Source of the DNA: a virus
DNA length: 64,000 nt
Virus record (IMG/VR): IMGVR_UViG_3300009790_000004
Location: 1-64,000 of that record
Reading direction: 5' to 3' (one strand)
Shown in pieces: positions 1-64,000 of this stretch. Position numbers and translations under genes: made by a program. Within the stretch, counting starts at the first letter, position 1. Every line of letters starts with the position of its first letter. The notes below the pieces were generated by a model. It was not told the origin of the DNA and did not search any database. It saw only the letters and a list, made by a program, of their open reading frames with translations.

Positions 1-555
1 ATATCAGGGACATTCAACTTTATGTTTGTCTTCCAAGCAGAGCACAACATTCTTATGCACCCCTTCCATATGGCAGGTGTAGCAGGTATGTTTGGTGGAG
101 CACTCTTTAGTGCTATGCATGGTTCACTCGTTACATCTTCTCTGATCAGGGAGACAACTGAGACAGAATCACAAAACTATGGTTATAAATTCGGACAAGA
201 AGAAGAGACTTACAACATCGTTGCTGCTCATGGATACTTCGGTAGATTAATCTTCCAGTATGCATCATTCAACAACTCTCGTTCACTCCACTTCTTCCTA
301 GCAACATTCCCTGTTGTTTGCATATGGTTAACCTCTATGGGTATCTGTACAATGGCATTCAACTTGAATGGATTCAACTTCAACCAGTCTATCGTAGATA
401 GTGGTGGTAAGATTGTTCCTACTTGGGCAGATGTTCTAAATAGAGCTAACCTTGGTATGGAAGTAATGCATGAGCGTAATGCTCACAACTTCCCACTAGA
501 CTTGGCTGCTGCTGAGACTACTGAGGTTGCACTCATTGCTCCTGCTGTAGGATGA
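1..555 (+). CDS. psbA: Photosystem II D1 protein, 5' part outside window
   Basis: Frame open from base 1 ([24 protein letters not shown]...). Contains [45 protein letters not shown] and [13 protein letters not shown]. Confidence 0.99.
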
Positions 556-647
556 AGTTAAAAAGACCATTGAAACACTGCAAATTATCCCAGATGCAAT
601 TCTTTTACTGGGATGAGTTGCCTGAACAAGATGAGTCTGATATAATA

Positions 648-673
648 GGGGGATCTTCGGATCCCCTTTTTTT
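648..673 (+). terminator. Rho-independent terminator downstream of psbA
   Basis: GGGGATC-TTCG-GATCCCC stem with a C(UUCG)G tetraloop, followed by a T7 run. Confidence 0.85.
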
Positions 674-796
674 ATGGCTACAAAAAAATACACAATCGAA
701 AAGAAGAATCCTCAACACAACCAAGAGTGGAGTTGGGAAGAAACTCCTGAATTAAGAAGAGCACTAGATAAATTACATAAGAGAGTAACTCTATGA
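674..796 (+). CDS. Small hypothetical protein (40 aa)
   Basis: Hand-translated MATKKYTIEKKNPQHNQEWSWEETPELRRALDKLHKRVTL*. Starts right after the terminator and ends in an ATGA overlap with a following short ORF. Confidence 0.5.
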   Translation: MATKKYTIEKKNPQHNQEWSWEETPELRRALDKLHKRVTL

Positions 797-878
797 TTTT
801 ATACGCATTAGTGGCACTAGCTCTTGCTAGTACAGGAACAGCAGCAGTCTGTTTATATTATGATCCTAATTTTAATCC

Positions 879-1079
879 ATGAAATCTATTTGGAGGACTT
901 GGAAGTATGCCTTGGGAAGTTTCTCGGATAATACAACTTCAAAGTATGATAATGCGGTATGCATTATTAGGAGTATTATTCTTCTTACTTATCTTGTCAC
1001 TAACTGTTTCATTACTGCTGGTGTTATAAGACACTGGAATCCTATTGATACACAGAAGATATTGATCAATGAACTATAA
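879..1079 (+). CDS. Hypothetical membrane protein
   Basis: 66-aa ORF with a hydrophobic segment, overlapping the purM start. Confidence 0.6.
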   Translation: MKSIWRTWKYALGSFSDNTTSKYDNAVCIIRSIILLTYLVTNCFITAGVIRHWNPIDTQKILINEL

Positions 1080-1965
1080 AGATTCTGGTGTTGACATAGA
1101 AGCAGCTAATGCTTTTGCAAAGTCTATCCCCATTGCTAATCATGGCTTTGGTGGTATGTTCCCAGTACCATCTGGGTATGATGAACCTGTCTTAGTCTCT
1201 GGTGCTGATGGTGTAGGGACTAAGATAAACATAGCAAGGATTGCTGGTGACTATACTACTATTGGTATAGATCTAGTAGCAATGTGTGTTAATGATGTGA
1301 TCTGTAGCGGTGCTAAACCATTATACTTCTTAGATTATATTTCTACTCAGAAGATAGATGATAATGTTGCTGACATTATGGTTGGTGTTCTTAAGGGATG
1401 TGAGATAGCAGGTTGTGAACTCTTAGGTGGAGAGACTGCTGAACATTTCAGACAGAGAGAGTATGACCTTGCAGGATTTTGTACTGGTATTGTAGAGAAG
1501 GATTGTATAGTTGACGGTAAGAATATTAAACCAGGTGACAAAGTAATTGGTTTAGCAAGTAGTGGTCTTCATAGTAATGGATATACATTGATCAATGATA
1601 TGTTATGGAGACATAAGATATACTGGAAAGATACTCCTGAGTTGCTTACTCCCACCACAATATATGCTCCTATTATCCAAGAGTTGTTGGAAGAATATCC
1701 TATCCTTGGCATGGCACATATTACTGGTGGTGGTATACTTGAGAACCTATCAAGATGTTTACCAGAAGGATTAAAAGTACGGGTAGATTTTAATTCATGG
1801 CCACTGCCAGAGGTCTTTAGTAAGATAATGTGTGCTGGTGAAATAGTAGAAGAGGAAATGAAAAAAGTATTTAATCTTGGTATCGGGTTTTGTTTGGTAG
1901 TTCCACCTGACATTGATATACATACTACAATTCCTTCATGGACTATTGGAGAAGTTTATGAGTAA
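1069..1965 (+). CDS. purM: Phosphoribosylaminoimidazole (AIR) synthetase
   Basis: YKDSGVDI, ADGVGTK, DLVAMCVND, GGETAE, SSGLHSNGY and AHITGGG motifs. Confidence 0.97.
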   Translation: MNYKDSGVDIEAANAFAKSIPIANHGFGGMFPVPSGYDEPVLVSGADGVGTKINIARIAGDYTTIGIDLVAMCVNDVICSGAKPLYFLDYISTQKIDDNVADIMVGVLKGCEIAGCELLGGETAEHFRQREYDLAGFCTGIVEKDCIVDGKNIKPGDKVIGLASSGLHSNGYTLINDMLWRHKIYWKDTPELLTPTTIYAPIIQELLEEYPILGMAHITGGGILENLSRCLPEGLKVRVDFNSWPLPEVFSKIMCAGEIVEEEMKKVFNLGIGFCLVVPPDIDIHTTIPSWTIGEVYE

Positions 1966-2251
1966 GATAGACACTCAAGGGATGGGAGGACCAGTTGATC
2001 CTAACTATATCCCTGATGGTAAACCACAGGAACATAAACCTGCTATTATCACACCGAGGAGGTTATTTACTCCTGAGATGGTTAAGGAATTAAAGATATT
2101 AATTAATGAAGTACTTGATGAGAGAGAATATAAAAAACAAATGGCAGGAGCATATGATAATGTTAAATCACTACCTGTATCTTACTTCGACACCGAACAT
2201 TTTAAACACTATGTCGGTGAAGATGAACCACTTTATGAGGCATGGCAATGA
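1958..2251 (+). CDS. Hypothetical protein
   Basis: In-frame ATG at 1958 overlaps the purM end; lies between purM and purN. Confidence 0.65.
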   Translation: MSKIDTQGMGGPVDPNYIPDGKPQEHKPAIITPRRLFTPEMVKELKILINEVLDEREYKKQMAGAYDNVKSLPVSYFDTEHFKHYVGEDEPLYEAWQ

Positions 2252-2763
2252 GACTAGGAATAATGTGCTCTGGAGAGGGTACTAATTTCGAGAACATAGT
2301 TCACTCATGTCCTAAGCATGATGTTGTACTTATGGTATACAACAAAAAGAAATGTAAGGCAAGAAAGAGAGCAGATAGATTGGACATTCCTTCATGCTAT
2401 AGTAAGGATGAGGATGAGATCATTGCATTGTTCCATGCGTACAATGTGGATATGATTGTCATGGCAGGATGGATGAAGATAGTTACTAAGAAATTTACTG
2501 ATGAATTTGCTGGTAGGATTATCAATCTTCATCCATCTTTGCTACCTAAGTACAAGGGACTCCATGCTATAGAGCAAGCAATCAAAGCAGGTGAAGAGAC
2601 TACAGGATGCACTGTTCATTTTGTTAATGAGCACTTAGATTCAGGTGCTATAATAAAACAACAGACAGTACCTATTTTACCTGGTGATAATGTTGAGTCA
2701 GTTACTAGAGCAGTACAACAATGTGAACATCAACTCTTACCAATAGTACTTAACGCATTCTAA
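2242..2763 (+). CDS. purN: Phosphoribosylglycinamide formyltransferase
   Basis: SGEGTNF, INLHPSLLPKYKG and GCTVHFV..LDSG motifs. Confidence 0.97.
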   Translation: MAMRLGIMCSGEGTNFENIVHSCPKHDVVLMVYNKKKCKARKRADRLDIPSCYSKDEDEIIALFHAYNVDMIVMAGWMKIVTKKFTDEFAGRIINLHPSLLPKYKGLHAIEQAIKAGEETTGCTVHFVNEHLDSGAIIKQQTVPILPGDNVESVTRAVQQCEHQLLPIVLNAF

Positions 2764-3452
2764 TGGAAATTATAAGCACAGGAAAAGTAAAGACAGTGTT
2801 CTCTACTGATAATGATGATGAAATTCTCATAAGATATGAGGATAGAGTTACTGCTGGTAATGGTAAGAAAGTATCTTGTCCTGATGAGAAGGGTTCTGTT
2901 TGCTGTCAGATATCTGAATGGTTCTTTAAATATTTTCAAGATAAAGTTCAGACTCATTATATTAGTTGTCCATCTCCTAATGAGATGGTCTGTAAGAAAT
3001 TAAATATTATTCCTGTAGAGGTTATCTGTAGGAATATAGCAGCAGGATCTATAGTAAGAGATACTCCTATCAATAAAGGAATGGTGTTTGATCCACCACT
3101 TGTTGAGTTTAATCTTAAGGATGATGACTTAGATGATCCATTGCTTACTGATGATAGAGTTAGATTGATGGGTTTTGATCCTCATACATTCAGGAGGAGA
3201 GCAACAGAAATGAACTGGCATTTTAAACAGATCTTTGGTAGAATGGGTATCGACATCGTAGATTTTAAGTTAGAATATGGACACGATAGTAATGGCCATC
3301 TATACTTGGCTGATGAGATATCACCTGACAACATGCGACTCTGGAAAAAAGGGACAACAGAAAGTCTTGATAAGGACTTGTTCAGAAACGACAAAGGTGA
3401 TATAGTAGAGGCATACAAATATATACTACAGCAACTACTAGAGGTTTCTTGA
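2763..3452 (+). CDS. purC: SAICAR synthetase
   Basis: GKVK, IPVEVICRNIAAGS, DFKLEYG, LADEISPDNMRLW and LDKDLFR motifs. Confidence 0.97.
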   Translation: MEIISTGKVKTVFSTDNDDEILIRYEDRVTAGNGKKVSCPDEKGSVCCQISEWFFKYFQDKVQTHYISCPSPNEMVCKKLNIIPVEVICRNIAAGSIVRDTPINKGMVFDPPLVEFNLKDDDLDDPLLTDDRVRLMGFDPHTFRRRATEMNWHFKQIFGRMGIDIVDFKLEYGHDSNGHLYLADEISPDNMRLWKKGTTESLDKDLFRNDKGDIVEAYKYILQQLLEVS

Positions 3453-3453
3453 C

Positions 3454-3642
3454 ATGCATGGTAATTTAGAACCAGAAGAAAATGTATTCAAGCAGCATGT
3501 CAATGATCTATGGGAAGACATGGATCGTCTCAATGCTTTGTATGAAGAAATGATGTGGCCCAATGATGATGTGTTGGAATTTATTCCTGACCATACCAAC
3601 GATAGAATTATCATACAGAATAGATCTAGAAAGGGTTTATGA
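3454..3642 (+). CDS. Hypothetical protein
   Basis: 62-aa ORF tightly packed between its neighbours. Confidence 0.65.
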   Translation: MHGNLEPEENVFKQHVNDLWEDMDRLNALYEEMMWPNDDVLEFIPDHTNDRIIIQNRSRKGL

Positions 3643-4208
3643 TAGAGACTCATAATATATTCCCTACTATTGTTGCTAGGTCTGATGATCCACAATTTAA
3701 TATCCAAGATGATTTAGTCAACTGGATGGTAAATTATGCTAAGACTTATCCAACAAATAGTAGGAGTAATATAGATGGGTATCAGAGTCCTGATAATTTC
3801 TGGGAGATGGATGCCTTTGCACCATTCCTAAACTACATGAGTCCTAGAATCTTAGAATTGGTAGAGGAGTTTCGCAACCATGATGAAGCATCCTTTGAAT
3901 TTGAACCAAGGTTATCTAACATGTGGTTCAATATAAACTATAAACATTGTTATAATGTAAGTCACACTCATCCTGGTTGTGTATTTGCTGGAGTATTATG
4001 GGTCAAATGTCCAGAGAACTCAGGAGAATTAATCTTTCGTCATCCTGAAGAGCATAATATTGCTCCTATACAACACTCTAATTATAATATAGAACCTGAA
4101 GATGGTGGAATGTATTTGTTCCCTGGTTCTTTATATCATTATGTTAGTATGAATTATTCTGATGAACCTAGGTTTTCAATTGCTTTCAATCTATACGAAC
4201 CGACATGA
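3639..4208 (+). CDS. Putative 2OG-Fe(II) oxygenase (TIGR02466-like)
   Basis: WFNIN..HTHP...GVLW, FPGSLYHYV and RFSIAFN: HxH...H...RxS pattern. Confidence 0.85.
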   Translation: MIETHNIFPTIVARSDDPQFNIQDDLVNWMVNYAKTYPTNSRSNIDGYQSPDNFWEMDAFAPFLNYMSPRILELVEEFRNHDEASFEFEPRLSNMWFNINYKHCYNVSHTHPGCVFAGVLWVKCPENSGELIFRHPEEHNIAPIQHSNYNIEPEDGGMYLFPGSLYHYVSMNYSDEPRFSIAFNLYEPT

Positions 4209-4690
4209 AAATTACCGACGACACTCTTGATAAAGAATATTTTTCTATGCTACAAGGAGTTGTGATGGGTCACAACTTTCCGTGGGAGTATCAAGCAAGA
4301 GTAGCAAACCCTTGGGAGAATAACAACGAGCATTTTTATTTTGTTCATAGACTCTATGAAAGATTTTCACCAATCAGTTCCTTCATGGAACCGTTGGATG
4401 ATTATCTAGTCAAAGTTTTAAATGTTAAGTCTGTAATCAGAGCAAGAGTTTTATTGTATCCTAATCAAGGAAAGTTTATTGAGCATGATCCTCATGTAGA
4501 TTTTGATTATAGTCATAATGCAGCACTATTATATTTTAATGACAACGATGGATATACTAAGATGGAAGATGGAACTAAGGTTGAAAGTGTTGCTAATAGA
4601 AATGTAATTTTTGATGGATCTACATCTCATAATAGTACTAATTGTACCACGGAAAAAGCACGGTTTGTTTTGGCGGTGAACTACTTCTGA
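4205..4690 (+). CDS. Putative 2OG-Fe(II) oxygenase
   Basis: HVD...LYFNDNDGYT...NRNVIFDG..SH...RFVLAVNY. Confidence 0.8.
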   Translation: MKITDDTLDKEYFSMLQGVVMGHNFPWEYQARVANPWENNNEHFYFVHRLYERFSPISSFMEPLDDYLVKVLNVKSVIRARVLLYPNQGKFIEHDPHVDFDYSHNAALLYFNDNDGYTKMEDGTKVESVANRNVIFDGSTSHNSTNCTTEKARFVLAVNYF

Positions 4691-4696
4691 TAAATA
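4690..4696 (+). promoter_or_regulatory. T4-type late promoter
   Basis: ATAAATA upstream of the structural gene at 4725. Confidence 0.65.
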
Positions 4697-4724
4697 ACTA
4701 GAAGCAATACATAAAAATCTTGTA

Positions 4725-5195
4725 ATGCCTACTCGCATTAAACCAAAACGAAGTATAACGCAAGGTCAGATACCTGGTCTTGCTGATCTCGAAGATGGAG
4801 AAATGGCTATTAATATTGTAGACCAAAAGATCTACATTAGAAGTGGCAATTCAGTTGAAACGGTAGCACAGGCAGCTACTGGTGCTACTCCTGTCTTCAC
4901 ACAACTAGTGGGTCCGACGACTACCCAGTTGGTTGTTAATAAAAGATACTTAGCTTTAACTGATGGTGGTGTGATTAATGCCACTATGCCAACCGTTAAC
5001 TTGTCAGCTGGTGACAGCATTGAGATAGCAGACGGTGGCCAAAGTTGGAATATAAATAATGTTACACTGACTTCGGCAAGCCATCAATTTAAAGATGCGA
5101 TTGGAAACATTGATGATGGTCCTGTAAACTTAGATGTTTCGGGCGTTACTGTTATGTTCTTGTGGACTGGTAGTATTTGGAGAATAGTTAGCTAA
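4725..5195 (+). CDS. Virion structural/tail-fibre-associated protein
   Basis: N-terminal IKPKRS...LEDGEMAINIVDQKIY fibre motif. C-terminal domain resembles the end of the 5560 protein. Confidence 0.75.
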   Translation: MPTRIKPKRSITQGQIPGLADLEDGEMAINIVDQKIYIRSGNSVETVAQAATGATPVFTQLVGPTTTQLVVNKRYLALTDGGVINATMPTVNLSAGDSIEIADGGQSWNINNVTLTSASHQFKDAIGNIDDGPVNLDVSGVTVMFLWTGSIWRIVS

Positions 5196-5546
5196 ATGGC
5201 ACTAACCTTAAGCAACGCACACTTTCAACCTCAAGATTCTACAGGGCATTTTGTTTATGCTTTGCGTAGAGATGCCGATGATATGCTTTGGTTTACCAAA
5301 GTGAGCACCGCTTCAACTACTGAGACTTTTGAACCTTTCCGATTGGATGGAACACAAGTTGAAGAGTTTGGAGATTATGAGGATTATGTTGAGGAAGTTA
5401 CTGAACAAAAGGCGACTGCCAATAATCCGCAAGATAAATATCAACAGATACGATTTGATCGTCGTAATTTAAATTATTTCCTAGATTCTGATGGATACTT
5501 AGTCCTTCAAGTCAATGGAACCCATTCATACCCTGGACCTGTTTAA
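5196..5546 (+). CDS. Virion structural protein (hypothetical)
   Basis: Within a late structural operon; YQQIRFDRRNLNYFLDSDGYLV. Confidence 0.7.
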   Translation: MALTLSNAHFQPQDSTGHFVYALRRDADDMLWFTKVSTASTTETFEPFRLDGTQVEEFGDYEDYVEEVTEQKATANNPQDKYQQIRFDRRNLNYFLDSDGYLVLQVNGTHSYPGPV

Positions 5547-5559
5547 CGAGTAACTAACA

Positions 5560-8500
5560 ATGGCAGAATTTAGACTTGGCAGACTGAAGTTCAACTGGCG
5601 TGGAGCTTGGGCAGCGTCTACAGCATATGTAATAGATGACATCGTAAAGTACGGTGCTAGTTCATATGTGTGTACGACTAACCATACCTCCGATGCTAGT
5701 GCTACAGGCTTCCCTAACGACTCAGCAAAATGGAGTCTGCACCTTACAGGTCAGAACTTTGCTGGAGATCTAACGGTTAGTACTGGATATGTTGTCCAGG
5801 ATATCGTTAAAGAAGGTGGTAACCTATACATTTGTACAGCACAGAATACTTCAACGGGTATTCAAAGTAACTGGTACAGTAATGACTTCCCACAGTATTG
5901 GGATCTATACTCCGAGGGTGTAAACTTTAGGGGTGCTTTTGCTACTGATACTTACTATGGTATCAATGATGTAGTTGAATATGGTCCTCAACTATACCGT
6001 GTTACATCCCCATTCCAATCACCATCCGACCAGACTGCCACTGGTGTATCAACATCTCCACATGATATTGCAGGTGTTGGATCAGACGGATTCTACCCTC
6101 CTGCATCAAACTTTGCTTCATTCTCTAATGGAGTAACTGCTTTAGGAGAGTATGATTCTACTACAAGATATCAAAGAGGAGACCTCGTAGAATTTGGAGG
6201 TTCTGCTTATGTTGCTATAGGAACTAACCCTAAGGGTGATCAGCCAAACCAAAACCCAACTTTATGGTCTAACTTAGTTCAGGGTATTGGTACTGGATCA
6301 GGTGCTACTTATGATAAGACGGCACAGTATGCTAAGGGTCAGATTGTAACCTATGGTGGTAATACATATATTTCCGACCAATTATTAATTGATAACGATA
6401 AGCCTCCTATTGGTGCTGCTGTTACTAGTAGTGATGTTGGTGTTAATGGATGGTCTCTACTTGTTAGAGGACAGAATTGGAGAGGTACTTGGAGTAACTC
6501 TAATTACTACGAACTAGGTGACCTAGTTGAGTACTCAAGTTCTGCATATGTTTCTGTTGGTTCTTCTAACTTAAATGTACAGCCTGGTACTGCTGTTACC
6601 ATGTGGCAAGCATTTGCTATAGGTGATAGTGCAGCACTCTTAACAACCAAGGGTGACATTCTAACCAGAGATGGTACTGGTCCAACAAGACAGGGTATTG
6701 GTACTCAAGGTACTTACTTAAGGGTCTCCAGTACTGATGAGGTTGAATGGCAGTTTGCTGGACAAAGAACAAAAATATATTTCATTGACGCACAGCAAGG
6801 AGCTAATGCTAACAGTGGTTTAACTCCTGACGATGCATGGCAGAACATTTCTTATGCATCTACAGCAGCACAGAAAGTATCCAACATTACTAATGTTGTT
6901 TACGATAATACTTCTGGTATTGCAACGATTACTGCTGCTAACCACGGTCTCTTTGCAAGAGGGGACATTAGACTTGCTGGTATATCATTCACTTGTGCTC
7001 CTCAATATGCTGGTGTATCTACTCACATATTCCCAGATGGAACACAGGGATTCTACTTTAAAGTTGACAGTGTAACTGACTCTAATACTTTCGTAACCAA
7101 TGTTAGTATCTCAACTATCGCACACACTTATGTAAGTGGTGGTACTGTTACTGACTCTTCACCTGTTATTATTAAACTATCTGCTGGTGTATTCTCTGAA
7201 GAGCTACCAATTACTCTACCTAAGAACTTCTCCATTGCTGGTGATGTTCTAAGAGGTTCAACAGTTCAACCTGCTCCAGGTATATCAACTGAGGGTGTTG
7301 TTCCTAACGCTCGTCAGACCATGTTCTATGTGTCTGACTCTACTACAATTCAGGCGATCACAATGCGTGGTTTGCAGGGATTTGATTATGATGCTAACGA
7401 TCCTTACGAGACAGATAAGTGGCAGGTTAAGACTGGTGTTGGTTCTACTGCTTGTGGTGTATACTTCAGATTAAACCCATCCGATCCTATCCTATTCCGT
7501 TCACCATATATCAAGGACTGTACTGCATTCTCTGATGTTTGTCTTGATGGTACAGGACATGGTGGTGCAATTGGTGTCTTTATTGAGGGTGGTGTCCACA
7601 ACTTAGCTCCTGAAGGGGCAGGTGGTAAATCGATGGTGTTCGATGCCTTCACGAATATTCATTCGGGAGGTGTAGGATTCTTCCTAGAAGATGATGCTCT
7701 CGCTGAGATTGTATCTTCCTTCACATACTATTGTGCATTCGGATATGTATCTGATGATGGATCAGAGATTAGATCTCTATCAGGTAACAACTCTTACGGT
7801 ACTTACGGTGCTCTTGCTGTTGGATTCTCTACTCTAGAGACTCCTAGGTATGGTCGCATGTATGGTGATAAGATGACAACTGTTGTTGGTACTTACGCTG
7901 GAACTCTTGCTGTTGGTGCAACAATTCGTGGTACTGTTTCTGGTTGCCGTGCTGAACTAACTAATGATCAGTCTGCTTCGGACGCAATCTACTTCAGGTA
8001 TTTCGCTGGATTTGGTAACACATTTACCGATGCAGCTGACTATAACCCTGCCGTTGGTATTGGTACTAGCGTCTTCACTCCTGGTGAGTACTGTGAGGTT
8101 GACTCTGTTGGTGCTGGTGCTACTGGATACTTTAGACTTGGTACTGGTGCTAATGCAGCAAATGGTCAGGCAGATATCCTCTTTGAGGTTGCTGGACTCT
8201 CGACGACACCGATTGTTGGTGACGCATTAGGATTCACTACTGTTGGTATGGGATTCTCGGATACTAATACTTACATCTTGAGAGCTATAACAAATTATGC
8301 TGAAGGTACTAACTATACTCCAACTGCGGGTTCTTATAACCCATCAACAGGTATAGTACAGTTGACAGCTAATGCTCACGGCATGATGGTCGGAGATGAG
8401 ATTCAACTTACACCTAATTCATTGACATTCACTTGTGCTGAAGATGGTGGTAGTGCTCAGAAGACTTATCCTCGTACTACTGACCCACTCTATAAGACTT

Positions 8501-9546
8501 TAGTTGCTATCTCTGCAACCACTGTTAATACATTCTCCTTCCAGTGTCTCGCTAATATTCCTTCTACTAACACAACTGCTCATACATTCGTAAGTGCAGG
8601 AACCAATGCGGTTCAAAGAGCGAATGGTCGTGCAACAATTAATGTCGCACCTGGAAAAGGATCTGCTCCTAAGTCATTCGATAATCAAGAGTTCGCAATG
8701 AGAAGTAAGTTCTCCAAGTTGAGACTTACTGGTCATGACTTCCTATTGATTGGTACAGGTAACACTGCACAAACAAACTATCCAAACACTGATGAGAACA
8801 CTGCATCACAGGGTAATGAAACTACTGTAGTTAACTCTGGTAAGATCTTCTTCGTGTCTACTGACCAAGGAGGTAACTTCAGAGTTGGAGAATACTTCTC
8901 AGTTAACCAGTTAACTGGTGCTGCTACATTGGATGCTTCTGCTTTCAACTTGTCTGGTTTGACAGAATTGAGACTGGGTGCTATCGGTGGTCAGATTGGT
9001 GAAGCGATTAACGAATTCTCCTCTGATGAATTGCTATCAGGTGACTCTAACCAAGCATGTCCTACAGAGAAAGCAGTTCGTGGTTTCTTAACCAGAGGTA
9101 AGATGGATAATACATCTGGTATCTTGGTTCCACCTAGAGGTGCTCAAGCTGCTAGACCTACTGGTAACGCATTGCTTGAAGGTGGTCTTCGTTACGACAC
9201 TGACGCAAATGGTTACGAGTACTACAATGGTACTTCTTGGTTACCTGTTGGTGCTTACGGTAATATCGATGCATCTAATAACATCACTGCTAGTAACAAG
9301 CAACAGATCTTCTGTAACACATCAAGTACTGCATTCACAGTTACTTTACCTGCCTCTCCAGTTAAGGGTGATAGCGTTAGAATCTTTGATGTCGCCAAGA
9401 CATTTGACTCTAACAACCTAACGATTGGTAGAAACGGTAACCCAATTATGGGTGACGCATCCGACCTAACAGTTAATACTGAGGGTGCTGCGTTTGAACT
9501 CGTGTTCTACGATGGCACACAAGGATGGAGAATCATTACCATCTAA
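5560..9546 (+). CDS. Large tail-fibre/virion structural protein with repeated W-rich carbohydrate-binding-like modules
   Basis: 1328 aa. Repeats of the type WRGAW..STAY..DDIVKYG.SSYVC, a duplicated beta-barrel module (TAANHG.../TANAHG...), and a C-terminal TVTLPASP..GD..RIFD domain. Confidence 0.85.
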   Translation: MAEFRLGRLKFNWRGAWAASTAYVIDDIVKYGASSYVCTTNHTSDASATGFPNDSAKWSLHLTGQNFAGDLTVSTGYVVQDIVKEGGNLYICTAQNTSTGIQSNWYSNDFPQYWDLYSEGVNFRGAFATDTYYGINDVVEYGPQLYRVTSPFQSPSDQTATGVSTSPHDIAGVGSDGFYPPASNFASFSNGVTALGEYDSTTRYQRGDLVEFGGSAYVAIGTNPKGDQPNQNPTLWSNLVQGIGTGSGATYDKTAQYAKGQIVTYGGNTYISDQLLIDNDKPPIGAAVTSSDVGVNGWSLLVRGQNWRGTWSNSNYYELGDLVEYSSSAYVSVGSSNLNVQPGTAVTMWQAFAIGDSAALLTTKGDILTRDGTGPTRQGIGTQGTYLRVSSTDEVEWQFAGQRTKIYFIDAQQGANANSGLTPDDAWQNISYASTAAQKVSNITNVVYDNTSGIATITAANHGLFARGDIRLAGISFTCAPQYAGVSTHIFPDGTQGFYFKVDSVTDSNTFVTNVSISTIAHTYVSGGTVTDSSPVIIKLSAGVFSEELPITLPKNFSIAGDVLRGSTVQPAPGISTEGVVPNARQTMFYVSDSTTIQAITMRGLQGFDYDANDPYETDKWQVKTGVGSTACGVYFRLNPSDPILFRSPYIKDCTAFSDVCLDGTGHGGAIGVFIEGGVHNLAPEGAGGKSMVFDAFTNIHSGGVGFFLEDDALAEIVSSFTYYCAFGYVSDDGSEIRSLSGNNSYGTYGALAVGFSTLETPRYGRMYGDKMTTVVGTYAGTLAVGATIRGTVSGCRAELTNDQSASDAIYFRYFAGFGNTFTDAADYNPAVGIGTSVFTPGEYCEVDSVGAGATGYFRLGTGANAANGQADILFEVAGLSTTPIVGDALGFTTVGMGFSDTNTYILRAITNYAEGTNYTPTAGSYNPSTGIVQLTANAHGMMVGDEIQLTPNSLTFTCAEDGGSAQKTYPRTTDPLYKTLVAISATTVNTFSFQCLANIPSTNTTAHTFVSAGTNAVQRANGRATINVAPGKGSAPKSFDNQEFAMRSKFSKLRLTGHDFLLIGTGNTAQTNYPNTDENTASQGNETTVVNSGKIFFVSTDQGGNFRVGEYFSVNQLTGAATLDASAFNLSGLTELRLGAIGGQIGEAINEFSSDELLSGDSNQACPTEKAVRGFLTRGKMDNTSGILVPPRGAQAARPTGNALLEGGLRYDTDANGYEYYNGTSWLPVGAYGNIDASNNITASNKQQIFCNTSSTAFTVTLPASPVKGDSVRIFDVAKTFDSNNLTIGRNGNPIMGDASDLTVNTEGAAFELVFYDGTQGWRIITI

Positions 9547-9553
9547 TGATTAC

Positions 9554-9587
9554 AAGGGGGTGAATAACCCCCTTCCTTTAATAAATA
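9554..9587 (+). promoter_or_regulatory. Hairpin (possible terminator) followed by a late promoter
   Basis: AAGGGGGT-GAATA-ACCCCCTT stem, then ATAAATA at 9581-9587. Confidence 0.6.
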
Positions 9588-9617
9588 CAACTAACGAACC
9601 ACCATTCGGGTTAAACA

Positions 9618-10496
9618 ATGGCTAATTATCAAACATATAAAAAACTGCAGGGGGATCAGGCAATTCTAGCTGACTCGCTAGGTCCAGGACAGGTTTCTGG
9701 TCTATCGACTGGTATAATGTGCCGAAGTTTCTACTTCAACTGCTGTAACAACACTCCATGTAACGGAGGTTGCTGTTATCAGTGGACAGTTCCCAGTAAA
9801 GTAACAACTATTCAGTTTGAAATTATATCTGGTGGAGGATCAGGTGGTCCTGCTAGATGCTGTGGTGGTGGACCTGGTACTGGTGGTGGTGGCGGTGGAT
9901 ACGGCAGTAAGACAGTTTATTCAAACTGTGGTCACTTTACTGCTGGTTCTACACAATATACTATCTGTGCTGGTGCAAGTAGTAGGTGTTCATGTTGCGG
10001 ATGCTGTAATGGACGAACTGGTTGTGGATTCTACGGATGTCCTTCTTATGTCCAAGGTGGTGGACTAGGTACATTCTGTATGCAAGGTGGAACATACGGT
10101 GTTAAGCGTTGTACAAACAGTTGCTATACTTGTCTTAAGCAAAGTCAAAGAACTAACTGCTTTAACGGTTGTTCTGCATCATGGCCTGATGCACAAGATA
10201 AGTCATGTGCAATGAACCCTGAGAATGAATTCTATATTTGTGGTGTTTCTGGTGGTGAATTCAAGCATGTTAACTGTCACTCTGGTTCATGGTCAGTTGC
10301 TTCTACTCCTCCTGGTCCTTGGAGTGCTAACAGAAACTTTGGAACCAACCGTTGTGCTTATGGTAATGCTAGAGGATGTTGTTCAGCACAGTCCATCTGG
10401 CCTGGTGGTGGAGGACACTCTGGATCAACTCAAGGTGGACAATGTTGGGGAGACTGGGGTAATGGTGGTCTAGTTGTTGTTACAACTTGGTCTTAA
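9618..10496 (+). CDS. Cys/Gly-rich tail-fibre tip/adhesin-like protein
   Basis: 292 aa with 30 Cys; WTVP..VTTIQFEI.SGGGSGG and GGGGG glycine-rich domain; followed by a chaperone gene. Confidence 0.75.
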   Translation: MANYQTYKKLQGDQAILADSLGPGQVSGLSTGIMCRSFYFNCCNNTPCNGGCCYQWTVPSKVTTIQFEIISGGGSGGPARCCGGGPGTGGGGGGYGSKTVYSNCGHFTAGSTQYTICAGASSRCSCCGCCNGRTGCGFYGCPSYVQGGGLGTFCMQGGTYGVKRCTNSCYTCLKQSQRTNCFNGCSASWPDAQDKSCAMNPENEFYICGVSGGEFKHVNCHSGSWSVASTPPGPWSANRNFGTNRCAYGNARGCCSAQSIWPGGGGHSGSTQGGQCWGDWGNGGLVVVTTWS

Positions 10497-10533
10497 TAAA
10501 TAGCATATGAGGGAGTACACCTGAACAAAACCA

Positions 10534-11304
10534 ATGGCAAACATTACTAAGACAGTATTATTTCCTGTTCCTACGGTATGGATGGGACAGGCACAAGACA
10601 CAACAAGGACAGGAATCTGTACTTATGTTGGACCCCAGAACATAACTATCTGGTACGAAAATAAAGGAACTGATGCTAATCCTGATTGGCATCAAGAGCA
10701 TTCCTTTGAAACTGGAACATGCGATAGAGAGGCTCCTCCTGGAAGTAAGATAGTTACTTTGGATGCAGATAAGTATCCAATGAATGCTATTGCTGTCTTC
10801 GGTGGTGTAGAAGGTCCATATCAAATAGAAACTCCTGCAGGTCCAGACTCAGAACCTAATCCTATTCTTAATGACTATCTTCACTTCCAAGAAGTGTTTG
10901 ATATGCTTTCATTAGATTATGATCATGTTAATAATAAGTGGCCAAGAGATCCTGTCTTCTCTAGTGATGGTACAGAGTGGAATAATTCTCATAGTCAAGG
11001 AAATGGTCCTGCTGATTCTACAACATTTGGTTGGGATTGGGTGAGAGAAACTAGAAATAATCTTTTAACTCAGTCTGATGATAAGATTCCTACTGATGCT
11101 CCTTCTAATTTCCAGTCTCCTTGGAAAGATTATCGTCAGAAGTTGAGAGATCTTCCTAACACTTGGGTAGGTGTAGGTACAGAAACATATAAAATTGTAT
11201 GGCCACACGAACCATCTGATACTCCTAACAGTGGAGATGCTGCTGACACTAGTGATTTCTGGAGTGGTGGTACATCTAAAGCACCAGAGGATATAGATCC
11301 TTAA
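10534..11304 (+). CDS. Tail fibre assembly chaperone-domain protein
   Basis: WVRETRNNLLTQSD...WKDYRQKLRDLP...WP motif; late promoter ATAAATA at 10496-10502. Confidence 0.85.
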   Translation: MANITKTVLFPVPTVWMGQAQDTTRTGICTYVGPQNITIWYENKGTDANPDWHQEHSFETGTCDREAPPGSKIVTLDADKYPMNAIAVFGGVEGPYQIETPAGPDSEPNPILNDYLHFQEVFDMLSLDYDHVNNKWPRDPVFSSDGTEWNNSHSQGNGPADSTTFGWDWVRETRNNLLTQSDDKIPTDAPSNFQSPWKDYRQKLRDLPNTWVGVGTETYKIVWPHEPSDTPNSGDAADTSDFWSGGTSKAPEDIDP

Positions 11305-11341
11305 GGATGCAAAACGAAATTCAACTTTTTGTTCCAAAATT

Positions 11342-11389
11342 TCGGGAATTTTTTTCTCGGAATTTTTTTGTCTGTGAGGATTTGTTATG
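11342..11389 (+). repeat. Dispersed A/T-tract leader motif, copy 1
   Basis: TCGGGAA-T7-CTCGG-AATTTTTTTG-N6-AGGATTT-GT-TATG; matches the copy at 25320. Confidence 0.7.
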
Positions 11390-12208
11390 TTTGAACCGAG
11401 TACTAATCGTAATGAACAAGTAATCAGGAATGTTGGACCTGATTGTAGGACAGTAGTGGTTATTGATAACTTCTATGAAAATCCTAGTGAAGTAAAAGAA
11501 CTAGCAGTACAAGCAGAAAAGTGGAGAAGAGATGAATTAATCAAGGGTCTTGCTGGAGAGAGATGTTATATAGAGACTAAAGAATTTAAGGAGAAGACTA
11601 AATCAGTATTCGATAAGTACTGTAAAGATAGTACTCTTTGGAAGCATTCTTTCTCTGATAGAATGTATGAATGTCATTGGGATAACGCAGGATTCTTATG
11701 TAATATAATGAATTCTAATAGTATTGGTGCTGATCCTTGGTTGTCCATACCACATCAAGATTCTTATTCAACTTCGTATATTGATAGTAGTGGTGGGTAT
11801 GTTGATGAACATGGTGTTACTCGTGGTATAGTTGGACAATGCACTCAATCTACTTTTGATTATAATCAATTTGGTGTTGTTATCTTTCTAAATTATCCTG
11901 ATGAATGTCAAGGTGGTACTAATTTATATTCTTATAAAGGAAATATGACTCTTCCTTATAATGTGATGGATTATATTGATAAACCAGAGATGTTTGATGA
12001 TATTGTAAAAACTCCTGATGATGTATGGAATTTTTTACGAGAATGGATGCGTGGAGGATACGATGGAGTATGGAAGGTTGAACATGAGTTTAAGATGGTG
12101 TATAATAGACTGATAATGTATGAATCTGATGTCTTACACTCCCCAAACGCTGACCCCACTATGTTTACTGATGGGTATGACCGTATAAATCAGGTTGTTT
12201 TTCTATGA
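11387..12208 (+). CDS. DUF6445-like / 2OG-Fe(II)-oxygenase-fold protein
   Basis: VVVIDNFYENP, PHQD, GGTNLY, YNRLIMY...LHS and RINQVVF. Confidence 0.7.
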   Translation: MFEPSTNRNEQVIRNVGPDCRTVVVIDNFYENPSEVKELAVQAEKWRRDELIKGLAGERCYIETKEFKEKTKSVFDKYCKDSTLWKHSFSDRMYECHWDNAGFLCNIMNSNSIGADPWLSIPHQDSYSTSYIDSSGGYVDEHGVTRGIVGQCTQSTFDYNQFGVVIFLNYPDECQGGTNLYSYKGNMTLPYNVMDYIDKPEMFDDIVKTPDDVWNFLREWMRGGYDGVWKVEHEFKMVYNRLIMYESDVLHSPNADPTMFTDGYDRINQVVFL

Positions 12209-12234
12209 CTATATAATTTGTTGAGAATCATAGT

Positions 12235-13212
12235 ATGAGATCTAAAGTATTCTTTATTAATGGTGGAGCTGGCAGAGTAGTTGCATCCATCCCTGCATTA
12301 GAAAAATATGCTGAAACTCATGACGATTTTATAATTGTCTGTGAGGGTGGTATGAATTTCTACAGAGGACATCCTGTATTACATAAGTATGCCTATGATA
12401 ATTGGCATAAAGGATTGTTTGAAGATAAGATTAAAGACAGGGATTGTATGACCCCTGAACCATATAGAATATGGCACTATTATAATCAGAAGTGTAGTCT
12501 TGCTCAAGCATTTGATATAGAAATCAATGGGTTAGATGAACCAAGAGAATTACCAGCACCTAATGTTACATTAGCGAAAGGAGAGGGTATTCAAGGACTT
12601 CAGTTAGTAGATGAAGCAATAAAAACTACAGGAAAAGAAAAGGTTATAGTTATTCAACCATTTGGTAGAGGTATCATGGATACTGGTGGGTATATGTTTG
12701 ATCCCACCTCTCGTAGTTTCAATTTACAAGACATCAGTACAATCATTAATGATTTAAAGAAAGATTATTGTGTAATTGTGATGTCAGAGTTTCCTTTTAC
12801 TACAGAAGAGAAAGAATCAAAAGATGCATATATTCTCCCTAATATAGAAGACATTCGTATCTGGGCAGGGATTATAGACAGAGCAGATCATTTCTTAGGA
12901 TGTGATTCTGTTGGTCAACATATTGCTAAAGCAGTTGATAGTACTGTCACTGCTGTGATTGGATCAACATATCCTATTAATATATCCTATCCAGATGATC
13001 CAAAATTTGATATAATAGATCTCGGTGAAGATAAAAGAACTTTCTCTCCTATTAGGTTGACTATGGAGGACTATCAGGACATGCAGAATGATGAATGTAT
13101 GTCTATGACTGAAGAAGATATCGCTGCAGTGATTAAATCATGTAGAGATAGACTTGGCAAACCTGTCAAGAAAAAAATTGTACAAGCAGAAACTAAGGGG
13201 TTTGGAAAATGA
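12235..13212 (+). CDS. GT9-like (heptosyltransferase-fold) glycosyltransferase
   Basis: GGAGRVVASIPAL resembles the GT9 N-terminal motif; ADHFLGCDSVGQHIAKAV resembles the GT9 DSG..H.A motif; adjacent to ADP-heptose genes. Confidence 0.65.
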   Translation: MRSKVFFINGGAGRVVASIPALEKYAETHDDFIIVCEGGMNFYRGHPVLHKYAYDNWHKGLFEDKIKDRDCMTPEPYRIWHYYNQKCSLAQAFDIEINGLDEPRELPAPNVTLAKGEGIQGLQLVDEAIKTTGKEKVIVIQPFGRGIMDTGGYMFDPTSRSFNLQDISTIINDLKKDYCVIVMSEFPFTTEEKESKDAYILPNIEDIRIWAGIIDRADHFLGCDSVGQHIAKAVDSTVTAVIGSTYPINISYPDDPKFDIIDLGEDKRTFSPIRLTMEDYQDMQNDECMSMTEEDIAAVIKSCRDRLGKPVKKKIVQAETKGFGK

Positions 13213-15023
13213 CACAGTGGATTGCTGGTATAGCAAGAGGACATAACGGTGGGGTATGTCTCCTTAAAGATGGTGAGATTGTATTTGCTGTAGAAGAGGA
13301 AAGAATTTCTCGTCGCAAGTATGATGGTGCTCCTCTTGCATCAATGATGTTGATCAAAGAGTATACTGATAGACTTGATTATCTTGTCATTGGTCATACT
13401 CAGATGGCAGCAAAAGATTGTCCTACATTAGAATATTCTTTTGAACCTGCTTATGTAGGACTTGCAAGAAAGTTAGGACTGATTGAAGATCGTAGTAATG
13501 ATGATCCAGCGAAGGGGCATTCCCAAGTTATTGATCTAGGAAATATACATCATAAGTTACATGCTGCGTGTGCATTTTACCGTTCTGGATTTGCGGATGC
13601 AACAGCTTTAGTAGTTGATGGTGCAGGTACATTCATTGACTTCACTATCATGGATAGACAGGATACAGTATGGGAAATTGAAACTATATTTGATTGCACT
13701 TATCCTAAGGAAATTAATACTGTATGGAAGCATCTAGGTACTAGAGGGCCTGCTACTACAGCAACCATCCCTGAAATGGAAGCAAAGGAAATATATCCTA
13801 CTGAGAAAGGAACCTTTGAGTATCTACTTGATGAAACTTGTGGTATTGTTAAAGCATATGAGGCAGTTACACAGTATTGTGGGTGGCATGCTATTGAAGC
13901 AGGGAAAACTATGGGATTATTTCCATACGGTAAACCCAACCCAGAAGTACCTAAGATCTTTAAGGAGTTTGGTACGGTAGATAGGAATGTAATGATTCCT
14001 ACCTATCCAAATGCAGGACATGTTAATATACATGAGTATCCTTTCCTTGATGAGCATCCAGATCCTGATGAAAAGGATTCAGATCTAACTAAGTATGAGA
14101 ATAGAAGAGACTTAGCGTATGCAGTACAGGTAGAGACGCAAGAAGCAGTTTTAAAACTCATTCGTAAGGCAGTTGAGATGACTGGTAAGAAGAATGTAGT
14201 ATTGTCTGGTGGATATGGATTAAATTGTGTTGCAAACTACTGGTATCTTGAACAGTTAAAGGATGAAGGCATCAATCTATTTGTAGAACCAGTAAGTAAT
14301 GATGCTGGTACTGCTATTGGAGCAGCACTTTATGTTTATTATAAAGCACTTCAACCTCATGAATTTTTTGAACCTAAACCTCAGATAGACACATTATATC
14401 TTGGACCTGAATACAATTATTCTTCAGAAGATATTCAGAAGGTAGCTGATAAGTATGGTGGTGTAGTTCAAGGTGCTAATCATGAGGATATAATTAAGTT
14501 GATTACCTCTGAGAATATTGTAGCAATGTTCCAAGGTAAGTCTGAGTCTGGTCCTCGTGCTCTTGGTAATCGTTCTATCTTATATGATCCTCGTGATCCT
14601 GAGGGTAAGGACTTTGTTAATACTGTAAAGCATCGTGAATATTTCAGACCATTTGCAGGTACTATTCTTCAAGAACATGTACATGAGTGGTTTGATCTTC
14701 GTGGTATGGATGAGACTCCATTCATGATGTATGCTGTTAAGTGTCAAGAAGGAATAGAAGAGAAGATCCCTGCTATCATTCATGTGGATGGTACATGTAG
14801 GATTCAAACAGTAACAGAAGAACAAAACAAAAATTACTATGAGCTCATCCAAGAATTCTTTAAACAGACTGGTTGCCCTATCCTCTTTAATACTTCCTTT
14901 AATTTGGGTGGAGAACCTCTGGTTGAAACACTCGAAGATGCTGTCAAGACTATTGCTAATAGTGACATTGAGTATCTTTATTTACCTGAGTATGGCAAGA
15001 TGATTACAGTAAAGGATGACTAA
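13209..15023 (+). CDS. Carbamoyltransferase (NodU/CmcH family)
   Basis: EEERISRRKYD, HHKLHA, VVDGAG, GKTMGL, SGGYGLNC, ESGPRALGNRS, HREYFRPFA and NTSFNLGGEP motifs. Confidence 0.95.
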   Translation: MTQWIAGIARGHNGGVCLLKDGEIVFAVEEERISRRKYDGAPLASMMLIKEYTDRLDYLVIGHTQMAAKDCPTLEYSFEPAYVGLARKLGLIEDRSNDDPAKGHSQVIDLGNIHHKLHAACAFYRSGFADATALVVDGAGTFIDFTIMDRQDTVWEIETIFDCTYPKEINTVWKHLGTRGPATTATIPEMEAKEIYPTEKGTFEYLLDETCGIVKAYEAVTQYCGWHAIEAGKTMGLFPYGKPNPEVPKIFKEFGTVDRNVMIPTYPNAGHVNIHEYPFLDEHPDPDEKDSDLTKYENRRDLAYAVQVETQEAVLKLIRKAVEMTGKKNVVLSGGYGLNCVANYWYLEQLKDEGINLFVEPVSNDAGTAIGAALYVYYKALQPHEFFEPKPQIDTLYLGPEYNYSSEDIQKVADKYGGVVQGANHEDIIKLITSENIVAMFQGKSESGPRALGNRSILYDPRDPEGKDFVNTVKHREYFRPFAGTILQEHVHEWFDLRGMDETPFMMYAVKCQEGIEEKIPAIIHVDGTCRIQTVTEEQNKNYYELIQEFFKQTGCPILFNTSFNLGGEPLVETLEDAVKTIANSDIEYLYLPEYGKMITVKDD

Positions 15024-15447
15024 AAGATTTATTCATCCCTTTGCACCAGTAAGAGTCTTTGTTAATGGTACATTTGATCTCTTACATCCAGGTCACATAG
15101 CATTATTAAACTATGCTAGATCTCTTGGTAATTATGTTATAGTTGGTATTGATACTGATGATAGAGTACGGGAAAAGAAAGGACCAACCCGTCCGATATA
15201 TAATCAGGAAGATAGAGGACTCATGCTTGTTGCTCTATCATCAGTTGATGAGGTTAGGTACTTCGATAGCGATGAATCTCTTGAGGCATTGGTAAAATCA
15301 ATCAAACCTGATATAATGGTGGTTGGTTCTGATTGGAAAGACAAGTCGGTCATTGGATCGTATTGGTCTTCAGATTTAAAATTCTTTGATAGGATAGAAA
15401 AGTATGCAACTAGCAAGACAGTACAATGTATTATTGATCGGGGATAG
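15016..15447 (+). CDS. hldC: D-glycero-beta-D-manno-heptose-1-phosphate adenylyltransferase (HldE domain II / HldC-like)
   Basis: NGTFDLLHPGH HxGH motif, KGPTRPI and a terminal TS. Confidence 0.85.
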   Translation: MTKRFIHPFAPVRVFVNGTFDLLHPGHIALLNYARSLGNYVIVGIDTDDRVREKKGPTRPIYNQEDRGLMLVALSSVDEVRYFDSDESLEALVKSIKPDIMVVGSDWKDKSVIGSYWSSDLKFFDRIEKYATSKTVQCIIDRG

Positions 15448-16186
15448 CTGCACCGATGAGTGGGTGTACGGATCTTGTGATCGTTTAAGTCCTGAAGGAC
15501 CAATTCCTGTATTAAAATATGCAGAGAAGCAGACTGCTCCTGGTATGGCTGCTAATGTTAATGAGAATCTAAAGTCTCTTGGTATTAATGTTAATTTTAT
15601 AACAAACAAAGAAGAGATAAAGAAGACTAGGTATGTTGATCAGAGATCTAATCAACAGATCATGCGTCTTGATGTTGAACCAAAGGTAGAACCATTAAAA
15701 CAGCATCAAATTATTATGGCAGCAATGCATCAGCAGTATGATGCTATAGTTGTATCGGATTATAATAAAGGATTTGTTGATCTTGATTTGATTCAAGATC
15801 TTGCAAGAAAGAATCCAGAGATAAAAGTTTTTGTTGATACTAAGTCAACTACACCACCTAGTAGAGACAATATAATATACAAGATTAATCAGAAAGAGTT
15901 TGAAGCATTAAGAGAGGATCATATTCCTCGTTCTAGTAACTGTATAGTAACTATGGGTGCTAACGGTGCTCTATGGAATAAAGAACAGTTCCAAGTTCCT
16001 ATTGCCAGAACATTTGATGTGACTGGTGCTGGTGATACTTTCTTAGCAGCATTGGTATTTTACTACATACAAATTGATTCTATGGAAGAGTCAATTGCTT
16101 TTGCTAATAGAGCAGCAGCAAAGGCAGTAGAGAATCCTGGCACATATACATTAACAATGGAGGATGTAGATGAGATACTGCATTGA
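15404..16186 (+). CDS. hldA: PfkB-family heptose-7-phosphate kinase (HldE domain I / HldA-like)
   Basis: RLSPEGPIPV, GMAANV, SDYNKG and DVTGAGDTF motifs. Confidence 0.9.
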   Translation: MQLARQYNVLLIGDSCTDEWVYGSCDRLSPEGPIPVLKYAEKQTAPGMAANVNENLKSLGINVNFITNKEEIKKTRYVDQRSNQQIMRLDVEPKVEPLKQHQIIMAAMHQQYDAIVVSDYNKGFVDLDLIQDLARKNPEIKVFVDTKSTTPPSRDNIIYKINQKEFEALREDHIPRSSNCIVTMGANGALWNKEQFQVPIARTFDVTGAGDTFLAALVFYYIQIDSMEESIAFANRAAAKAVENPGTYTLTMEDVDEILH

Positions 16187-16520
16187 TATAGATGGTACTA
16201 TCTGTACTCCTGGTGAGGGGTGTGGCACATGTCAGTATGAAGGTGCTACTCCTAAGAAGGATAGGATAAAAGAGATCAATAAATTATATGATGAGGGACA
16301 CTACATTATATACTTTACTGCTCGTGCAATGGGTAGGAATAAAACTAAACCTCATGAGGAGGCAGCAAGGGTTGCAGAAGAGTTGCTGAGACCACTAACT
16401 AAATGTCAGCTAGATATATGGGGTTGTAAATATCATGAGTTACTTATGGGCAAACCACATGCAGACATCTTTATTGATGACAAGGCATGTCCTGATACTG
16501 TATTTTTTAATGAGGATTAA
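16170..16520 (+). CDS. HAD-superfamily phosphatase (candidate heptose bisphosphate phosphatase)
   Basis: DIDGT motif I, FTAR and GKP..DIFIDDK. Confidence 0.8.
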   Translation: MRYCIDIDGTICTPGEGCGTCQYEGATPKKDRIKEINKLYDEGHYIIYFTARAMGRNKTKPHEEAARVAEELLRPLTKCQLDIWGCKYHELLMGKPHADIFIDDKACPDTVFFNED

Positions 16521-16729
16521 TGGCACTATCTAAACAAACATTAGACTATTTACTTGAAGCGGAAGGTAGTATTAGATCAGCAGTTAAGTGTGCTGCTACT
16601 AATGAATCTCCTTTAGTTGTTTCTTCATTGTCAAAATTATTATATGATCTTGATCATATGAAAAGGTTTGAGGAACTGTCTGATATTATGGACCAGGCGA
16701 TAAGAGATAAGAAAGATGAAAGAGACTAA
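16520..16729 (+). CDS. Hypothetical protein
   Basis: 69-aa ORF coupled to both neighbours. Confidence 0.65.
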   Translation: MALSKQTLDYLLEAEGSIRSAVKCAATNESPLVVSSLSKLLYDLDHMKRFEELSDIMDQAIRDKKDERD

Positions 16730-17078
16730 ACCAAAATTTGTTCCTAAGGGATGGGGTTGGGAGAAGTGGATTGCTAACTCCTCTGAGTATTGTGGTAAGC
16801 TACTTTTTATTAAGAGAAATCACAGGTGTTCGTGGCACTATCATGTACTAAAGGATGAGACCTTCTATCTACATTCAGGGAAGATCCATTTATTCTACGG
16901 TAAGACTGATAAGTTAGAGGATGCAAAGTCAATGATCCTAGAACCTGGCGACACTTTCCATTGCTGTAGGAAGACTAGACATCAGATGATTGCAATAGAA
17001 GACGCAGAACTATTTGAGTTCTCTACTCAGCATTTTGATGAGGATTCTCACAGGGTTACCCCTGGAGATACTCTTTAA
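16716..17078 (+). CDS. Cupin-domain sugar isomerase-like protein
   Basis: KGWGWE, SWHYH..KDETF...G and RHQM...EFST cupin motifs. Confidence 0.8.
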   Translation: MKETKPKFVPKGWGWEKWIANSSEYCGKLLFIKRNHRCSWHYHVLKDETFYLHSGKIHLFYGKTDKLEDAKSMILEPGDTFHCCRKTRHQMIAIEDAELFEFSTQHFDEDSHRVTPGDTL

Positions 17079-17841
17079 CTGTTTTAAAATTGTAGCCTTC
17101 TAGCCAACTCATGTCTGCTATGGTATAATATTGGTACTTACCCTTAAGAGGAGGTGGAAATGGTATTGGAGACAATTTCGACCCAGTTTTTAATGAAACT
17201 AGTTGAGCTACAGTGTCAATTGTTATTGGCGATCCTGTGCCAAGATCGAATATGCCAGAACCCGCAGTGTTCGATAACACTACATTCACCAGATCCCCAA
17301 CCCACACATAGTCACGATATATCTCGTCGCTCCCGTCAAATGGATGTATCTGACCAGTGGCAGCCTGCCATTGAAACTGACTGACTAGTGATGCCATAGT
17401 TCCTTTATGATATTCGCCTGATCCATATACATTAAAGTATCTAAACCCCTGAACATGCCTAAAGCGTTCTATATTATCTAAGACCCAGTAATCTACTGTT
17501 GTTTTAGATAATGCATAGTAGTTCAGGGGATTCATAATGGCAGTTGAACTCTGACTCCCATATACAGATGCTGAACTGGCATACTTAACAGGGATACCAT
17601 ACTCTATTGCCTTCTCAAATAATTTAATACTGAAATCAATATTATATTTGTAGATCATTTGAAGATTCTTGTTGGTCGTAGAGGATAACGCACCTTGATG
17701 GATGATCATATCAACTTCATCCCATCTATTAAATTTTTCTATAAATTCCTCACAGTTATCCAGATCAATTTCAAGGACATTTTCTAGTGACCTTACAAAG
17801 TGTTTTCCTATAAAACCACCTGAACCAGTTACAATATTCAT
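17056..17841 (-). CDS. hldD: ADP-L-glycero-D-manno-heptose 6-epimerase
   Basis: Likely start MNIVTGSGGFIG; HQGALSSTT, YASSASVYG, PLNYYALSK, FRYFNVYG..EYHKG.MAS and KGKYQYYT.AD motifs. Confidence 0.92.
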   Translation of the reverse strand: MNIVTGSGGFIGKHFVRSLENVLEIDLDNCEEFIEKFNRWDEVDMIIHQGALSSTTNKNLQMIYKYNIDFSIKLFEKAIEYGIPVKYASSASVYGSQSSTAIMNPLNYYALSKTTVDYWVLDNIERFRHVQGFRYFNVYGSGEYHKGTMASLVSQFQWQAATGQIHPFDGSDEIYRDYVWVGDLVNVVLSNTAGSGIFDLGTGSPITIDTVAQLVSLKTGSKLSPIPFPPPLKGKYQYYTIADMSWLEGYNFKTVKEYLQG

Positions 17842-17911
17842 AACGAGAATCTTTTTATTATATATTCTAGCACACCTAAATACTAAAAAAGTGTATTCTG
17901 TTGCGTGAGAC

Positions 17912-20900
17912 ATGGCTTTAAAACGATATACTCTCAGCGTTAGTAGTCCTGAGTATTGGGATAAAATTCATGGTGCTCTCACCGTAGACTCTAATGAGGA
18001 TGGGATCCCTGATAGAAAGATTACTTGTACAGATAGTAAAAGTACTAGTGCTACTCGTGGAACCTATGAATTAGATGAGACTGAAGCTGCTGAGATTGCA
18101 AAGCACCCACATGTTAAGTGGATTGAACTATCTTTAAAAGATAACCCTGATTCATTTCCAAAACCAGAGCCTACTATGCCACAGAGGTGGGCAAGTGATG
18201 TTAAGGCATATCGTGATTTAAGTTCACCTAATGGTCCTCCTACTAGTAGTCCAACTAGTGCAGAATTAAACAGAACTAACTGGGCTATTCCTAGAGTAGG
18301 TGTTGCAACTGCTGGACAGGTATGGGGTACTGATGTAGGATCTCTTGCTTCTATTGGAATTAATACTGATTACACATATGATGGTAGAAATGTAGATATA
18401 GTTATTCATGACTCTGGTGTTCTAGCATCACACCCAGAATTTTTAGATGAGAATGGTGTAAGTAGAGTAAAAGATATAGTTCTTGATGCTCCTTATCTTA
18501 TTGACCCAGACTGGTTCAACACTTATGGATATGTTTATACCAAGGGAGACGGAAGTACAGGTATTAACACTACAAATGCGATATCATGGTGGGAAGATAA
18601 CAACGCAAGGTCTACTGCCAAAGCACTCTTACCTACAATTAACATTCCTGCTAACTACACTGCGGACAGAGCAGTAGGAGTAGGTACTACTGGTTCTAAC
18701 AATCTTGCTAGTGGTCATGGTACTGGATGTGCTGGTATGGCTGCTGGTAAGAACTTTGGACTAGCATTTAAGGCAACCATTTGGAACATGCCAGCCATCA
18801 GTGACAATGTTGGTATGGATATTGAGACTTCATATGATATTATGAAGTTCTTCCATCAATATAAACCAATTGATCCTATCCTTGGTATTAAGCGTCCAAC
18901 CGTAGTCAATGGATCATGGGGATACCAGGCTGCACTTCCTGCTTCTGGTTCAGCATCATGGCAGTTTAAAAATAATACAGGTACGATTGGTCTACCAATT
19001 AATAGTAGTTCTGATCCTGTTGATGTTAGTGACATGATCTATGGTTTCAACAACCAAGTGATTGGTGCATGGAGATCATGGACATCATCTGCAAGAAATA
19101 ATGCTGTTGATACTGCTGGTGCTGAATTGATTGCTGCAGGTGTTATCTATGTGTCTGCTGCAGGTAATAACAACCAAAGAATTGGTACTGGACTTACTGA
19201 TACTCATAGATTAGATAGTGTTTCAGATAATTATTTTAATTCACAAGATTCTCGTACTGAATTTGGTGGTGTAAGAACTCCATGTGGATCTAGAGACTGG
19301 ATGAACCCATCTGGTATTGGATTCAATGAAACCACTCAATATCATCCTGTTATTAATGTGGGTGCTCTTGATGATTTCATTGAGTCTAATGGTAAGGAAA
19401 GAAAGGCAACATATTCTAACAGTGGTCCTGGTATTGACATCTATGCTCCTGCAGATGAAACACTCTCTGCTGGTATGCATAATATCACTGCTTATAGAGA
19501 CTTCCCAAGGTATGATAACAGTGGGTTCTTTGACTGTGCATTTAGTGGAACCTCTGCTGCTGCACCTGTAGTTGCTGGTCTTATGGCTCTGTATGCACAG
19601 AGAAATCCAGGTACAGGTGTTACTGAAGCAAAGAATTGGGTAACAGGATTTACTACTGATGGTACTCCTCCTACTCTTCGAGGTCAATCTGGTAGTACGA
19701 TCACAGGAAATGATGTACTGTTTGACCAATACTCTGATATCGATGAAGCAAACTTCTGGACAGGACAATTTAACCAGAAGACTGCAGATGGTAATGGTAC
19801 TGTTCTTGTTAGTTTCATTGATGTAGGATCTGGTATCTCTACCGATCTTGCAGGTGTTAATGAACCTAGTCTTACTGCTCCTGCTAATAATGCAACTGGT
19901 GTTAGTACTGAAGGATTAGTTCTTGCTTCAAGTGCTTACACTGCTATTGGTGACACAACAGTATCAGGTACTCTAAAAGCAGTTGAGTTCCAACTGTCTA
20001 GAGATGTAAACTTTAGTACGATTGATTGGCAATCTACTCCTAACAATGTTGCTATCTCTCAGACAACAACAGGACAGTTACTTGGATTCACTACTTACTA
20101 TGGAAGAGTAAGGCATGTATCTAATGCTGATGGTCAAGCATTTACTGGATACTATTCTACTTACTCTGCTGGTATAGTATCGTTTGCTACCTTAGGTAAT
20201 GCACCAGGTGTTCAGACACCATATATTATTGCTCCTACTAATGCATCTACTGTAGGTCAGAGATTTGGTATTGTACTAACTTCTAGTACTTACATTGCTA
20301 TTGATGGTGAGGCAGTTTCTGGTACACTTAAGGCAGTTGAATTCGAGGTCAGCACTGATCAAACATTTGTTGATGCTGCTCAGGTTGTTTATACTACTGT
20401 TGGTGCTAATGGAACTCCAAATTTAACTCAGACTATTAATATTGGTTTAGCTGCTGCTACTACATTCTATGTAAGATTGAGGCATGTATCTAATGCTGAT
20501 GGTAGTGAAGGTCAATCATTTACTTCACCTTGGTCTGTTGTAACATCCTTTGAAACTCCTGATCCATTCCAAGCAAGAGTGGGTCGTCTTGCATCTGTTA
20601 AGACTACATTAACTCAGGGTGTTGTTGAACCAACATTACTATTTGAGAGTGAGGATCTTCTTGAGGTCAGCATCTCTGTTGCAAACCAGAACGACTTTGA
20701 ATCTACATTCTCTATTGGTATTTCTAGTACTCCTGGATTCAAACCTAGTGATTACATTGCGTATGGTATTAACTTGACTAGAGGTGGTACTAGATTGATT
20801 GAGAAGGTTGGTATCAAACCAGGCGACAAGATATTTGTATCATCATTCGATCCTAATATATCTTTCCTAACATTTGCTACTAAGATTTACGATAAGATTA

Positions 20901-22837
20901 GTGATGTTTCTGCTGCTACACATGGTAGAAAAGAATCTTTAACTCTATCTTACAATCCACCATACCCAATCAATACAAACTTACAGATCCTTACTGCAGA
21001 GGAAGATAGTTTGATCACGGTTCATGCTACGAACCAAAACCCTGACATTACTGCAGCGTTATCTGTTGGTATATCATCTGGAGGAGTATCAGAGTTTCTT
21101 GATTCAGATTATATTGTTTTTGGTCTTAGACTATCACCACTACAAGATTTACAGTTTGATAACATCGCTCTTTCTAATGGACAGAGTTTGATTGTTCGTG
21201 GTTCTAAACCAAACTTAACCTTTGTTGCTCACTCTATTCCACAGGATCCAGGACCATCTGGTATTGGATCTAATCTTAATGTCAACACCAGTGGTATCAT
21301 TACTGCATCCGCATTTGCTGGTGATGGATCAGGATTGACTGGCGTTACTGCTGTTGGATCTGGTGTTAATGTTGAGGAAGATGGTACTGTAGTTGGTACT
21401 GCTGCTACAATTAACTTTGGAACTAACATTACTGCGACTGTTACTGATGGTGTTGCACTAATAGAGGCAGCAGATACAGTAGGTGTTGCTCAAACTGCAA
21501 ACAGTCTTGCTGATGGAGTTAGCGTTTCTTTTGCTACTAATGCAGATTACGCTGCTGTTGCTGGACTTGCTACAGTTGCTACCACTGCTACCACTGCTAA
21601 CTCTGCATTAAGTGCTACTACTGCTGGTACAGCAAGTCAAGTGGATTCGGCAGCAACAATCAATGTTACTAATAATATAACAGCACCGAAATTCATTGGT
21701 GATGGTTCATTACTGACTAACATTGTTGCTGCTGGTGGTGGTGTTATTGTTCAGGACAGTGGATCTGCTGTTGGTACTGCAGGAACAATCAACTTTGATG
21801 CTGGTATTGATGTATCACCTATCTCTGCTGGTATTGTTACTGCTACTATCCTTGAAGCACCTCGTGCTGCTCTTGCTGGTATCGCATCTGAAGCAATCGT
21901 TGCTGGTATTGCAACCTATGCTACTCTTGCTGGTCTTGCATCACAGGCAACCAATGCTACCTTTGCAAGCAATTCTAGTTACTCAACACTAACTGGTGCA
22001 GCAGACACTGCTAAGAATCTTTATACTTCACACGAAAATCCATACAAACCATTACCTGTTACTATCGGTACTAAGACCACAGAACATAGGTACATTGGTA
22101 TCAACTCTGCTTTATGTGTAAACATTCAAGGTTATGAGTCTCCTTACTTAAGATTTGAAGTAGGTCAGACTTATAGGTTTGAGAATGCATCACAGCAAGC
22201 AAACTATCCAATCAGAATGTACTACCATCATTCTGGTGTTACATCAGTTGGTATTGGTACTACCAATCCAAGTGAGATGACTCAGGGTGTTACTTATACT
22301 GGTTCGTACACTGAGGTAGAAGTTACTGAGGAGACTCCAGAGTTATTCTGGTATGGTGCTGGTGTTGGTACAGAAAAAGGATCTATGGGTAACTCTGTTC
22401 AGGTATTTAATCCTGAGATGCAGAGAGTTGCTAAGGTTGGTGAGTTTAAGAGCACTGCAGGACTTAAGACTTGTACTTATACACAATTCTATGAGGGTCG
22501 TGCTACTTCTTGGTACTTGAATACAAATCTAGGTGTTGGTAACAGTGACTATGCTCCTGGAGATCGCTCACATAATGTTAGTTCCATTGAGCAACAAGCT
22601 ACTGGTGTTTACACTGTAAACTTTGCTGATCCGATGGCAGATACTAATTATGCAGTCATAGGAATTGCATCTGGTACTAATGCATATCCAGGTGGTATTG
22701 TTAATTTAAGAATCAGTGACAGAACGGTTAACAATTTCACGCTTAGGGTGTATAATGGAATACCAGCGTTAGAGGACTTAGGTGAACTTGACATTTGTAC
22801 ATTCGGTGGACAAGACGGAGAAGAGACCTACATATAA
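17912..22837 (+). CDS. Virion structural protein with N-terminal subtilisin-like (S8) protease, FN3-like repeats and fibre C-terminus
   Basis: Triad motifs VIHDSG, HGTGCAG and FSGTSAAAPVVAG, plus SAAGN. Two SGTLKAVEF...RHVSNADG repeats. Late-promoter-like CTAAATA at 17876-17882. Confidence 0.88.
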   Translation: MALKRYTLSVSSPEYWDKIHGALTVDSNEDGIPDRKITCTDSKSTSATRGTYELDETEAAEIAKHPHVKWIELSLKDNPDSFPKPEPTMPQRWASDVKAYRDLSSPNGPPTSSPTSAELNRTNWAIPRVGVATAGQVWGTDVGSLASIGINTDYTYDGRNVDIVIHDSGVLASHPEFLDENGVSRVKDIVLDAPYLIDPDWFNTYGYVYTKGDGSTGINTTNAISWWEDNNARSTAKALLPTINIPANYTADRAVGVGTTGSNNLASGHGTGCAGMAAGKNFGLAFKATIWNMPAISDNVGMDIETSYDIMKFFHQYKPIDPILGIKRPTVVNGSWGYQAALPASGSASWQFKNNTGTIGLPINSSSDPVDVSDMIYGFNNQVIGAWRSWTSSARNNAVDTAGAELIAAGVIYVSAAGNNNQRIGTGLTDTHRLDSVSDNYFNSQDSRTEFGGVRTPCGSRDWMNPSGIGFNETTQYHPVINVGALDDFIESNGKERKATYSNSGPGIDIYAPADETLSAGMHNITAYRDFPRYDNSGFFDCAFSGTSAAAPVVAGLMALYAQRNPGTGVTEAKNWVTGFTTDGTPPTLRGQSGSTITGNDVLFDQYSDIDEANFWTGQFNQKTADGNGTVLVSFIDVGSGISTDLAGVNEPSLTAPANNATGVSTEGLVLASSAYTAIGDTTVSGTLKAVEFQLSRDVNFSTIDWQSTPNNVAISQTTTGQLLGFTTYYGRVRHVSNADGQAFTGYYSTYSAGIVSFATLGNAPGVQTPYIIAPTNASTVGQRFGIVLTSSTYIAIDGEAVSGTLKAVEFEVSTDQTFVDAAQVVYTTVGANGTPNLTQTINIGLAAATTFYVRLRHVSNADGSEGQSFTSPWSVVTSFETPDPFQARVGRLASVKTTLTQGVVEPTLLFESEDLLEVSISVANQNDFESTFSIGISSTPGFKPSDYIAYGINLTRGGTRLIEKVGIKPGDKIFVSSFDPNISFLTFATKIYDKISDVSAATHGRKESLTLSYNPPYPINTNLQILTAEEDSLITVHATNQNPDITAALSVGISSGGVSEFLDSDYIVFGLRLSPLQDLQFDNIALSNGQSLIVRGSKPNLTFVAHSIPQDPGPSGIGSNLNVNTSGIITASAFAGDGSGLTGVTAVGSGVNVEEDGTVVGTAATINFGTNITATVTDGVALIEAADTVGVAQTANSLADGVSVSFATNADYAAVAGLATVATTATTANSALSATTAGTASQVDSAATINVTNNITAPKFIGDGSLLTNIVAAGGGVIVQDSGSAVGTAGTINFDAGIDVSPISAGIVTATILEAPRAALAGIASEAIVAGIATYATLAGLASQATNATFASNSSYSTLTGAADTAKNLYTSHENPYKPLPVTIGTKTTEHRYIGINSALCVNIQGYESPYLRFEVGQTYRFENASQQANYPIRMYYHHSGVTSVGIGTTNPSEMTQGVTYTGSYTEVEVTEETPELFWYGAGVGTEKGSMGNSVQVFNPEMQRVAKVGEFKSTAGLKTCTYTQFYEGRATSWYLNTNLGVGNSDYAPGDRSHNVSSIEQQATGVYTVNFADPMADTNYAVIGIASGTNAYPGGIVNLRISDRTVNNFTLRVYNGIPALEDLGELDICTFGGQDGEETYI

Positions 22838-22852
22838 TACTAATAATTTATT

Positions 22853-23407
22853 ATGAACCAAGTAAATATAGCACAAGTAGATGCTCAGCTCCCTGTCTTC
22901 GAGACAAGTTGGACTGAGCATCTTGCTGAACATAAACAATTCATCTTAGATCATAAGAAAGAATTTGCAGAGACTACAAAGGATAATAATGTAGGTGCTA
23001 CATGGAGATCTAATTGGAACATTCATCATACTGATCCAAGGTTCTCTGATATTCAAGCATACTTTGAGAAGTTTGTTAAAGAAATAAGTTCGCAGTATTG
23101 GCACACTAAAGGACAATTTGATTGTGTTAATATGTGGGCTATGACATATGGACCTAATGAAGGTACAAAATATCACAATCATTTTCCATCGTCTATGGCA
23201 GTGATTTATTATGTTGATGTTCAGGAAGACTCAGCACCTATTTGTATAGGGCAGACATGTAGACCAGTAGAGAATGGATTAGTTATAGCATTTCCAGCAG
23301 CACTAGATCATTTTGTTCCTGATGATTATAAAGGAGAGAGATTTGTAATAGCTGCAAACCTTGACCATGTTCCAGAACAAATAAGGGGAATATGGAAAGC
23401 AGTATAA
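22853..23407 (+). CDS. Putative 2OG-Fe(II) oxygenase
   Basis: WAMTY..HNHF...IYY, FPAALDH and RFVIAAN. Confidence 0.8.
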   Translation: MNQVNIAQVDAQLPVFETSWTEHLAEHKQFILDHKKEFAETTKDNNVGATWRSNWNIHHTDPRFSDIQAYFEKFVKEISSQYWHTKGQFDCVNMWAMTYGPNEGTKYHNHFPSSMAVIYYVDVQEDSAPICIGQTCRPVENGLVIAFPAALDHFVPDDYKGERFVIAANLDHVPEQIRGIWKAV

Positions 23408-23433
23408 ATTATATTTTAAGGGTAGTTTAAAAT

Positions 23434-23691
23434 ATGTCCTTCATAGTTTACTCAATGGACGGATGTAAGCACTGCGAACTCGTCAAAGATTTAATGGTGC
23501 TTGCTAATCAAACCCATGTCATCTATACTTTAGATCAACATTTTACTATTGAAGAATTTGAGGCTACTTTTAACACTAAGTACTTCCCACAAGTTGTGGA
23601 TCAATCTCATGAGCACAAACATATTGGAGGTGCTAAAGAAACAGTAAGATACTTTAAGGAGAATAACCTTGTCCCAAGTCCCACTAAATAA
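23434..23691 (+). CDS. Glutaredoxin
   Basis: CKHC active site, FPQV and HIGG. Confidence 0.9.
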   Translation: MSFIVYSMDGCKHCELVKDLMVLANQTHVIYTLDQHFTIEEFEATFNTKYFPQVVDQSHEHKHIGGAKETVRYFKENNLVPSPTK

Positions 23692-23852
23692 AGGCGTACA
23701 GATTATGCTTGGCGGAGGCAAGAAAGCACCCGATAAACCTAAAAGTTTTCAGGTGAAGTTCGGTAACATGCTTCGCTTTTTTAAAAGAGAGTTGCATTTG
23801 TACTTTGAATTCTCCCTGGACATCAAAAAAGATACCACTGAGGATTAGTAAG

Positions 23853-24086
23853 ATGGCTGGACTAGAAGCATACTTGTTTGTTGTTGCTTTTCTCATTATA
23901 GGTTCCCTTATTCTAGGTTCTATGATAGGATGGGTACTAAGAGAATACATGATGTATAATCATGACAGACAGTATCAGCAACCTATGCATCCTGAGATGT
24001 ACGATGAGCATGGCAATGTAATTGCTGACTCACTTATCGCATTCAAGTTTGATCCAAATCTAACTGATGACGATGATGAAGACTAA
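23853..24086 (+). CDS. Hypothetical membrane protein
   Basis: Likely ATG at 23853; N-terminal TM helix, HPEMYDEHGN and acidic tail. Confidence 0.7.
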   Translation: MAGLEAYLFVVAFLIIGSLILGSMIGWVLREYMMYNHDRQYQQPMHPEMYDEHGNVIADSLIAFKFDPNLTDDDDED

Positions 24087-24102
24087 CTAACTGAAAAACA
24101 TT

Positions 24103-24555
24103 ATGGCAAAACTACCACCACATCCTTTACAATCTGAAATTCTACAAGCAGTATCTAGTGCTAAGACAAAGAAAGAGAAGATTGAACTACTTCAAACTCA
24201 TAGATCACCAGCATTAGTATCTCTGTTTGTTTGGAATTTTGATGAGAGCATTGAAAGTGCTATTCCAGAGGGTGAAGTACCTTTCACTCCCAACGACTCA
24301 CCTACTGTAGATAGTCAGAGTAAACTTGCTAGTCAGTACAGAACTCTTTACAATTATGTTAAGGGTGGTAATGATGGTCTAAAGAGGACTAGGAGAGAAT
24401 CTTTATTCATTGAATTATTAGAGTCATTGCATCCTGATGAGGCAGAGATTGTTTGTCTCGTTAAAGATAAGAATCTTAAAAAGAAATATAGGATAACTCA
24501 TAATGTCATCAAGGAAGCATATCCTGATGTTGAATGGGGTAATCGTGTTAAATGA
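24103..24555 (+). CDS. Conserved T4-like cyanophage hypothetical protein (DUF6433-like)
   Basis: IPEGEVPF, RRESLFIELLESLHPDEAE. Confidence 0.75.
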   Translation: MAKLPPHPLQSEILQAVSSAKTKKEKIELLQTHRSPALVSLFVWNFDESIESAIPEGEVPFTPNDSPTVDSQSKLASQYRTLYNYVKGGNDGLKRTRRESLFIELLESLHPDEAEIVCLVKDKNLKKKYRITHNVIKEAYPDVEWGNRVK

Positions 24556-25319
24556 CAAAAATCTTAGTTACTGGTCATAAGGGATTCATAGGCAGTTATG
24601 TCTTCAATCATCTTAGACATGATGCAGGTTATGGTTACTTAGTTGATGGTATGGATTTCCCCGATGATGTCGGGGATTTTCAGTCTGAGATCAGCATGTT
24701 TGATAAACCATACGATTATGTCATACATCTTGCAGCATTTGCTGCTATTAGAGAGAGTGTAGATAATCCAGAGAAATTTTGGGAGAATAATGTAGAGAAA
24801 TCTAAACCTATCTTTGATTATTGTAAGAGATATAATGTCAGACTACTCTATGCTAGTTCAGCACAGGTAGAAGAGTGGTGGCAGAATCCTTATGGTATTA
24901 CCAAGAAGGTTAATGAACTACAAGCACCACCCAACAGTGTAGGGATGAGGTTCCAGACTGTGTATGGTGAAGATAGCAGACCTGATATGTTATACAGGAT
25001 GCTACAAGACAAGACTGCTAAGTATATTACTAATCATAAGAGAGATTGGATCCATGTTAAGGATGTTGCTAGAGCAATCTGTTACCTAATGTCTAGTACT
25101 TACACTGGACACATTGATATTGGAACAGGTGAGACCACAACAGTTAGAGAATTAGCAGAAGCATTTGGTCAGGCAAATCTACCAGTTAAGGAACATACAC
25201 CAGGTGAGAGAGATGTCACATGTGCTGACACTACTGCCTTGCGTGAGCTTGGTTGGTTTCCAAGGGAAAAAGTTTTAGATTCTGTTCCTGAGGGAAAATC
25301 GAATTCTCGTTTCAGATAA
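24552..25319 (+). CDS. NAD-dependent nucleotide-sugar epimerase/dehydratase
   Basis: ILVTGHKGFIG, IHLAA, YASSA, PYGITK (YxxxK) and RDWIHV. Confidence 0.92.
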   Translation: MTKILVTGHKGFIGSYVFNHLRHDAGYGYLVDGMDFPDDVGDFQSEISMFDKPYDYVIHLAAFAAIRESVDNPEKFWENNVEKSKPIFDYCKRYNVRLLYASSAQVEEWWQNPYGITKKVNELQAPPNSVGMRFQTVYGEDSRPDMLYRMLQDKTAKYITNHKRDWIHVKDVARAICYLMSSTYTGHIDIGTGETTTVRELAEAFGQANLPVKEHTPGERDVTCADTTALRELGWFPREKVLDSVPEGKSNSRFR

Positions 25320-25367
25320 TCGGGAAAAAAAACTCCGCAATTTTTTTGAGCCACAGGATTTACTATG
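25320..25367 (+). repeat. Dispersed A/T-tract leader motif, copy 2
   Basis: TCGGGAA-A6-CTCCGC-AATTTTTTTG-N6-AGGATTT-AC-TATG; matches the copy at 11342. Confidence 0.7.
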
Positions 25368-25535
25368 CTTTCAACAACACAGAGAATGCGTCTTATAGAC
25401 ATTTGCGTTGAAATCGTAAATGGTCGTGATGTCCCATTGTCAGATATGATCTGGGCAGAAAAACTTGCTAAAAACAACAAACATGCATATCATATTCTCA
25501 AAGAATCTAGGGACAATATGATTAAGGAAATGTGA
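25365..25535 (+). CDS. Small hypothetical protein (56 aa)
   Basis: Hand-translated MLSTTQRMRLIDICVEIVNGRDVPLSDMIWAEKLAKNN...*, with an AGGA Shine-Dalgarno. Confidence 0.7.
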   Translation: MLSTTQRMRLIDICVEIVNGRDVPLSDMIWAEKLAKNNKHAYHILKESRDNMIKEM

Positions 25536-25539
25536 GAAC

Positions 25540-25568
25540 TTGACTATATACTATGGGTGTGTTATCAT
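25540..25568 (+). promoter_or_regulatory. Sigma70-type promoter for the riboswitch transcript
   Basis: TTGACT-N17-TATCAT, ending about 10 nt before aptamer 1. Confidence 0.8.
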
Positions 25569-25578
25569 TAGCACACAG

Positions 25579-25617
25579 CGTTCAACCCATTAGGGTCGCA
25601 AGTAAGTCACGGAACGG
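25579..25617 (+). ncRNA. Glutamine-II (Downstream-peptide) riboswitch aptamer 1
   Basis: CGTTCA-ACCC-ATTA-GGGT-CGCA-AGTAAGTCAC-GGAACGG matches the CGUUCA/P2/CGCA/GGAACGG core; upstream of a DUF4278-type gene. Confidence 0.85.
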
Positions 25618-25619
25618 AG

Positions 25620-25825
25620 CGTTCATCCCAAATTATGTTTCACTTAGCAGTTATTGCTAGTACTTTAACTTGTACCGAAGCACAGCAACTTCTTGATGCT
25701 ATGAAGGAGTATAAGATTGAAGAAGAAACACGAACTGAAATGATTCAGATCGTGAAAGAAGAAACACCAAATTGTTGGGACGCACATGACTGAAGGAACG
25801 GGGCCTAAAAATCCAACTACTTCAG
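25620..25825 (+). ncRNA. Glutamine-II riboswitch aptamer 2, split by an ORF-containing P2 loop
   Basis: CGTTCA-TCCCAA(25626-31)...TTGGGA(25775-80)-CGCA-CATGACTGAA-GGAACGG. CTGAA is complementary to TTCAG at 25821-25. Confidence 0.75.
25635..25793 (+). CDS. 52-aa peptide encoded inside riboswitch aptamer 2
   Basis: Hand-translated MFHLAVIASTLTCTEAQQLLDAMKEYKIEEETRTEMIQIVKEETPNCWDAHD*. Confidence 0.65.
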   Translation: MFHLAVIASTLTCTEAQQLLDAMKEYKIEEETRTEMIQIVKEETPNCWDAHD

Positions 25826-25834
25826 GAGTAAAAC

Positions 25835-25978
25835 ATGGCACAAGTTACTTATCGGGGAGTCTCCTATGACTCTGCAGACTATCGCAAGATGGTTCTCGAC
25901 GAGGCACAACATAACCGTAATCACGATCTAATGTATCGTGGTATTAAGGTTAAAAGCAAGGCAATTCCTTGCAGTTGA
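25835..25978 (+). CDS. DUF4278-type small protein (47 aa)
   Basis: MAQVTYRGVSYD...LMYRGIKV with two YRG motifs; AGGAG Shine-Dalgarno; this is the usual gene downstream of glutamine-II riboswitches. Confidence 0.88.
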   Translation: MAQVTYRGVSYDSADYRKMVLDEAQHNRNHDLMYRGIKVKSKAIPCS

Positions 25979-26002
25979 TATAACCCGTCTTACAAGTTGA
26001 TG

Positions 26003-26029
26003 AAGGAGGGGGTAAAACCCCTCTTTTTT
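26003..26029 (+). terminator. Rho-independent terminator
   Basis: GAGGGG-GTAAAA-CCCCTC followed by T6. Confidence 0.85.
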
Positions 26030-26048
26030 ATAAATTATGTTAAAAGCT

Positions 26049-26213
26049 ATGGATCGCCAAGTTTTAAAAGGCATGGTTTTAATGCTGAAACAAGTGGTAA
26101 ATGAATTGGAAGCAGAAGTTTTCTCAGATAAAGAAGCATATGTTCCAAAACAACCAACAGCAATAAAGCAAGATTATGAACTCTATGATGATGACGATGG
26201 ATATGCAGATTAG
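26049..26213 (+). CDS. Small hypothetical protein (54 aa)
   Basis: Hand-translated MDRQVLKGMVLMLKQVVNELEAEVFSD...YDDDDGYAD*. Confidence 0.7.
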   Translation: MDRQVLKGMVLMLKQVVNELEAEVFSDKEAYVPKQPTAIKQDYELYDDDDGYAD

Positions 26214-26356
26214 GGAATATACTCTAAAAATCTTATTAAAGAATTTTGGTAGTACACATACAAATCGTGCTATTTACGAATGTGCTGATGACTGGTGTTC
26301 CAAACAGGTAACCACAAACGGATTAGTATCGTATTTTAAAGCGTACTACGGAAAAT

Positions 26357-26629
26357 ATGAAAGACAAGAAGGCAGCAAAGAAAATTATCAAGATAGCAAA
26401 ACAACATCCGAATCTGTATAGTCAATCTGATGTAGAGTATGCTAAAATGATGAAAAAGCGATTGAAGTATGCCAAAAAACAAAAGCGTAAAACTCATTCA
26501 GACGACCCCAGAAGCAGAGAAGATGATGGGGTACATTGCGAGAGTAAGCAATCCGAAGAATCAGGACAATCCAGAAGTAGCTGGTTTACTAAAATATTGC
26601 ATAAAGCACGGTCATTGGTCAGTTTTTGA
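26357..26629 (+). CDS. Basic hypothetical protein overlapping thyX
   Basis: MKDKKAAKKIIKIAKQHPNLYSQSDVEYAKMMK N-terminus; 3' half overlaps thyX. Confidence 0.5.
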   Translation: MKDKKAAKKIIKIAKQHPNLYSQSDVEYAKMMKKRLKYAKKQKRKTHSDDPRSREDDGVHCESKQSEESGQSRSSWFTKILHKARSLVSF

Positions 26630-27113
26630 GCAAGCATATATGACGGTAGAGATCGAGACCACTAGAGGTCTTGCTGCTCAGATATTGCGTCATAGATCAT
26701 TCACTTTTCAAGAGTTTAGTCAGAGATATGCTAATACGAATGATTTGGGAGATATTCCTCTTCCAGAACTTCGTCGTCAGGATCTTAAGAATCGTCAGAA
26801 TTCAATTGATGATATTCCTGAGAAAACTCAAAAAGATCTTGAACTTAATATTAAAAAGCATTTTTATGCAGCAAAAGATTTATATAACGAATTAATTCGT
26901 CAAGGAATCGCCAAGGAGTGTGCTCGTTTTGTTCTACCCTTAGCAACCCCTACGAAACTCTATATGACTGGTTCCTGTCGCTCCTGGGTGCATTATATCG
27001 AACTTAGAAGTGGACATGGCACTCAAAAGGAGCATATGGATATTGCAAATGGGTGTAAAGAGGTATTTTCTCAAGAATTTCCTATCGTTTCTGAAGCATT
27101 AGGTTGGTCATGA
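26469..27113 (+). CDS. thyX: Flavin-dependent thymidylate synthase
   Basis: HWSVFE, the RHRSFTFQEFSQRY ThyX motif and ECARFVLP. Confidence 0.97.
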   Translation: MPKNKSVKLIQTTPEAEKMMGYIARVSNPKNQDNPEVAGLLKYCIKHGHWSVFEQAYMTVEIETTRGLAAQILRHRSFTFQEFSQRYANTNDLGDIPLPELRRQDLKNRQNSIDDIPEKTQKDLELNIKKHFYAAKDLYNELIRQGIAKECARFVLPLATPTKLYMTGSCRSWVHYIELRSGHGTQKEHMDIANGCKEVFSQEFPIVSEALGWS

Positions 27114-27766
27114 CGAGAGGAATTCGTTTTGTTAGTGAACCTCCAGAAACGGTCTTTGCACCAGTATGGGATTATAGTATTGCAATAAAATCAACTAATA
27201 TTAATACAGAGGATCTTGCTAAGATTATCTTAGAAAAAGAGAAAGAAATTAAAGAAAAGTATCCAAATGATTGGGAGAATTATGATGATGGAGATACTGG
27301 ATTAGGTGCAGACAGTTTAACTGCTAGATTTAAACATTTTAATGTGCTAAAATGGCAGGAAATTCCAATAGTAGAATTACATCAAGAAATTCGTGTTTTT
27401 CATGATGAATATTTTGCACAGGTAATTGGTTCTGAACCACCACCATTAAAAGTAAGATGTTGGGCAAATGTAATGCGTAAAGGTCAACAGATCAAAAAGC
27501 ATGCACATGCAACTCATCCACATACATATCTTGGTGGACACTTTTGTGTAACTGCTGATAACACTTCAACTGCTTATATGCATCCATATAATCATGAAGA
27601 TTATCTTGTAGAGAATAAACCTGGAGAACTTACATTGTTCCCTAATTATTTGTCGCATTATACAACTGTTCACGAATCAGATAATCCTAGAATCAGTATT
27701 GCATTTGATCTAGTAACTTATGAGAACTTGACTCATGTTGATGATGACAATCTTGTCAAACTCTAA
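27104..27766 (+). CDS. Putative 2OG-Fe(II) oxygenase (TIGR02466-like)
   Basis: WANV..HAH, FPNYLSH and RISIAFD. Confidence 0.8.
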   Translation: MVMTRGIRFVSEPPETVFAPVWDYSIAIKSTNINTEDLAKIILEKEKEIKEKYPNDWENYDDGDTGLGADSLTARFKHFNVLKWQEIPIVELHQEIRVFHDEYFAQVIGSEPPPLKVRCWANVMRKGQQIKKHAHATHPHTYLGGHFCVTADNTSTAYMHPYNHEDYLVENKPGELTLFPNYLSHYTTVHESDNPRISIAFDLVTYENLTHVDDDNLVKL

Positions 27767-27788
27767 ATAACTACCCTTATAAACTTTT

Positions 27789-28043
27789 ATGGCTACCTAT
27801 CCTGTTGTTAACAAAGAGACTGGCGAACAAAAAGAAGTTGTGATGAGTGTTCATGACTGGACTAAATGGACAGAAGATAATCCAGACTGGCAAAGAGACT
27901 ATTCTGATCCATCAACAATGCCTGGTGTAGGAGAAGTCGGTGAGTGGAAAGATAAACTCAGGAAGAATAAACCTGGTTGGAATGAGATCTTAGGAAGAGC
28001 TCAAAAAACAGGTCAAAATCGCCAAAAACTAACACTCGATTGA
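27789..28043 (+). CDS. Conserved cyanophage hypothetical protein
   Basis: MATYPVVNKETGEQKEV...WNEIL, immediately upstream of phoH. Confidence 0.75.
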   Translation: MATYPVVNKETGEQKEVVMSVHDWTKWTEDNPDWQRDYSDPSTMPGVGEVGEWKDKLRKNKPGWNEILGRAQKTGQNRQKLTLD

Positions 28044-28044
28044 T

Positions 28045-28809
28045 ATGCCAGTAAAAAGAACTCGTAAGAAAAAGACAGGAGATGCAGTCGGTGCTGGTTT
28101 GACTGCAAAACAGATGAGAAGGAAAAAACCTATCAATAATGATTTTTTGGTAGATATTAAACCTCTAACTCCTAATCAAGAAACACTTTTCAATGATTAT
28201 GCTAGAGGTAAGAATATTTTTACATATGGTGCAGCAGGAACTGGTAAAACCTTTATTGTTCTTTACAATGCAATTAAGGATGTTTTAAGCGAAATTACAC
28301 CATATACCAAAGTTTATATTGTTCGTAGTCTTGTTGCTACTAGGGAAATAGGATTTCTTCCTGGTGATCATGAAGATAAGTCGTTCCTTTATCAGATTCC
28401 TTATAAGAATATGGTAAAGTATATGTTTGAGATGCCTACAGATACAGATTTTGAAATGCTGTATGGAAATCTTAAACAACAAGAGACTATTTCTTTCTGG
28501 TCTACTTCATTCCTTAGAGGAACTACCTTTGATGATGCTATTATAATCATCGATGAGTGCCAAAACTTGAATTTTCACGAATTAGATAGTATAATAACAA
28601 GAGTTGGTGAAAATTGCAGAATTCATTTCTGTGGTGATGCCAATCAAACTGATCTGATTAAGCAGAATGAAAAAAATGGAATCCTTGATTTCATGAAAAT
28701 TCTCGAACAGATGGAATCCTTCTCTATGATCGAATTTGATGTTGATGACATTGTTCGTTCTGGTCTGTGTAAGGAGTATTTGAAGACTAAATTAGCACTT
28801 GGTATGTAA
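28045..28809 (+). CDS. phoH: PhoH-family ATPase
   Basis: GAAGTGKT, IGFLPG, FLRGTTF, IIDECQN, GDANQTD and IVRSG. Confidence 0.97.
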   Translation: MPVKRTRKKKTGDAVGAGLTAKQMRRKKPINNDFLVDIKPLTPNQETLFNDYARGKNIFTYGAAGTGKTFIVLYNAIKDVLSEITPYTKVYIVRSLVATREIGFLPGDHEDKSFLYQIPYKNMVKYMFEMPTDTDFEMLYGNLKQQETISFWSTSFLRGTTFDDAIIIIDECQNLNFHELDSIITRVGENCRIHFCGDANQTDLIKQNEKNGILDFMKILEQMESFSMIEFDVDDIVRSGLCKEYLKTKLALGM

Positions 28810-29486
28810 TGTTTAATCATGTTGATGTGAAACTTTCTCCTTTGGAGAGAGAAACTATAGATGGTGTTCGCTTTTATCAGGTTCCTGATGAAGAAGAACT
28901 ATTAAAATTGGTTTCTATCACTTCAGTGACTTCGTTCTATAATAGAGCAAAGTTTGCTGCTTGGAGGAAGAAAATTGGTGAAGAAAAAGCTAACGAGATT
29001 ACTGCAAAAGCAACCTCTCGTGGTACTGATATGCATACTCTTACAGAGCATTATCTGAAAAATGAAGAACTTCCTGAAGTTCAACCATTATCAGATTTTC
29101 TTTTTAAAATTGCTAAACCAGAACTTAACAAGATTGATAACATTCATGCATTAGAAGGTGCTCTTTATAGTAAGGAATTGGGTGTTGCTGGTACGGTAGA
29201 CTGTATTGGTGAATATGAAGGAGAATTAGCAGTTATTGACTTTAAGACTTCTAAAGCACCTAAACCAAGAAAATGGATTGATGGATACTTTGTACAAGCA
29301 ATGGCATATGCTGCTATGTATTTTGAGTTGACTGGCACAATTGCTAAAAAACTTGTTATAATAATGGCATGTGAAGATGGAACATGTAAAGTTTACACAG
29401 AGCGTAATAAGAAAAAATATATGAAATTACTCGTACATTACATTAGAAACTTTTTGGACTTTCAAATAGACTTAAATGGAAAATGA
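28809..29486 (+). CDS. PD-(D/E)XK (Cas4-like) exonuclease
   Basis: SITSV, RGTDMH, AGTVDCI, IDFKTS and Q..AY. Confidence 0.9.
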   Translation: MFNHVDVKLSPLERETIDGVRFYQVPDEEELLKLVSITSVTSFYNRAKFAAWRKKIGEEKANEITAKATSRGTDMHTLTEHYLKNEELPEVQPLSDFLFKIAKPELNKIDNIHALEGALYSKELGVAGTVDCIGEYEGELAVIDFKTSKAPKPRKWIDGYFVQAMAYAAMYFELTGTIAKKLVIIMACEDGTCKVYTERNKKKYMKLLVHYIRNFLDFQIDLNGK

Positions 29487-29730
29487 ATTAACCAAAGCAT
29501 TAGATAAAAAATTCATGAATGCTGCCAAATTTTCTCTTGAAGTGGAGAAAATTGTATTGGAAGAAAAAGTGAATTACATCGATGCCATTGTTCTATTTTG
29601 TGATAAAAATAGTATTGAAGTTGACTCTGTTACGAAGTTGATTTCTAAACCTTTAAAGGAAAAATTAAAGGCAGATGCTATCAATTTAAATTTCATGAAA
29701 AAGACCACTCGTGCCAAGCTTCCCTTATAA
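29476..29730 (+). CDS. 33: Late-transcription coactivator gp33
   Basis: FSLEVEKIV...NYIDAIV.FC...LISKPLKEKLK.DA..LNF. Confidence 0.9.
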   Translation: MENELTKALDKKFMNAAKFSLEVEKIVLEEKVNYIDAIVLFCDKNSIEVDSVTKLISKPLKEKLKADAINLNFMKKTTRAKLPL

Positions 29731-29752
29731 ATACTAGTATCTAGGAGGAATT

Positions 29753-30082
29753 ATGTCTGATTTCTTTGAATCTGAACAAGTTCAGGAATCCATAAAAGAG
29801 ATCAATAAAATGCAAGAAAGGATTTATTCCAAAGTCTTTGCATTTCAAACATTATCTCATGAAGAGAAAATGAGGCATGTTGATGAATTGGAAGTCCTTT
29901 TAGAAAAACAAAGAAATTTCTATATGAGATTAAAGCTTTCTGATGATCCTCGTGCTAAAGATATGATGGAGCAGATCCATCAATCTGCTCAGTTGATAGG
30001 ATTCCCTAAGGATTCATCACCTGATGTTTTGTTTGAGAATATGCAGAAAACTTTACAAAATCTTCGCAAGAATTTTGCTTGA
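29753..30082 (+). CDS. DUF1825-like hypothetical protein
   Basis: FFESEQVQE...RLKLSDDPRA; TATAAATA late promoter at 29726-29733. Confidence 0.75.
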   Translation: MSDFFESEQVQESIKEINKMQERIYSKVFAFQTLSHEEKMRHVDELEVLLEKQRNFYMRLKLSDDPRAKDMMEQIHQSAQLIGFPKDSSPDVLFENMQKTLQNLRKNFA

Positions 30083-30107
30083 CATGGGAGCACTGTCGCC
30101 CTATAAT
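30079..30107 (+). promoter_or_regulatory. Consensus sigma70 promoter of gene 32
   Basis: TTGACA-N17-TATAAT. Confidence 0.9.
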
Positions 30108-30148
30108 AGACCAGTACAAAAGCCAAATCTAAACACAAGGCCAAATCT

Positions 30149-31036
30149 ATGTCTTTTGCATCATTAAAAAAACAGTCCTCTCTTGGATCTCTAACCGCAA
30201 AGTTGGTTAAAGAAGTAGAGAAGACTAATAAAGCAGGTAACGGAGCCGATGAGCGTCTCTGGAAACCTGAAGTAGATAAAGCAGGTAACGGTTACGCAGT
30301 AATTCGTTTTCTTCCTGCACCAGATAAGGAAGATCTTCCTTGGGCAAAGCTTTATTCACATGCCTTCCAAGGACCAGGTGGATGGTACATTGAAAATTCT
30401 TTAACTACTGTTGGTGGTAAAGATCCTGTTTCAGAGTACAATACTGAATTGTGGAATTCTGGTTCTGACGCTAACAAGCAGATTGCTCGTAATCAAAAGC
30501 GTAAGTTATCATATTACACTAACATCTATGTCGTAAAGGATCCTGCTAATCCAGACAATGAAGGAAAAGTATTCCTTTATAAGTTTGGTAAGAAGATCTT
30601 TGATAAGATCATGGCAGCAATGCAACCTGAGTTTGAGGATGAGAGTCCAATTAACCCATTTGACTTCTGGCAAGGTGCTAACTTCAAAGTTAAGATAAAG
30701 AAAGTTGCAGGATATTGGAACTATGATAGTTCTGAGTTTGCTGCTGTTTCTCCTCTTCTTGATGATGATAAAGCATTAGAAGATCTTTGGAAGAAGGAAT
30801 ACTCACTTGCTGAGATTACTGATGCTTCCCAGTTCAAGTCATATGATGATCTCAAAAAGAGGTTTGATTATGTTCTTGGTAATAGGAAGACAAGTGTAAG
30901 TCAAGCATTTGATGAAGATGCTGCGAATGAAGAAGTAACACCAGAGAAAGCATTTGCAAATGTATCTGCAGGATCGGGTGAATCTAGTGAAGGAGATGAG
31001 ACTCTTTCGTACTTCCAGCGTTTAGCTGAAGAGTAA
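30149..31036 (+). CDS. 32: Single-stranded DNA-binding protein gp32
   Basis: DERLWK..DKAGNGYAVIRFLP, WYIENS, NIYVVKDP and GANFK.K...NYD.S.F; acidic tail. Confidence 0.97.
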   Translation: MSFASLKKQSSLGSLTAKLVKEVEKTNKAGNGADERLWKPEVDKAGNGYAVIRFLPAPDKEDLPWAKLYSHAFQGPGGWYIENSLTTVGGKDPVSEYNTELWNSGSDANKQIARNQKRKLSYYTNIYVVKDPANPDNEGKVFLYKFGKKIFDKIMAAMQPEFEDESPINPFDFWQGANFKVKIKKVAGYWNYDSSEFAAVSPLLDDDKALEDLWKKEYSLAEITDASQFKSYDDLKKRFDYVLGNRKTSVSQAFDEDAANEEVTPEKAFANVSAGSGESSEGDETLSYFQRLAEE

Positions 31037-31038
31037 CA

Positions 31039-31073
31039 TATAAATAAAGGAGAGGTTCATCCTCTCCTTTTTT
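31039..31073 (+). terminator. Late promoter TATAAATA adjoining a bidirectional terminator hairpin
   Basis: TATAAATA at 31039-46; AAAGGAGAGG-TTCAT-CCTCTCCTTT followed by Ts. Confidence 0.8.
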
Positions 31074-31094
31074 GTTTTTCATAAAATTAATTAA

Positions 31095-31253
31095 ATGGCT
31101 TATTCAGCAAATAGGTATGCAGTAACCTTTAATTTGGGATCTGATACCAAGAAAGTAGAAATGTATGCGGAAGATGATACGAAGGCAAGAACTAGAACCC
31201 TTCAAAATTTTCCAGATGCAACAAGTATTGTAGTATCTTCTCTATCTGACTAA
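31095..31253 (+). CDS. Small hypothetical protein (52 aa)
   Basis: Hand-translated MAYSANRYAVTFNLGSDTKKVEMYAEDD...*; 2 nt before the next ATG. Confidence 0.65.
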   Translation: MAYSANRYAVTFNLGSDTKKVEMYAEDDTKARTRTLQNFPDATSIVVSSLSD

Positions 31254-31255
31254 TC

Positions 31256-31660
31256 ATGGCAAGAGATAAGGTCATTGTCTACAATGGATCTGATGGATTT
31301 TGTCGTGTAGTCATTCCATCAGAACAATGCGTTCTGTCTGATGAGGACATTATTGCTAAGGATATCAGTGCTAGTGAGTATTCGCTGGTAGATAATAGTG
31401 CTTTGCCTTCAAAATCATGGCGAAATGCTTGGAAATATAACCATAGTTCAAAAGCAGTCGAAGTAGATATTGCATCTGCTAAGACTTTATGCCAAGATGA
31501 ATTAGAGAGAAGATATTTAGATCTTAAGAAGGAAAATGCAGATATCCAGTCAATAGCAGACATGAAGGGAGAAAGTGCTTCCCTCAAGTCCAATCCTGCT
31601 GTTCCTTATTCTAGTATTACTTCAGCGACTACAGTTACTCAATTAGAAGCATTACTCTAA
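31256..31660 (+). CDS. Hypothetical protein (tail-associated-like)
   Basis: 134-aa ORF with LPSKSWRNAW motif. Confidence 0.7.
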   Translation: MARDKVIVYNGSDGFCRVVIPSEQCVLSDEDIIAKDISASEYSLVDNSALPSKSWRNAWKYNHSSKAVEVDIASAKTLCQDELERRYLDLKKENADIQSIADMKGESASLKSNPAVPYSSITSATTVTQLEALL

Positions 31661-32301
31661 GCAATATTACTTGATGCCATCTTACCAGTTTTAGTATTAT
31701 ACTGGGAAGATTTCTGATATTGCATAATTCTTTTAGTGTCATTTACGAGTGTTGATAGGTATTCTCTTTTGATTACCTTGATCGCTCGTTTTTCATTGTT
31801 CTTTCTTGTTTCTACTAACCAATTACTTACAGCAACAGTTGGATTAAGTGTTAGTCCAAAATTATCTGGGTCTGGTATAGTGAAATCTGAATCTACTACT
31901 AATTTACCAGGTAATATTAACTTACCATCACTATTTTTAACTTCTTTAGTTTCATAGTGATGAACTGCATTTAAATTTTCTCCATATTTTTCATCAGAAA
32001 TATCCCATAGAAGACCCTCGGATATTGGCCATTGATCTTCTACATTAATAATATTAGCAGATAATAGAACTACCCAGTCATATTTTGGACTCTTGTATAA
32101 TACTTCTGCTACTGTATCAGGTCTTTCACCATCTTCTATTACATATTCATTAAAATTCATAGCAAACTGAAATATATCACTTTTCAGTCTTATTCTTTTG
32201 AATATATTTTTAACCTCAACATATTGATTCCTCTGTCCACCTTCTTTTAGTGGATTGAGGTATTTAAAGTTAGGTAATAGATTGAAGTAAGCTACTGACA
32301 T
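31657..32301 (-). CDS. 53: Baseplate wedge subunit gp53
   Basis: YF..LP, NIFKR, GERPDTVA..LY, DWVVLLSANI..QWP and HHYET. Confidence 0.92.
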   Translation of the reverse strand: MSVAYFNLLPNFKYLNPLKEGGQRNQYVEVKNIFKRIRLKSDIFQFAMNFNEYVIEDGERPDTVAEVLYKSPKYDWVVLLSANIINVEDQWPISEGLLWDISDEKYGENLNAVHHYETKEVKNSDGKLILPGKLVVDSDFTIPDPDNFGLTLNPTVAVSNWLVETRKNNEKRAIKVIKREYLSTLVNDTKRIMQYQKSSQYNTKTGKMASSNIA

Positions 32302-33290
32302 TAGAAATCAATGAAATTTTCTTCATAATCTTCTCTATATATTGGCTCTAGTTCTTTAAATGCGAGATCTAATTTCATATGAACAGGAGTACCCATTTGA
32401 TCTCCATAGGTTGAATACTGACCAGAACCAGTATAGTTAACTCCTACAGATTCTAAAGCACATATCTTAAATTTATTTAAGAAAGGATGTACACCAGATC
32501 CTTTTCTGTAAGAAATCCTGAATACATCAGGACTTTGTAGAAATGCCATATCACCTTTAACTCTTTTGGGTGATGAACGCATTTTTAATTGCATGAACAT
32601 TTCTTTAACTACTTTTGCTTCTTTATTATCTCTAGGAGCTATATCCCATCTAAATTGGAAAGGTCTTAAAGATACACTACTGAAAAGAAGTTCTAAGTTT
32701 TGGTTTATTATTTGTCCTGATTGCCTTGCCATTATTTGATTGGCATTAATATTACTACCTGCTATTGCGTTTACTACACCAGCAGATGCTTTTGCCCTTA
32801 CATAGTTTTGTAAACGAGTAGTATCTGATCCTGCAGCTTGTGCTTGCTTCATTGTATATGATGCACCTTCATCCCAACCAGCACCTATATCTTCAAGCAT
32901 ATTACCATTATTGGATATTGCCTTATTTAATCCTGCTTCAACAGCACCTACACCAGCTCCTGTTAATGCATTCATATTTCCACCTTGCCAACCAACATTA
33001 TTCTTTGAACCTATTCCATTAGGCACTGGAAGTATAAAATTTCTTTCTGATTGAGCACCTTTTAGTTTACTAAATGCACCAGCACTACCAGAAAAACTAG
33101 GAGTTCCACCTTCTTTATATTTAATTGCTTCTATTAAAAAATAGTCAGTCTCAGCATCCATAATATCATATGGATATCTAAGTATTCCTGAATTTGCAGC
33201 ATTATTATTTCTGTTTGATCTAGAGGTTAGTCCTCCAACCAAAGCATTCTTGCCAAAATTCAATCCTTTTTTTATTAAACCAAAAGGCAT
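32301..33290 (-). CDS. 48: Baseplate tail-tube cap gp48
   Basis: LRYP, INQNLELLF..VSLRPFQF, P.VF.I, C.L..V.VNY and L.FKELE; position next to gp53. Confidence 0.85.
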   Translation of the reverse strand: MPFGLIKKGLNFGKNALVGGLTSRSNRNNNAANSGILRYPYDIMDAETDYFLIEAIKYKEGGTPSFSGSAGAFSKLKGAQSERNFILPVPNGIGSKNNVGWQGGNMNALTGAGVGAVEAGLNKAISNNGNMLEDIGAGWDEGASYTMKQAQAAGSDTTRLQNYVRAKASAGVVNAIAGSNINANQIMARQSGQIINQNLELLFSSVSLRPFQFRWDIAPRDNKEAKVVKEMFMQLKMRSSPKRVKGDMAFLQSPDVFRISYRKGSGVHPFLNKFKICALESVGVNYTGSGQYSTYGDQMGTPVHMKLDLAFKELEPIYREDYEENFIDF

Positions 33291-33312
33291 GATTGATACT
33301 ATTTTTACTTAT

Positions 33313-33660
33313 TTATGGTGATAATCTGAATTTTGCATATGGTATAGATCTAGCATCTTGTACTTCTCTAGGAAGAACTACATGCATTTGCCCTAAGACT
33401 TCTTCCCAGGTATAGTTTCTTATCTTACCCCAATGGTAATTGAAGCCTTTAAATCCCCATCTTTGTACCTCTGTACATGCTATCAAAGGAAACTCATCGT
33501 ATCTTATTTGGGGTGTTTTTGCTCTGTATATAAAAGTGTAATAGTTTCCTGCTTCTGGTATTATCTCTTTGTCCGTTAAAGCTTCCATTATTTCCAAGAA
33601 GAGATCGTCTGGTTCTTCCAAACCAGTTAATGAATCTACGACTGGTTGTAGTCTGCTCAT
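33313..33660 (-). CDS. 2: DNA end protector gp2-like protein
   Basis: YTFIY.AKT...YDEFPL and GFNYHW; position next to gp4. Confidence 0.75.
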   Translation of the reverse strand: MSRLQPVVDSLTGLEEPDDLFLEIMEALTDKEIIPEAGNYYTFIYRAKTPQIRYDEFPLIACTEVQRWGFKGFNYHWGKIRNYTWEEVLGQMHVVLPREVQDARSIPYAKFRLSP

Positions 33661-34094
33661 ACTCCGAGATGATCCTCAGTCAGGATTTTGAAGGTTAAAC
33701 TTCTATCTTTACACCAATTATTTGCTGCTCCCCATTTTGCTTGGTTTTTAGCATACTCCATCACTTCACGCACATATGATTTAGATCTAGTCTTTTGTTT
33801 CTTAGGTTCAATGCATTGTTTCTTTGGTTTCACTTCAATAATGTATTTTTTAATCTGTCCAGTATTCTCACGAACTCTAATATAAAAGTCTGGAAAGTAC
33901 CTATGAATACGGTTATCTAAAGGACTACGATATGGAATAATAACTTCTTCACTACCCCATTCGAGGATGTTGGGATTCTTATCACAATACTTCATGAATT
34001 TGCGTTCCCACAAACTACGATAAATAATGTTTAGATGGTTCCCCCTATACTTTTCAATATTAGTAGGTCTGAACTTACCTGAATAAGCCATCAT
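33657..34094 (-). CDS. 4: Head completion protein gp4
   Basis: YSGKFRP.N.EKYRG, YRSLWE, HRYFPDF, EVKP and NQAKW. Confidence 0.95.
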   Translation of the reverse strand: MMAYSGKFRPTNIEKYRGNHLNIIYRSLWERKFMKYCDKNPNILEWGSEEVIIPYRSPLDNRIHRYFPDFYIRVRENTGQIKKYIIEVKPKKQCIEPKKQKTRSKSYVREVMEYAKNQAKWGAANNWCKDRSLTFKILTEDHLGV

Positions 34095-34119
34095 ACTGTA
34101 ACCGCTTTAGGTATTTATT

Positions 34120-34920
34120 GTGTCAAGAGATGGATCACCAAGATTAAGAAAGACTTCGGATATCTTACCGTTGTTTACGAAAGTAGCAACTACAGCTCAT
34201 TACGAATTGTCTTTTCCAGCAATGCCTTGGCAGTTGTTGAATTATATTAAGATGGAAAGTGATGATTTAATAGATAATGCATTTGTTTTTAGAGATCTAG
34301 GTTTACTATGTAAGAATGCACAATTACCTGGAACTGCTTATGCTACGGCTCAGATCAATGGTAATTACATGGGCATCAATCAAAAGTATGCTCACACAAG
34401 GATATATACAGATTCATCATTTACTTTCATAGTTGACGATGATTATAAAGTTATTAAATTTTTTGAATTATGGCAAGAATTTATTTCTAGTGGATCAGAT
34501 ACGAATAGAAGTAGAAAGGCATATTACCATAGGATGAAATTTCCTGCAGAGTATAAGATTGATACTATGCATCTACAGAAATTTGATAAGAATCATGGTG
34601 CTAGTGTAGAATATACATTCCTTAGTGCATTTCCTGTCAATATTACTCCTGTTGCAGTCAGTTATGAATCAAGTAGAATTTTAGAAATATCCGTTTCATT
34701 TGCTTATGATAGATATTTCTTTGGTAGTCTTAGACGACAAGATACAAGAAGTAATCAGAACAGTAAAGCAGGACCAAATCCATATCCAGACTCATTCTTA
34801 ACTCATGCTGGTAATTCAACTGGAACACTTAATGAAGTGAATAATGGAGAAGATGTCAATAATAGTAGAGATCAGAATAACAATTCTGATGGTGGTAAGA
34901 AGGATACATCAGAACAGTAA
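34120..34920 (+). CDS. Tail tube / baseplate-tube initiator (gp54/gp19-like)
   Basis: C..AQLPG, FFELWQ..I, AFPVNI and .VSF.Y tube-fold signature; divergent from gp4. Confidence 0.8.
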   Translation: MSRDGSPRLRKTSDILPLFTKVATTAHYELSFPAMPWQLLNYIKMESDDLIDNAFVFRDLGLLCKNAQLPGTAYATAQINGNYMGINQKYAHTRIYTDSSFTFIVDDDYKVIKFFELWQEFISSGSDTNRSRKAYYHRMKFPAEYKIDTMHLQKFDKNHGASVEYTFLSAFPVNITPVAVSYESSRILEISVSFAYDRYFFGSLRRQDTRSNQNSKAGPNPYPDSFLTHAGNSTGTLNEVNNGEDVNNSRDQNNNSDGGKKDTSEQ

Positions 34921-34923
34921 ATA

Positions 34924-34940
34924 TGCTATAATATATAAAT
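34924..34940 (+). promoter_or_regulatory. Extended -10 promoter plus late-like element upstream of ho1
   Basis: TGCTATAAT followed by TATAAAT. Confidence 0.55.
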
Positions 34941-34956
34941 CAGTGAATACTAGTAT

Positions 34957-35631
34957 ATGGGATTAGCACAGGATTTGAAGTCGGGGACTAAACAGTCTCA
35001 TTCGGCAGCAGAGAATACTAAGTTTGTTAGTTCATTTCTCAAAGGTGTAGTAAGTAGAGAAGGTTATAGGCAACTTGTTGCTAACTATTACTTCATCTAT
35101 CATGCTATGGAAGTAGAAGTTCTAAGATTGAAAGATGATCCTATTGTGGGACCATTGAACATGAAGGAACTTTATAGACATCGTAGTCTAGCAAAAGACT
35201 GTGAGTATTTTTATGGTAGGGGCTGGGCAAAGAATATCTATCCTACTGATGCATGTCAACAGTATGTTAACCGTATTCGTGAAGTAGCACATGACCAGAC
35301 TGAACTTCTTGTAGGTCACCACTATACTCGTTATCTTGGTGATTTGTCTGGAGGTCAGATCCTTAGAAATATTGCTCAGAATGCTCTTAAGTTAGATGAT
35401 GGTGGTTTAGACTTCTATGAGTTTCCTAATATAGAGAATAAGAAGGAGTTTAAAGATCATTATCGTGCTACACTAAATACACTGCCTGTGTCTGAATCAC
35501 AGGTCTCTGCTATTGTTTCAGAGGCAAACTATGCATTTCGTTTGAATATGTTTATGTTTGATGAGTTGGATGGCAATGCGTTCAAGTCTACAATAGCTTA
35601 CCTATTCGGACTATTTAATAAAAAAGATTGA
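34957..35631 (+). CDS. ho1: Heme oxygenase
   Basis: TKQSHSAAENT and HHYTRYLGDLSGGQIL motifs. Confidence 0.96.
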   Translation: MGLAQDLKSGTKQSHSAAENTKFVSSFLKGVVSREGYRQLVANYYFIYHAMEVEVLRLKDDPIVGPLNMKELYRHRSLAKDCEYFYGRGWAKNIYPTDACQQYVNRIREVAHDQTELLVGHHYTRYLGDLSGGQILRNIAQNALKLDDGGLDFYEFPNIENKKEFKDHYRATLNTLPVSESQVSAIVSEANYAFRLNMFMFDELDGNAFKSTIAYLFGLFNKKD

Positions 35632-36344
35632 TGCCATTACCTAAAATTGTTACCCCGACCTATACATTGGTCGTTCCTTCTACAGGAAAAAAGATTACAT
35701 ATAGACCTTTCTTAGTCAAAGAAGAAAAAGTTCTTGTTATGGCTATGGAAAGTGATAATATGGATCAAGTTGGTCGAGCTATTAAAGATGTATTAAGTGC
35801 TTGTATTAATACTCGTGGAGTTAGAGTTGAGAAGTTATCTACATTTGATATTGAGTATTTGTTTCTACATATTCGTGGTAAATCTGTTGGAGAAACTATA
35901 GAAGTCATGGCTACTTGTCCTGATGATGGAGAAACAAAGGTTCCAATGACTATTGCTATTGATGATATTGAAATTCAGCAAGATCCAAAGCATGATAAAG
36001 ATATTAAATTGGATGAGAATCTAACACTTAGAATGAGATATCCTTCTCTTACTGAATTTGTTGATCAAAATTTTGGAGATGGTGATAAAGTTACTCAATC
36101 ATTTGATGTTATTGCTAGTTGTATAGATATGATCTTCTCAGATGAAGAAACATGGAATGCAAAAGATCATTCTAAAAAAGAATGGAATGCATTTGTAGAG
36201 ACATTACCGTCTCAATCATTTAAGAGGATAGAGGAATTCTTTAATACAATGCCTAAATTATCGCATAGTGTTACTGTTCAAAATCCTAATACTGGTGTAG
36301 AAAGTCAAGTCATATTGGAGGGACTAGCAAGTTTTTTCACCTAG
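35628..36344 (+). CDS. 26: Baseplate hub subunit gp26
   Basis: PLPK...Y, YRPFLVKEEK, DIEYLFL.IRGKSVGE and G...FF. Confidence 0.93.
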   Translation: MMPLPKIVTPTYTLVVPSTGKKITYRPFLVKEEKVLVMAMESDNMDQVGRAIKDVLSACINTRGVRVEKLSTFDIEYLFLHIRGKSVGETIEVMATCPDDGETKVPMTIAIDDIEIQQDPKHDKDIKLDENLTLRMRYPSLTEFVDQNFGDGDKVTQSFDVIASCIDMIFSDEETWNAKDHSKKEWNAFVETLPSQSFKRIEEFFNTMPKLSHSVTVQNPNTGVESQVILEGLASFFT

Positions 36345-36346
36345 CG

Positions 36347-36529
36347 ATGTTGCATCAAGATATAGTAGCGTATTATAAAATTAATTTCGCCTTGATGCAG
36401 CATCATAAATATAGCTTGAGTGATATAGAAAATATGATTCCTTGGGAACGAGATATATACATCAGTCTCTTGGAACAATACATTGAAGAAGAGAATCTAA
36501 AGAATCAACAAGCTAATGGTATTAGATGA
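36347..36529 (+). CDS. 51: Baseplate hub assembly catalyst gp51
   Basis: YYKINFALMQHHKYSLSDIENMIPWERDIY. Confidence 0.92.
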   Translation: MLHQDIVAYYKINFALMQHHKYSLSDIENMIPWERDIYISLLEQYIEEENLKNQQANGIR

Positions 36530-38304
36530 CCATAGACCCTAAGAAAGTATTTCCAAAATCAAGTAGGACAGATGCACAACGATCTGCATCTGAAGCTGGT
36601 GCTGCGACTACGGACAAAGATGGAAAAATAACTGCTAAACAATTTTTAGGTCTTAATAAAAATATTTTTTCTATTAATAGAAATCTTAATGCAATTGCAA
36701 ATTTATTAAAGAAACAAGCAGATAATGAAAAGGCTAGTGATCAAGCAGACGCAAAACAACAACGAGCAGCAGCAGATAAAGATAAAAAATCTGGAATGGA
36801 AGCATTTATTGAAGGTGCTTTAGTTAATACAGTAGTTAAACCTATAGAGAAAGCTAAACAAGTAACTGGAAGTGTTTTTGAAAGATTGTTTAAAGCACTT
36901 GGAGCCATTTTTGGTGGCTATGTTGGAATGAAAGGTCTTAAAGGAATACAGGCTTGGTTGGAAGGAGATAAGAGTATATTAAATCAGTTGGGTAATGATA
37001 TTAAAGCAGTATTAGCTACAGCTGCTGGAGTATTTCTTGCTATTAATGTAGGAATTCCACTTCTTACAGCTAGTATTAGTGCATTGATTGGTTCTCTTGG
37101 TGCTGGTGGAGCTTTTGCTGGTATATTAGGAGCATTGGCTAATCCATATGTATGGTTGGGACTCATAGGTGCATTAACAATTGCTGCAATGGGTACAACA
37201 CTTTTTCTACTGCTTCGAGATATTCATAGTGGTGAGTATGGTGAAAATATGCAGGGTATTGGATCTTATAATCAAATGACGCAAGATGCCATTACTAGAG
37301 TTAGTGAAGTTGGTTTAGATCAATTTAAAAAAGAACAACGACAAAAAATAGAAGCACATCTTGCAAAATATCCTTGGTTATTGGATAAGAATGGTGAGAT
37401 TAGAAATGATTTTGATCCAAAGAGAGCACTTACTAAGGAAGGATCAGTACTTAATGAACTTCTACAAGATCTAAAATACGCCAATGCAGGTGATTGGAAT
37501 AAGTGGGATGCTGGTTTGATGAGTGATAATAATACAAAATTGTTTAATCAGATACCAGCGATGATCGAACAGTTCCAAGGTGAATGGGCTAAGTTCCATG
37601 CATTAGCGAAAGAAATAACATTATTAATGGAAGATAATGCAACTGTTGAAGATTGTCCACCAGCAATACAAAAAAAGATTAAAGCATTGATGGAGACTCA
37701 GCAGGGTCATAAGAATAAGATGATGGTGTATATGGATGGTATTAAAGAATTAAGAAATCAGATGGATAGTGATGGTAAGAATTATTTGGATATGTTCTTA
37801 AGAAGACATAATATGCCTAATTTACTTCAAAGAACTGATTGGTGGGGTAAAGTAGTGCAACCAGGTCCAATTCTTGATGCAGTAGCAGTACAAGAAGGTA
37901 ATCAAGAAGGAACAAGATCATTGGCTATTAATACTTTTGGTAATCTAGGAGCAATGAATGAGGATCTTAAGGAAGATATAGGTAGAATGCCTGAACAAGT
38001 TTCTAGTAGTGATACTTTATCCAGTTCATTTCTTAATTCCAACATTGATTGGAGTGGGTCAGCAACTGCATTTAGTGATACTAAATTTAATTCTGCAGAA
38101 TTATTAACTTCTGGTGCATTCGTTAACGAAGGAAACTTTAGTTTTGTACCAATGTTTGCTGATACTAATCAGGATGGTGTAGTTGATGAGGATGAAACTG
38201 CATCATATATGGAGTCAATTTCAGAGTTACCAAATTTTCCCATAACAGATCTTAGTAATTATTATAGAGATCTGGGTTCAGTTAATTATGGAGCAGTTGA
38301 CTAA
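36526..38304 (+). CDS. Baseplate hub/tape-measure-like protein with hydrophobic segments
   Basis: Follows gp51; coiled-coil N-terminus and predicted TM stretch (ISALIGSLGAGGAFAGILG...). Confidence 0.6.
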   Translation: MTIDPKKVFPKSSRTDAQRSASEAGAATTDKDGKITAKQFLGLNKNIFSINRNLNAIANLLKKQADNEKASDQADAKQQRAAADKDKKSGMEAFIEGALVNTVVKPIEKAKQVTGSVFERLFKALGAIFGGYVGMKGLKGIQAWLEGDKSILNQLGNDIKAVLATAAGVFLAINVGIPLLTASISALIGSLGAGGAFAGILGALANPYVWLGLIGALTIAAMGTTLFLLLRDIHSGEYGENMQGIGSYNQMTQDAITRVSEVGLDQFKKEQRQKIEAHLAKYPWLLDKNGEIRNDFDPKRALTKEGSVLNELLQDLKYANAGDWNKWDAGLMSDNNTKLFNQIPAMIEQFQGEWAKFHALAKEITLLMEDNATVEDCPPAIQKKIKALMETQQGHKNKMMVYMDGIKELRNQMDSDGKNYLDMFLRRHNMPNLLQRTDWWGKVVQPGPILDAVAVQEGNQEGTRSLAINTFGNLGAMNEDLKEDIGRMPEQVSSSDTLSSSFLNSNIDWSGSATAFSDTKFNSAELLTSGAFVNEGNFSFVPMFADTNQDGVVDEDETASYMESISELPNFPITDLSNYYRDLGSVNYGAVD

Positions 38305-39782
38305 TGGCAGGACCAACTAAGTTAGTAGATGCTAAGGAGGCTCTTCAGGTAATTGATTTTGGTTTGCTTTCTATTAGGCAAACTACTCAAGGTATTCGCA
38401 AAGCTTTAGGTAAAGAAGTTCGCAGAGATCAACAAGCAACTCAGAAGAAGCAAGGATTTTTAAGAAGATTATTTGATAATGCTAGGAAGAAAGATGCAGA
38501 GAAATTAGTTGAAGCACAAAAACCAAAGAGTTTTTTAAGTACAGCTTCTGCAAATATTATGAGTGCTGGTAGTAGTTTCTTTGAGAGAATATTAAAAGCT
38601 GCTGGAATATTTTTAGTTGGATATTTGGCTGCTAAACTACCTATAATTATTAAAAAAATTCAGGAAGTTGTTGATTGGGTAAAGAGTGTTGCTGGATTTA
38701 TAAAGCCATTTGTAGATGGTGTGGTGGGTATAAGTCGTACTATTGCAAGCACAGTTGGTGAATGGATAACTGGAATAAAGAAAGATAATGATTGGACTAA
38801 GGATGGAGATGCTGTTCAAGCTAAGATGAAGGAATTGAATGAATCAGTTGAAACTTTAAATAAAGATTGGCTTACATTACAGGACAAAATTAAGCTGGAT
38901 ATAGAGAATGCAGAAAAGGATGGTCGTGAGTCTGTAGAGGGATTGCCTCAAGAGACTCAAGATACAGTTGAAGCAACAGATAATCGATCTTCACAAATAA
39001 TAGATTTACAGGAAAAAAGGGATTCTGGAGAGTTAAGTGATGAACAGTATCTAATTGAAGTGAATAAGATATATGAGCAAAGAGTAGATAATGATACAGA
39101 GGAAATGAGTAATTTTAGTACAAATAAAGAGCAACCTATTGTTGGATCTGGTTTGAGTACACAAGAGAAAATTGCTGCTCTTGAAGTACAATTAAAGGAT
39201 ATGCCAATTGGTAGTCAGCCTTGGCTAACAGGTGAGAGAAGGGGCATAGTAAATCAAATTAAGGAATTGAAGGCAGAGCAGGAGTTAAAACTCACAAAGA
39301 ATAATAATACTGGTAGCAGTACTAATGAGAAGGTTGTTGTTAAAGAGGAGAAGAAAAAAGAATACAGACCGATGACAAAAGAGGATTGGGTGGCATATAG
39401 AAATGATAGAGCGAGGAGATATAATAATAGTAACAATCCAAAGGTTAAAGTAACATTTATAAACATGATTAATAAGGCTAATCGTGAATTAGGTCTACCT
39501 CATATCACCATTCCTTCAAATAAATCTAAAGAATTTCTAGCTCATAAGGTTCCATATATTACTAATGATTTGAAAGTAAATGGAGTATTAAAATCTGATG
39601 CTAATTTAAAATCGGTTACAGGAAAAACTATTGAAATTCCCATTGATACTAGTGAAGTCGCAATAAATAAGGGTAGTAAAACTACTATAGTGAATAATGG
39701 TTCTGATGGTAATGGTGGAACTATTATAATATCTCAGAATCCAATATCACAATTATCTAAGTTTAATAGACACTTTACCTGA
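38304..39782 (+). CDS. Baseplate hub/tape-measure-like protein
   Basis: Helical, with a FFERILKAAGIFLVGYL segment; in the baseplate operon. Confidence 0.55.
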   Translation: MAGPTKLVDAKEALQVIDFGLLSIRQTTQGIRKALGKEVRRDQQATQKKQGFLRRLFDNARKKDAEKLVEAQKPKSFLSTASANIMSAGSSFFERILKAAGIFLVGYLAAKLPIIIKKIQEVVDWVKSVAGFIKPFVDGVVGISRTIASTVGEWITGIKKDNDWTKDGDAVQAKMKELNESVETLNKDWLTLQDKIKLDIENAEKDGRESVEGLPQETQDTVEATDNRSSQIIDLQEKRDSGELSDEQYLIEVNKIYEQRVDNDTEEMSNFSTNKEQPIVGSGLSTQEKIAALEVQLKDMPIGSQPWLTGERRGIVNQIKELKAEQELKLTKNNNTGSSTNEKVVVKEEKKKEYRPMTKEDWVAYRNDRARRYNNSNNPKVKVTFINMINKANRELGLPHITIPSNKSKEFLAHKVPYITNDLKVNGVLKSDANLKSVTGKTIEIPIDTSEVAINKGSKTTIVNNGSDGNGGTIIISQNPISQLSKFNRHFT

Positions 39783-41086
39783 TGGCAATTGCACCAACTG
39801 CTGCTTCTACCTTTGAAGTTTTTGATATAACCTCAGCTGATGGTAGCCAAACCGTTAGTTTAATTGGTGGTATCACTAAATTACAATATTTTGAGACTTT
39901 AATGTCTCCAATGTGTACTGCTATAGTGGATGTGGTTAATACTGGTAATACTATTGATGGTCAAGGATTATATAATGGTTTACCTGTCCGTGGTGGAGAA
40001 AGAGTATACTATAAAGTAAAAACTCCTCTCGAAGCAGAGGGAGAAAAAGAAGAACATCTTGAGAGTGTTTTGTATGTCAATAGAATAACAAATGTTATAT
40101 CAAATAAAGGAGTAGAAACTTTCACTCTTCATCTTGTTGCTAGAGAGGGAATTAGTAATGAGCAAAGTAGAGTAACTCGTAAATTTTATGGAAAGACTAT
40201 AGATCAGAGCGTTACTGAGATTGTTAAATTAGTAGAACCATTAAAACAAACTGAATTTGAAAAGTGTGAAAATATCTATAATTTTATAGGTAATTTGAGG
40301 AAACCATTTACTATTCTATTGTGGTTAGCATCTAAAGCAATTCCTGTAGGAGCAACTAGTAAGAGTGCTGGATTTTTCTTTTGGCAAACTAGAAAAGGAT
40401 TTCATTTTAAATCAGTTGAGCATATGATTAAAGAAGCAGTAGATGGTAAGGATAAATTGCAAAGATATTTTTATTCTCAATCATTAGATCCTTCGTTGGA
40501 GGATGCATTCCAGAATGCTGTAAAGATTCTAACTTATTCAGTTAGAGCAGATACAGATGTTCTTGCTGATTTGAATAAAGGAGTTCATTCTACTTATAGA
40601 ATATTTTTTAATCCAGTTAGTTTTGAGTTTACTCAACCACAAAATTCTGTATTTAAAGAGAAACCAGCATCTCAATTAGGGGTTCCTGAAGAGGAGAGAC
40701 CATTGGTTGCTGATCCTGAAAATATTCCAGGAAATATGATGGCATCAAGGATCATTAGTCAGGTATATGATGTAGGGACATTAGATGTGGGTGTATCAAC
40801 ATCAATTAATTACGATCCTGTTGATAGTGCTTCTCAGGCTATAACAAGATATGGTATGTTGTTTAACACACAATTGAGTTTAACCATACCTACTAATACT
40901 GAATTGGTCGCTGGTGATGCTATAATGTTATACTTCCCTAAGACAACTGATGCCGAACCTGAGATAGATGATAGGATAAGTGGGATATATATTATTAAGG
41001 ATCTCACTCACATATTCCTACCTAATACCTCATACACAGCTGCGGTAGTTGTAAGGGATTCACATGGTCTTAATCCACAATCATAA
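39782..41086 (+). CDS. Baseplate hub protein (gp27-like)
   Basis: YFE..MSP, FIGNLRKPF, FFFWQT..GFHFKS and SGIYII..L.H. Confidence 0.75.
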   Translation: MAIAPTAASTFEVFDITSADGSQTVSLIGGITKLQYFETLMSPMCTAIVDVVNTGNTIDGQGLYNGLPVRGGERVYYKVKTPLEAEGEKEEHLESVLYVNRITNVISNKGVETFTLHLVAREGISNEQSRVTRKFYGKTIDQSVTEIVKLVEPLKQTEFEKCENIYNFIGNLRKPFTILLWLASKAIPVGATSKSAGFFFWQTRKGFHFKSVEHMIKEAVDGKDKLQRYFYSQSLDPSLEDAFQNAVKILTYSVRADTDVLADLNKGVHSTYRIFFNPVSFEFTQPQNSVFKEKPASQLGVPEEERPLVADPENIPGNMMASRIISQVYDVGTLDVGVSTSINYDPVDSASQAITRYGMLFNTQLSLTIPTNTELVAGDAIMLYFPKTTDAEPEIDDRISGIYIIKDLTHIFLPNTSYTAAVVVRDSHGLNPQS

Positions 41087-41088
41087 CT

Positions 41089-41358
41089 ATGACAACTAAA
41101 GTACCCGATCATGATCTCAATCATGAGGTCTATATAGATCCAAAGGATCATAAAGAGCATGTTAATCATGGTATGATTGAATATACTGAAGAAGATCTTA
41201 AAATGCACAATGATGCATTTCATGATCATGATGAAAATGAAGAGAATGAAGGTGGTGCTAAGATAAATGATTGGCATACCAGACATCAAGATTCAAAACT
41301 TGAAGTCTATTGTGATAATCACCCAGATTCACTCGAATGTAGAGTTTACGACGACTAA
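41089..41358 (+). CDS. cp12: CP12 Calvin-cycle inhibitor with His-rich N-terminus
   Basis: C-terminal LEVYCDNHPDSLECRVYDD. Confidence 0.9.
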   Translation: MTTKVPDHDLNHEVYIDPKDHKEHVNHGMIEYTEEDLKMHNDAFHDHDENEENEGGAKINDWHTRHQDSKLEVYCDNHPDSLECRVYDD

Positions 41359-43487
41359 TGTTAGATGCTGCTCTGTTCGGTAAAAGTCAATTTTTAGGTA
41401 GAGACGGATTCCGTTGGTGGGTCGGTCAGATACCCCCTATTGCCGCACAAGAGGATCAGACTGCAAAAGGAGAGGGAATAGGAAATAGATATAAAGTTCG
41501 TATTATGGGATATCATCCTTTCAATGAGGATATCCCTAACGAAGATCTTCCATATGCACAAGTTCTACTACCTGTAACTTCAGGTAGTGGTGGAGCTGGT
41601 TTTTCTCAATCAGTTAAACTACAGCAGGGTGATACTGTCTTTGGATTTTTCTTAGATGGTGATAATGCTCAAATTCCATTGATTATTGGTCATTTTGGAA
41701 GAACTTCTCAAGTAAATACTGCTGAATATCAAGCACCATTTTCACCTTTTACTGGAAAGACTGAATGGACACCTACCAATTCTAGAAATCCAGTAGATGA
41801 AACTAACGAGGATAATAAAGAATCAATGACTCCACCAGGAACAGGTGGAGAGAAAAAAGATCAGGTAGGTGTAGGACAAAAGATTATTGTTGCTGATACT
41901 TGTAAGAGTAATCCCATTTCTGAAATGGCGAATACTGTTGAGAATTTAGGACTACGAGTTAAGCAACTGTCTTTAGCTGGTGCTAATTTACAAAATGAGA
42001 TTAGAGCTGCTTCTGACTTAGTTGAGATCCAAGCGAATAAATTCGTTGGGACAATGTTCACTAAACTTTTTGATAAGTTAGAGGATCTTGGTTCTCAAGG
42101 ACTGGATAAATTATATAAAATGGTTTATCGTATAGTCTTTAAGCTTACAAAATCTCGTACTGCTGCACATAGAGCAGGAGTTGCAGCACAAACTGCTATG
42201 GTTCCCCCTACAGCATTTTTGCAGGAATCTATTGGTTGTGTCGCAGCTAAAGTTGTTGAAGGATTGAGTGGTACTATTGAAGATCTACTCAAAGGATTTA
42301 TAGATGAAGGAAGAGATTATGCTGGATGTATGGGTGCTCAGTTTGTTGGAGCATTTTTAAATACGATTACTGATAGTATTGATAACTTAATGTCAGGTCC
42401 GTTATCTTTAGTGGCAAAAATTATCGCCCCAGGATTTAATGTCTCTGACTTTTTATTAAGTGCTGCTGGTAATATTGAGGATATCGCTTCATTCCTTGAT
42501 TGTAATCAGACTAATACTGGTAAGTGTCCATCAGATAAACAATATGTTGTAGGTGGTAGTAGTGAAGAGAAAGGAGATGATCCTTTTGCATATGTTATGA
42601 ATGCAATGAATATATCTAAGGGTGCTGCTGACCTTACTAATGCTTTTGAACAGAAATGGGGTAAGTGGGATATCTTTGGTGATGGTAGTCTATTAGAAGA
42701 TACTGGTAGTGGTACTATTCCTGGTGGTTGTTATGGTGGTAAGAAATCTAATTGTACTGGACCATATATTGAAATATTTGGTGGTGGTGGATCAGGTGGT
42801 ATTGCCAAACCTATTCTTGGTTACTTTGTAGACAACACTCCTGGATTGAGAAAGTTAGTTGGTGGAGTGAAGAGAACAGCAAGTATTATAGGTGCTGAAA
42901 TAAAAGTACCTGGTCGTGGATATCGTTATCCTCCCATAGTTAATTTCAGAGACAAATGTGATATAGGATATGGTGCTGTTGGTCATGCTATTCTTAATGA
43001 AGAAGGTGGTATAAAAGAAATTGTTATGGATTCTATTGGGGAAAATTATCCTGCTATAGTAGATGATGATACAGCAACACCAATAGGAATTACAACTGTT
43101 CATATTGGTGCTGGTGGAACAGGTTATAAACCATCAGATCCTATTGTTATTCCTGGTGTTAGTCCTACTGGTAATGTCTATATTCCTGTACCTGAAACTA
43201 ATGTCACTTGGCCAGATGGAGATCCAGTAGATCCTACTACAGGAATATCTACTTTCGTTACTGGACCTGGATTTGGTAAGACTACACCAATATATCAAAC
43301 TGTTATAGATCCTGATACTGGTACTATAGTTGAGGTTAAGGTTCTAAATATATTGAGGTTTGATGAGACTCTTCCTAATATTATCGTTAAGAGTGATACA
43401 GGAACGGGTGCTATATTAAGACCTGTCTTTGGGGATGTTCCGAAGGCTACTCAGGTTGGTATTATATCCGCAATCGACTGTATCTAA
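41358..43487 (+). CDS. 5: Baseplate hub/spike protein gp5 (OB-fold N-terminus)
   Basis: GRDGFRWWVGQ, RYKVRIMGYH, LPYAQV and VFGFFLDG.NAQ.P.I.G. Confidence 0.9.
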   Translation: MLDAALFGKSQFLGRDGFRWWVGQIPPIAAQEDQTAKGEGIGNRYKVRIMGYHPFNEDIPNEDLPYAQVLLPVTSGSGGAGFSQSVKLQQGDTVFGFFLDGDNAQIPLIIGHFGRTSQVNTAEYQAPFSPFTGKTEWTPTNSRNPVDETNEDNKESMTPPGTGGEKKDQVGVGQKIIVADTCKSNPISEMANTVENLGLRVKQLSLAGANLQNEIRAASDLVEIQANKFVGTMFTKLFDKLEDLGSQGLDKLYKMVYRIVFKLTKSRTAAHRAGVAAQTAMVPPTAFLQESIGCVAAKVVEGLSGTIEDLLKGFIDEGRDYAGCMGAQFVGAFLNTITDSIDNLMSGPLSLVAKIIAPGFNVSDFLLSAAGNIEDIASFLDCNQTNTGKCPSDKQYVVGGSSEEKGDDPFAYVMNAMNISKGAADLTNAFEQKWGKWDIFGDGSLLEDTGSGTIPGGCYGGKKSNCTGPYIEIFGGGGSGGIAKPILGYFVDNTPGLRKLVGGVKRTASIIGAEIKVPGRGYRYPPIVNFRDKCDIGYGAVGHAILNEEGGIKEIVMDSIGENYPAIVDDDTATPIGITTVHIGAGGTGYKPSDPIVIPGVSPTGNVYIPVPETNVTWPDGDPVDPTTGISTFVTGPGFGKTTPIYQTVIDPDTGTIVEVKVLNILRFDETLPNIIVKSDTGTGAILRPVFGDVPKATQVGIISAIDCI

Positions 43488-44491
43488 TGACTGCAAAACA
43501 AAAGAACTATAATAGAAGAGTCATTGACTGTAGAGGTCCACATTTCAGGATTGATAGTGGACATCCTCAGGTAGGACAGTGTGGTGCTGAAGTAGTTAAA
43601 CTCTATGCTACCAATGATAATGAGGATGTATTCTTACTTTCTCATAGTCAAGGTGGGTTATCTAGAATTTCTGCTGATAAAACATTAGAGGTTCGTGTTG
43701 GTGATAGGAATACACCAGGAAAGAATGATCTTAGGATTACTGCTGCTAATGGAAACATCACAGTTAATGCTGATAATGGTTCTATAAATGTAAAAGCGAA
43801 AAATGTCATGGTCAAAGCAGATCAGGATCTTGATCTTAATGCTGGAAGGAATGTTAATATTACTGGTGGATCTGGTAGAATTATGTTGAAGGCAAATACT
43901 GTTGCTGCATCAGGAAAGAGGGGTAATTTAATTCATAAAACTTTTGGACTTAAAATGTTTGCGAGTTCTTATGTTCCTAATAATATTCTTCAGGCAGCAT
44001 TTGGTGCTGATGCTTCAATCAATACATTAACTAAAGGTGCATCTGCATTTTCATCTATGGCTAGTGGTGGATTTGGTGGTTTTATTGCCGACTCTGTATT
44101 ATCTGAGACTGGTCTTGGTGGAGCATTAGGTGGACAACTTTCTGGTGAATTAGGAGGACTATTCTCTCAAGCAACTGATTCAATAGGTGGACTTGAAGGA
44201 AAACTAGGTGGATTAACGGATAAACTAGGTGGATTGGCAGATAAGTTACCATCAAACTTAGATGGTTTGGGTTTATCAAAAGGACAGTTGAGTAACATTA
44301 CTAACAAGTTGGGTAATTTTGATACTAGTAAGTTTAGTGGTGTTCTTGAAGGTGGTTTGGGTGATATAAGTAGTTCGTTGACTTCTGGGTTGGGTGGAAT
44401 TGAAGGAAAACTCGGTGATGTAGTTAGTAAGATAGATACTGATAAGATAACAAATAAGTTAGGTGATCTAACAGATAAACTAGGAGGTTAA
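43487..44491 (+). CDS. gp5 C-terminal-like beta-helix protein with amphipathic LGGL repeats
   Basis: ITAANGNITVNADNGSINVKAKNV beta-helix repeats; C-terminal LGGL..K repeats. Confidence 0.65.
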   Translation: MTAKQKNYNRRVIDCRGPHFRIDSGHPQVGQCGAEVVKLYATNDNEDVFLLSHSQGGLSRISADKTLEVRVGDRNTPGKNDLRITAANGNITVNADNGSINVKAKNVMVKADQDLDLNAGRNVNITGGSGRIMLKANTVAASGKRGNLIHKTFGLKMFASSYVPNNILQAAFGADASINTLTKGASAFSSMASGGFGGFIADSVLSETGLGGALGGQLSGELGGLFSQATDSIGGLEGKLGGLTDKLGGLADKLPSNLDGLGLSKGQLSNITNKLGNFDTSKFSGVLEGGLGDISSSLTSGLGGIEGKLGDVVSKIDTDKITNKLGDLTDKLGG

Positions 44492-44493
44492 TC

Positions 44494-44799
44494 ATGACAA
44501 TGACTAAGGCCATGAATGGCCAAGAAAAAACTGTATTTGGTGGATCAGTAGAATTCTCAGACGAGACAAATTTTATTGCTGATACTAAATTCGATGGCAA
44601 TCTTGTTGTTAATGGTAATTTGGATGTAACTGGTAGTGCTACTATAAATGGGGATATGGTTGTGACTGGGGAACTTGAGATACAGGGAGATCTTAAATTA
44701 AAAATCGGTGGTAACACATATACTGTATCTGGAACCAAATTGACAGGAAATCAAGGTAATCTTTTATCGCCATCAGATAGGGTGTTGACACTGAGCTAG
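44494..44799 (+). CDS. Hypothetical beta-helix spike-like protein
   Basis: DGNLVVNGNLDVTGSATINGDMVVTG repeats. Confidence 0.6.
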   Translation: MTMTKAMNGQEKTVFGGSVEFSDETNFIADTKFDGNLVVNGNLDVTGSATINGDMVVTGELEIQGDLKLKIGGNTYTVSGTKLTGNQGNLLSPSDRVLTLS

Positions 44800-44813
44800 T
44801 AGAGTGGTATAAT
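44785..44813 (+). promoter_or_regulatory. Consensus sigma70 promoter with extended -10
   Basis: TTGACA-N17-TATAAT, with TG at the extended position. Confidence 0.9.
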
Positions 44814-44840
44814 TTGTTTGTTGGGTTGATCGCCCAACAT

Positions 44841-45018
44841 GGGAGTGACTGAATAAACTTGCTGGCATATGGCTAGTTAAGGTGATGCAACAGGCGTGGT
44901 GGCCGCTAGGAGGAGTCTCCTAGAACTAACTTACCAGTTAGGTTGTAGACTGATCGGAAAAATCTACTCAATGTAGCAATGCCCCGATCCTGTTGGTACA
45001 CATAAATCCAACCTCCCC
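44841..45018 (+). ncRNA. manA RNA: manA RNA motif
   Basis: GGGAG...CTCCC closing stem, GTGACTGAATAAACTT.CTGGC..., AGGTGATG, GGTGG, TTACCAG and GTTGG...CCAAC; non-coding gap upstream of talC; recognised from memory of the cyanophage motif. Confidence 0.82.
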
Positions 45019-45041
45019 ACTCAAATATTTACTGTTGAATC

Positions 45042-45233
45042 ATGAAAGAAGAATTTCTTGAAGAAGTGGTCGTTGATGTACAGTCTCGTCGAGTAGTAGT
45101 CGTCTCCAGTCTTGGAGATAGAAAGGTAGTCGATTGTGATACATTTGACGAGTTTATGGGAGTATTAAACTTTGTTAGGAGTACATTAAGTGAAGGTGAA
45201 ATAAAGTATACTAGCGTTGCTACTGCTGACTAA
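45042..45233 (+). CDS. Hypothetical protein
   Basis: 63-aa ORF directly after the manA RNA. Confidence 0.7.
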   Translation: MKEEFLEEVVVDVQSRRVVVVSSLGDRKVVDCDTFDEFMGVLNFVRSTLSEGEIKYTSVATAD

Positions 45234-45259
45234 ATACGATGGAACCAACTACATTAGGT

Positions 45260-45913
45260 ATGAAATTATTTTTGGATACTGCGGATACAAGTTTGATTCG
45301 CAAGTATCATTCCACTGGACTCATTGATGGGGTCACAACAAATCCAACTTTAATTCGTAAGAGTGGTAGAGACCCTGAAGAGGTTTACCAAGAGATTAAA
45401 GAAATTGGTATTAGAGATATAAGCATGGAAGTCGTTGGTAATGGCGAAGAAATGCTTGTAGAAGGAAGAAGACTTGCTAGAAAGTTTGGTGATGTGGCAA
45501 CTATTAAAGTTCCATGTACTAGAGGTGGATTAGCAGCATGTAAGATTTTATCTAGTGAAGTTATTAGAGTAAATGTGACATTAATTTTTAATGCTGCACA
45601 AGCATTACTTGCTTCTAAGGCAGGTGCTAAGTATGTGTCACCATTTGTAGGTAGATTGGATGACAATGAGATTAATGGTTTAGATGTTATAGAAGAGATC
45701 CACAAACTCTATGAGGTACAGAAACAATATAATACAGAAATTCTTTCTGCTTCAATTAGAGATGTTAAGAGTGTAGTTTATTCTTTCCTTAATGGTGCTA
45801 ACTTAGTTACTATGCCACCAACAATATTCGATAAGATGTATAATCATGTTCTTACGGACAAAGGATTAGACTTGTTTGATGCTGATTGGAAAGCAGTTAA
45901 GGCTAATGGATAA
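45260..45913 (+). CDS. talC: Transaldolase (TalC/FSA type)
   Basis: MKLFLDTAD, GVTTNPTL, IKVP, VNVTLIF, YVSPFVGRLDD, SASIR and H.LTDKG. Confidence 0.97.
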   Translation: MKLFLDTADTSLIRKYHSTGLIDGVTTNPTLIRKSGRDPEEVYQEIKEIGIRDISMEVVGNGEEMLVEGRRLARKFGDVATIKVPCTRGGLAACKILSSEVIRVNVTLIFNAAQALLASKAGAKYVSPFVGRLDDNEINGLDVIEEIHKLYEVQKQYNTEILSASIRDVKSVVYSFLNGANLVTMPPTIFDKMYNHVLTDKGLDLFDADWKAVKANG

Positions 45914-46088
45914 AATAAAATCTAATCCTAAAGATAATCCCGAAGATTACTTTACTATCACAGCAGATGGATTTGTTTGGCCACTTCAAAATGGATGTGT
46001 AGGACCAGATGAACCAATATATCATAAAGATGATATAGATTTGATAATGAATAGGATGTATAAAACTGATAATAATGATGGACCCTAA
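45906..46088 (+). CDS. Hypothetical protein
   Basis: ATG at 45906 overlaps the talC end. Confidence 0.5.
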   Translation: MDKIKSNPKDNPEDYFTITADGFVWPLQNGCVGPDEPIYHKDDIDLIMNRMYKTDNNDGP

Positions 46089-46581
46089 GGTCGTTGACAA
46101 TTTTCTACCCAAGGAAGACCATGAAAGAGTAGTAGATTTACTCCAGAATGTTTTTCCTTGGTTTTATAATGATCTTGTTGTTAGTCCGTTAGATCTTAAA
46201 GATCCTGACAAATATCAAATGGTGAGTCCTATATGGGCAGAGGGAAAATTTCATAATGAAGTTTGTCTTACTCCAGAAATTGCTGATATTTTTGGACCTA
46301 GGTTAAAAGTACAATCTTGGGTTAGAATTAAAGCAAATTTTTCACCAAAGAATACAAGAATTATAGAACAAGATTTGCATCGTGATGGAAGTTTTGGTGA
46401 CTATACTGCTGTCTATTATATTAATGGTTGCAATGGTTATACATACTTCAAGGATGGTTATAAGGTGAAAAGTGTTGCTAATCGTATAGTAATTTTTCCT
46501 AGAGATACTATGCATAGTGGTACTACATCTTCTGACTCTTATAGGCAAGTTATTAACTTTAATTATTACGGCTATGATTAA
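46075..46581 (+). CDS. Putative 2OG-Fe(II) oxygenase
   Basis: HRD, YYINGCNGYT, NRIVIFP...H.G and RQVINFNY; paralogous to 4205. Confidence 0.82.
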   Translation: MMDPKVVDNFLPKEDHERVVDLLQNVFPWFYNDLVVSPLDLKDPDKYQMVSPIWAEGKFHNEVCLTPEIADIFGPRLKVQSWVRIKANFSPKNTRIIEQDLHRDGSFGDYTAVYYINGCNGYTYFKDGYKVKSVANRIVIFPRDTMHSGTTSSDSYRQVINFNYYGYD

Positions 46582-47440
46582 ATTCGGTGGTGCTCAAATT
46601 CCTGTAGGAATTAATATACAATCTAACAAAAAAGAAATTTTAAAAGCAATTGACTGGGCAAAAGAAAATGAAGTTGACCATCTTTTGACACCAGAAGCTG
46701 CTTTATCAGGATGGGATCGTGAGTGGATTACCCATATAGATGAAATTAAAGATGCATTAAAAGAGATAGAAGATGCTCAAAAAGCAGCAGGAATATATTT
46801 ACACTTAGGAACCAATTTTGTAGAACCAGAAGAGAAAGGTATAATCAATAGAAATGAAATCAGACATTATGATTCTGATGGTATACTAAGAGGTGCTACA
46901 TACAAGACTCTTTGCGTTGATATGGAAACTGCTCTTGGCAGAGATCCACAAATAGATTCATTTACTATTATTGATCTTGTTAAAGATGATGAGCAACAAT
47001 GTCTTGGTGCTGGATTGATATGTAATGATATGTGGGGATATGCAGAGGCATCTACTAAACCTATTACTACACTATACAAAGAACTAGGAATACTTGATGT
47101 AATATTACATGCAACTAATGGTGGAAAAACCGATCCAAGTAATCCATCATGGTTAGTATTTGAGAAATGGCATGATGCATATTTAAGAATGGCAGCATGG
47201 AATTGTATGGTTCCTATATTTACTGTTGATGCTTGTACTGATTGGAGATGGGATGGAAATGAGGATGAAGTAGACAAATACACTACATCTAGTGAGAGTG
47301 GATGGATCAATAGCCAGGGATGGCAGACTAAGGTTCCAAGAAGGGGTCGTCAGTATTTTACATATGAATTTGAACCACCAGTTAAGACAAAACTATCTGA
47401 TGTTTATAATGACATAGGTGGTAGGTTGTATAGAAAATAA
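46574..47440 (+). CDS. Carbon-nitrogen hydrolase (nitrilase superfamily)
   Basis: Triad motifs LLTPEAALSG (Glu), YKT (Lys) and GLICND (Cys). Confidence 0.8.
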   Translation: MIKFGGAQIPVGINIQSNKKEILKAIDWAKENEVDHLLTPEAALSGWDREWITHIDEIKDALKEIEDAQKAAGIYLHLGTNFVEPEEKGIINRNEIRHYDSDGILRGATYKTLCVDMETALGRDPQIDSFTIIDLVKDDEQQCLGAGLICNDMWGYAEASTKPITTLYKELGILDVILHATNGGKTDPSNPSWLVFEKWHDAYLRMAAWNCMVPIFTVDACTDWRWDGNEDEVDKYTTSSESGWINSQGWQTKVPRRGRQYFTYEFEPPVKTKLSDVYNDIGGRLYRK

Positions 47441-47487
47441 CATAAGTAAAAATGCTAAATAGAGAGGCCAAGAAGTATCATTCTTAA

Positions 47488-47985
47488 ATGAAAAAACTTA
47501 TACCTTTCCTGATGCTTGCGAGCCTTGGTGCTATTGCTAGTCCAGCAAAGGCAGACCTAACATCTAGATTTACTTCCAGTGTCCAACTGCAAGTCAATGC
47601 TGCTGCAACACAGATGCAGAGAGTAGGTAACTCTTATAGTATCTCTGGTACTAATGTAGACACAACTGATGGTACGACAGCTAACACAGTGTCAGCTGGT
47701 TCCATAGCATCGGGTGTCTATGGTCCTGGTACTATTAGTGCTGTTCAAGACGATCCAGGTGAGGCGTTCAGCTTCTCAACTGCGTTCACTCAAGGAGATG
47801 CTCTGGTAACATCTGCTCCTTCAGTAGGTGCTGTTAGTGCATTAAGTAACCAATTGTCTACTGGGGCTGGAACCGCAGGATCCCTGGCTGGGACTGTGAC
47901 TTCGCAAGGTGCTCTGACCTTAACAGCTGGTGGGGCTGGTACTGTAGCTACGGGTCAGTTTGTATCTGAGCTTCAAATCGACTAG
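47488..47985 (+). CDS. Signal-peptide-bearing hypothetical protein
   Basis: MKKLIPFLMLASLGAIASPAKA signal; S/T/G-rich beta protein; late-like CTAAATA at 47455. Confidence 0.8.
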   Translation: MKKLIPFLMLASLGAIASPAKADLTSRFTSSVQLQVNAAATQMQRVGNSYSISGTNVDTTDGTTANTVSAGSIASGVYGPGTISAVQDDPGEAFSFSTAFTQGDALVTSAPSVGAVSALSNQLSTGAGTAGSLAGTVTSQGALTLTAGGAGTVATGQFVSELQID

Positions 47986-47990
47986 GAGCC

Positions 47991-48458
47991 ATGAAAAGGC
48001 TTATAACTATATTACTATTACTAAGTAGTGCTGGTGCTGCAAGAGCAGTGCCAGTGGTCCCCAATTTTCAGCAGGGCTCAATGACGAGCCATACCGAAAC
48101 TGAATCTACAGTGACGGAAACCATAAATTCCATAGATTATCGTACAGGATGGGAATACTCAGTGACTGGGGTAGGCATCGACAACAATGGCGAGGCTTTG
48201 AATCCCCCAACATCAACCTCAACAGTAACAATCAACCCAACAGTGGGGTCAGGAGAAGGAGCCATAACAGGGGCAGTAACTTCTTCGTTCGATGCTTTAG
48301 ACATGTCAGCAACAAACAACTTCACGATTCACGAACCTGGCGGAGCCTTTCAATTCAGTCAGAGTTATCAAGGACCAGGTATGACCAACCAGACCCTGAT
48401 ACAAAGAGTCACCACCATAAAAAGTGTGACAGACACAACAAGTACATTCACTCAATAA
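47991..48458 (+). CDS. Signal-peptide-bearing hypothetical protein
   Basis: AGGAG Shine-Dalgarno; MKRLITILLLLSSAGAARA|VPVVPNF. Confidence 0.8.
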   Translation: MKRLITILLLLSSAGAARAVPVVPNFQQGSMTSHTETESTVTETINSIDYRTGWEYSVTGVGIDNNGEALNPPTSTSTVTINPTVGSGEGAITGAVTSSFDALDMSATNNFTIHEPGGAFQFSQSYQGPGMTNQTLIQRVTTIKSVTDTTSTFTQ

Positions 48459-49504
48459 GGAAGCTATGTCTACTCCTTGCTCTAAGTGCCAATGCAATCC
48501 CTGCGTATGCGGAAGGGGTAGGAGGAGTTAGTGCTACTGCAAATCCAATCGCCAATAGTTCTGGCTCAGTAACTAACCAGGCAATACAAGTTTTACAAGG
48601 TCCATATGTAACCAACACCTACGGTGGTGGTGTTAGCTGTCAAGGTACGACTCTTAACATGACACCGTATATTCAGTTTGCCGACTCTAGGAAGTGGCCA
48701 TGGGAAGATTACTATAACGAACCACAATATAATCTAACAGATGTAGAAGGAAGGACAGTTAAACAGACAGTAACAGTAAAGAACTATCCTTGGGAGTCAT
48801 GGTACGATGATCGTACTAAGGCAGATGGTAGTAGATGGTTTGAAGATGGAGATGATATACAAATAGAAATAGATGTACCAACTGCTGATGGTGTACCTGA
48901 TATTGTAGGTAGTGGTGGGGAAATGACCCCGACATGGTACAAACCAGTGCGTACTGATATGAGAGCAAACCAGTCCTTTAACATGGGTCTCTCTGCTACT
49001 CTCTCAATACCATTGAATAGAGGTATGCAAAGGAGATGTAAGGAGGCAGCAACAGCACAGATTAATCATCAAATACAGTTGACATCTAATAAGCGACTTG
49101 ATTTTGAAATCGCAAGATTGAAAAATTGTGGTGAGTTAAAAAAAGCTGGAATATTTTTCCACCCTGCATCGCCGTATCATAGTATATGTGCTGATGTTGT
49201 AGTAACTGCACCAGGTGGTCAGATCATGCCACACGAGCATCAGATACCACAACCTAATTGGACGGTTCCTTCTTCAGAGTCTTCTTCTTCTTCCCAAAGT
49301 TCAGAGGTAACATCCCCTTCTTCTCTCGATAACGGTTCGTCATCTGTTCAGACAAATTCGGACGGTGAGGGGTCTGACCAAGCATCGTCTTCACCTTCGT
49401 CATCACTTTCTTCACAATCGGCTTCACAACTTTCAAAAGAAGATCAGCTAGGGGTTTTGCAAGTAGGGCAGATGTCGTTGCCACAGCAGCAATCGATGCC
49501 GTAG
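48455..49504 (+). CDS. Signal-peptide-bearing hypothetical protein, probable AUA start
   Basis: The ATAA overlap with the upstream stop gives (M)RKLCLLLALSANAIPAYA|EGVGG. The track's ATG at 48149 lies deep inside the upstream gene. Confidence 0.7.
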   Translation: MRKLCLLLALSANAIPAYAEGVGGVSATANPIANSSGSVTNQAIQVLQGPYVTNTYGGGVSCQGTTLNMTPYIQFADSRKWPWEDYYNEPQYNLTDVEGRTVKQTVTVKNYPWESWYDDRTKADGSRWFEDGDDIQIEIDVPTADGVPDIVGSGGEMTPTWYKPVRTDMRANQSFNMGLSATLSIPLNRGMQRRCKEAATAQINHQIQLTSNKRLDFEIARLKNCGELKKAGIFFHPASPYHSICADVVVTAPGGQIMPHEHQIPQPNWTVPSSESSSSSQSSEVTSPSSLDNGSSSVQTNSDGEGSDQASSSPSSSLSSQSASQLSKEDQLGVLQVGQMSLPQQQSMP

Positions 49505-50180
49505 TCGTTACAGTACCTACAGTTGGTAGAAATTGTTCTATTGCTGGAACAGGTTCCCATATTGTTTCGCATATCTTACCGTCAGGAGTCAATTTATATT
49601 CTTTAACTTTTTCTGTACCTGCTTGATTCATATCTCCTATTCTTTTAGCATTTAGTGGAGGACATTCTACATCTTCTGCTGTATCTCCTCCAGTTGGAGG
49701 AGGATCTGGAGTGTCTAGATCAGGAGCTGGTGGTGTACCAGTGTCTACTCCATCTGCTTGTGGTTGTTCTTGAGTAATAGTTTGCCAAGTTAGTTCTCTA
49801 TAATCATAGTCAGGTGGTTCATAGTATGGAGCACCAGCATCACACAATACTACATTTCCTTTGGGGTCATCATTGACCAGCATTTTATTTTTATTTCCTT
49901 CAAACTTAGTATTATTCTCCTTACTTACCTTAACACAACCAGGCATATTAACAATAGGAGTTCCAACTCTTTCAGTAACAGGAACTACTACTGGTATTGC
50001 TTGAGATGGTTCTACTAACCATATGCGAGCATTAGCAATATTATTAACACCAACTCTTTGTATATTTGTATTACCAATTCTTCTAGATCCAATAAATTGG
50101 ATACCAGCATTGTCAACTCGTATCAGGGGAATACCAGTACCGTTAACTTCTACCTTAGGTATATTGTTAATTTCGCTCAT
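49254..50180 (-). CDS. Hypothetical membrane-anchored protein
   Basis: 308 aa; PIVNMPGCV, a Pro-rich linker, Cys pairs and the TM-like TTTASIAAVATTSALLAKPL. Confidence 0.75.
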   Translation of the reverse strand: MSEINNIPKVEVNGTGIPLIRVDNAGIQFIGSRRIGNTNIQRVGVNNIANARIWLVEPSQAIPVVVPVTERVGTPIVNMPGCVKVSKENNTKFEGNKNKMLVNDDPKGNVVLCDAGAPYYEPPDYDYRELTWQTITQEQPQADGVDTGTPPAPDLDTPDPPPTGGDTAEDVECPPLNAKRIGDMNQAGTEKVKEYKLTPDGKICETIWEPVPAIEQFLPTVGTVTTTASIAAVATTSALLAKPLADLLLKVVKPIVKKVMTKVKTMLGQTPHRPNLSEQMTNRYREKKGMLPLNFGKKKKTLKKEPSN

Positions 50181-50433
50181 TTGGTACTACTTGCTTATAA
50201 TTTTTATCAGGGATTTGTAATCCTTTAACAGGACCAGATGATTTTGGCCAAGCATTCACTAATTGTAGATATACTTCTTCTCTAACAACTTTCCTAATTT
50301 TTTCTATTTGAGCATCTTCTCGTTTTTGAGGACCACCAGTTTGCTGGTCAATGACATGGTTACCACCAACTAATGCACCAGTACCAACTACTGCTACTGC
50401 TGTTCCTGTGGATGCTATCTTTTGTAAATCCAT
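50167..50433 (-). CDS. Hypothetical protein
   Basis: N-terminal hydrophobic segment; minus-strand late-like TAAATA upstream. Confidence 0.7.
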   Translation of the reverse strand: MDLQKIASTGTAVAVVGTGALVGGNHVIDQQTGGPQKREDAQIEKIRKVVREEVYLQLVNAWPKSSGPVKGLQIPDKNYKQVVPNERN

Positions 50434-50504
50434 CTATTTAGCGTTACCGATGTATTTATCGTTGACTAAATAACAGGAGCAAGTACTTTCTTGAACCTGA
50501 AGAG

Positions 50505-53500
50505 ATGCCACTTAATAAGTTAGAGAATTTTATCAAGAATACTGAGGGTAAGATTCTCTATGTAAATCCAAATGATTTGGATGCAACAGACAGTATTACT
50601 AATCAGGGTAATTCCCTGACGAAACCCTTTAGGACTATTCAGAGAGCACTACTAGAGTCTGCTCGGTTCTCCTATCAGACTGGATTCGATAACGATATAA
50701 ACGATAAGACTACTATACTATTATTTCCTGGTGATCACTATGTAGATAACAGACCAGGATTTGCTATTAAGAAAGATCCAAGCGATCCTACAAGGGCAGT
50801 TGGCATATCTCCCTTAGGTTCTCAGACACTTGCTACTGCTGAATTTGGATTAGATTTATCTTCAGAATTTGATCTTACTGTAGAAAATAATATACTTTAT
50901 AGATTCAACTCAGTACATGGTGGAATTATAGTACCTCGTGGTACTTCTATTGTAGGTCTGGACTTAAGAAAGACTAAGGTATATCCTTTATATGTACCTA
51001 ACCCTACAGATGAGGATGTTCCTAATACATCTCTGTTTAGAATAACTGGTAACTGCTATTTCTGGCAGTTCTCTATGTTTGATGGTAAGGGTGATCGTTT
51101 AGTATATACTGATCATCAACAATTTAATGATGATAACAGATCATTCCCAATATTCTCTCACCACAAATTAACATGCTTTGAGTATGCTGATGGTATTAAT
51201 GATGTTAAGGGATATGAGGCTACTGACCTTAGCATGTATTACTATAAGCTAAGTTATGCTTATCAGGAACCAACAGGTCGTGCTGTTACATATGAATGGC
51301 CAGACAATGAAGGAGATTTTGATACAGTTCGTCCAGAGTATGAGATTGTTGGTGCTTTAGGAAGTGATCCTTTAGAAATTGCAAGTATTATCTCTGGTGA
51401 TGGTAACACTGCTACATCTCAAGTTACTGTAACTACTCAGCAACCACATAAGTTGAGTGAAGGTACTCCAATTAAGATTAGTGGAGTTAATGTATCACAA
51501 TATAATATTTCTACTATTGTACAGTCTATTGTAAATGCTACTACATTTACATACACACTATCAACATTCCCTAATAATTTACCAGCTACACCATCTAATA
51601 TTGCCAATGCAGTAGCAACAATTGAATCTGATACTGTTACTGGTGCATCTCCTTATATCTTTAACTGTTCATTGAGATCAGTATATGGTATGCAGGGTAT
51701 GATTTGTGACGGTTCAGTAGCTACTGGTTTCCGTTCAATGGTTGTTGCCCAGTTTACTGGTATCTCACTACAGAAAGATGACAGGGCATTTGTTAAGTAT
51801 AATCCAGAATCGAGATTGTATGAAGGAATTACATATCAAAAAGTTACTGGTGCAGATTTAAGTGCTCAGTCTTCTTCTACTAATGCTGCAACTGTTTATC
51901 ACTTAGATTCTGGTGCAGTTTATAGACAAGGGTGGGAACAAACTCATGTTACTATCAGAGATAATGCTGTTGTACAGATAGTTTCTGTGTTCGCTATTGG
52001 TTATAATGCTCATTTCTTAGGTTTAAGTGGTGCTGACGCATCTATTACTAACTCTAACTCCAACTTCGGACAATTTGCTTTAGTTGGTGATGGATTTAGA
52101 CCTGATGCATTCCCAAGAGATGACCAAGGATATATTACACATATTACTACTCCTCAATCTGTAGATACATCTGCTGCAAAAATTGATAGTGTCAGTTTCT
52201 ATCAGTTAGATGTTGATAAGACTAAACAAGTAGGATTATCAAGTCACTTATACATCTTCTCCTTTGATAAGGAAGATGATCCCCCTCTAAGTTTATCTCA
52301 GGGATTCAGAGTTGGTGCTAGGCACGATGAAAAATTATATGTTTCTATTGGAACAACAGATTATACTGCTAATGTCTTAATGCTTGAGAACAAGCTAGAG
52401 ACTTCTGGTATTAATACTGCTGCTCTTGGTAGCCAAAATGCTGTTAAGAAGAGTAAGGCAACAACACCTAATACATTATTCCAGATGACCGTTGATACTA
52501 TCGGTCTAGTTACTGGTGAAAAGATAAGAATCTTTAGTGATGATGGTGACTTACCTGAGAACATTGAATTTAATAAGATATACTATGCTATTGTAGTATC
52601 TGCTACTAATATTAAGATTGCGTCAACATTCTCCAACGCTATTAATGATGTTCCTATTGAAATATATGGTGGTACTAAACTTAGAGTTGAAAGTAGAGTA
52701 TCTGATAAGGAAAGTAATGATATTGGACATCCTATTCAGTGGGATGCTACGCAAAGTAGGTGGTTTATTCATGTTGACACAAACAATGGAGTATATCCAC
52801 AGATACAATCTAATGCTAATTTGATTGGTGTTACTGGTACAAACATAGCACAAATCAAGAGGTATGAAGATAAGAGATCTATTGAGGATAAACTCTATAA
52901 GATCCGTTATGTTATTCCTAAGGAAGCAACTAACTCAAGAGATCCTGTTGATGGATTCATATTACAGAGTTCTTCATTAGCAGGATATGCTAAGACTTCT
53001 GATCCTTCTGCTACAACTATTACTGTTGGTGATAATAACTTCTCTAGAAATCCTGGATTTATTGCATTTGTTAGTGAGTCCTCTAGTGTAGTAACTGTTA
53101 GAACTGAGCAGAAGCATAATGTAGAAGTTGGTGACATTGTTAGGGTACAGGATGTTAAGGATTCTAATAATACTTCTGGTGCTGATGGTGTAGGATACAA
53201 TGGATTCTTTGAGGTAACTGCTCTTATTGATGCTTATCAATTTGCACATGGAACCACTGATATTAATGGCGTTGAAAGAAACACTGGTACATTTGTAGAT
53301 ACTACTAATAGTAGAAATCTATTCCAACCAAGATTCTCTATCAATGACAATAAGAAGAACTTTAATGTTTATCGTGTTAATGTAGTAGAACCTTATGTTT
53401 CTGGTGCAAATGATGGTGTCTATGTCTTAGATTTATTGAGTTGTGATTATGCACCACCTCAAGAGTTTACTAGTAAGAAGTATAAGCAGAATGTTACTTA

Positions 53501-55751
53501 TCTGTATCCACAACAGGATAGAGATAATATTGTAGAGAATTCTCCTGCTGCTGTATCATTTGCTCGTAGAGAACCATTAGGAAAAGTTGATCTTAATGCT
53601 TTAAGTAATTCTCTAACCAGAGAAACACTTGATAAGTTTAATAAGACATTTAATATTGGTTATGGTATTTCAGCAGTCAGTGAAGTATCTGCTGGTGTAT
53701 GTACGATTACATTTGATAATCAGCATGACTTTAATGGACTTGCTACTCATGAGAATCTAGTAACTAGTGTTGGATATGCTGTAACTACAGAGTATAATAC
53801 TAGGTTACTTAATGGTGGTAATTGGGATGGTGCAACTGCAACTGTAACAGTTGGTGTTGGATCTACTACTATCACTGGATTTGAAGTATTCTCACCTGGA
53901 TCTGGATTCCAAGGTGGTGAGACATTAACTCTTGAAGGATTCTCTGGAGCAAGTATTGGAGTTCCTACATCTGGTATTTCTAATGCTGTTGGTGATGTTG
54001 TTGCTATTACTGGAATTGGAACTACATCTGATGGATTGTTTAGAATAACATCTGTACCTAATAAGAATAGTATTGCTATTGCTGTAACTGCTGGTGATCC
54101 TATTGCTATTGAAGGACAATATCTATTCAGAAGTGGTCCTTCTGTTTCTATTGCTTCTACTCATTTTGATATTACAACTGGTATAACAACTATTACTACA
54201 TCTACTCCTCATGGTTTGAGGAAGGGATCTAAGTTTAGGGTTGTTGATACTAATAGTAATAAGATAGGTGAATATCTAGTATCAACTATTGCAGGAATTA
54301 ATACATTCACTACTACAACTGTTAGTGATATTAATTATGCTGCTGGTCACAAACTATATCAACAGACATATGCTGCACACAATCAATCAGTAGAAATTAG
54401 TGAAGCTATTGGTTCAAGATACCAAAACTTATATGCAGGTGAGACCGCAACACTTAAAGAAGCAGTTACTAACCTTTCTACTACAATTAGGGTTCAAGTT
54501 CCTAATTCTGGTATTGGTACTGATCTAAGATTTAAATTAGGTGAGTACATTGAAATAGACAAGGAGATTGTAAGGGTTTCAGAGCAAGGACTCGTAGGTG
54601 CTGGTAACGACTCTCTTAATGTTATTAGAGGTGTTCTTGGTACATTACCTGCTCCTCATGTTAGTGGTGCATTAATTAGAAAAGTAAATGCTCTCGCTGT
54701 TGAGATGCGTAGACCATCTATTCTTCGTGCATCTGGTCACACATTTGAATATCTTGGTTATGGTCCAGGTAACTATTCAACTGGTTTACCTCAGGTACAA
54801 AACAGAACTCTATCAGATGATGAAGAGTATCTAGCACAGGCACAAGAAAGATCTGCTGGTGTTGTTGTTTATACTGGTTTGAATAACGAGGGTGATTTCT
54901 ACATTGGTAATAAGAGGATCTCTTCTTCCAGTGGTAAAGAAACATCATTTGGTATTCCTATTCCTAGTGTTACTGGTGAGGCAGTATCTACCAACTCTGT
55001 AGTATTTGATGAAGTTATTGTTCGTCAAAGAATCATTGTTGAAGGTGGTCCTCAGCAAAATATATTATCTCAGTTTGATGGTCCTGTAGCATTCTCTAAT
55101 GATGTTAGTTTCACTGATGATATGGTCACAAGTGGTACTGTAGAATTAGGTGGAACTATTGATATTACTGGTACATTCCCTAGCGGTGCTAAGTTGAACT
55201 GTGTTATTGTTGGTGTTGGTACTAATAAATCTGAAATTACTACTGATCCTGCATGTTCATCTGATCTTGTACTTAATGCTGCTCCTGGTTTCTCTGTTGC
55301 TATTGCAACTGATACAAGATATACTGCTGATGTAGTATTTGATAATCAGGTTACATTTAATGGATTTACATCATTCACTCAGAATGTTTACTCAACTGCT
55401 GGATTCGTCACATTCTGTGGTGGTCCTCTACATTGCTGTGATGATATTGTCGCATTCTATGGTCAATCATCTGATGCTACATTAAAAGATAATATTGCTA
55501 CATTAGATAATCCACTTGAAAAAGTAATGCAGATTCGTGGTACTGAGTTTGATTGGAAGGATGGTAATCCTAACTATCAAGGACATGACATTGGAGTTAT
55601 CGCTCAAGATGTCGAATCAGTGTTACCTGATGCAGTATCTACAAAACCAGACGGAACTAAAGGCGTTCATTACAACAAATTAATTCCTCTACTTATTGAA
55701 GCAGTCAAGGATCTTTCCAAACAGGTGGATGATCTGAGCTCAGATAAATAA
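50505..55751 (+). CDS. Long tail fibre/virion protein with C-terminal intramolecular chaperone (peptidase S74)
   Basis: 1748 aa; GNSLTKPFRTIQRA near the N-terminus; C-terminal SDATLKDNI...G.IAQDVE.VLP.AV...Y..LIPLLIEAVK; CTAAATA at 50466. Confidence 0.88.
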   Translation: MPLNKLENFIKNTEGKILYVNPNDLDATDSITNQGNSLTKPFRTIQRALLESARFSYQTGFDNDINDKTTILLFPGDHYVDNRPGFAIKKDPSDPTRAVGISPLGSQTLATAEFGLDLSSEFDLTVENNILYRFNSVHGGIIVPRGTSIVGLDLRKTKVYPLYVPNPTDEDVPNTSLFRITGNCYFWQFSMFDGKGDRLVYTDHQQFNDDNRSFPIFSHHKLTCFEYADGINDVKGYEATDLSMYYYKLSYAYQEPTGRAVTYEWPDNEGDFDTVRPEYEIVGALGSDPLEIASIISGDGNTATSQVTVTTQQPHKLSEGTPIKISGVNVSQYNISTIVQSIVNATTFTYTLSTFPNNLPATPSNIANAVATIESDTVTGASPYIFNCSLRSVYGMQGMICDGSVATGFRSMVVAQFTGISLQKDDRAFVKYNPESRLYEGITYQKVTGADLSAQSSSTNAATVYHLDSGAVYRQGWEQTHVTIRDNAVVQIVSVFAIGYNAHFLGLSGADASITNSNSNFGQFALVGDGFRPDAFPRDDQGYITHITTPQSVDTSAAKIDSVSFYQLDVDKTKQVGLSSHLYIFSFDKEDDPPLSLSQGFRVGARHDEKLYVSIGTTDYTANVLMLENKLETSGINTAALGSQNAVKKSKATTPNTLFQMTVDTIGLVTGEKIRIFSDDGDLPENIEFNKIYYAIVVSATNIKIASTFSNAINDVPIEIYGGTKLRVESRVSDKESNDIGHPIQWDATQSRWFIHVDTNNGVYPQIQSNANLIGVTGTNIAQIKRYEDKRSIEDKLYKIRYVIPKEATNSRDPVDGFILQSSSLAGYAKTSDPSATTITVGDNNFSRNPGFIAFVSESSSVVTVRTEQKHNVEVGDIVRVQDVKDSNNTSGADGVGYNGFFEVTALIDAYQFAHGTTDINGVERNTGTFVDTTNSRNLFQPRFSINDNKKNFNVYRVNVVEPYVSGANDGVYVLDLLSCDYAPPQEFTSKKYKQNVTYLYPQQDRDNIVENSPAAVSFARREPLGKVDLNALSNSLTRETLDKFNKTFNIGYGISAVSEVSAGVCTITFDNQHDFNGLATHENLVTSVGYAVTTEYNTRLLNGGNWDGATATVTVGVGSTTITGFEVFSPGSGFQGGETLTLEGFSGASIGVPTSGISNAVGDVVAITGIGTTSDGLFRITSVPNKNSIAIAVTAGDPIAIEGQYLFRSGPSVSIASTHFDITTGITTITTSTPHGLRKGSKFRVVDTNSNKIGEYLVSTIAGINTFTTTTVSDINYAAGHKLYQQTYAAHNQSVEISEAIGSRYQNLYAGETATLKEAVTNLSTTIRVQVPNSGIGTDLRFKLGEYIEIDKEIVRVSEQGLVGAGNDSLNVIRGVLGTLPAPHVSGALIRKVNALAVEMRRPSILRASGHTFEYLGYGPGNYSTGLPQVQNRTLSDDEEYLAQAQERSAGVVVYTGLNNEGDFYIGNKRISSSSGKETSFGIPIPSVTGEAVSTNSVVFDEVIVRQRIIVEGGPQQNILSQFDGPVAFSNDVSFTDDMVTSGTVELGGTIDITGTFPSGAKLNCVIVGVGTNKSEITTDPACSSDLVLNAAPGFSVAIATDTRYTADVVFDNQVTFNGFTSFTQNVYSTAGFVTFCGGPLHCCDDIVAFYGQSSDATLKDNIATLDNPLEKVMQIRGTEFDWKDGNPNYQGHDIGVIAQDVESVLPDAVSTKPDGTKGVHYNKLIPLLIEAVKDLSKQVDDLSSDK

Positions 55752-55777
55752 TAAAAAGGTCTCCTTAGCATAAGATA

Positions 55778-58579
55778 ATGCCTACCAATTATAAGACTAT
55801 CATTAACTTTAGAGATGGTATCCAGGTCGATGCCAATGATCTGATCTCTAACAATGGACTGGTAGGTATCGGGACCACCATTCCAAGACAAGAACTTGAT
55901 GTCCGAGGATCAATGATCGTTGAAGATCAAACTGATCTCAGACATTTGAATGTTGTTGGACAATCTACATTTTATGGTAATGTTAATCTTGGTGTTGGAT
56001 ACTCGGTAGGTATAGGAACTACAATTCCTGAAGCAACATTCCAAGTTGGTGTAGGAACTACAGGATTTACGGTTGATTCTAATGGTAATGTAACTGCTGT
56101 ATTATTCACTGGTTCTGGTGCTAATTTAACTGATCTTCCTACTGCTGTATGGAGTAATCCTGATCCTGGTGTTGGTAGTACGATTAATGCTTTCAGACCT
56201 GTTGGAATTTACACTACATTACCTCAAGCAGACTTTACTGTTGGTGATGTAATTGCATTTGATGCTATTAGTGGTGTAGGTACATTTGAACAAGTATCTG
56301 CTAAGAAATTGAACCTGACTGGTAATGCCATGCAGGGTAATATTGATATGGTTGGATCTATTGTAGGTCTTCAATCAATTACTAATGCTAGTGGTATATG
56401 TCAATTTGCTGGTGTTGGTTCGTTTAATGGATTAAATGTTGCATCTGGTGTTATAACTGCAACTGCTGATCGTATGGTAATTAAAGGAGATAGTAAGACT
56501 ATTGACTTTAATCAAGATTTTGTAAATGCTGATAAGAGAGTTGGTGTAAGATTTATTGAGACTTCTACTGGTTCAGGTATTGATGATAAGGTTGTTAGTC
56601 AGATATTATATAATGGTGGAGTAACTGGTACTGGTGGTACTGAGAGTGGACAGATAGAAATATGGGGTGATAATGGTACTGATAATGTTCCCAGAGTAAT
56701 AATAACAAGGGAAGCAAATGTAGGTATTGGTACATCAAGATCAAGAGGATTTAATTTAGATGTAGTTGGAACTGGTACAGTCACAGGTACTCTTGGTGCT
56801 GCTGGTGGATTCCTTGGTAATCTAGTTGGTGATATTGATGGAGTTGCTACAGTAGCAGCAGGATTAACGAACAGTCCAGATATTACGATAGATGAGTTAA
56901 ATTCTCTTGGTATTAATAGTATATTCATTAGAAATACTGGTGTATCTACATTTGGTGGAGAACTTAAGGTAGGTAATTTCCTTGGTGTTGGTGATACTAC
57001 ATCTACTCTTAATAAGGGTATGGGTGTTATTGGTGGTGCTGATTTCTCAGGTGGTGGTTCATTTGGTGGTGACTTAACAGTTCAAGGAGATTTATCTATT
57101 GGTGGTACATTTGGTGGATCTGTAAGTATTCAGGATGTTACTGCTGGTGAGATTATTGCTACAGGTATTATTTCAGGTACTACATCATCTAGTGCTGTAC
57201 TACATGATACAACAATAACAGGTAATGTAACTCAGGTAGCAGGTAAGAATTTCGCAGTTGGTCAGAATCTTGCCATTGGTGGAACAACTACATTTGGACC
57301 TCAAATAAACTTTGGTGATGCAACTACTGTAGTATCTGCTGCTGGAACACTTAATGCTAATTTGAGTGGTATTATTACAACGACTAAGATTGATGTTGGT
57401 GATATTACTATTACTGGTGACTTATCATATACTGGTGGAAGTATAGCAACATTTGGACAGATATTATTAGATGGTCCTGCTGGATTTGTATCTTGCAAAT
57501 CTCTTGACGCATCTACAGGTATTATTAGTTGTACAGGATTAGACGCTAGAACTGGTCAGATTACTGGTGGTGGAATGAACCTAACAGGTCCAACCACATC
57601 AAATAACTACTTTAGATCAACTGCTGGTGTATCATCATTCTTTGATGTTGATATAACTGGAGGTACTAATAGTAATCTTAGGTTAACAAGACTAGGATTC
57701 AATACTGCTTTATCTGATCTAGGTATTACTGAAGGTATTGCTCTCTGGGATAATGCTGAGATATTTGTTAAGGATTCTCCTGCTGGTGGTATTGGAATTG
57801 GAACTACAGCAGGTAAGAGATCTACTAATGTTGGATTATATGTTGGATATGGAAGAGATGCTTCAGGTAACTTTATCAATGGAGAAGCAGTATTTGAAGG
57901 TGGTGTAGGTATTGGTACTAAGGTTGGATGTGATAATGGCAACCAATTAGAAATATACAAAGAGACTACATTCCATTCATGGCATACAGGTCTAGGTGGT
58001 ACTGATGCTGGTCCTGCTCGTATTGGAATTGAGACTAACAGACCACGCACAACTCTTGACTTAGGATTTGTTACTAGTGGATTCTTGAGACTACCATCAT
58101 ATTACAATGGTGATCCTGGATCTACAATGCCAAGTACCACACTTGAAGATCGTGGTTGTATATTCTATGATACAAATAGCAATACACTTCAGGTTCGTGA
58201 GAATAATGGTAATTGGGTTGGACTTGCAACTGTATTATCATTCATTAATGATCCAGGAATATATGTTGAGGAACTTGGATTCTTGGGTGGTGTGCTAACT
58301 GACTCTACACGATCTAATGCTGAAGCAAATGTACATAATATTATTCAACCTTGGGATGAAGTAGGTAACCAGTCAATTGGTTGGGGTACTGCTCATATGT
58401 GGTACAACAAAGATTATAATAAGCACCAGTATAAGACTAATCAAGGAAGTAATAACTCCTACTATAGATCATATGTTTCTACAGGAACATCTGCTATAGA
58501 TATTGAACTAGATAGTGGTGGAACTAAAGTTTATATTACTGTTCCTGGAATCGGTTCATGTACATTTACTCTCGTTTGA
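55778..58579 (+). CDS. Tail fibre/virion structural protein with VGIGT repeats
   Basis: Gly/Thr/Val-rich beta repeats; late promoter ATAAATA at 55744-50. Confidence 0.82.
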   Translation: MPTNYKTIINFRDGIQVDANDLISNNGLVGIGTTIPRQELDVRGSMIVEDQTDLRHLNVVGQSTFYGNVNLGVGYSVGIGTTIPEATFQVGVGTTGFTVDSNGNVTAVLFTGSGANLTDLPTAVWSNPDPGVGSTINAFRPVGIYTTLPQADFTVGDVIAFDAISGVGTFEQVSAKKLNLTGNAMQGNIDMVGSIVGLQSITNASGICQFAGVGSFNGLNVASGVITATADRMVIKGDSKTIDFNQDFVNADKRVGVRFIETSTGSGIDDKVVSQILYNGGVTGTGGTESGQIEIWGDNGTDNVPRVIITREANVGIGTSRSRGFNLDVVGTGTVTGTLGAAGGFLGNLVGDIDGVATVAAGLTNSPDITIDELNSLGINSIFIRNTGVSTFGGELKVGNFLGVGDTTSTLNKGMGVIGGADFSGGGSFGGDLTVQGDLSIGGTFGGSVSIQDVTAGEIIATGIISGTTSSSAVLHDTTITGNVTQVAGKNFAVGQNLAIGGTTTFGPQINFGDATTVVSAAGTLNANLSGIITTTKIDVGDITITGDLSYTGGSIATFGQILLDGPAGFVSCKSLDASTGIISCTGLDARTGQITGGGMNLTGPTTSNNYFRSTAGVSSFFDVDITGGTNSNLRLTRLGFNTALSDLGITEGIALWDNAEIFVKDSPAGGIGIGTTAGKRSTNVGLYVGYGRDASGNFINGEAVFEGGVGIGTKVGCDNGNQLEIYKETTFHSWHTGLGGTDAGPARIGIETNRPRTTLDLGFVTSGFLRLPSYYNGDPGSTMPSTTLEDRGCIFYDTNSNTLQVRENNGNWVGLATVLSFINDPGIYVEELGFLGGVLTDSTRSNAEANVHNIIQPWDEVGNQSIGWGTAHMWYNKDYNKHQYKTNQGSNNSYYRSYVSTGTSAIDIELDSGGTKVYITVPGIGSCTFTLV

Positions 58580-58585
58580 TAGACA

Positions 58586-60292
58586 ATGGCAGCAAATAAT
58601 TGGAGCAAGACAACTCAACAGTTATTAACTGGTACACCAGGCACACAGATTTCATTTGGTGAGATTCGTGCTGCTATAGGTGATACTAGCAAACCTCTGT
58701 CTGCTTCTGAATTACATAGACAGACGGATCTTGATGCACCATATGATTTTAGTCAAGGTAAATACCCATCATCAACACCAACTCCACATTTACCTTATGT
58801 TTTAGATTCTACTGAAAATGCTAATGTTCCTACTAGTGGTGCAATAACACCACAAGATGTTAGAGGGGTTATTAAAGAATATGTTATTGAACAGGATGCG
58901 ATGTCAGAGGAGGAGAATTTTAATGTTACTTCTCTTAGTAGTCCTACAACTCCTAGCGTTAATGCTAATTGGAACTCAAATTTAAATAAGAATATAACAA
59001 AGTATCTTAAGATCAAGGGTAGACTTGTTAGTAATTCAATATCAACTCCTGCTGGTACTGCTGATGCACCATCGTCTAACTTAAATGTATATGTAAAAAA
59101 TGCTCCTGCATCTTATGGTGTATATGGTGCTGGTGGTGCTATCAATCAACCAGGCGGACATGCTCTTTCTATTAGTCAACCAGCAGGTCCAGCAATTAGG
59201 AAAGTATTTGTAGAGTGTGAAGGGTCAGATGCTAGGATATATGGCGGTGGAGGAGGTGGTAAGCATGGTGTTGATGGATCGGATGGTTCGCCTGGTAGTG
59301 GAGCAACATCGGGGTCTCCTGGGTCTCCTGGCGGTGGTGGATCAAACGGTAGTCCTGGATCCAATGGATCATCAGGATCTGGTGGAGGCAATGGTTCGCC
59401 TGGATCTCCTGGATCATGGGGATCTCCTGGTATGCAGAGGAGTACATTCCAGCAAAGACAGACTGTACAGAACAGAACAACTAATCAGAGTAGACGAACT
59501 CGTCGTAAGAGATATGGTGGTTGGCCCCGTAGTCGTCGTGGAGGTAAGCAAGAGAGACTATCAACACAAGCAACAAGTAGTGGACAATCAAGAACAACAT
59601 CACAATATAAAGTAGCATGTTTCGGTGGATCTGGTGGTTCAGGTGGTAGCGGTGGATCAGGAGGATCTGGCGGTGGCGGTGGATCAGGAGGATCTGGTGG
59701 ATCAGGTGGTGGAGGAGGTTCAGGAGGATCTGGTGGTCCTGGTGGATACTCTGGAACTGGTGGAGTAAAAGGATATGCTGGTGTTGCTGCTCCTGGTCGT
59801 GGTTGGAATTATAAAACTGGTAACATAGCAGGAACATCTGGAACTCCAGGAACCCCAGGCACTCCTGGCGGTGGTGGTGGACCTGGCACACCTGGAACTC
59901 CTGGAGGTGGAGGACAACCTGGAACTCCAGGCACTCCTGGAGGTGGAGGAGGATCTGGTGGTTCTGGAACTCCTGGAACTCCTGGCGGTTCAGCGAGTTG
60001 TGGTGCAGCATCGCCTGGAACTCCTGGCACACCTGGAACTCCTGGAGGTGGTGGATCAAGTGGATCTGATGGGCAACCTGGGCAACCTGGCGGTGGTGGA
60101 TCTCCTGGAACACCTGGAACTCCAGGTAATGCAGGAACTCCTGGGCAACCTGGCGGACCTGGGCAACCTGGCGGACCTGGCGGTGACTGGGGTGAAGCAG
60201 GTGGTAACAGTGGTGGTGCTGCTGGTCGTGCAGTTAGTGGTAGTAAATATCAAGTCATACCAAACAACGGAGATATTAAGATCATCTACTAA
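58586..60292 (+). CDS. Gly-X-Y repeat (collagen/polyglycine-II) adhesin-like protein
   Basis: ISFGEIR fibre-attachment-like N-terminus; long GSP/GTP/GQP/GSG triplet runs; GGAAGRAV C-terminus reminiscent of gp38 adhesins. Confidence 0.8.
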   Translation: MAANNWSKTTQQLLTGTPGTQISFGEIRAAIGDTSKPLSASELHRQTDLDAPYDFSQGKYPSSTPTPHLPYVLDSTENANVPTSGAITPQDVRGVIKEYVIEQDAMSEEENFNVTSLSSPTTPSVNANWNSNLNKNITKYLKIKGRLVSNSISTPAGTADAPSSNLNVYVKNAPASYGVYGAGGAINQPGGHALSISQPAGPAIRKVFVECEGSDARIYGGGGGGKHGVDGSDGSPGSGATSGSPGSPGGGGSNGSPGSNGSSGSGGGNGSPGSPGSWGSPGMQRSTFQQRQTVQNRTTNQSRRTRRKRYGGWPRSRRGGKQERLSTQATSSGQSRTTSQYKVACFGGSGGSGGSGGSGGSGGGGGSGGSGGSGGGGGSGGSGGPGGYSGTGGVKGYAGVAAPGRGWNYKTGNIAGTSGTPGTPGTPGGGGGPGTPGTPGGGGQPGTPGTPGGGGGSGGSGTPGTPGGSASCGAASPGTPGTPGTPGGGGSSGSDGQPGQPGGGGSPGTPGTPGNAGTPGQPGGPGQPGGPGGDWGEAGGNSGGAAGRAVSGSKYQVIPNNGDIKIIY

Positions 60293-60300
60293 ATTTCGTT

Positions 60301-60900
60301 ATGTCAATTTATTCTTTGAGTCCTTCTCCTAATTTTCATGGAGAGACAACATATCAGACATGGGAAGATGGATTCACCTCAGATGAATGTGATCGTATCA
60401 TTAAATATGGTGAATCTCTTAATCCAAGACCTGCTACTGTTGGTAATGATAGTGATACCAATGTAGTTGATAATATTCGTACATCTAAAACTTCTTGGAT
60501 AGACTGTAATAATGACACAAAATGGTTGTATGAGCGTCTAGGTAATATACTAAGAGTAGTTAATGGTATGTTCTGGAAGTTTGATATCCGTGGATTTCAT
60601 GAACATATACAATATACTGTGTATGAAGGAGATTCTAAAGGATTTTATAGGTGGCATGTAGATAATAATATGCAGTCTGATGTACCACCAAGAAAGTTGA
60701 GTATGACTGTACAATTATCTGATCCTAGTGACTATACTGGTGGAGAATTGCAATTACATAGTGGTGAAGTACAAACAGCAGTAAATAATAGAGGACATAT
60801 TATATTATTTCCTAGCTATGTTCTACATAGGGTACAACCTGTCACTTCTGGTATACGCAGAAGTTTGGTAGTCTGGGCAAATGGTCCTGGATTCAAGTGA
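60301..60900 (+). CDS. 2OG-Fe(II) oxygenase, prolyl-4-hydroxylase/PKHD-like
   Basis: QYTVY...WHVD, RKLSMTVQLS, Y.GGEL, FPS..LHRV.PV.SG.R.SLV.W. Confidence 0.9.
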   Translation: MSIYSLSPSPNFHGETTYQTWEDGFTSDECDRIIKYGESLNPRPATVGNDSDTNVVDNIRTSKTSWIDCNNDTKWLYERLGNILRVVNGMFWKFDIRGFHEHIQYTVYEGDSKGFYRWHVDNNMQSDVPPRKLSMTVQLSDPSDYTGGELQLHSGEVQTAVNNRGHIILFPSYVLHRVQPVTSGIRRSLVVWANGPGFK

Positions 60901-60902
60901 CA

Positions 60903-60957
60903 GACAGTGAAATAAGTGTCCATTCCACCCCATTCTGAGGTCAAGATCGTGTATAAT
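60903..60957 (+). promoter_or_regulatory. Early-type promoter: GACA...TGTC inverted repeat plus TATAAT
   Basis: GACAGTGAAATAAGTGTC at 60903-20; TATAAT at 60952-57, 6 nt before ATG 60964. Confidence 0.6.
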
Positions 60958-60963
60958 AGAAGT

Positions 60964-62127
60964 ATGAAGAACACACATCTTGAGCATCTTGAAGACGACA
61001 TCCTCAACAGTGGTGCTGTTGGTGGATTTAATGTAGTTTCGGTACTTCGCTCATTTGGTAACATGTTGACAGGCACTCAGTCTGAACTAAGTGTTACAAC
61101 TAAATGGGATGGAGCACCTGCTATAGTATGTGGTACTGATCCTGTAACTGGTAGGTTCTTTGTTGGTACTAAATCTGTATTCAATAAGGTCACACCTAAA
61201 GTATGTTATGATGATGTTGATGTTGATCGTTTCTATCAAGCAGAGATACTTCGTAGGAAATTAAAGGATTGTCTTAAATATCTCTCACAATTAAACATTA
61301 AAGGTATTATTCAGGGAGACTTACTTTTCTCTTCAGGTGATAAGAAATATGCTAAGATTGGTGGACATAGAGTTATTACTTTCAATCCTAATACTATTAC
61401 ATATGCTGTTTCATGTAAATCTGCTCAAGGAATTGCAGTAGAAAAAGCACAAATTGGTATTGTATTTCATACAGTATATGAGGGAAATACTATACAATCT
61501 TGTAAGGCAGTATATAAAGCACCTCTATTTGTAGGAACTGAAGATATATTCATTCCTAACGCTAATTATAATGATGCTAAGGGTATTAGTCGCTTCAATA
61601 ATACTGAGAGAATGAAGTATGTTGCTACTATTAATCGTGCTGAAGGATCACTTAAGAGAGCATCAAAGTTTCTTGATATTATGCACCGTCAAGGACAATC
61701 TAGGTTCTTAATGCCATTATTATTCAAGCAATTCTTTAACACAACAATTCGTAATGGTAAGAGTATTCTTAACACTAGGAGAACAGTTGCACAATTTGCT
61801 AAATTCTATTCTGATAAGTTAGATGCAGAAATTAATAAGAAAACAAGTGTTAAAGGTAAAGAAAGATATGAACAAATGAAAGCAGAAGGACTCAACTTTA
61901 TTATTAAGTATGAGAATGAGATATACTTTACTTTCGCATCATATATTTCTATTCGTGATGCTAAGAGAATGGTAATTAAACAGTTAAATAAGGTTGGTCA
62001 AATCAGAACATATATAGGTTGCACACCAACAACTCCTGAAGGATATGTTGTTTCAACTAACAACTATGCAATGAAGTTTGTTGATGATGAATTTAGAAAA
62101 GCGAACATTCTCTTTGGCATACAATGA
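60964..62127 (+). CDS. DUF6267-like protein with ligase-type nucleotidyltransferase motifs
   Basis: MKNTHLEHLED start; TTKWDGAP, IQGDLLF, PEGYVV and AMKFV. Confidence 0.75.
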   Translation: MKNTHLEHLEDDILNSGAVGGFNVVSVLRSFGNMLTGTQSELSVTTKWDGAPAIVCGTDPVTGRFFVGTKSVFNKVTPKVCYDDVDVDRFYQAEILRRKLKDCLKYLSQLNIKGIIQGDLLFSSGDKKYAKIGGHRVITFNPNTITYAVSCKSAQGIAVEKAQIGIVFHTVYEGNTIQSCKAVYKAPLFVGTEDIFIPNANYNDAKGISRFNNTERMKYVATINRAEGSLKRASKFLDIMHRQGQSRFLMPLLFKQFFNTTIRNGKSILNTRRTVAQFAKFYSDKLDAEINKKTSVKGKERYEQMKAEGLNFIIKYENEIYFTFASYISIRDAKRMVIKQLNKVGQIRTYIGCTPTTPEGYVVSTNNYAMKFVDDEFRKANILFGIQ

Positions 62128-63431
62128 AAAAGATTGCTGTAATTGGTGCTGGTGTTATTGGTATTAATTCTGTCTTACAATTGATAGAAGAAAGAACTAA
62201 ATCAGATGCAGAGAATGAATGTAAAATAGTATGGATATATGATACTTCAATAGATATATTTGGTATCGGAGAATCAACAACTCCATCATTATCAGGACAA
62301 ATTGCAAGTCCACCTTCATACTTAAGATATGATTCTAAAGATTACTTTGATGCTACGATTAAGTTTGGAAATAGATTTATAGGATGGGGTAAAAATGGTG
62401 GAGATTTTACTAGATATTTTCCAATGTCTCGTGCTGCTATACATTTTGATACGAGATTGTTCAGTAGTTTCTTCATTGAGCATTTAAATAGTGAGACTTG
62501 TTATAACTTTGAAGCAAGAGATACTAAGATAAAATCAATAATATTTGATGAAGATCCTATTGGTGGACATTGTTTTGGTGTTCATATTGATGGAGAATCT
62601 TATGATTTTGTATTAGATTGTAGTGGTGGTAAATCATTAGTTAATGATGATTATTATTTTGATTCACCATTTGATACATGTAATACTGTCCTTGCTACTA
62701 GACTACCAGAACCAGCAGATTGGGGTTATACATTAACACAAACCACTCGAAATGGTTGGATGTTTGGTATTCCATTACAGTCAAGAAGAACCTACGGTTA
62801 TGCTTACAATTCAAGTGTTACTTCAGAAGAAGAAGCACAACAAGAGTTTAGAAGTTTAGTTCCACAAGAAGGATATCAGTATAAGAAATTAACATGGAAA
62901 CCACGATTCTCTAACTATGTTTTACACCATAGTGGTAGATATGCTCGTAATGGTAATGCACTAGGATTTCTTGATCCATTAGAAGCATTAGCGGGAATGT
63001 ATTATGATAAGGTAACAGATAAGACTGCAAAATATGCTCTTGGCGATACATACAATAGTATAGATCTCATCAATAGTATTAACAATTGGTATTATCAGGA
63101 GATTGTTGGTGATTGGTTATTAAATTCTGCATGGATGTATCATTTTGGATCTGAACATGACACACCATTTTGGCAACAAGTCTCAAAAAATGCTAAAGAT
63201 ATATTAAACAATAAGGAGATAAATCCTTGTCGATTAATAAGTGATGAACAGACATTTACAGATGATTTGTTTAATATTATTGGTGACAATCCTGAAATGA
63301 AAAAGTTATTTGTACATGATCTTCTTGATGTTGAGTTTACTTTCGATTTCTGTCGAGATTATTATAATTTTATATCATTTACTACTGGTATGGGTGCTGA
63401 GTATGCTAACAAATTTCCAACATTTACCTAA
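62124..63431 (+). CDS. Flavin-dependent (tryptophan-halogenase-like) enzyme
   Basis: GAGVIG, GIGESTTP, ATIKFG, HFD, DCSG, GWMFGIP and FLDPLEA. Confidence 0.85.
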   Translation: MKKIAVIGAGVIGINSVLQLIEERTKSDAENECKIVWIYDTSIDIFGIGESTTPSLSGQIASPPSYLRYDSKDYFDATIKFGNRFIGWGKNGGDFTRYFPMSRAAIHFDTRLFSSFFIEHLNSETCYNFEARDTKIKSIIFDEDPIGGHCFGVHIDGESYDFVLDCSGGKSLVNDDYYFDSPFDTCNTVLATRLPEPADWGYTLTQTTRNGWMFGIPLQSRRTYGYAYNSSVTSEEEAQQEFRSLVPQEGYQYKKLTWKPRFSNYVLHHSGRYARNGNALGFLDPLEALAGMYYDKVTDKTAKYALGDTYNSIDLINSINNWYYQEIVGDWLLNSAWMYHFGSEHDTPFWQQVSKNAKDILNNKEINPCRLISDEQTFTDDLFNIIGDNPEMKKLFVHDLLDVEFTFDFCRDYYNFISFTTGMGAEYANKFPTFT

Positions 63432-63454
63432 ATATTCTTACTTAAATTATAACT

Positions 63455-64000
63455 ATGACTAGAAAGATTGCTATTATTGGTGGTGGTGCTGATGCAATAT
63501 CAGCAGTAATAAATTGTGTATCTAATAGAGATACAATTGATAGTGTATATCAAGATGATGAAATAGTTTGGATCAGAGATTGTAGTCATGTTATTGATAA
63601 CAATTGCATACAAGTTGAGTCTGAATGGACAGAAATAGTAGGAGAAAATACAACATTAAATACTATTCATTTCTCACAATTACTAGATGGTAAACAGAAA
63701 TGGGGTAAGAAGTTTATTGGATTTGGTAATAATACTCCTCACAATTTCATGGTAATGTATGAACCAACACATGTAGGTTGGCATTTAGATGAGAAGAAAC
63801 TTGTTGAATTGTTCTGGAATAATTATACTAACACTGCAAGAAATGTTAGACTAATTGATGCTAATGTACCTAATATTGATGTCACTGATGATTATGTTAA
63901 AGTCCTTGATGAACAATATGATTTTGTAATTGACTGCACTAGAGGTTCAATTTGGGATCATAATTCTTATAGTCAAGCATTATATAATCCAACAAATGCA
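63455..64000 (+). CDS. Second, divergent halogenase-like paralog, truncated by window end
   Basis: Hand-translated MTRKIAIIGGGADA...DGKQKWGKKFIGFG...HLD...YDFVIDCTRG; open to base 64000. Confidence 0.75.
   Translation, partial: MTRKIAIIGGGADAISAVINCVSNRDTIDSVYQDDEIVWIRDCSHVIDNNCIQVESEWTEIVGENTTLNTIHFSQLLDGKQKWGKKFIGFGNNTPHNFMVMYEPTHVGWHLDEKKLVELFWNNYTNTARNVRLIDANVPNIDVTDDYVKVLDEQYDFVIDCTRGSIWDHNSYSQALYNPTNA

Follow-up and report, generated by a model that had tools for sequence, protein, structure and literature searches.

The window analysed here is a 64,000-nt stretch of viral DNA, positions 1–64,000 of IMGVR_UViG_3300009790_000004, and all coordinates refer to it. Its source is a T4-like cyanomyovirus: a manA RNA lies at 44819–45022, and the DNA is best matched by myoviruses of Synechococcus and Prochlorococcus. 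At 25540–26031 the window holds a compact unit composed of a promoter, two glutamine-riboswitch cores (units 1 and 2), a nested 52-codon ORF, a DUF4278 gene and a terminator (Table 1). Transcription is predicted to start at about 25575. A first-pass annotation of this DNA had listed the promoter, both units, the distant P2 arms, the ORF, the DUF4278-type gene downstream of the riboswitch and the terminator, and all of them lie where it placed them. Its aptamer 1, at 25579–617 with a 4-nt P2 loop, is present as claimed, the ORF that it drew from the ATG at 25635 to the W-D-A-H-D codons and TGA in the aptamer core matches to the nucleotide, and the DUF4278 assignment is confirmed by the Pfam score.

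Table 1. Features of the riboswitch unit, in window coordinates.
Feature	Position	Strand	Remarks
Sigma-70-type promoter	25540–25568	+	TTGACT 25540–45, 17 nt, TATCAT 25563–68; 10/12 positions; TG ahead of the −10
CGUUCA, 5' strand of outer-core P1 (unit 1)	25579–25584	+	Equivalent word of L022 aligned by Rfam as P1 5' strand
Unit 1 P2 hairpin, ACCC-AUUA-GGGU	25585–25596	+	4-nt loop
Linking strand CGCA and AGUA (5' half of E-loop), together CGCAAGUA	25597–25604	+	CGCA 25597–600, AGUA 25601–04
AGUCA, 5' strand of bridging helix P3	25605–25609	+	Pairs with UGACU 25787–91
GGAACGG, 3' P1-type strand of unit 1	25611–25617	+	In the nested reading, hairpin with 25620–24 over loop G-A-G; this hairpin is part of the MFE
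CGUUCA of unit 2 (inner core)	25620–25625	+	
UCCCAA, 5' arm of P2'	25626–25631	+	Covariation; RNAfold extends the helix to 25634, adjoining the ATG
Nested ORF, 52 codons + TGA	25635–25793	+	TGA 25791–93; product ends W-D-A-H-D
UUGGGA, 3' arm of P2'	25775–25780	+	Encodes part of C-W-D
CGCACA, inner-core linking strand	25781–25786	+	CGCA (25781–84) invariant in insert-bearing relatives (alignment A1)
UGACU, 3' strand of P3	25787–25791	+	Final U opens the stop codon
GAA, 3' half of E-loop	25792–25794	+	GA completes the stop codon UGA
GGAACGG, 3' strand of outer-core P1	25795–25801	+	G after GGAACG present for long-range pair
CUUCAG (25820–25), overlapping Shine-Dalgarno GGAG (25825–28) of DUF4278 gene	25820–25828	+	Pairs with CUGAAG 25790–95
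DUF4278 gene, IF17-like, 47 aa, two YRG motifs	25835–25978	+	PF14105 26.3 bits vs cut-off 25.3; phrog_5049
Intrinsic terminator-like hairpin, then T run	26000–26031	+	

A BLAST search of phage records matched 408 of them. In S-SSM4, ACG-2014b, P-TIM40, S-CAM8 and one uncultured virus both small genes are present and annotated as hypothetical proteins, and these five relatives share the flanks CGUUCAUCCCAUG...UGGGACGCAxACGACUrAAGGAACGG. The −35 word CTTGACTAwATA is kept in relatives together with a −10 at equal distance, and the downstream gene has two YRG motifs in all of them. The marine virus AG-345-P14 (locus L004) has the promoter of the window, but an ordinary short hairpin where the ORF would be. 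Two pattern scans of IMG/VR gave at least 167 distinct two-unit sequences; among those listed, 138 carry an insert of about 140–200 nt and 29 do not. The scan patterns fixed the P1 words, so these loci were preselected for them, and because the sequences are related the counts overstate the number of independent events. A scan of genome_contigs with a narrow pattern returned 4 contigs, all from non-cyanobacterial MAG bins and none from a cyanobacterial genome, which does no more than hint that phages carry the layout. Fragments of the window unit and of related units occur in contigs from four metatranscriptome runs, and one contig matches 25775–25925 exactly. This is a weak hint of transcription, since strand, ends and level are not apparent from such contigs and carry-over of DNA is possible; stretches that they leave uncovered carry no meaning.

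In the window the two arms of the helix that encloses the ORF (P2') are 143 nt apart. Among the matches listed from the first scan, all 74 relatives with an insert can form at least three contiguous pairs between the arms and 66 of the 74 can form at least five, a number reached at random spots within the inserts of the same relatives in 0.3% of trials. We counted the P2' pairs by a script anchored at the junction, because the MAFFT alignment A1 had set arms of unequal length in inconsistent columns. Pairs 1–5 are formed in 97.6% of cells over the 74 distinct insert-bearing sequences among the matches listed; 2000 shuffles gave a mean of 0.789 and a maximum of 0.843, and sliding the register gave at most 0.58. 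Both sides change at each of the five pairs (UCCCA/UGGGA, UCUAU/AUAGA, CCCCA/UGGGG, UUCUUA/UGAGAA), and further arm variants with both-side changes are GAUUAUGG/CCAUAAUC and GAUUAUGGUU/GACCAUAAUC. The layout is therefore beyond chance, and the distant arms covary over about 150 nt. The helix between TCCCAA and TTGGGA that the first-pass annotation had drawn from the window passes this covariation check in its relatives.

Codon-level evidence indicates that what P2' encloses is a real protein-coding gene. An intact ORF of 49–66 codons is found in 129 of the 138 insert-bearing sequences listed, and its conserved span runs from the first ATG in or beside the 5' arm to a UGA or UAA four bases before GGAACG. 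Indels occur only in threes in the aligned proteins. The median dN/dS is 0.43 and close pairs give 0.06–0.5, values that are noisy for genes of 50 codons; this is the conservation in frame that the first-pass reading of the insert implied. Entropy at the three codon positions is 1.41, 0.92 and 1.60, so that variation is lowest at position 2 and highest at position 3. All 138 insert forms listed have UGA or UAA as the triplet at the stop position, vs 20 of the 29 insert-free forms, the remaining 9 having CGA (Fisher p = 4e-8, a value that ignores kinship). A structured RNA domain devoid of coding function was considered and rejected, as it conflicts with the codon-level evidence. The start of the window ORF is an unusual case: its ATG does lie 3 nt past the 5' arm, as the first-pass annotation had observed, but this does not hold as a general feature, as most relatives have the ATG inside the arm. 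The window ORF has no Shine-Dalgarno sequence at usable spacing, the nearest candidate being a GGAG 15 nt upstream. At the other end, the last six codons and the stop of the nested gene are at the same time the 3' arm of P2', the linking strand, the 3' strand of P3 and the E-loop.

The product of the nested gene belongs to a known but uncharacterised family. Residues 6–52 match positions 5–53 of the 53-position PHROG 504 profile (E = 3.2e-12), a phage protein family with no assigned function, of which 25 close homologues of 52–85 aa are found in public data. An AlphaFold model of the product is a helical hairpin (pLDDT 77). Foldseek found no match to this model in the PDB at E <= 0.001, and a search of the ESM Atlas returned only unnamed viral clusters and no informative neighbour.

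We then asked to which class the RNA belongs. The glutamine-I model RF01739 scores 31.0 bits (E = 1e-4) on unit 1 of the window, below its gathering score of 35, and the glutamine-II model RF01704 scores 24.8 bits on the window, below its gathering score of 33 and with its 3' hairpin, which has GGAACGG in the closing-hairpin loop, left unaligned. Unit 2 was not reported in the Rfam scan of the window, as the insert splits it; the window likewise falls below the RF01739 threshold because the model cannot span the insert, and the core sequence is not at fault. Positional homologues free of the insert do exceed the RF01739 threshold (L004, 37.8 bits; L026, 40.3; L060, 40.2; L022, 38–44), and they served here as natural counterparts of a window with 25632–25774 removed. 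The window has the P1 words CGUUC/GAACG, a covarying P2 directly after CGUUCA and the CGCA linking strand of RF01739, and it is the leader of a DUF4278 (IF17-like) gene; the E-loop (AGUA opposite GAA) and P3 are found only across the two units. Both nucleotide sets keep the glutamine-contacting positions of the solved structures (PMC6698751), the roles of the CGC linking strand, the E-loop, the base-triple G and the long-range C being taken from that work. By these features the RNA is glutamine-I-like (RF01739) rather than glutamine-II. The glutamine-II assignment of the first-pass annotation is accordingly withdrawn, as the E-loop and three-way junction are type-I features and RF01739 outscores RF01704.

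The E-loop leads to the architecture of the sensor, for unit 1 alone has AGUA but lacks GAA, and unit 2 alone has GAA but lacks AGUA. What follows AGUA in unit 1 is complementary to what precedes GAA in unit 2, and these two segments form helix P3. Its strands are AGUCG/CGACU in most sequences and AGUCA/UGACU in the window and three others; further types are AGCCGACU/AGYYGACU, ends with GACG facing CGCC, and GGACGG facing CCGCCC. Over at least 167 sequences pair 1 is A-U in 154 and G-C in 8, pair 5 is G-C in 150 and A-U in 7, and pair 8 is U-A in 25 and G-C in 6; the paired fraction of P3 cells is 0.944 vs a shuffle maximum of 0.927. In the insert-free L022, the RF01739 alignment that exceeds the threshold takes CGUUCA(1), P2, CGCAAGUA, a P3 enclosing 38 nt, and GAAGGAACG(2). 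Since P3, which sits on the AGUA/GAA E-loop, bridges the units, the outer core reads CGUUCA(1)-P2-CGCAAGUA-P3-GAAGGAACG(2). These alignments make it a canonical glutamine-I junction whose P3 encloses a second set of core nucleotides. This inner core consists of GGAACGG(1), a 2-nt linker, CGUUCA(2), P2' and CGCA. The P1 words are identical, so the sequence cannot tell nested from unswapped P1 pairing; P1 may be nested, in which case 1 pairs with 2' and a GAACG-GAG-CGUUC hairpin forms as well, or it may be unswapped, with two pseudoknots.

The first-pass annotation had instead read the two units as independent glutamine aptamers in series, each with its own P1, the second of which tolerates an ORF in its P2 loop. 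Each unit does contain CGUUCA, a hairpin, CGCA and GGAACGG, unit 2 alone accounts for the above-threshold scores of L004, L060 and L026, and 157 glutamine doublets have been counted in the literature as pseudo-cooperative tandem systems (PMC9481103). Two independent aptamers would not, however, account for the covariation between the post-AGUA segment of unit 1 and the pre-GAA segment of unit 2, nor for half an E-loop in each. Unit 2 follows unit 1 within 3–5 nt in 125 of the 127 copies listed, unit 1 standing alone in the other 2, and an alignment to the Rfam model extends over both units as well. The independent-aptamer claim is thus not borne out, and we regard it as quite unlikely.

Downstream, the sensor overlaps the expression platform of the DUF4278 gene. 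The segment CUGAAG (25790–95), which can pair with the CUUCAG at the Shine-Dalgarno sequence, consists of the last bases of P3, the E-loop and one base of P1, its first G, and the nested stop codon, 41 nt ahead of the DUF4278 start, forms the centre of this anti-Shine-Dalgarno (anti-SD) helix. In the sequences listed the helix covaries: UAA faces U in 25 of 25, UGA faces C or U, and CGA faces a partner ending in GG. The anti-SD helix is part of the predicted MFE structure (−69.7 kcal/mol), as is P2' in the absence of ligand, and enforcing the sensor helices gives −64.0 kcal/mol, a cost of 5.7 before any tertiary or ligand energy. An ON switch has been shown for the gifB leader (PMC6212724), and the predicted anti-SD pairing matches that logic.

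The architecture and the coding status, taken jointly, we hold with high confidence. With somewhat less assurance we consider it probable that the cyanophage unit is a self-contained transcription unit and that its leader is a glutamine-I-type sensor with two cores and a built-in gene, in which sensing and translation of the nested gene would be mutually exclusive. The competition between ribosomes and folding that the first-pass annotation proposed fits this anatomy: with a start codon adjoining P2' and a stop codon inside the core of the sensor, sensing and nested translation should compete on one mRNA. Bound glutamine would hold 25790–800 in the sensor, as in the gifB leader, so that the DUF4278 Shine-Dalgarno sequence is freed and the gene is turned on, and the glutamine-bound fold would also shut the initiation region of the nested gene within P2'. 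Ribosomes would have the easiest access to the nested gene as long as the 3' arm has not yet been transcribed, and once loaded would have to unzip P2', P3, the E-loop and P1, thereby disabling both cores and opening the anti-SD helix too. With the sensor erased by ribosomes and initiation shut by the fold, glutamine sensing and nested translation would exclude each other, and glutamine would set the balance between two microproteins. We put the chance that glutamine-dependent folding and translation of the nested ORF do compete at a little under even. A full two-way toggle is a more tentative proposal. At low glutamine an open sensor would yield the PHROG 504 microprotein, at high glutamine a closed sensor would yield the DUF4278 protein, glutamine would be sensed through two interlocked predicted binding sites, and ribosomes on the nested gene would erase the sensor. 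P2' is already present in the ligand-free MFE, so occlusion of the start may be glutamine-independent; a ribosome terminating at 25791–93 would open the anti-SD helix, so DUF4278 expression could be glutamine-independent as well, which argues against a simple reciprocal switch. A further weak point is that the window ORF lacks a well-placed Shine-Dalgarno sequence of its own.

The main rival to competition is that the nested gene is a passenger, a small phage gene captured in a structurally neutral P2 loop, comparable to the peripheral loops of group I introns, with no selected cross-regulation of translation and sensing. It is in keeping with this that the presence of the insert differs among close relatives (L004 again, with the promoter of the window and no insert), that in at least 17 loci an ORF of the same two-Cys family sits in the other hairpin loop, that of unit 1 P2, and that P2 loops vary across the family, with the equivalent stem-loop re-engineered for crystallisation (PMC6698751). 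Against this, the start lies in or beside the 5' arm in nearly all forms, with an offset of 9–11 in 71 of the 73 listed, and the stop is always in P3 and the E-loop, within the anti-SD helix. This start and stop register is kept although the nested proteins are only ~20–40% identical among relatives; the fixed register across divergent proteins argues against a passenger, which we consider improbable. The position of the stop codon in the anti-SD helix would suit a leader peptide, for which only the act of translation matters, unmasking the DUF4278 ribosome-binding site, and the peptide itself has no function. The nested proteins, however, share two invariant Cys and a conserved helical pattern, their dN/dS is below 1 and the helical-hairpin model is confident, all of which points to selection on the product; nor are Gln codons enriched in the ORF (3 of 52). 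We consider a functionless leader peptide very unlikely.

SgrS/SgrT, RNAIII/hld and the trp leader are RNAs that serve as both regulator and mRNA, in which the position of the ribosome decides the fold of the RNA. The unit described here resembles such dual-function RNAs and leader-peptide attenuators in that one RNA would be regulator and mRNA, with a fold set by ribosome position. We know of no case among them in which the ORF lies within a metabolite-binding aptamer.

One close known system is the glutamine-I (RF01739) leader of gifB (IF17) in Synechocystis (PMC6212724). It shares with the window the CGUUCA/GGAACG P1, the P2 directly after CGUUCA, the CGCA strand, the AGUA/GAA E-loop, P3 and a DUF4278 gene downstream, and in both the 3' core has a stretch able to pair close to the Shine-Dalgarno sequence. 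Unlike the gifB leader, the window has a P3 that encloses a second, permuted core and a hairpin loop that is a candidate translated gene, the stop codon of which is part of the E-loop. Tandem glutamine doublets (Sherlock 2022, PMC9481103; Weinberg 2010, PMC2864571) likewise have two sets of core nucleotides in one leader, and insert-free relatives such as L004 and L022 are probably among those published. The published doublets, however, are independent aptamers in series, whereas the units of the window are bridged by a covarying helix and have an ORF inside. Glutamine-II RNAs (Downstream-peptide motif, RF01704; PMC6698751) have the same binding-site nucleotides and a link to DUF4278 in marine picocyanobacteria, and with the bridging helix unit 1 even has the type-II strand order, GGAACGG following the 5' strand of the helix; unlike them, the window RNA has an E-loop and a three-way junction, and its RF01704 score is the lower one. 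Group I and II introns can house ORFs in their peripheral loops (PMC3984707), and these too are protein genes in the loop of a structured RNA with a helix closing around the gene. The intron ORFs code for mobility enzymes and are placed at a distance from the catalytic core (PMC3984707), in contrast to the 52-aa microprotein of the window, whose gene starts and stops in sensor helices.

What is known here is the glutamine-I-like core, in every core feature tested; what appears new is the gene inside a glutamine riboswitch and the helix that bridges the two units. In Weinberg 2010 (PMC2864571), Klähn 2018, Huang 2019 and Sherlock 2022 (PMC9481103), doublets appear as independent tandem aptamers, and neither a bridge nor a nested ORF is mentioned. 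The first-pass annotation knew of no description of the layout, and our literature search, which covered these four papers, found no published account; an earlier one is possible in Ames and Breaker 2011 or in the discussion supplement of Weinberg 2010.

Riboswitch aptamers are usually seen as non-coding sensors placed ahead of genes, and here a widespread natural class appears to house a translated gene. Since both the start and the stop of that gene fall in helices of the sensor, ligand and ribosome would act on one and the same set of nucleotides. What has been published as a "tandem" arrangement would, at least in cyanophages, turn into one bridged two-core RNA, and since Rfam scans miss the split core, current annotation undercounts such elements. 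The unit also points to an uncharacterised family of two-cysteine microproteins, PHROG 504, and would tie infection to the nitrogen status of the host by way of glutamine and of an IF17-like protein that is related to inhibitors of glutamine synthetase. If the toggle is true, this would be the first riboswitch class to have the start and stop codons of a gene in its aptamer helices, and the phage could use it to match two small effectors to host nitrogen status.

The P2 hairpin of unit 1, the first of the two glutamine-riboswitch cores, likewise encloses an ORF, of 61–75 codons, in at least 17 related loci (L114, L071, L043, L068, L095, L102, L023, L030, L052, L115, L036, and others), and in many of these both hairpins hold ORFs. 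The unit 1 ORFs begin with an ATG within the 5′ arm of the hairpin and encode a hydrophobic N-terminus and two cysteines, and by appearance they look like paralogues of the nested gene that the window carries in unit 2. In contrast to these relatives, the unit 1 hairpin of the window has a loop of only 4 nt. In two loci, L157 and L197, there is no CGUUCA within 5 nt after unit 1. The next CGUUCA in L157 lies ~63 nt downstream of unit 1, a spacing that suggests that the linker loop has received an insertion.

When cellular genome bins were searched with the pattern for two-unit loci bearing an insert in the unit 2 hairpin, the only matches were L126–L129, all of them MAG contigs (labeled Acetobacteraceae, Verrucomicrobiales, Euryarchaeota, and uncultured bacterium). 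These are probably cyanophage contigs that were put in the wrong bins.

The manA RNA is the only above-threshold Rfam match in the window, and three relatives carry a PhotoRC-II RNA at a distance of a few kb from their glutamine unit. The unit is flanked in the window by two small phage genes without known function.

Features in the window and in related loci
Feature	Locus	Position	Strand	Match or remark
manA RNA	window	44819–45022	+	RF01745; Rfam, 155 bits
PhotoRC-II RNA	L060	2709–2804		RF01717
PhotoRC-II RNA	L012	11262–11350		RF01717
PhotoRC-II RNA	L022	1021–1116		RF01717
Small phage gene	window	25365–25535	+	phrog_507
Small phage gene	window	26037–26213	+	phrog_878
Palindrome at −10	window	25557–25576		same place in L009, L010, L025, L039, L041, L046, and others

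Many relatives (L022, L054, L034, L082, L112, and many others) have the NtcA-box consensus GTA-N8-TAC just 5′ of the −35 of the glutamine unit, at a spacing of ~8 nt in L022, the sole locus measured. No GTA-N8-TAC is found 5′ of the −35 in the window (25500–25539), because the ORF on that side extends to 25535. The −10 hexamer, in turn, is the center of a palindrome in relatives, for example GGTCTATAATAGACC, GTGTTAGTATTAACAC, and GGGTATAATACCC, whose arms vary between phages while their complementarity is kept; the palindrome of the window is imperfect (GTGTG..CACAC). The −10 palindrome could be an operator, or it could form a hairpin in read-through RNA.
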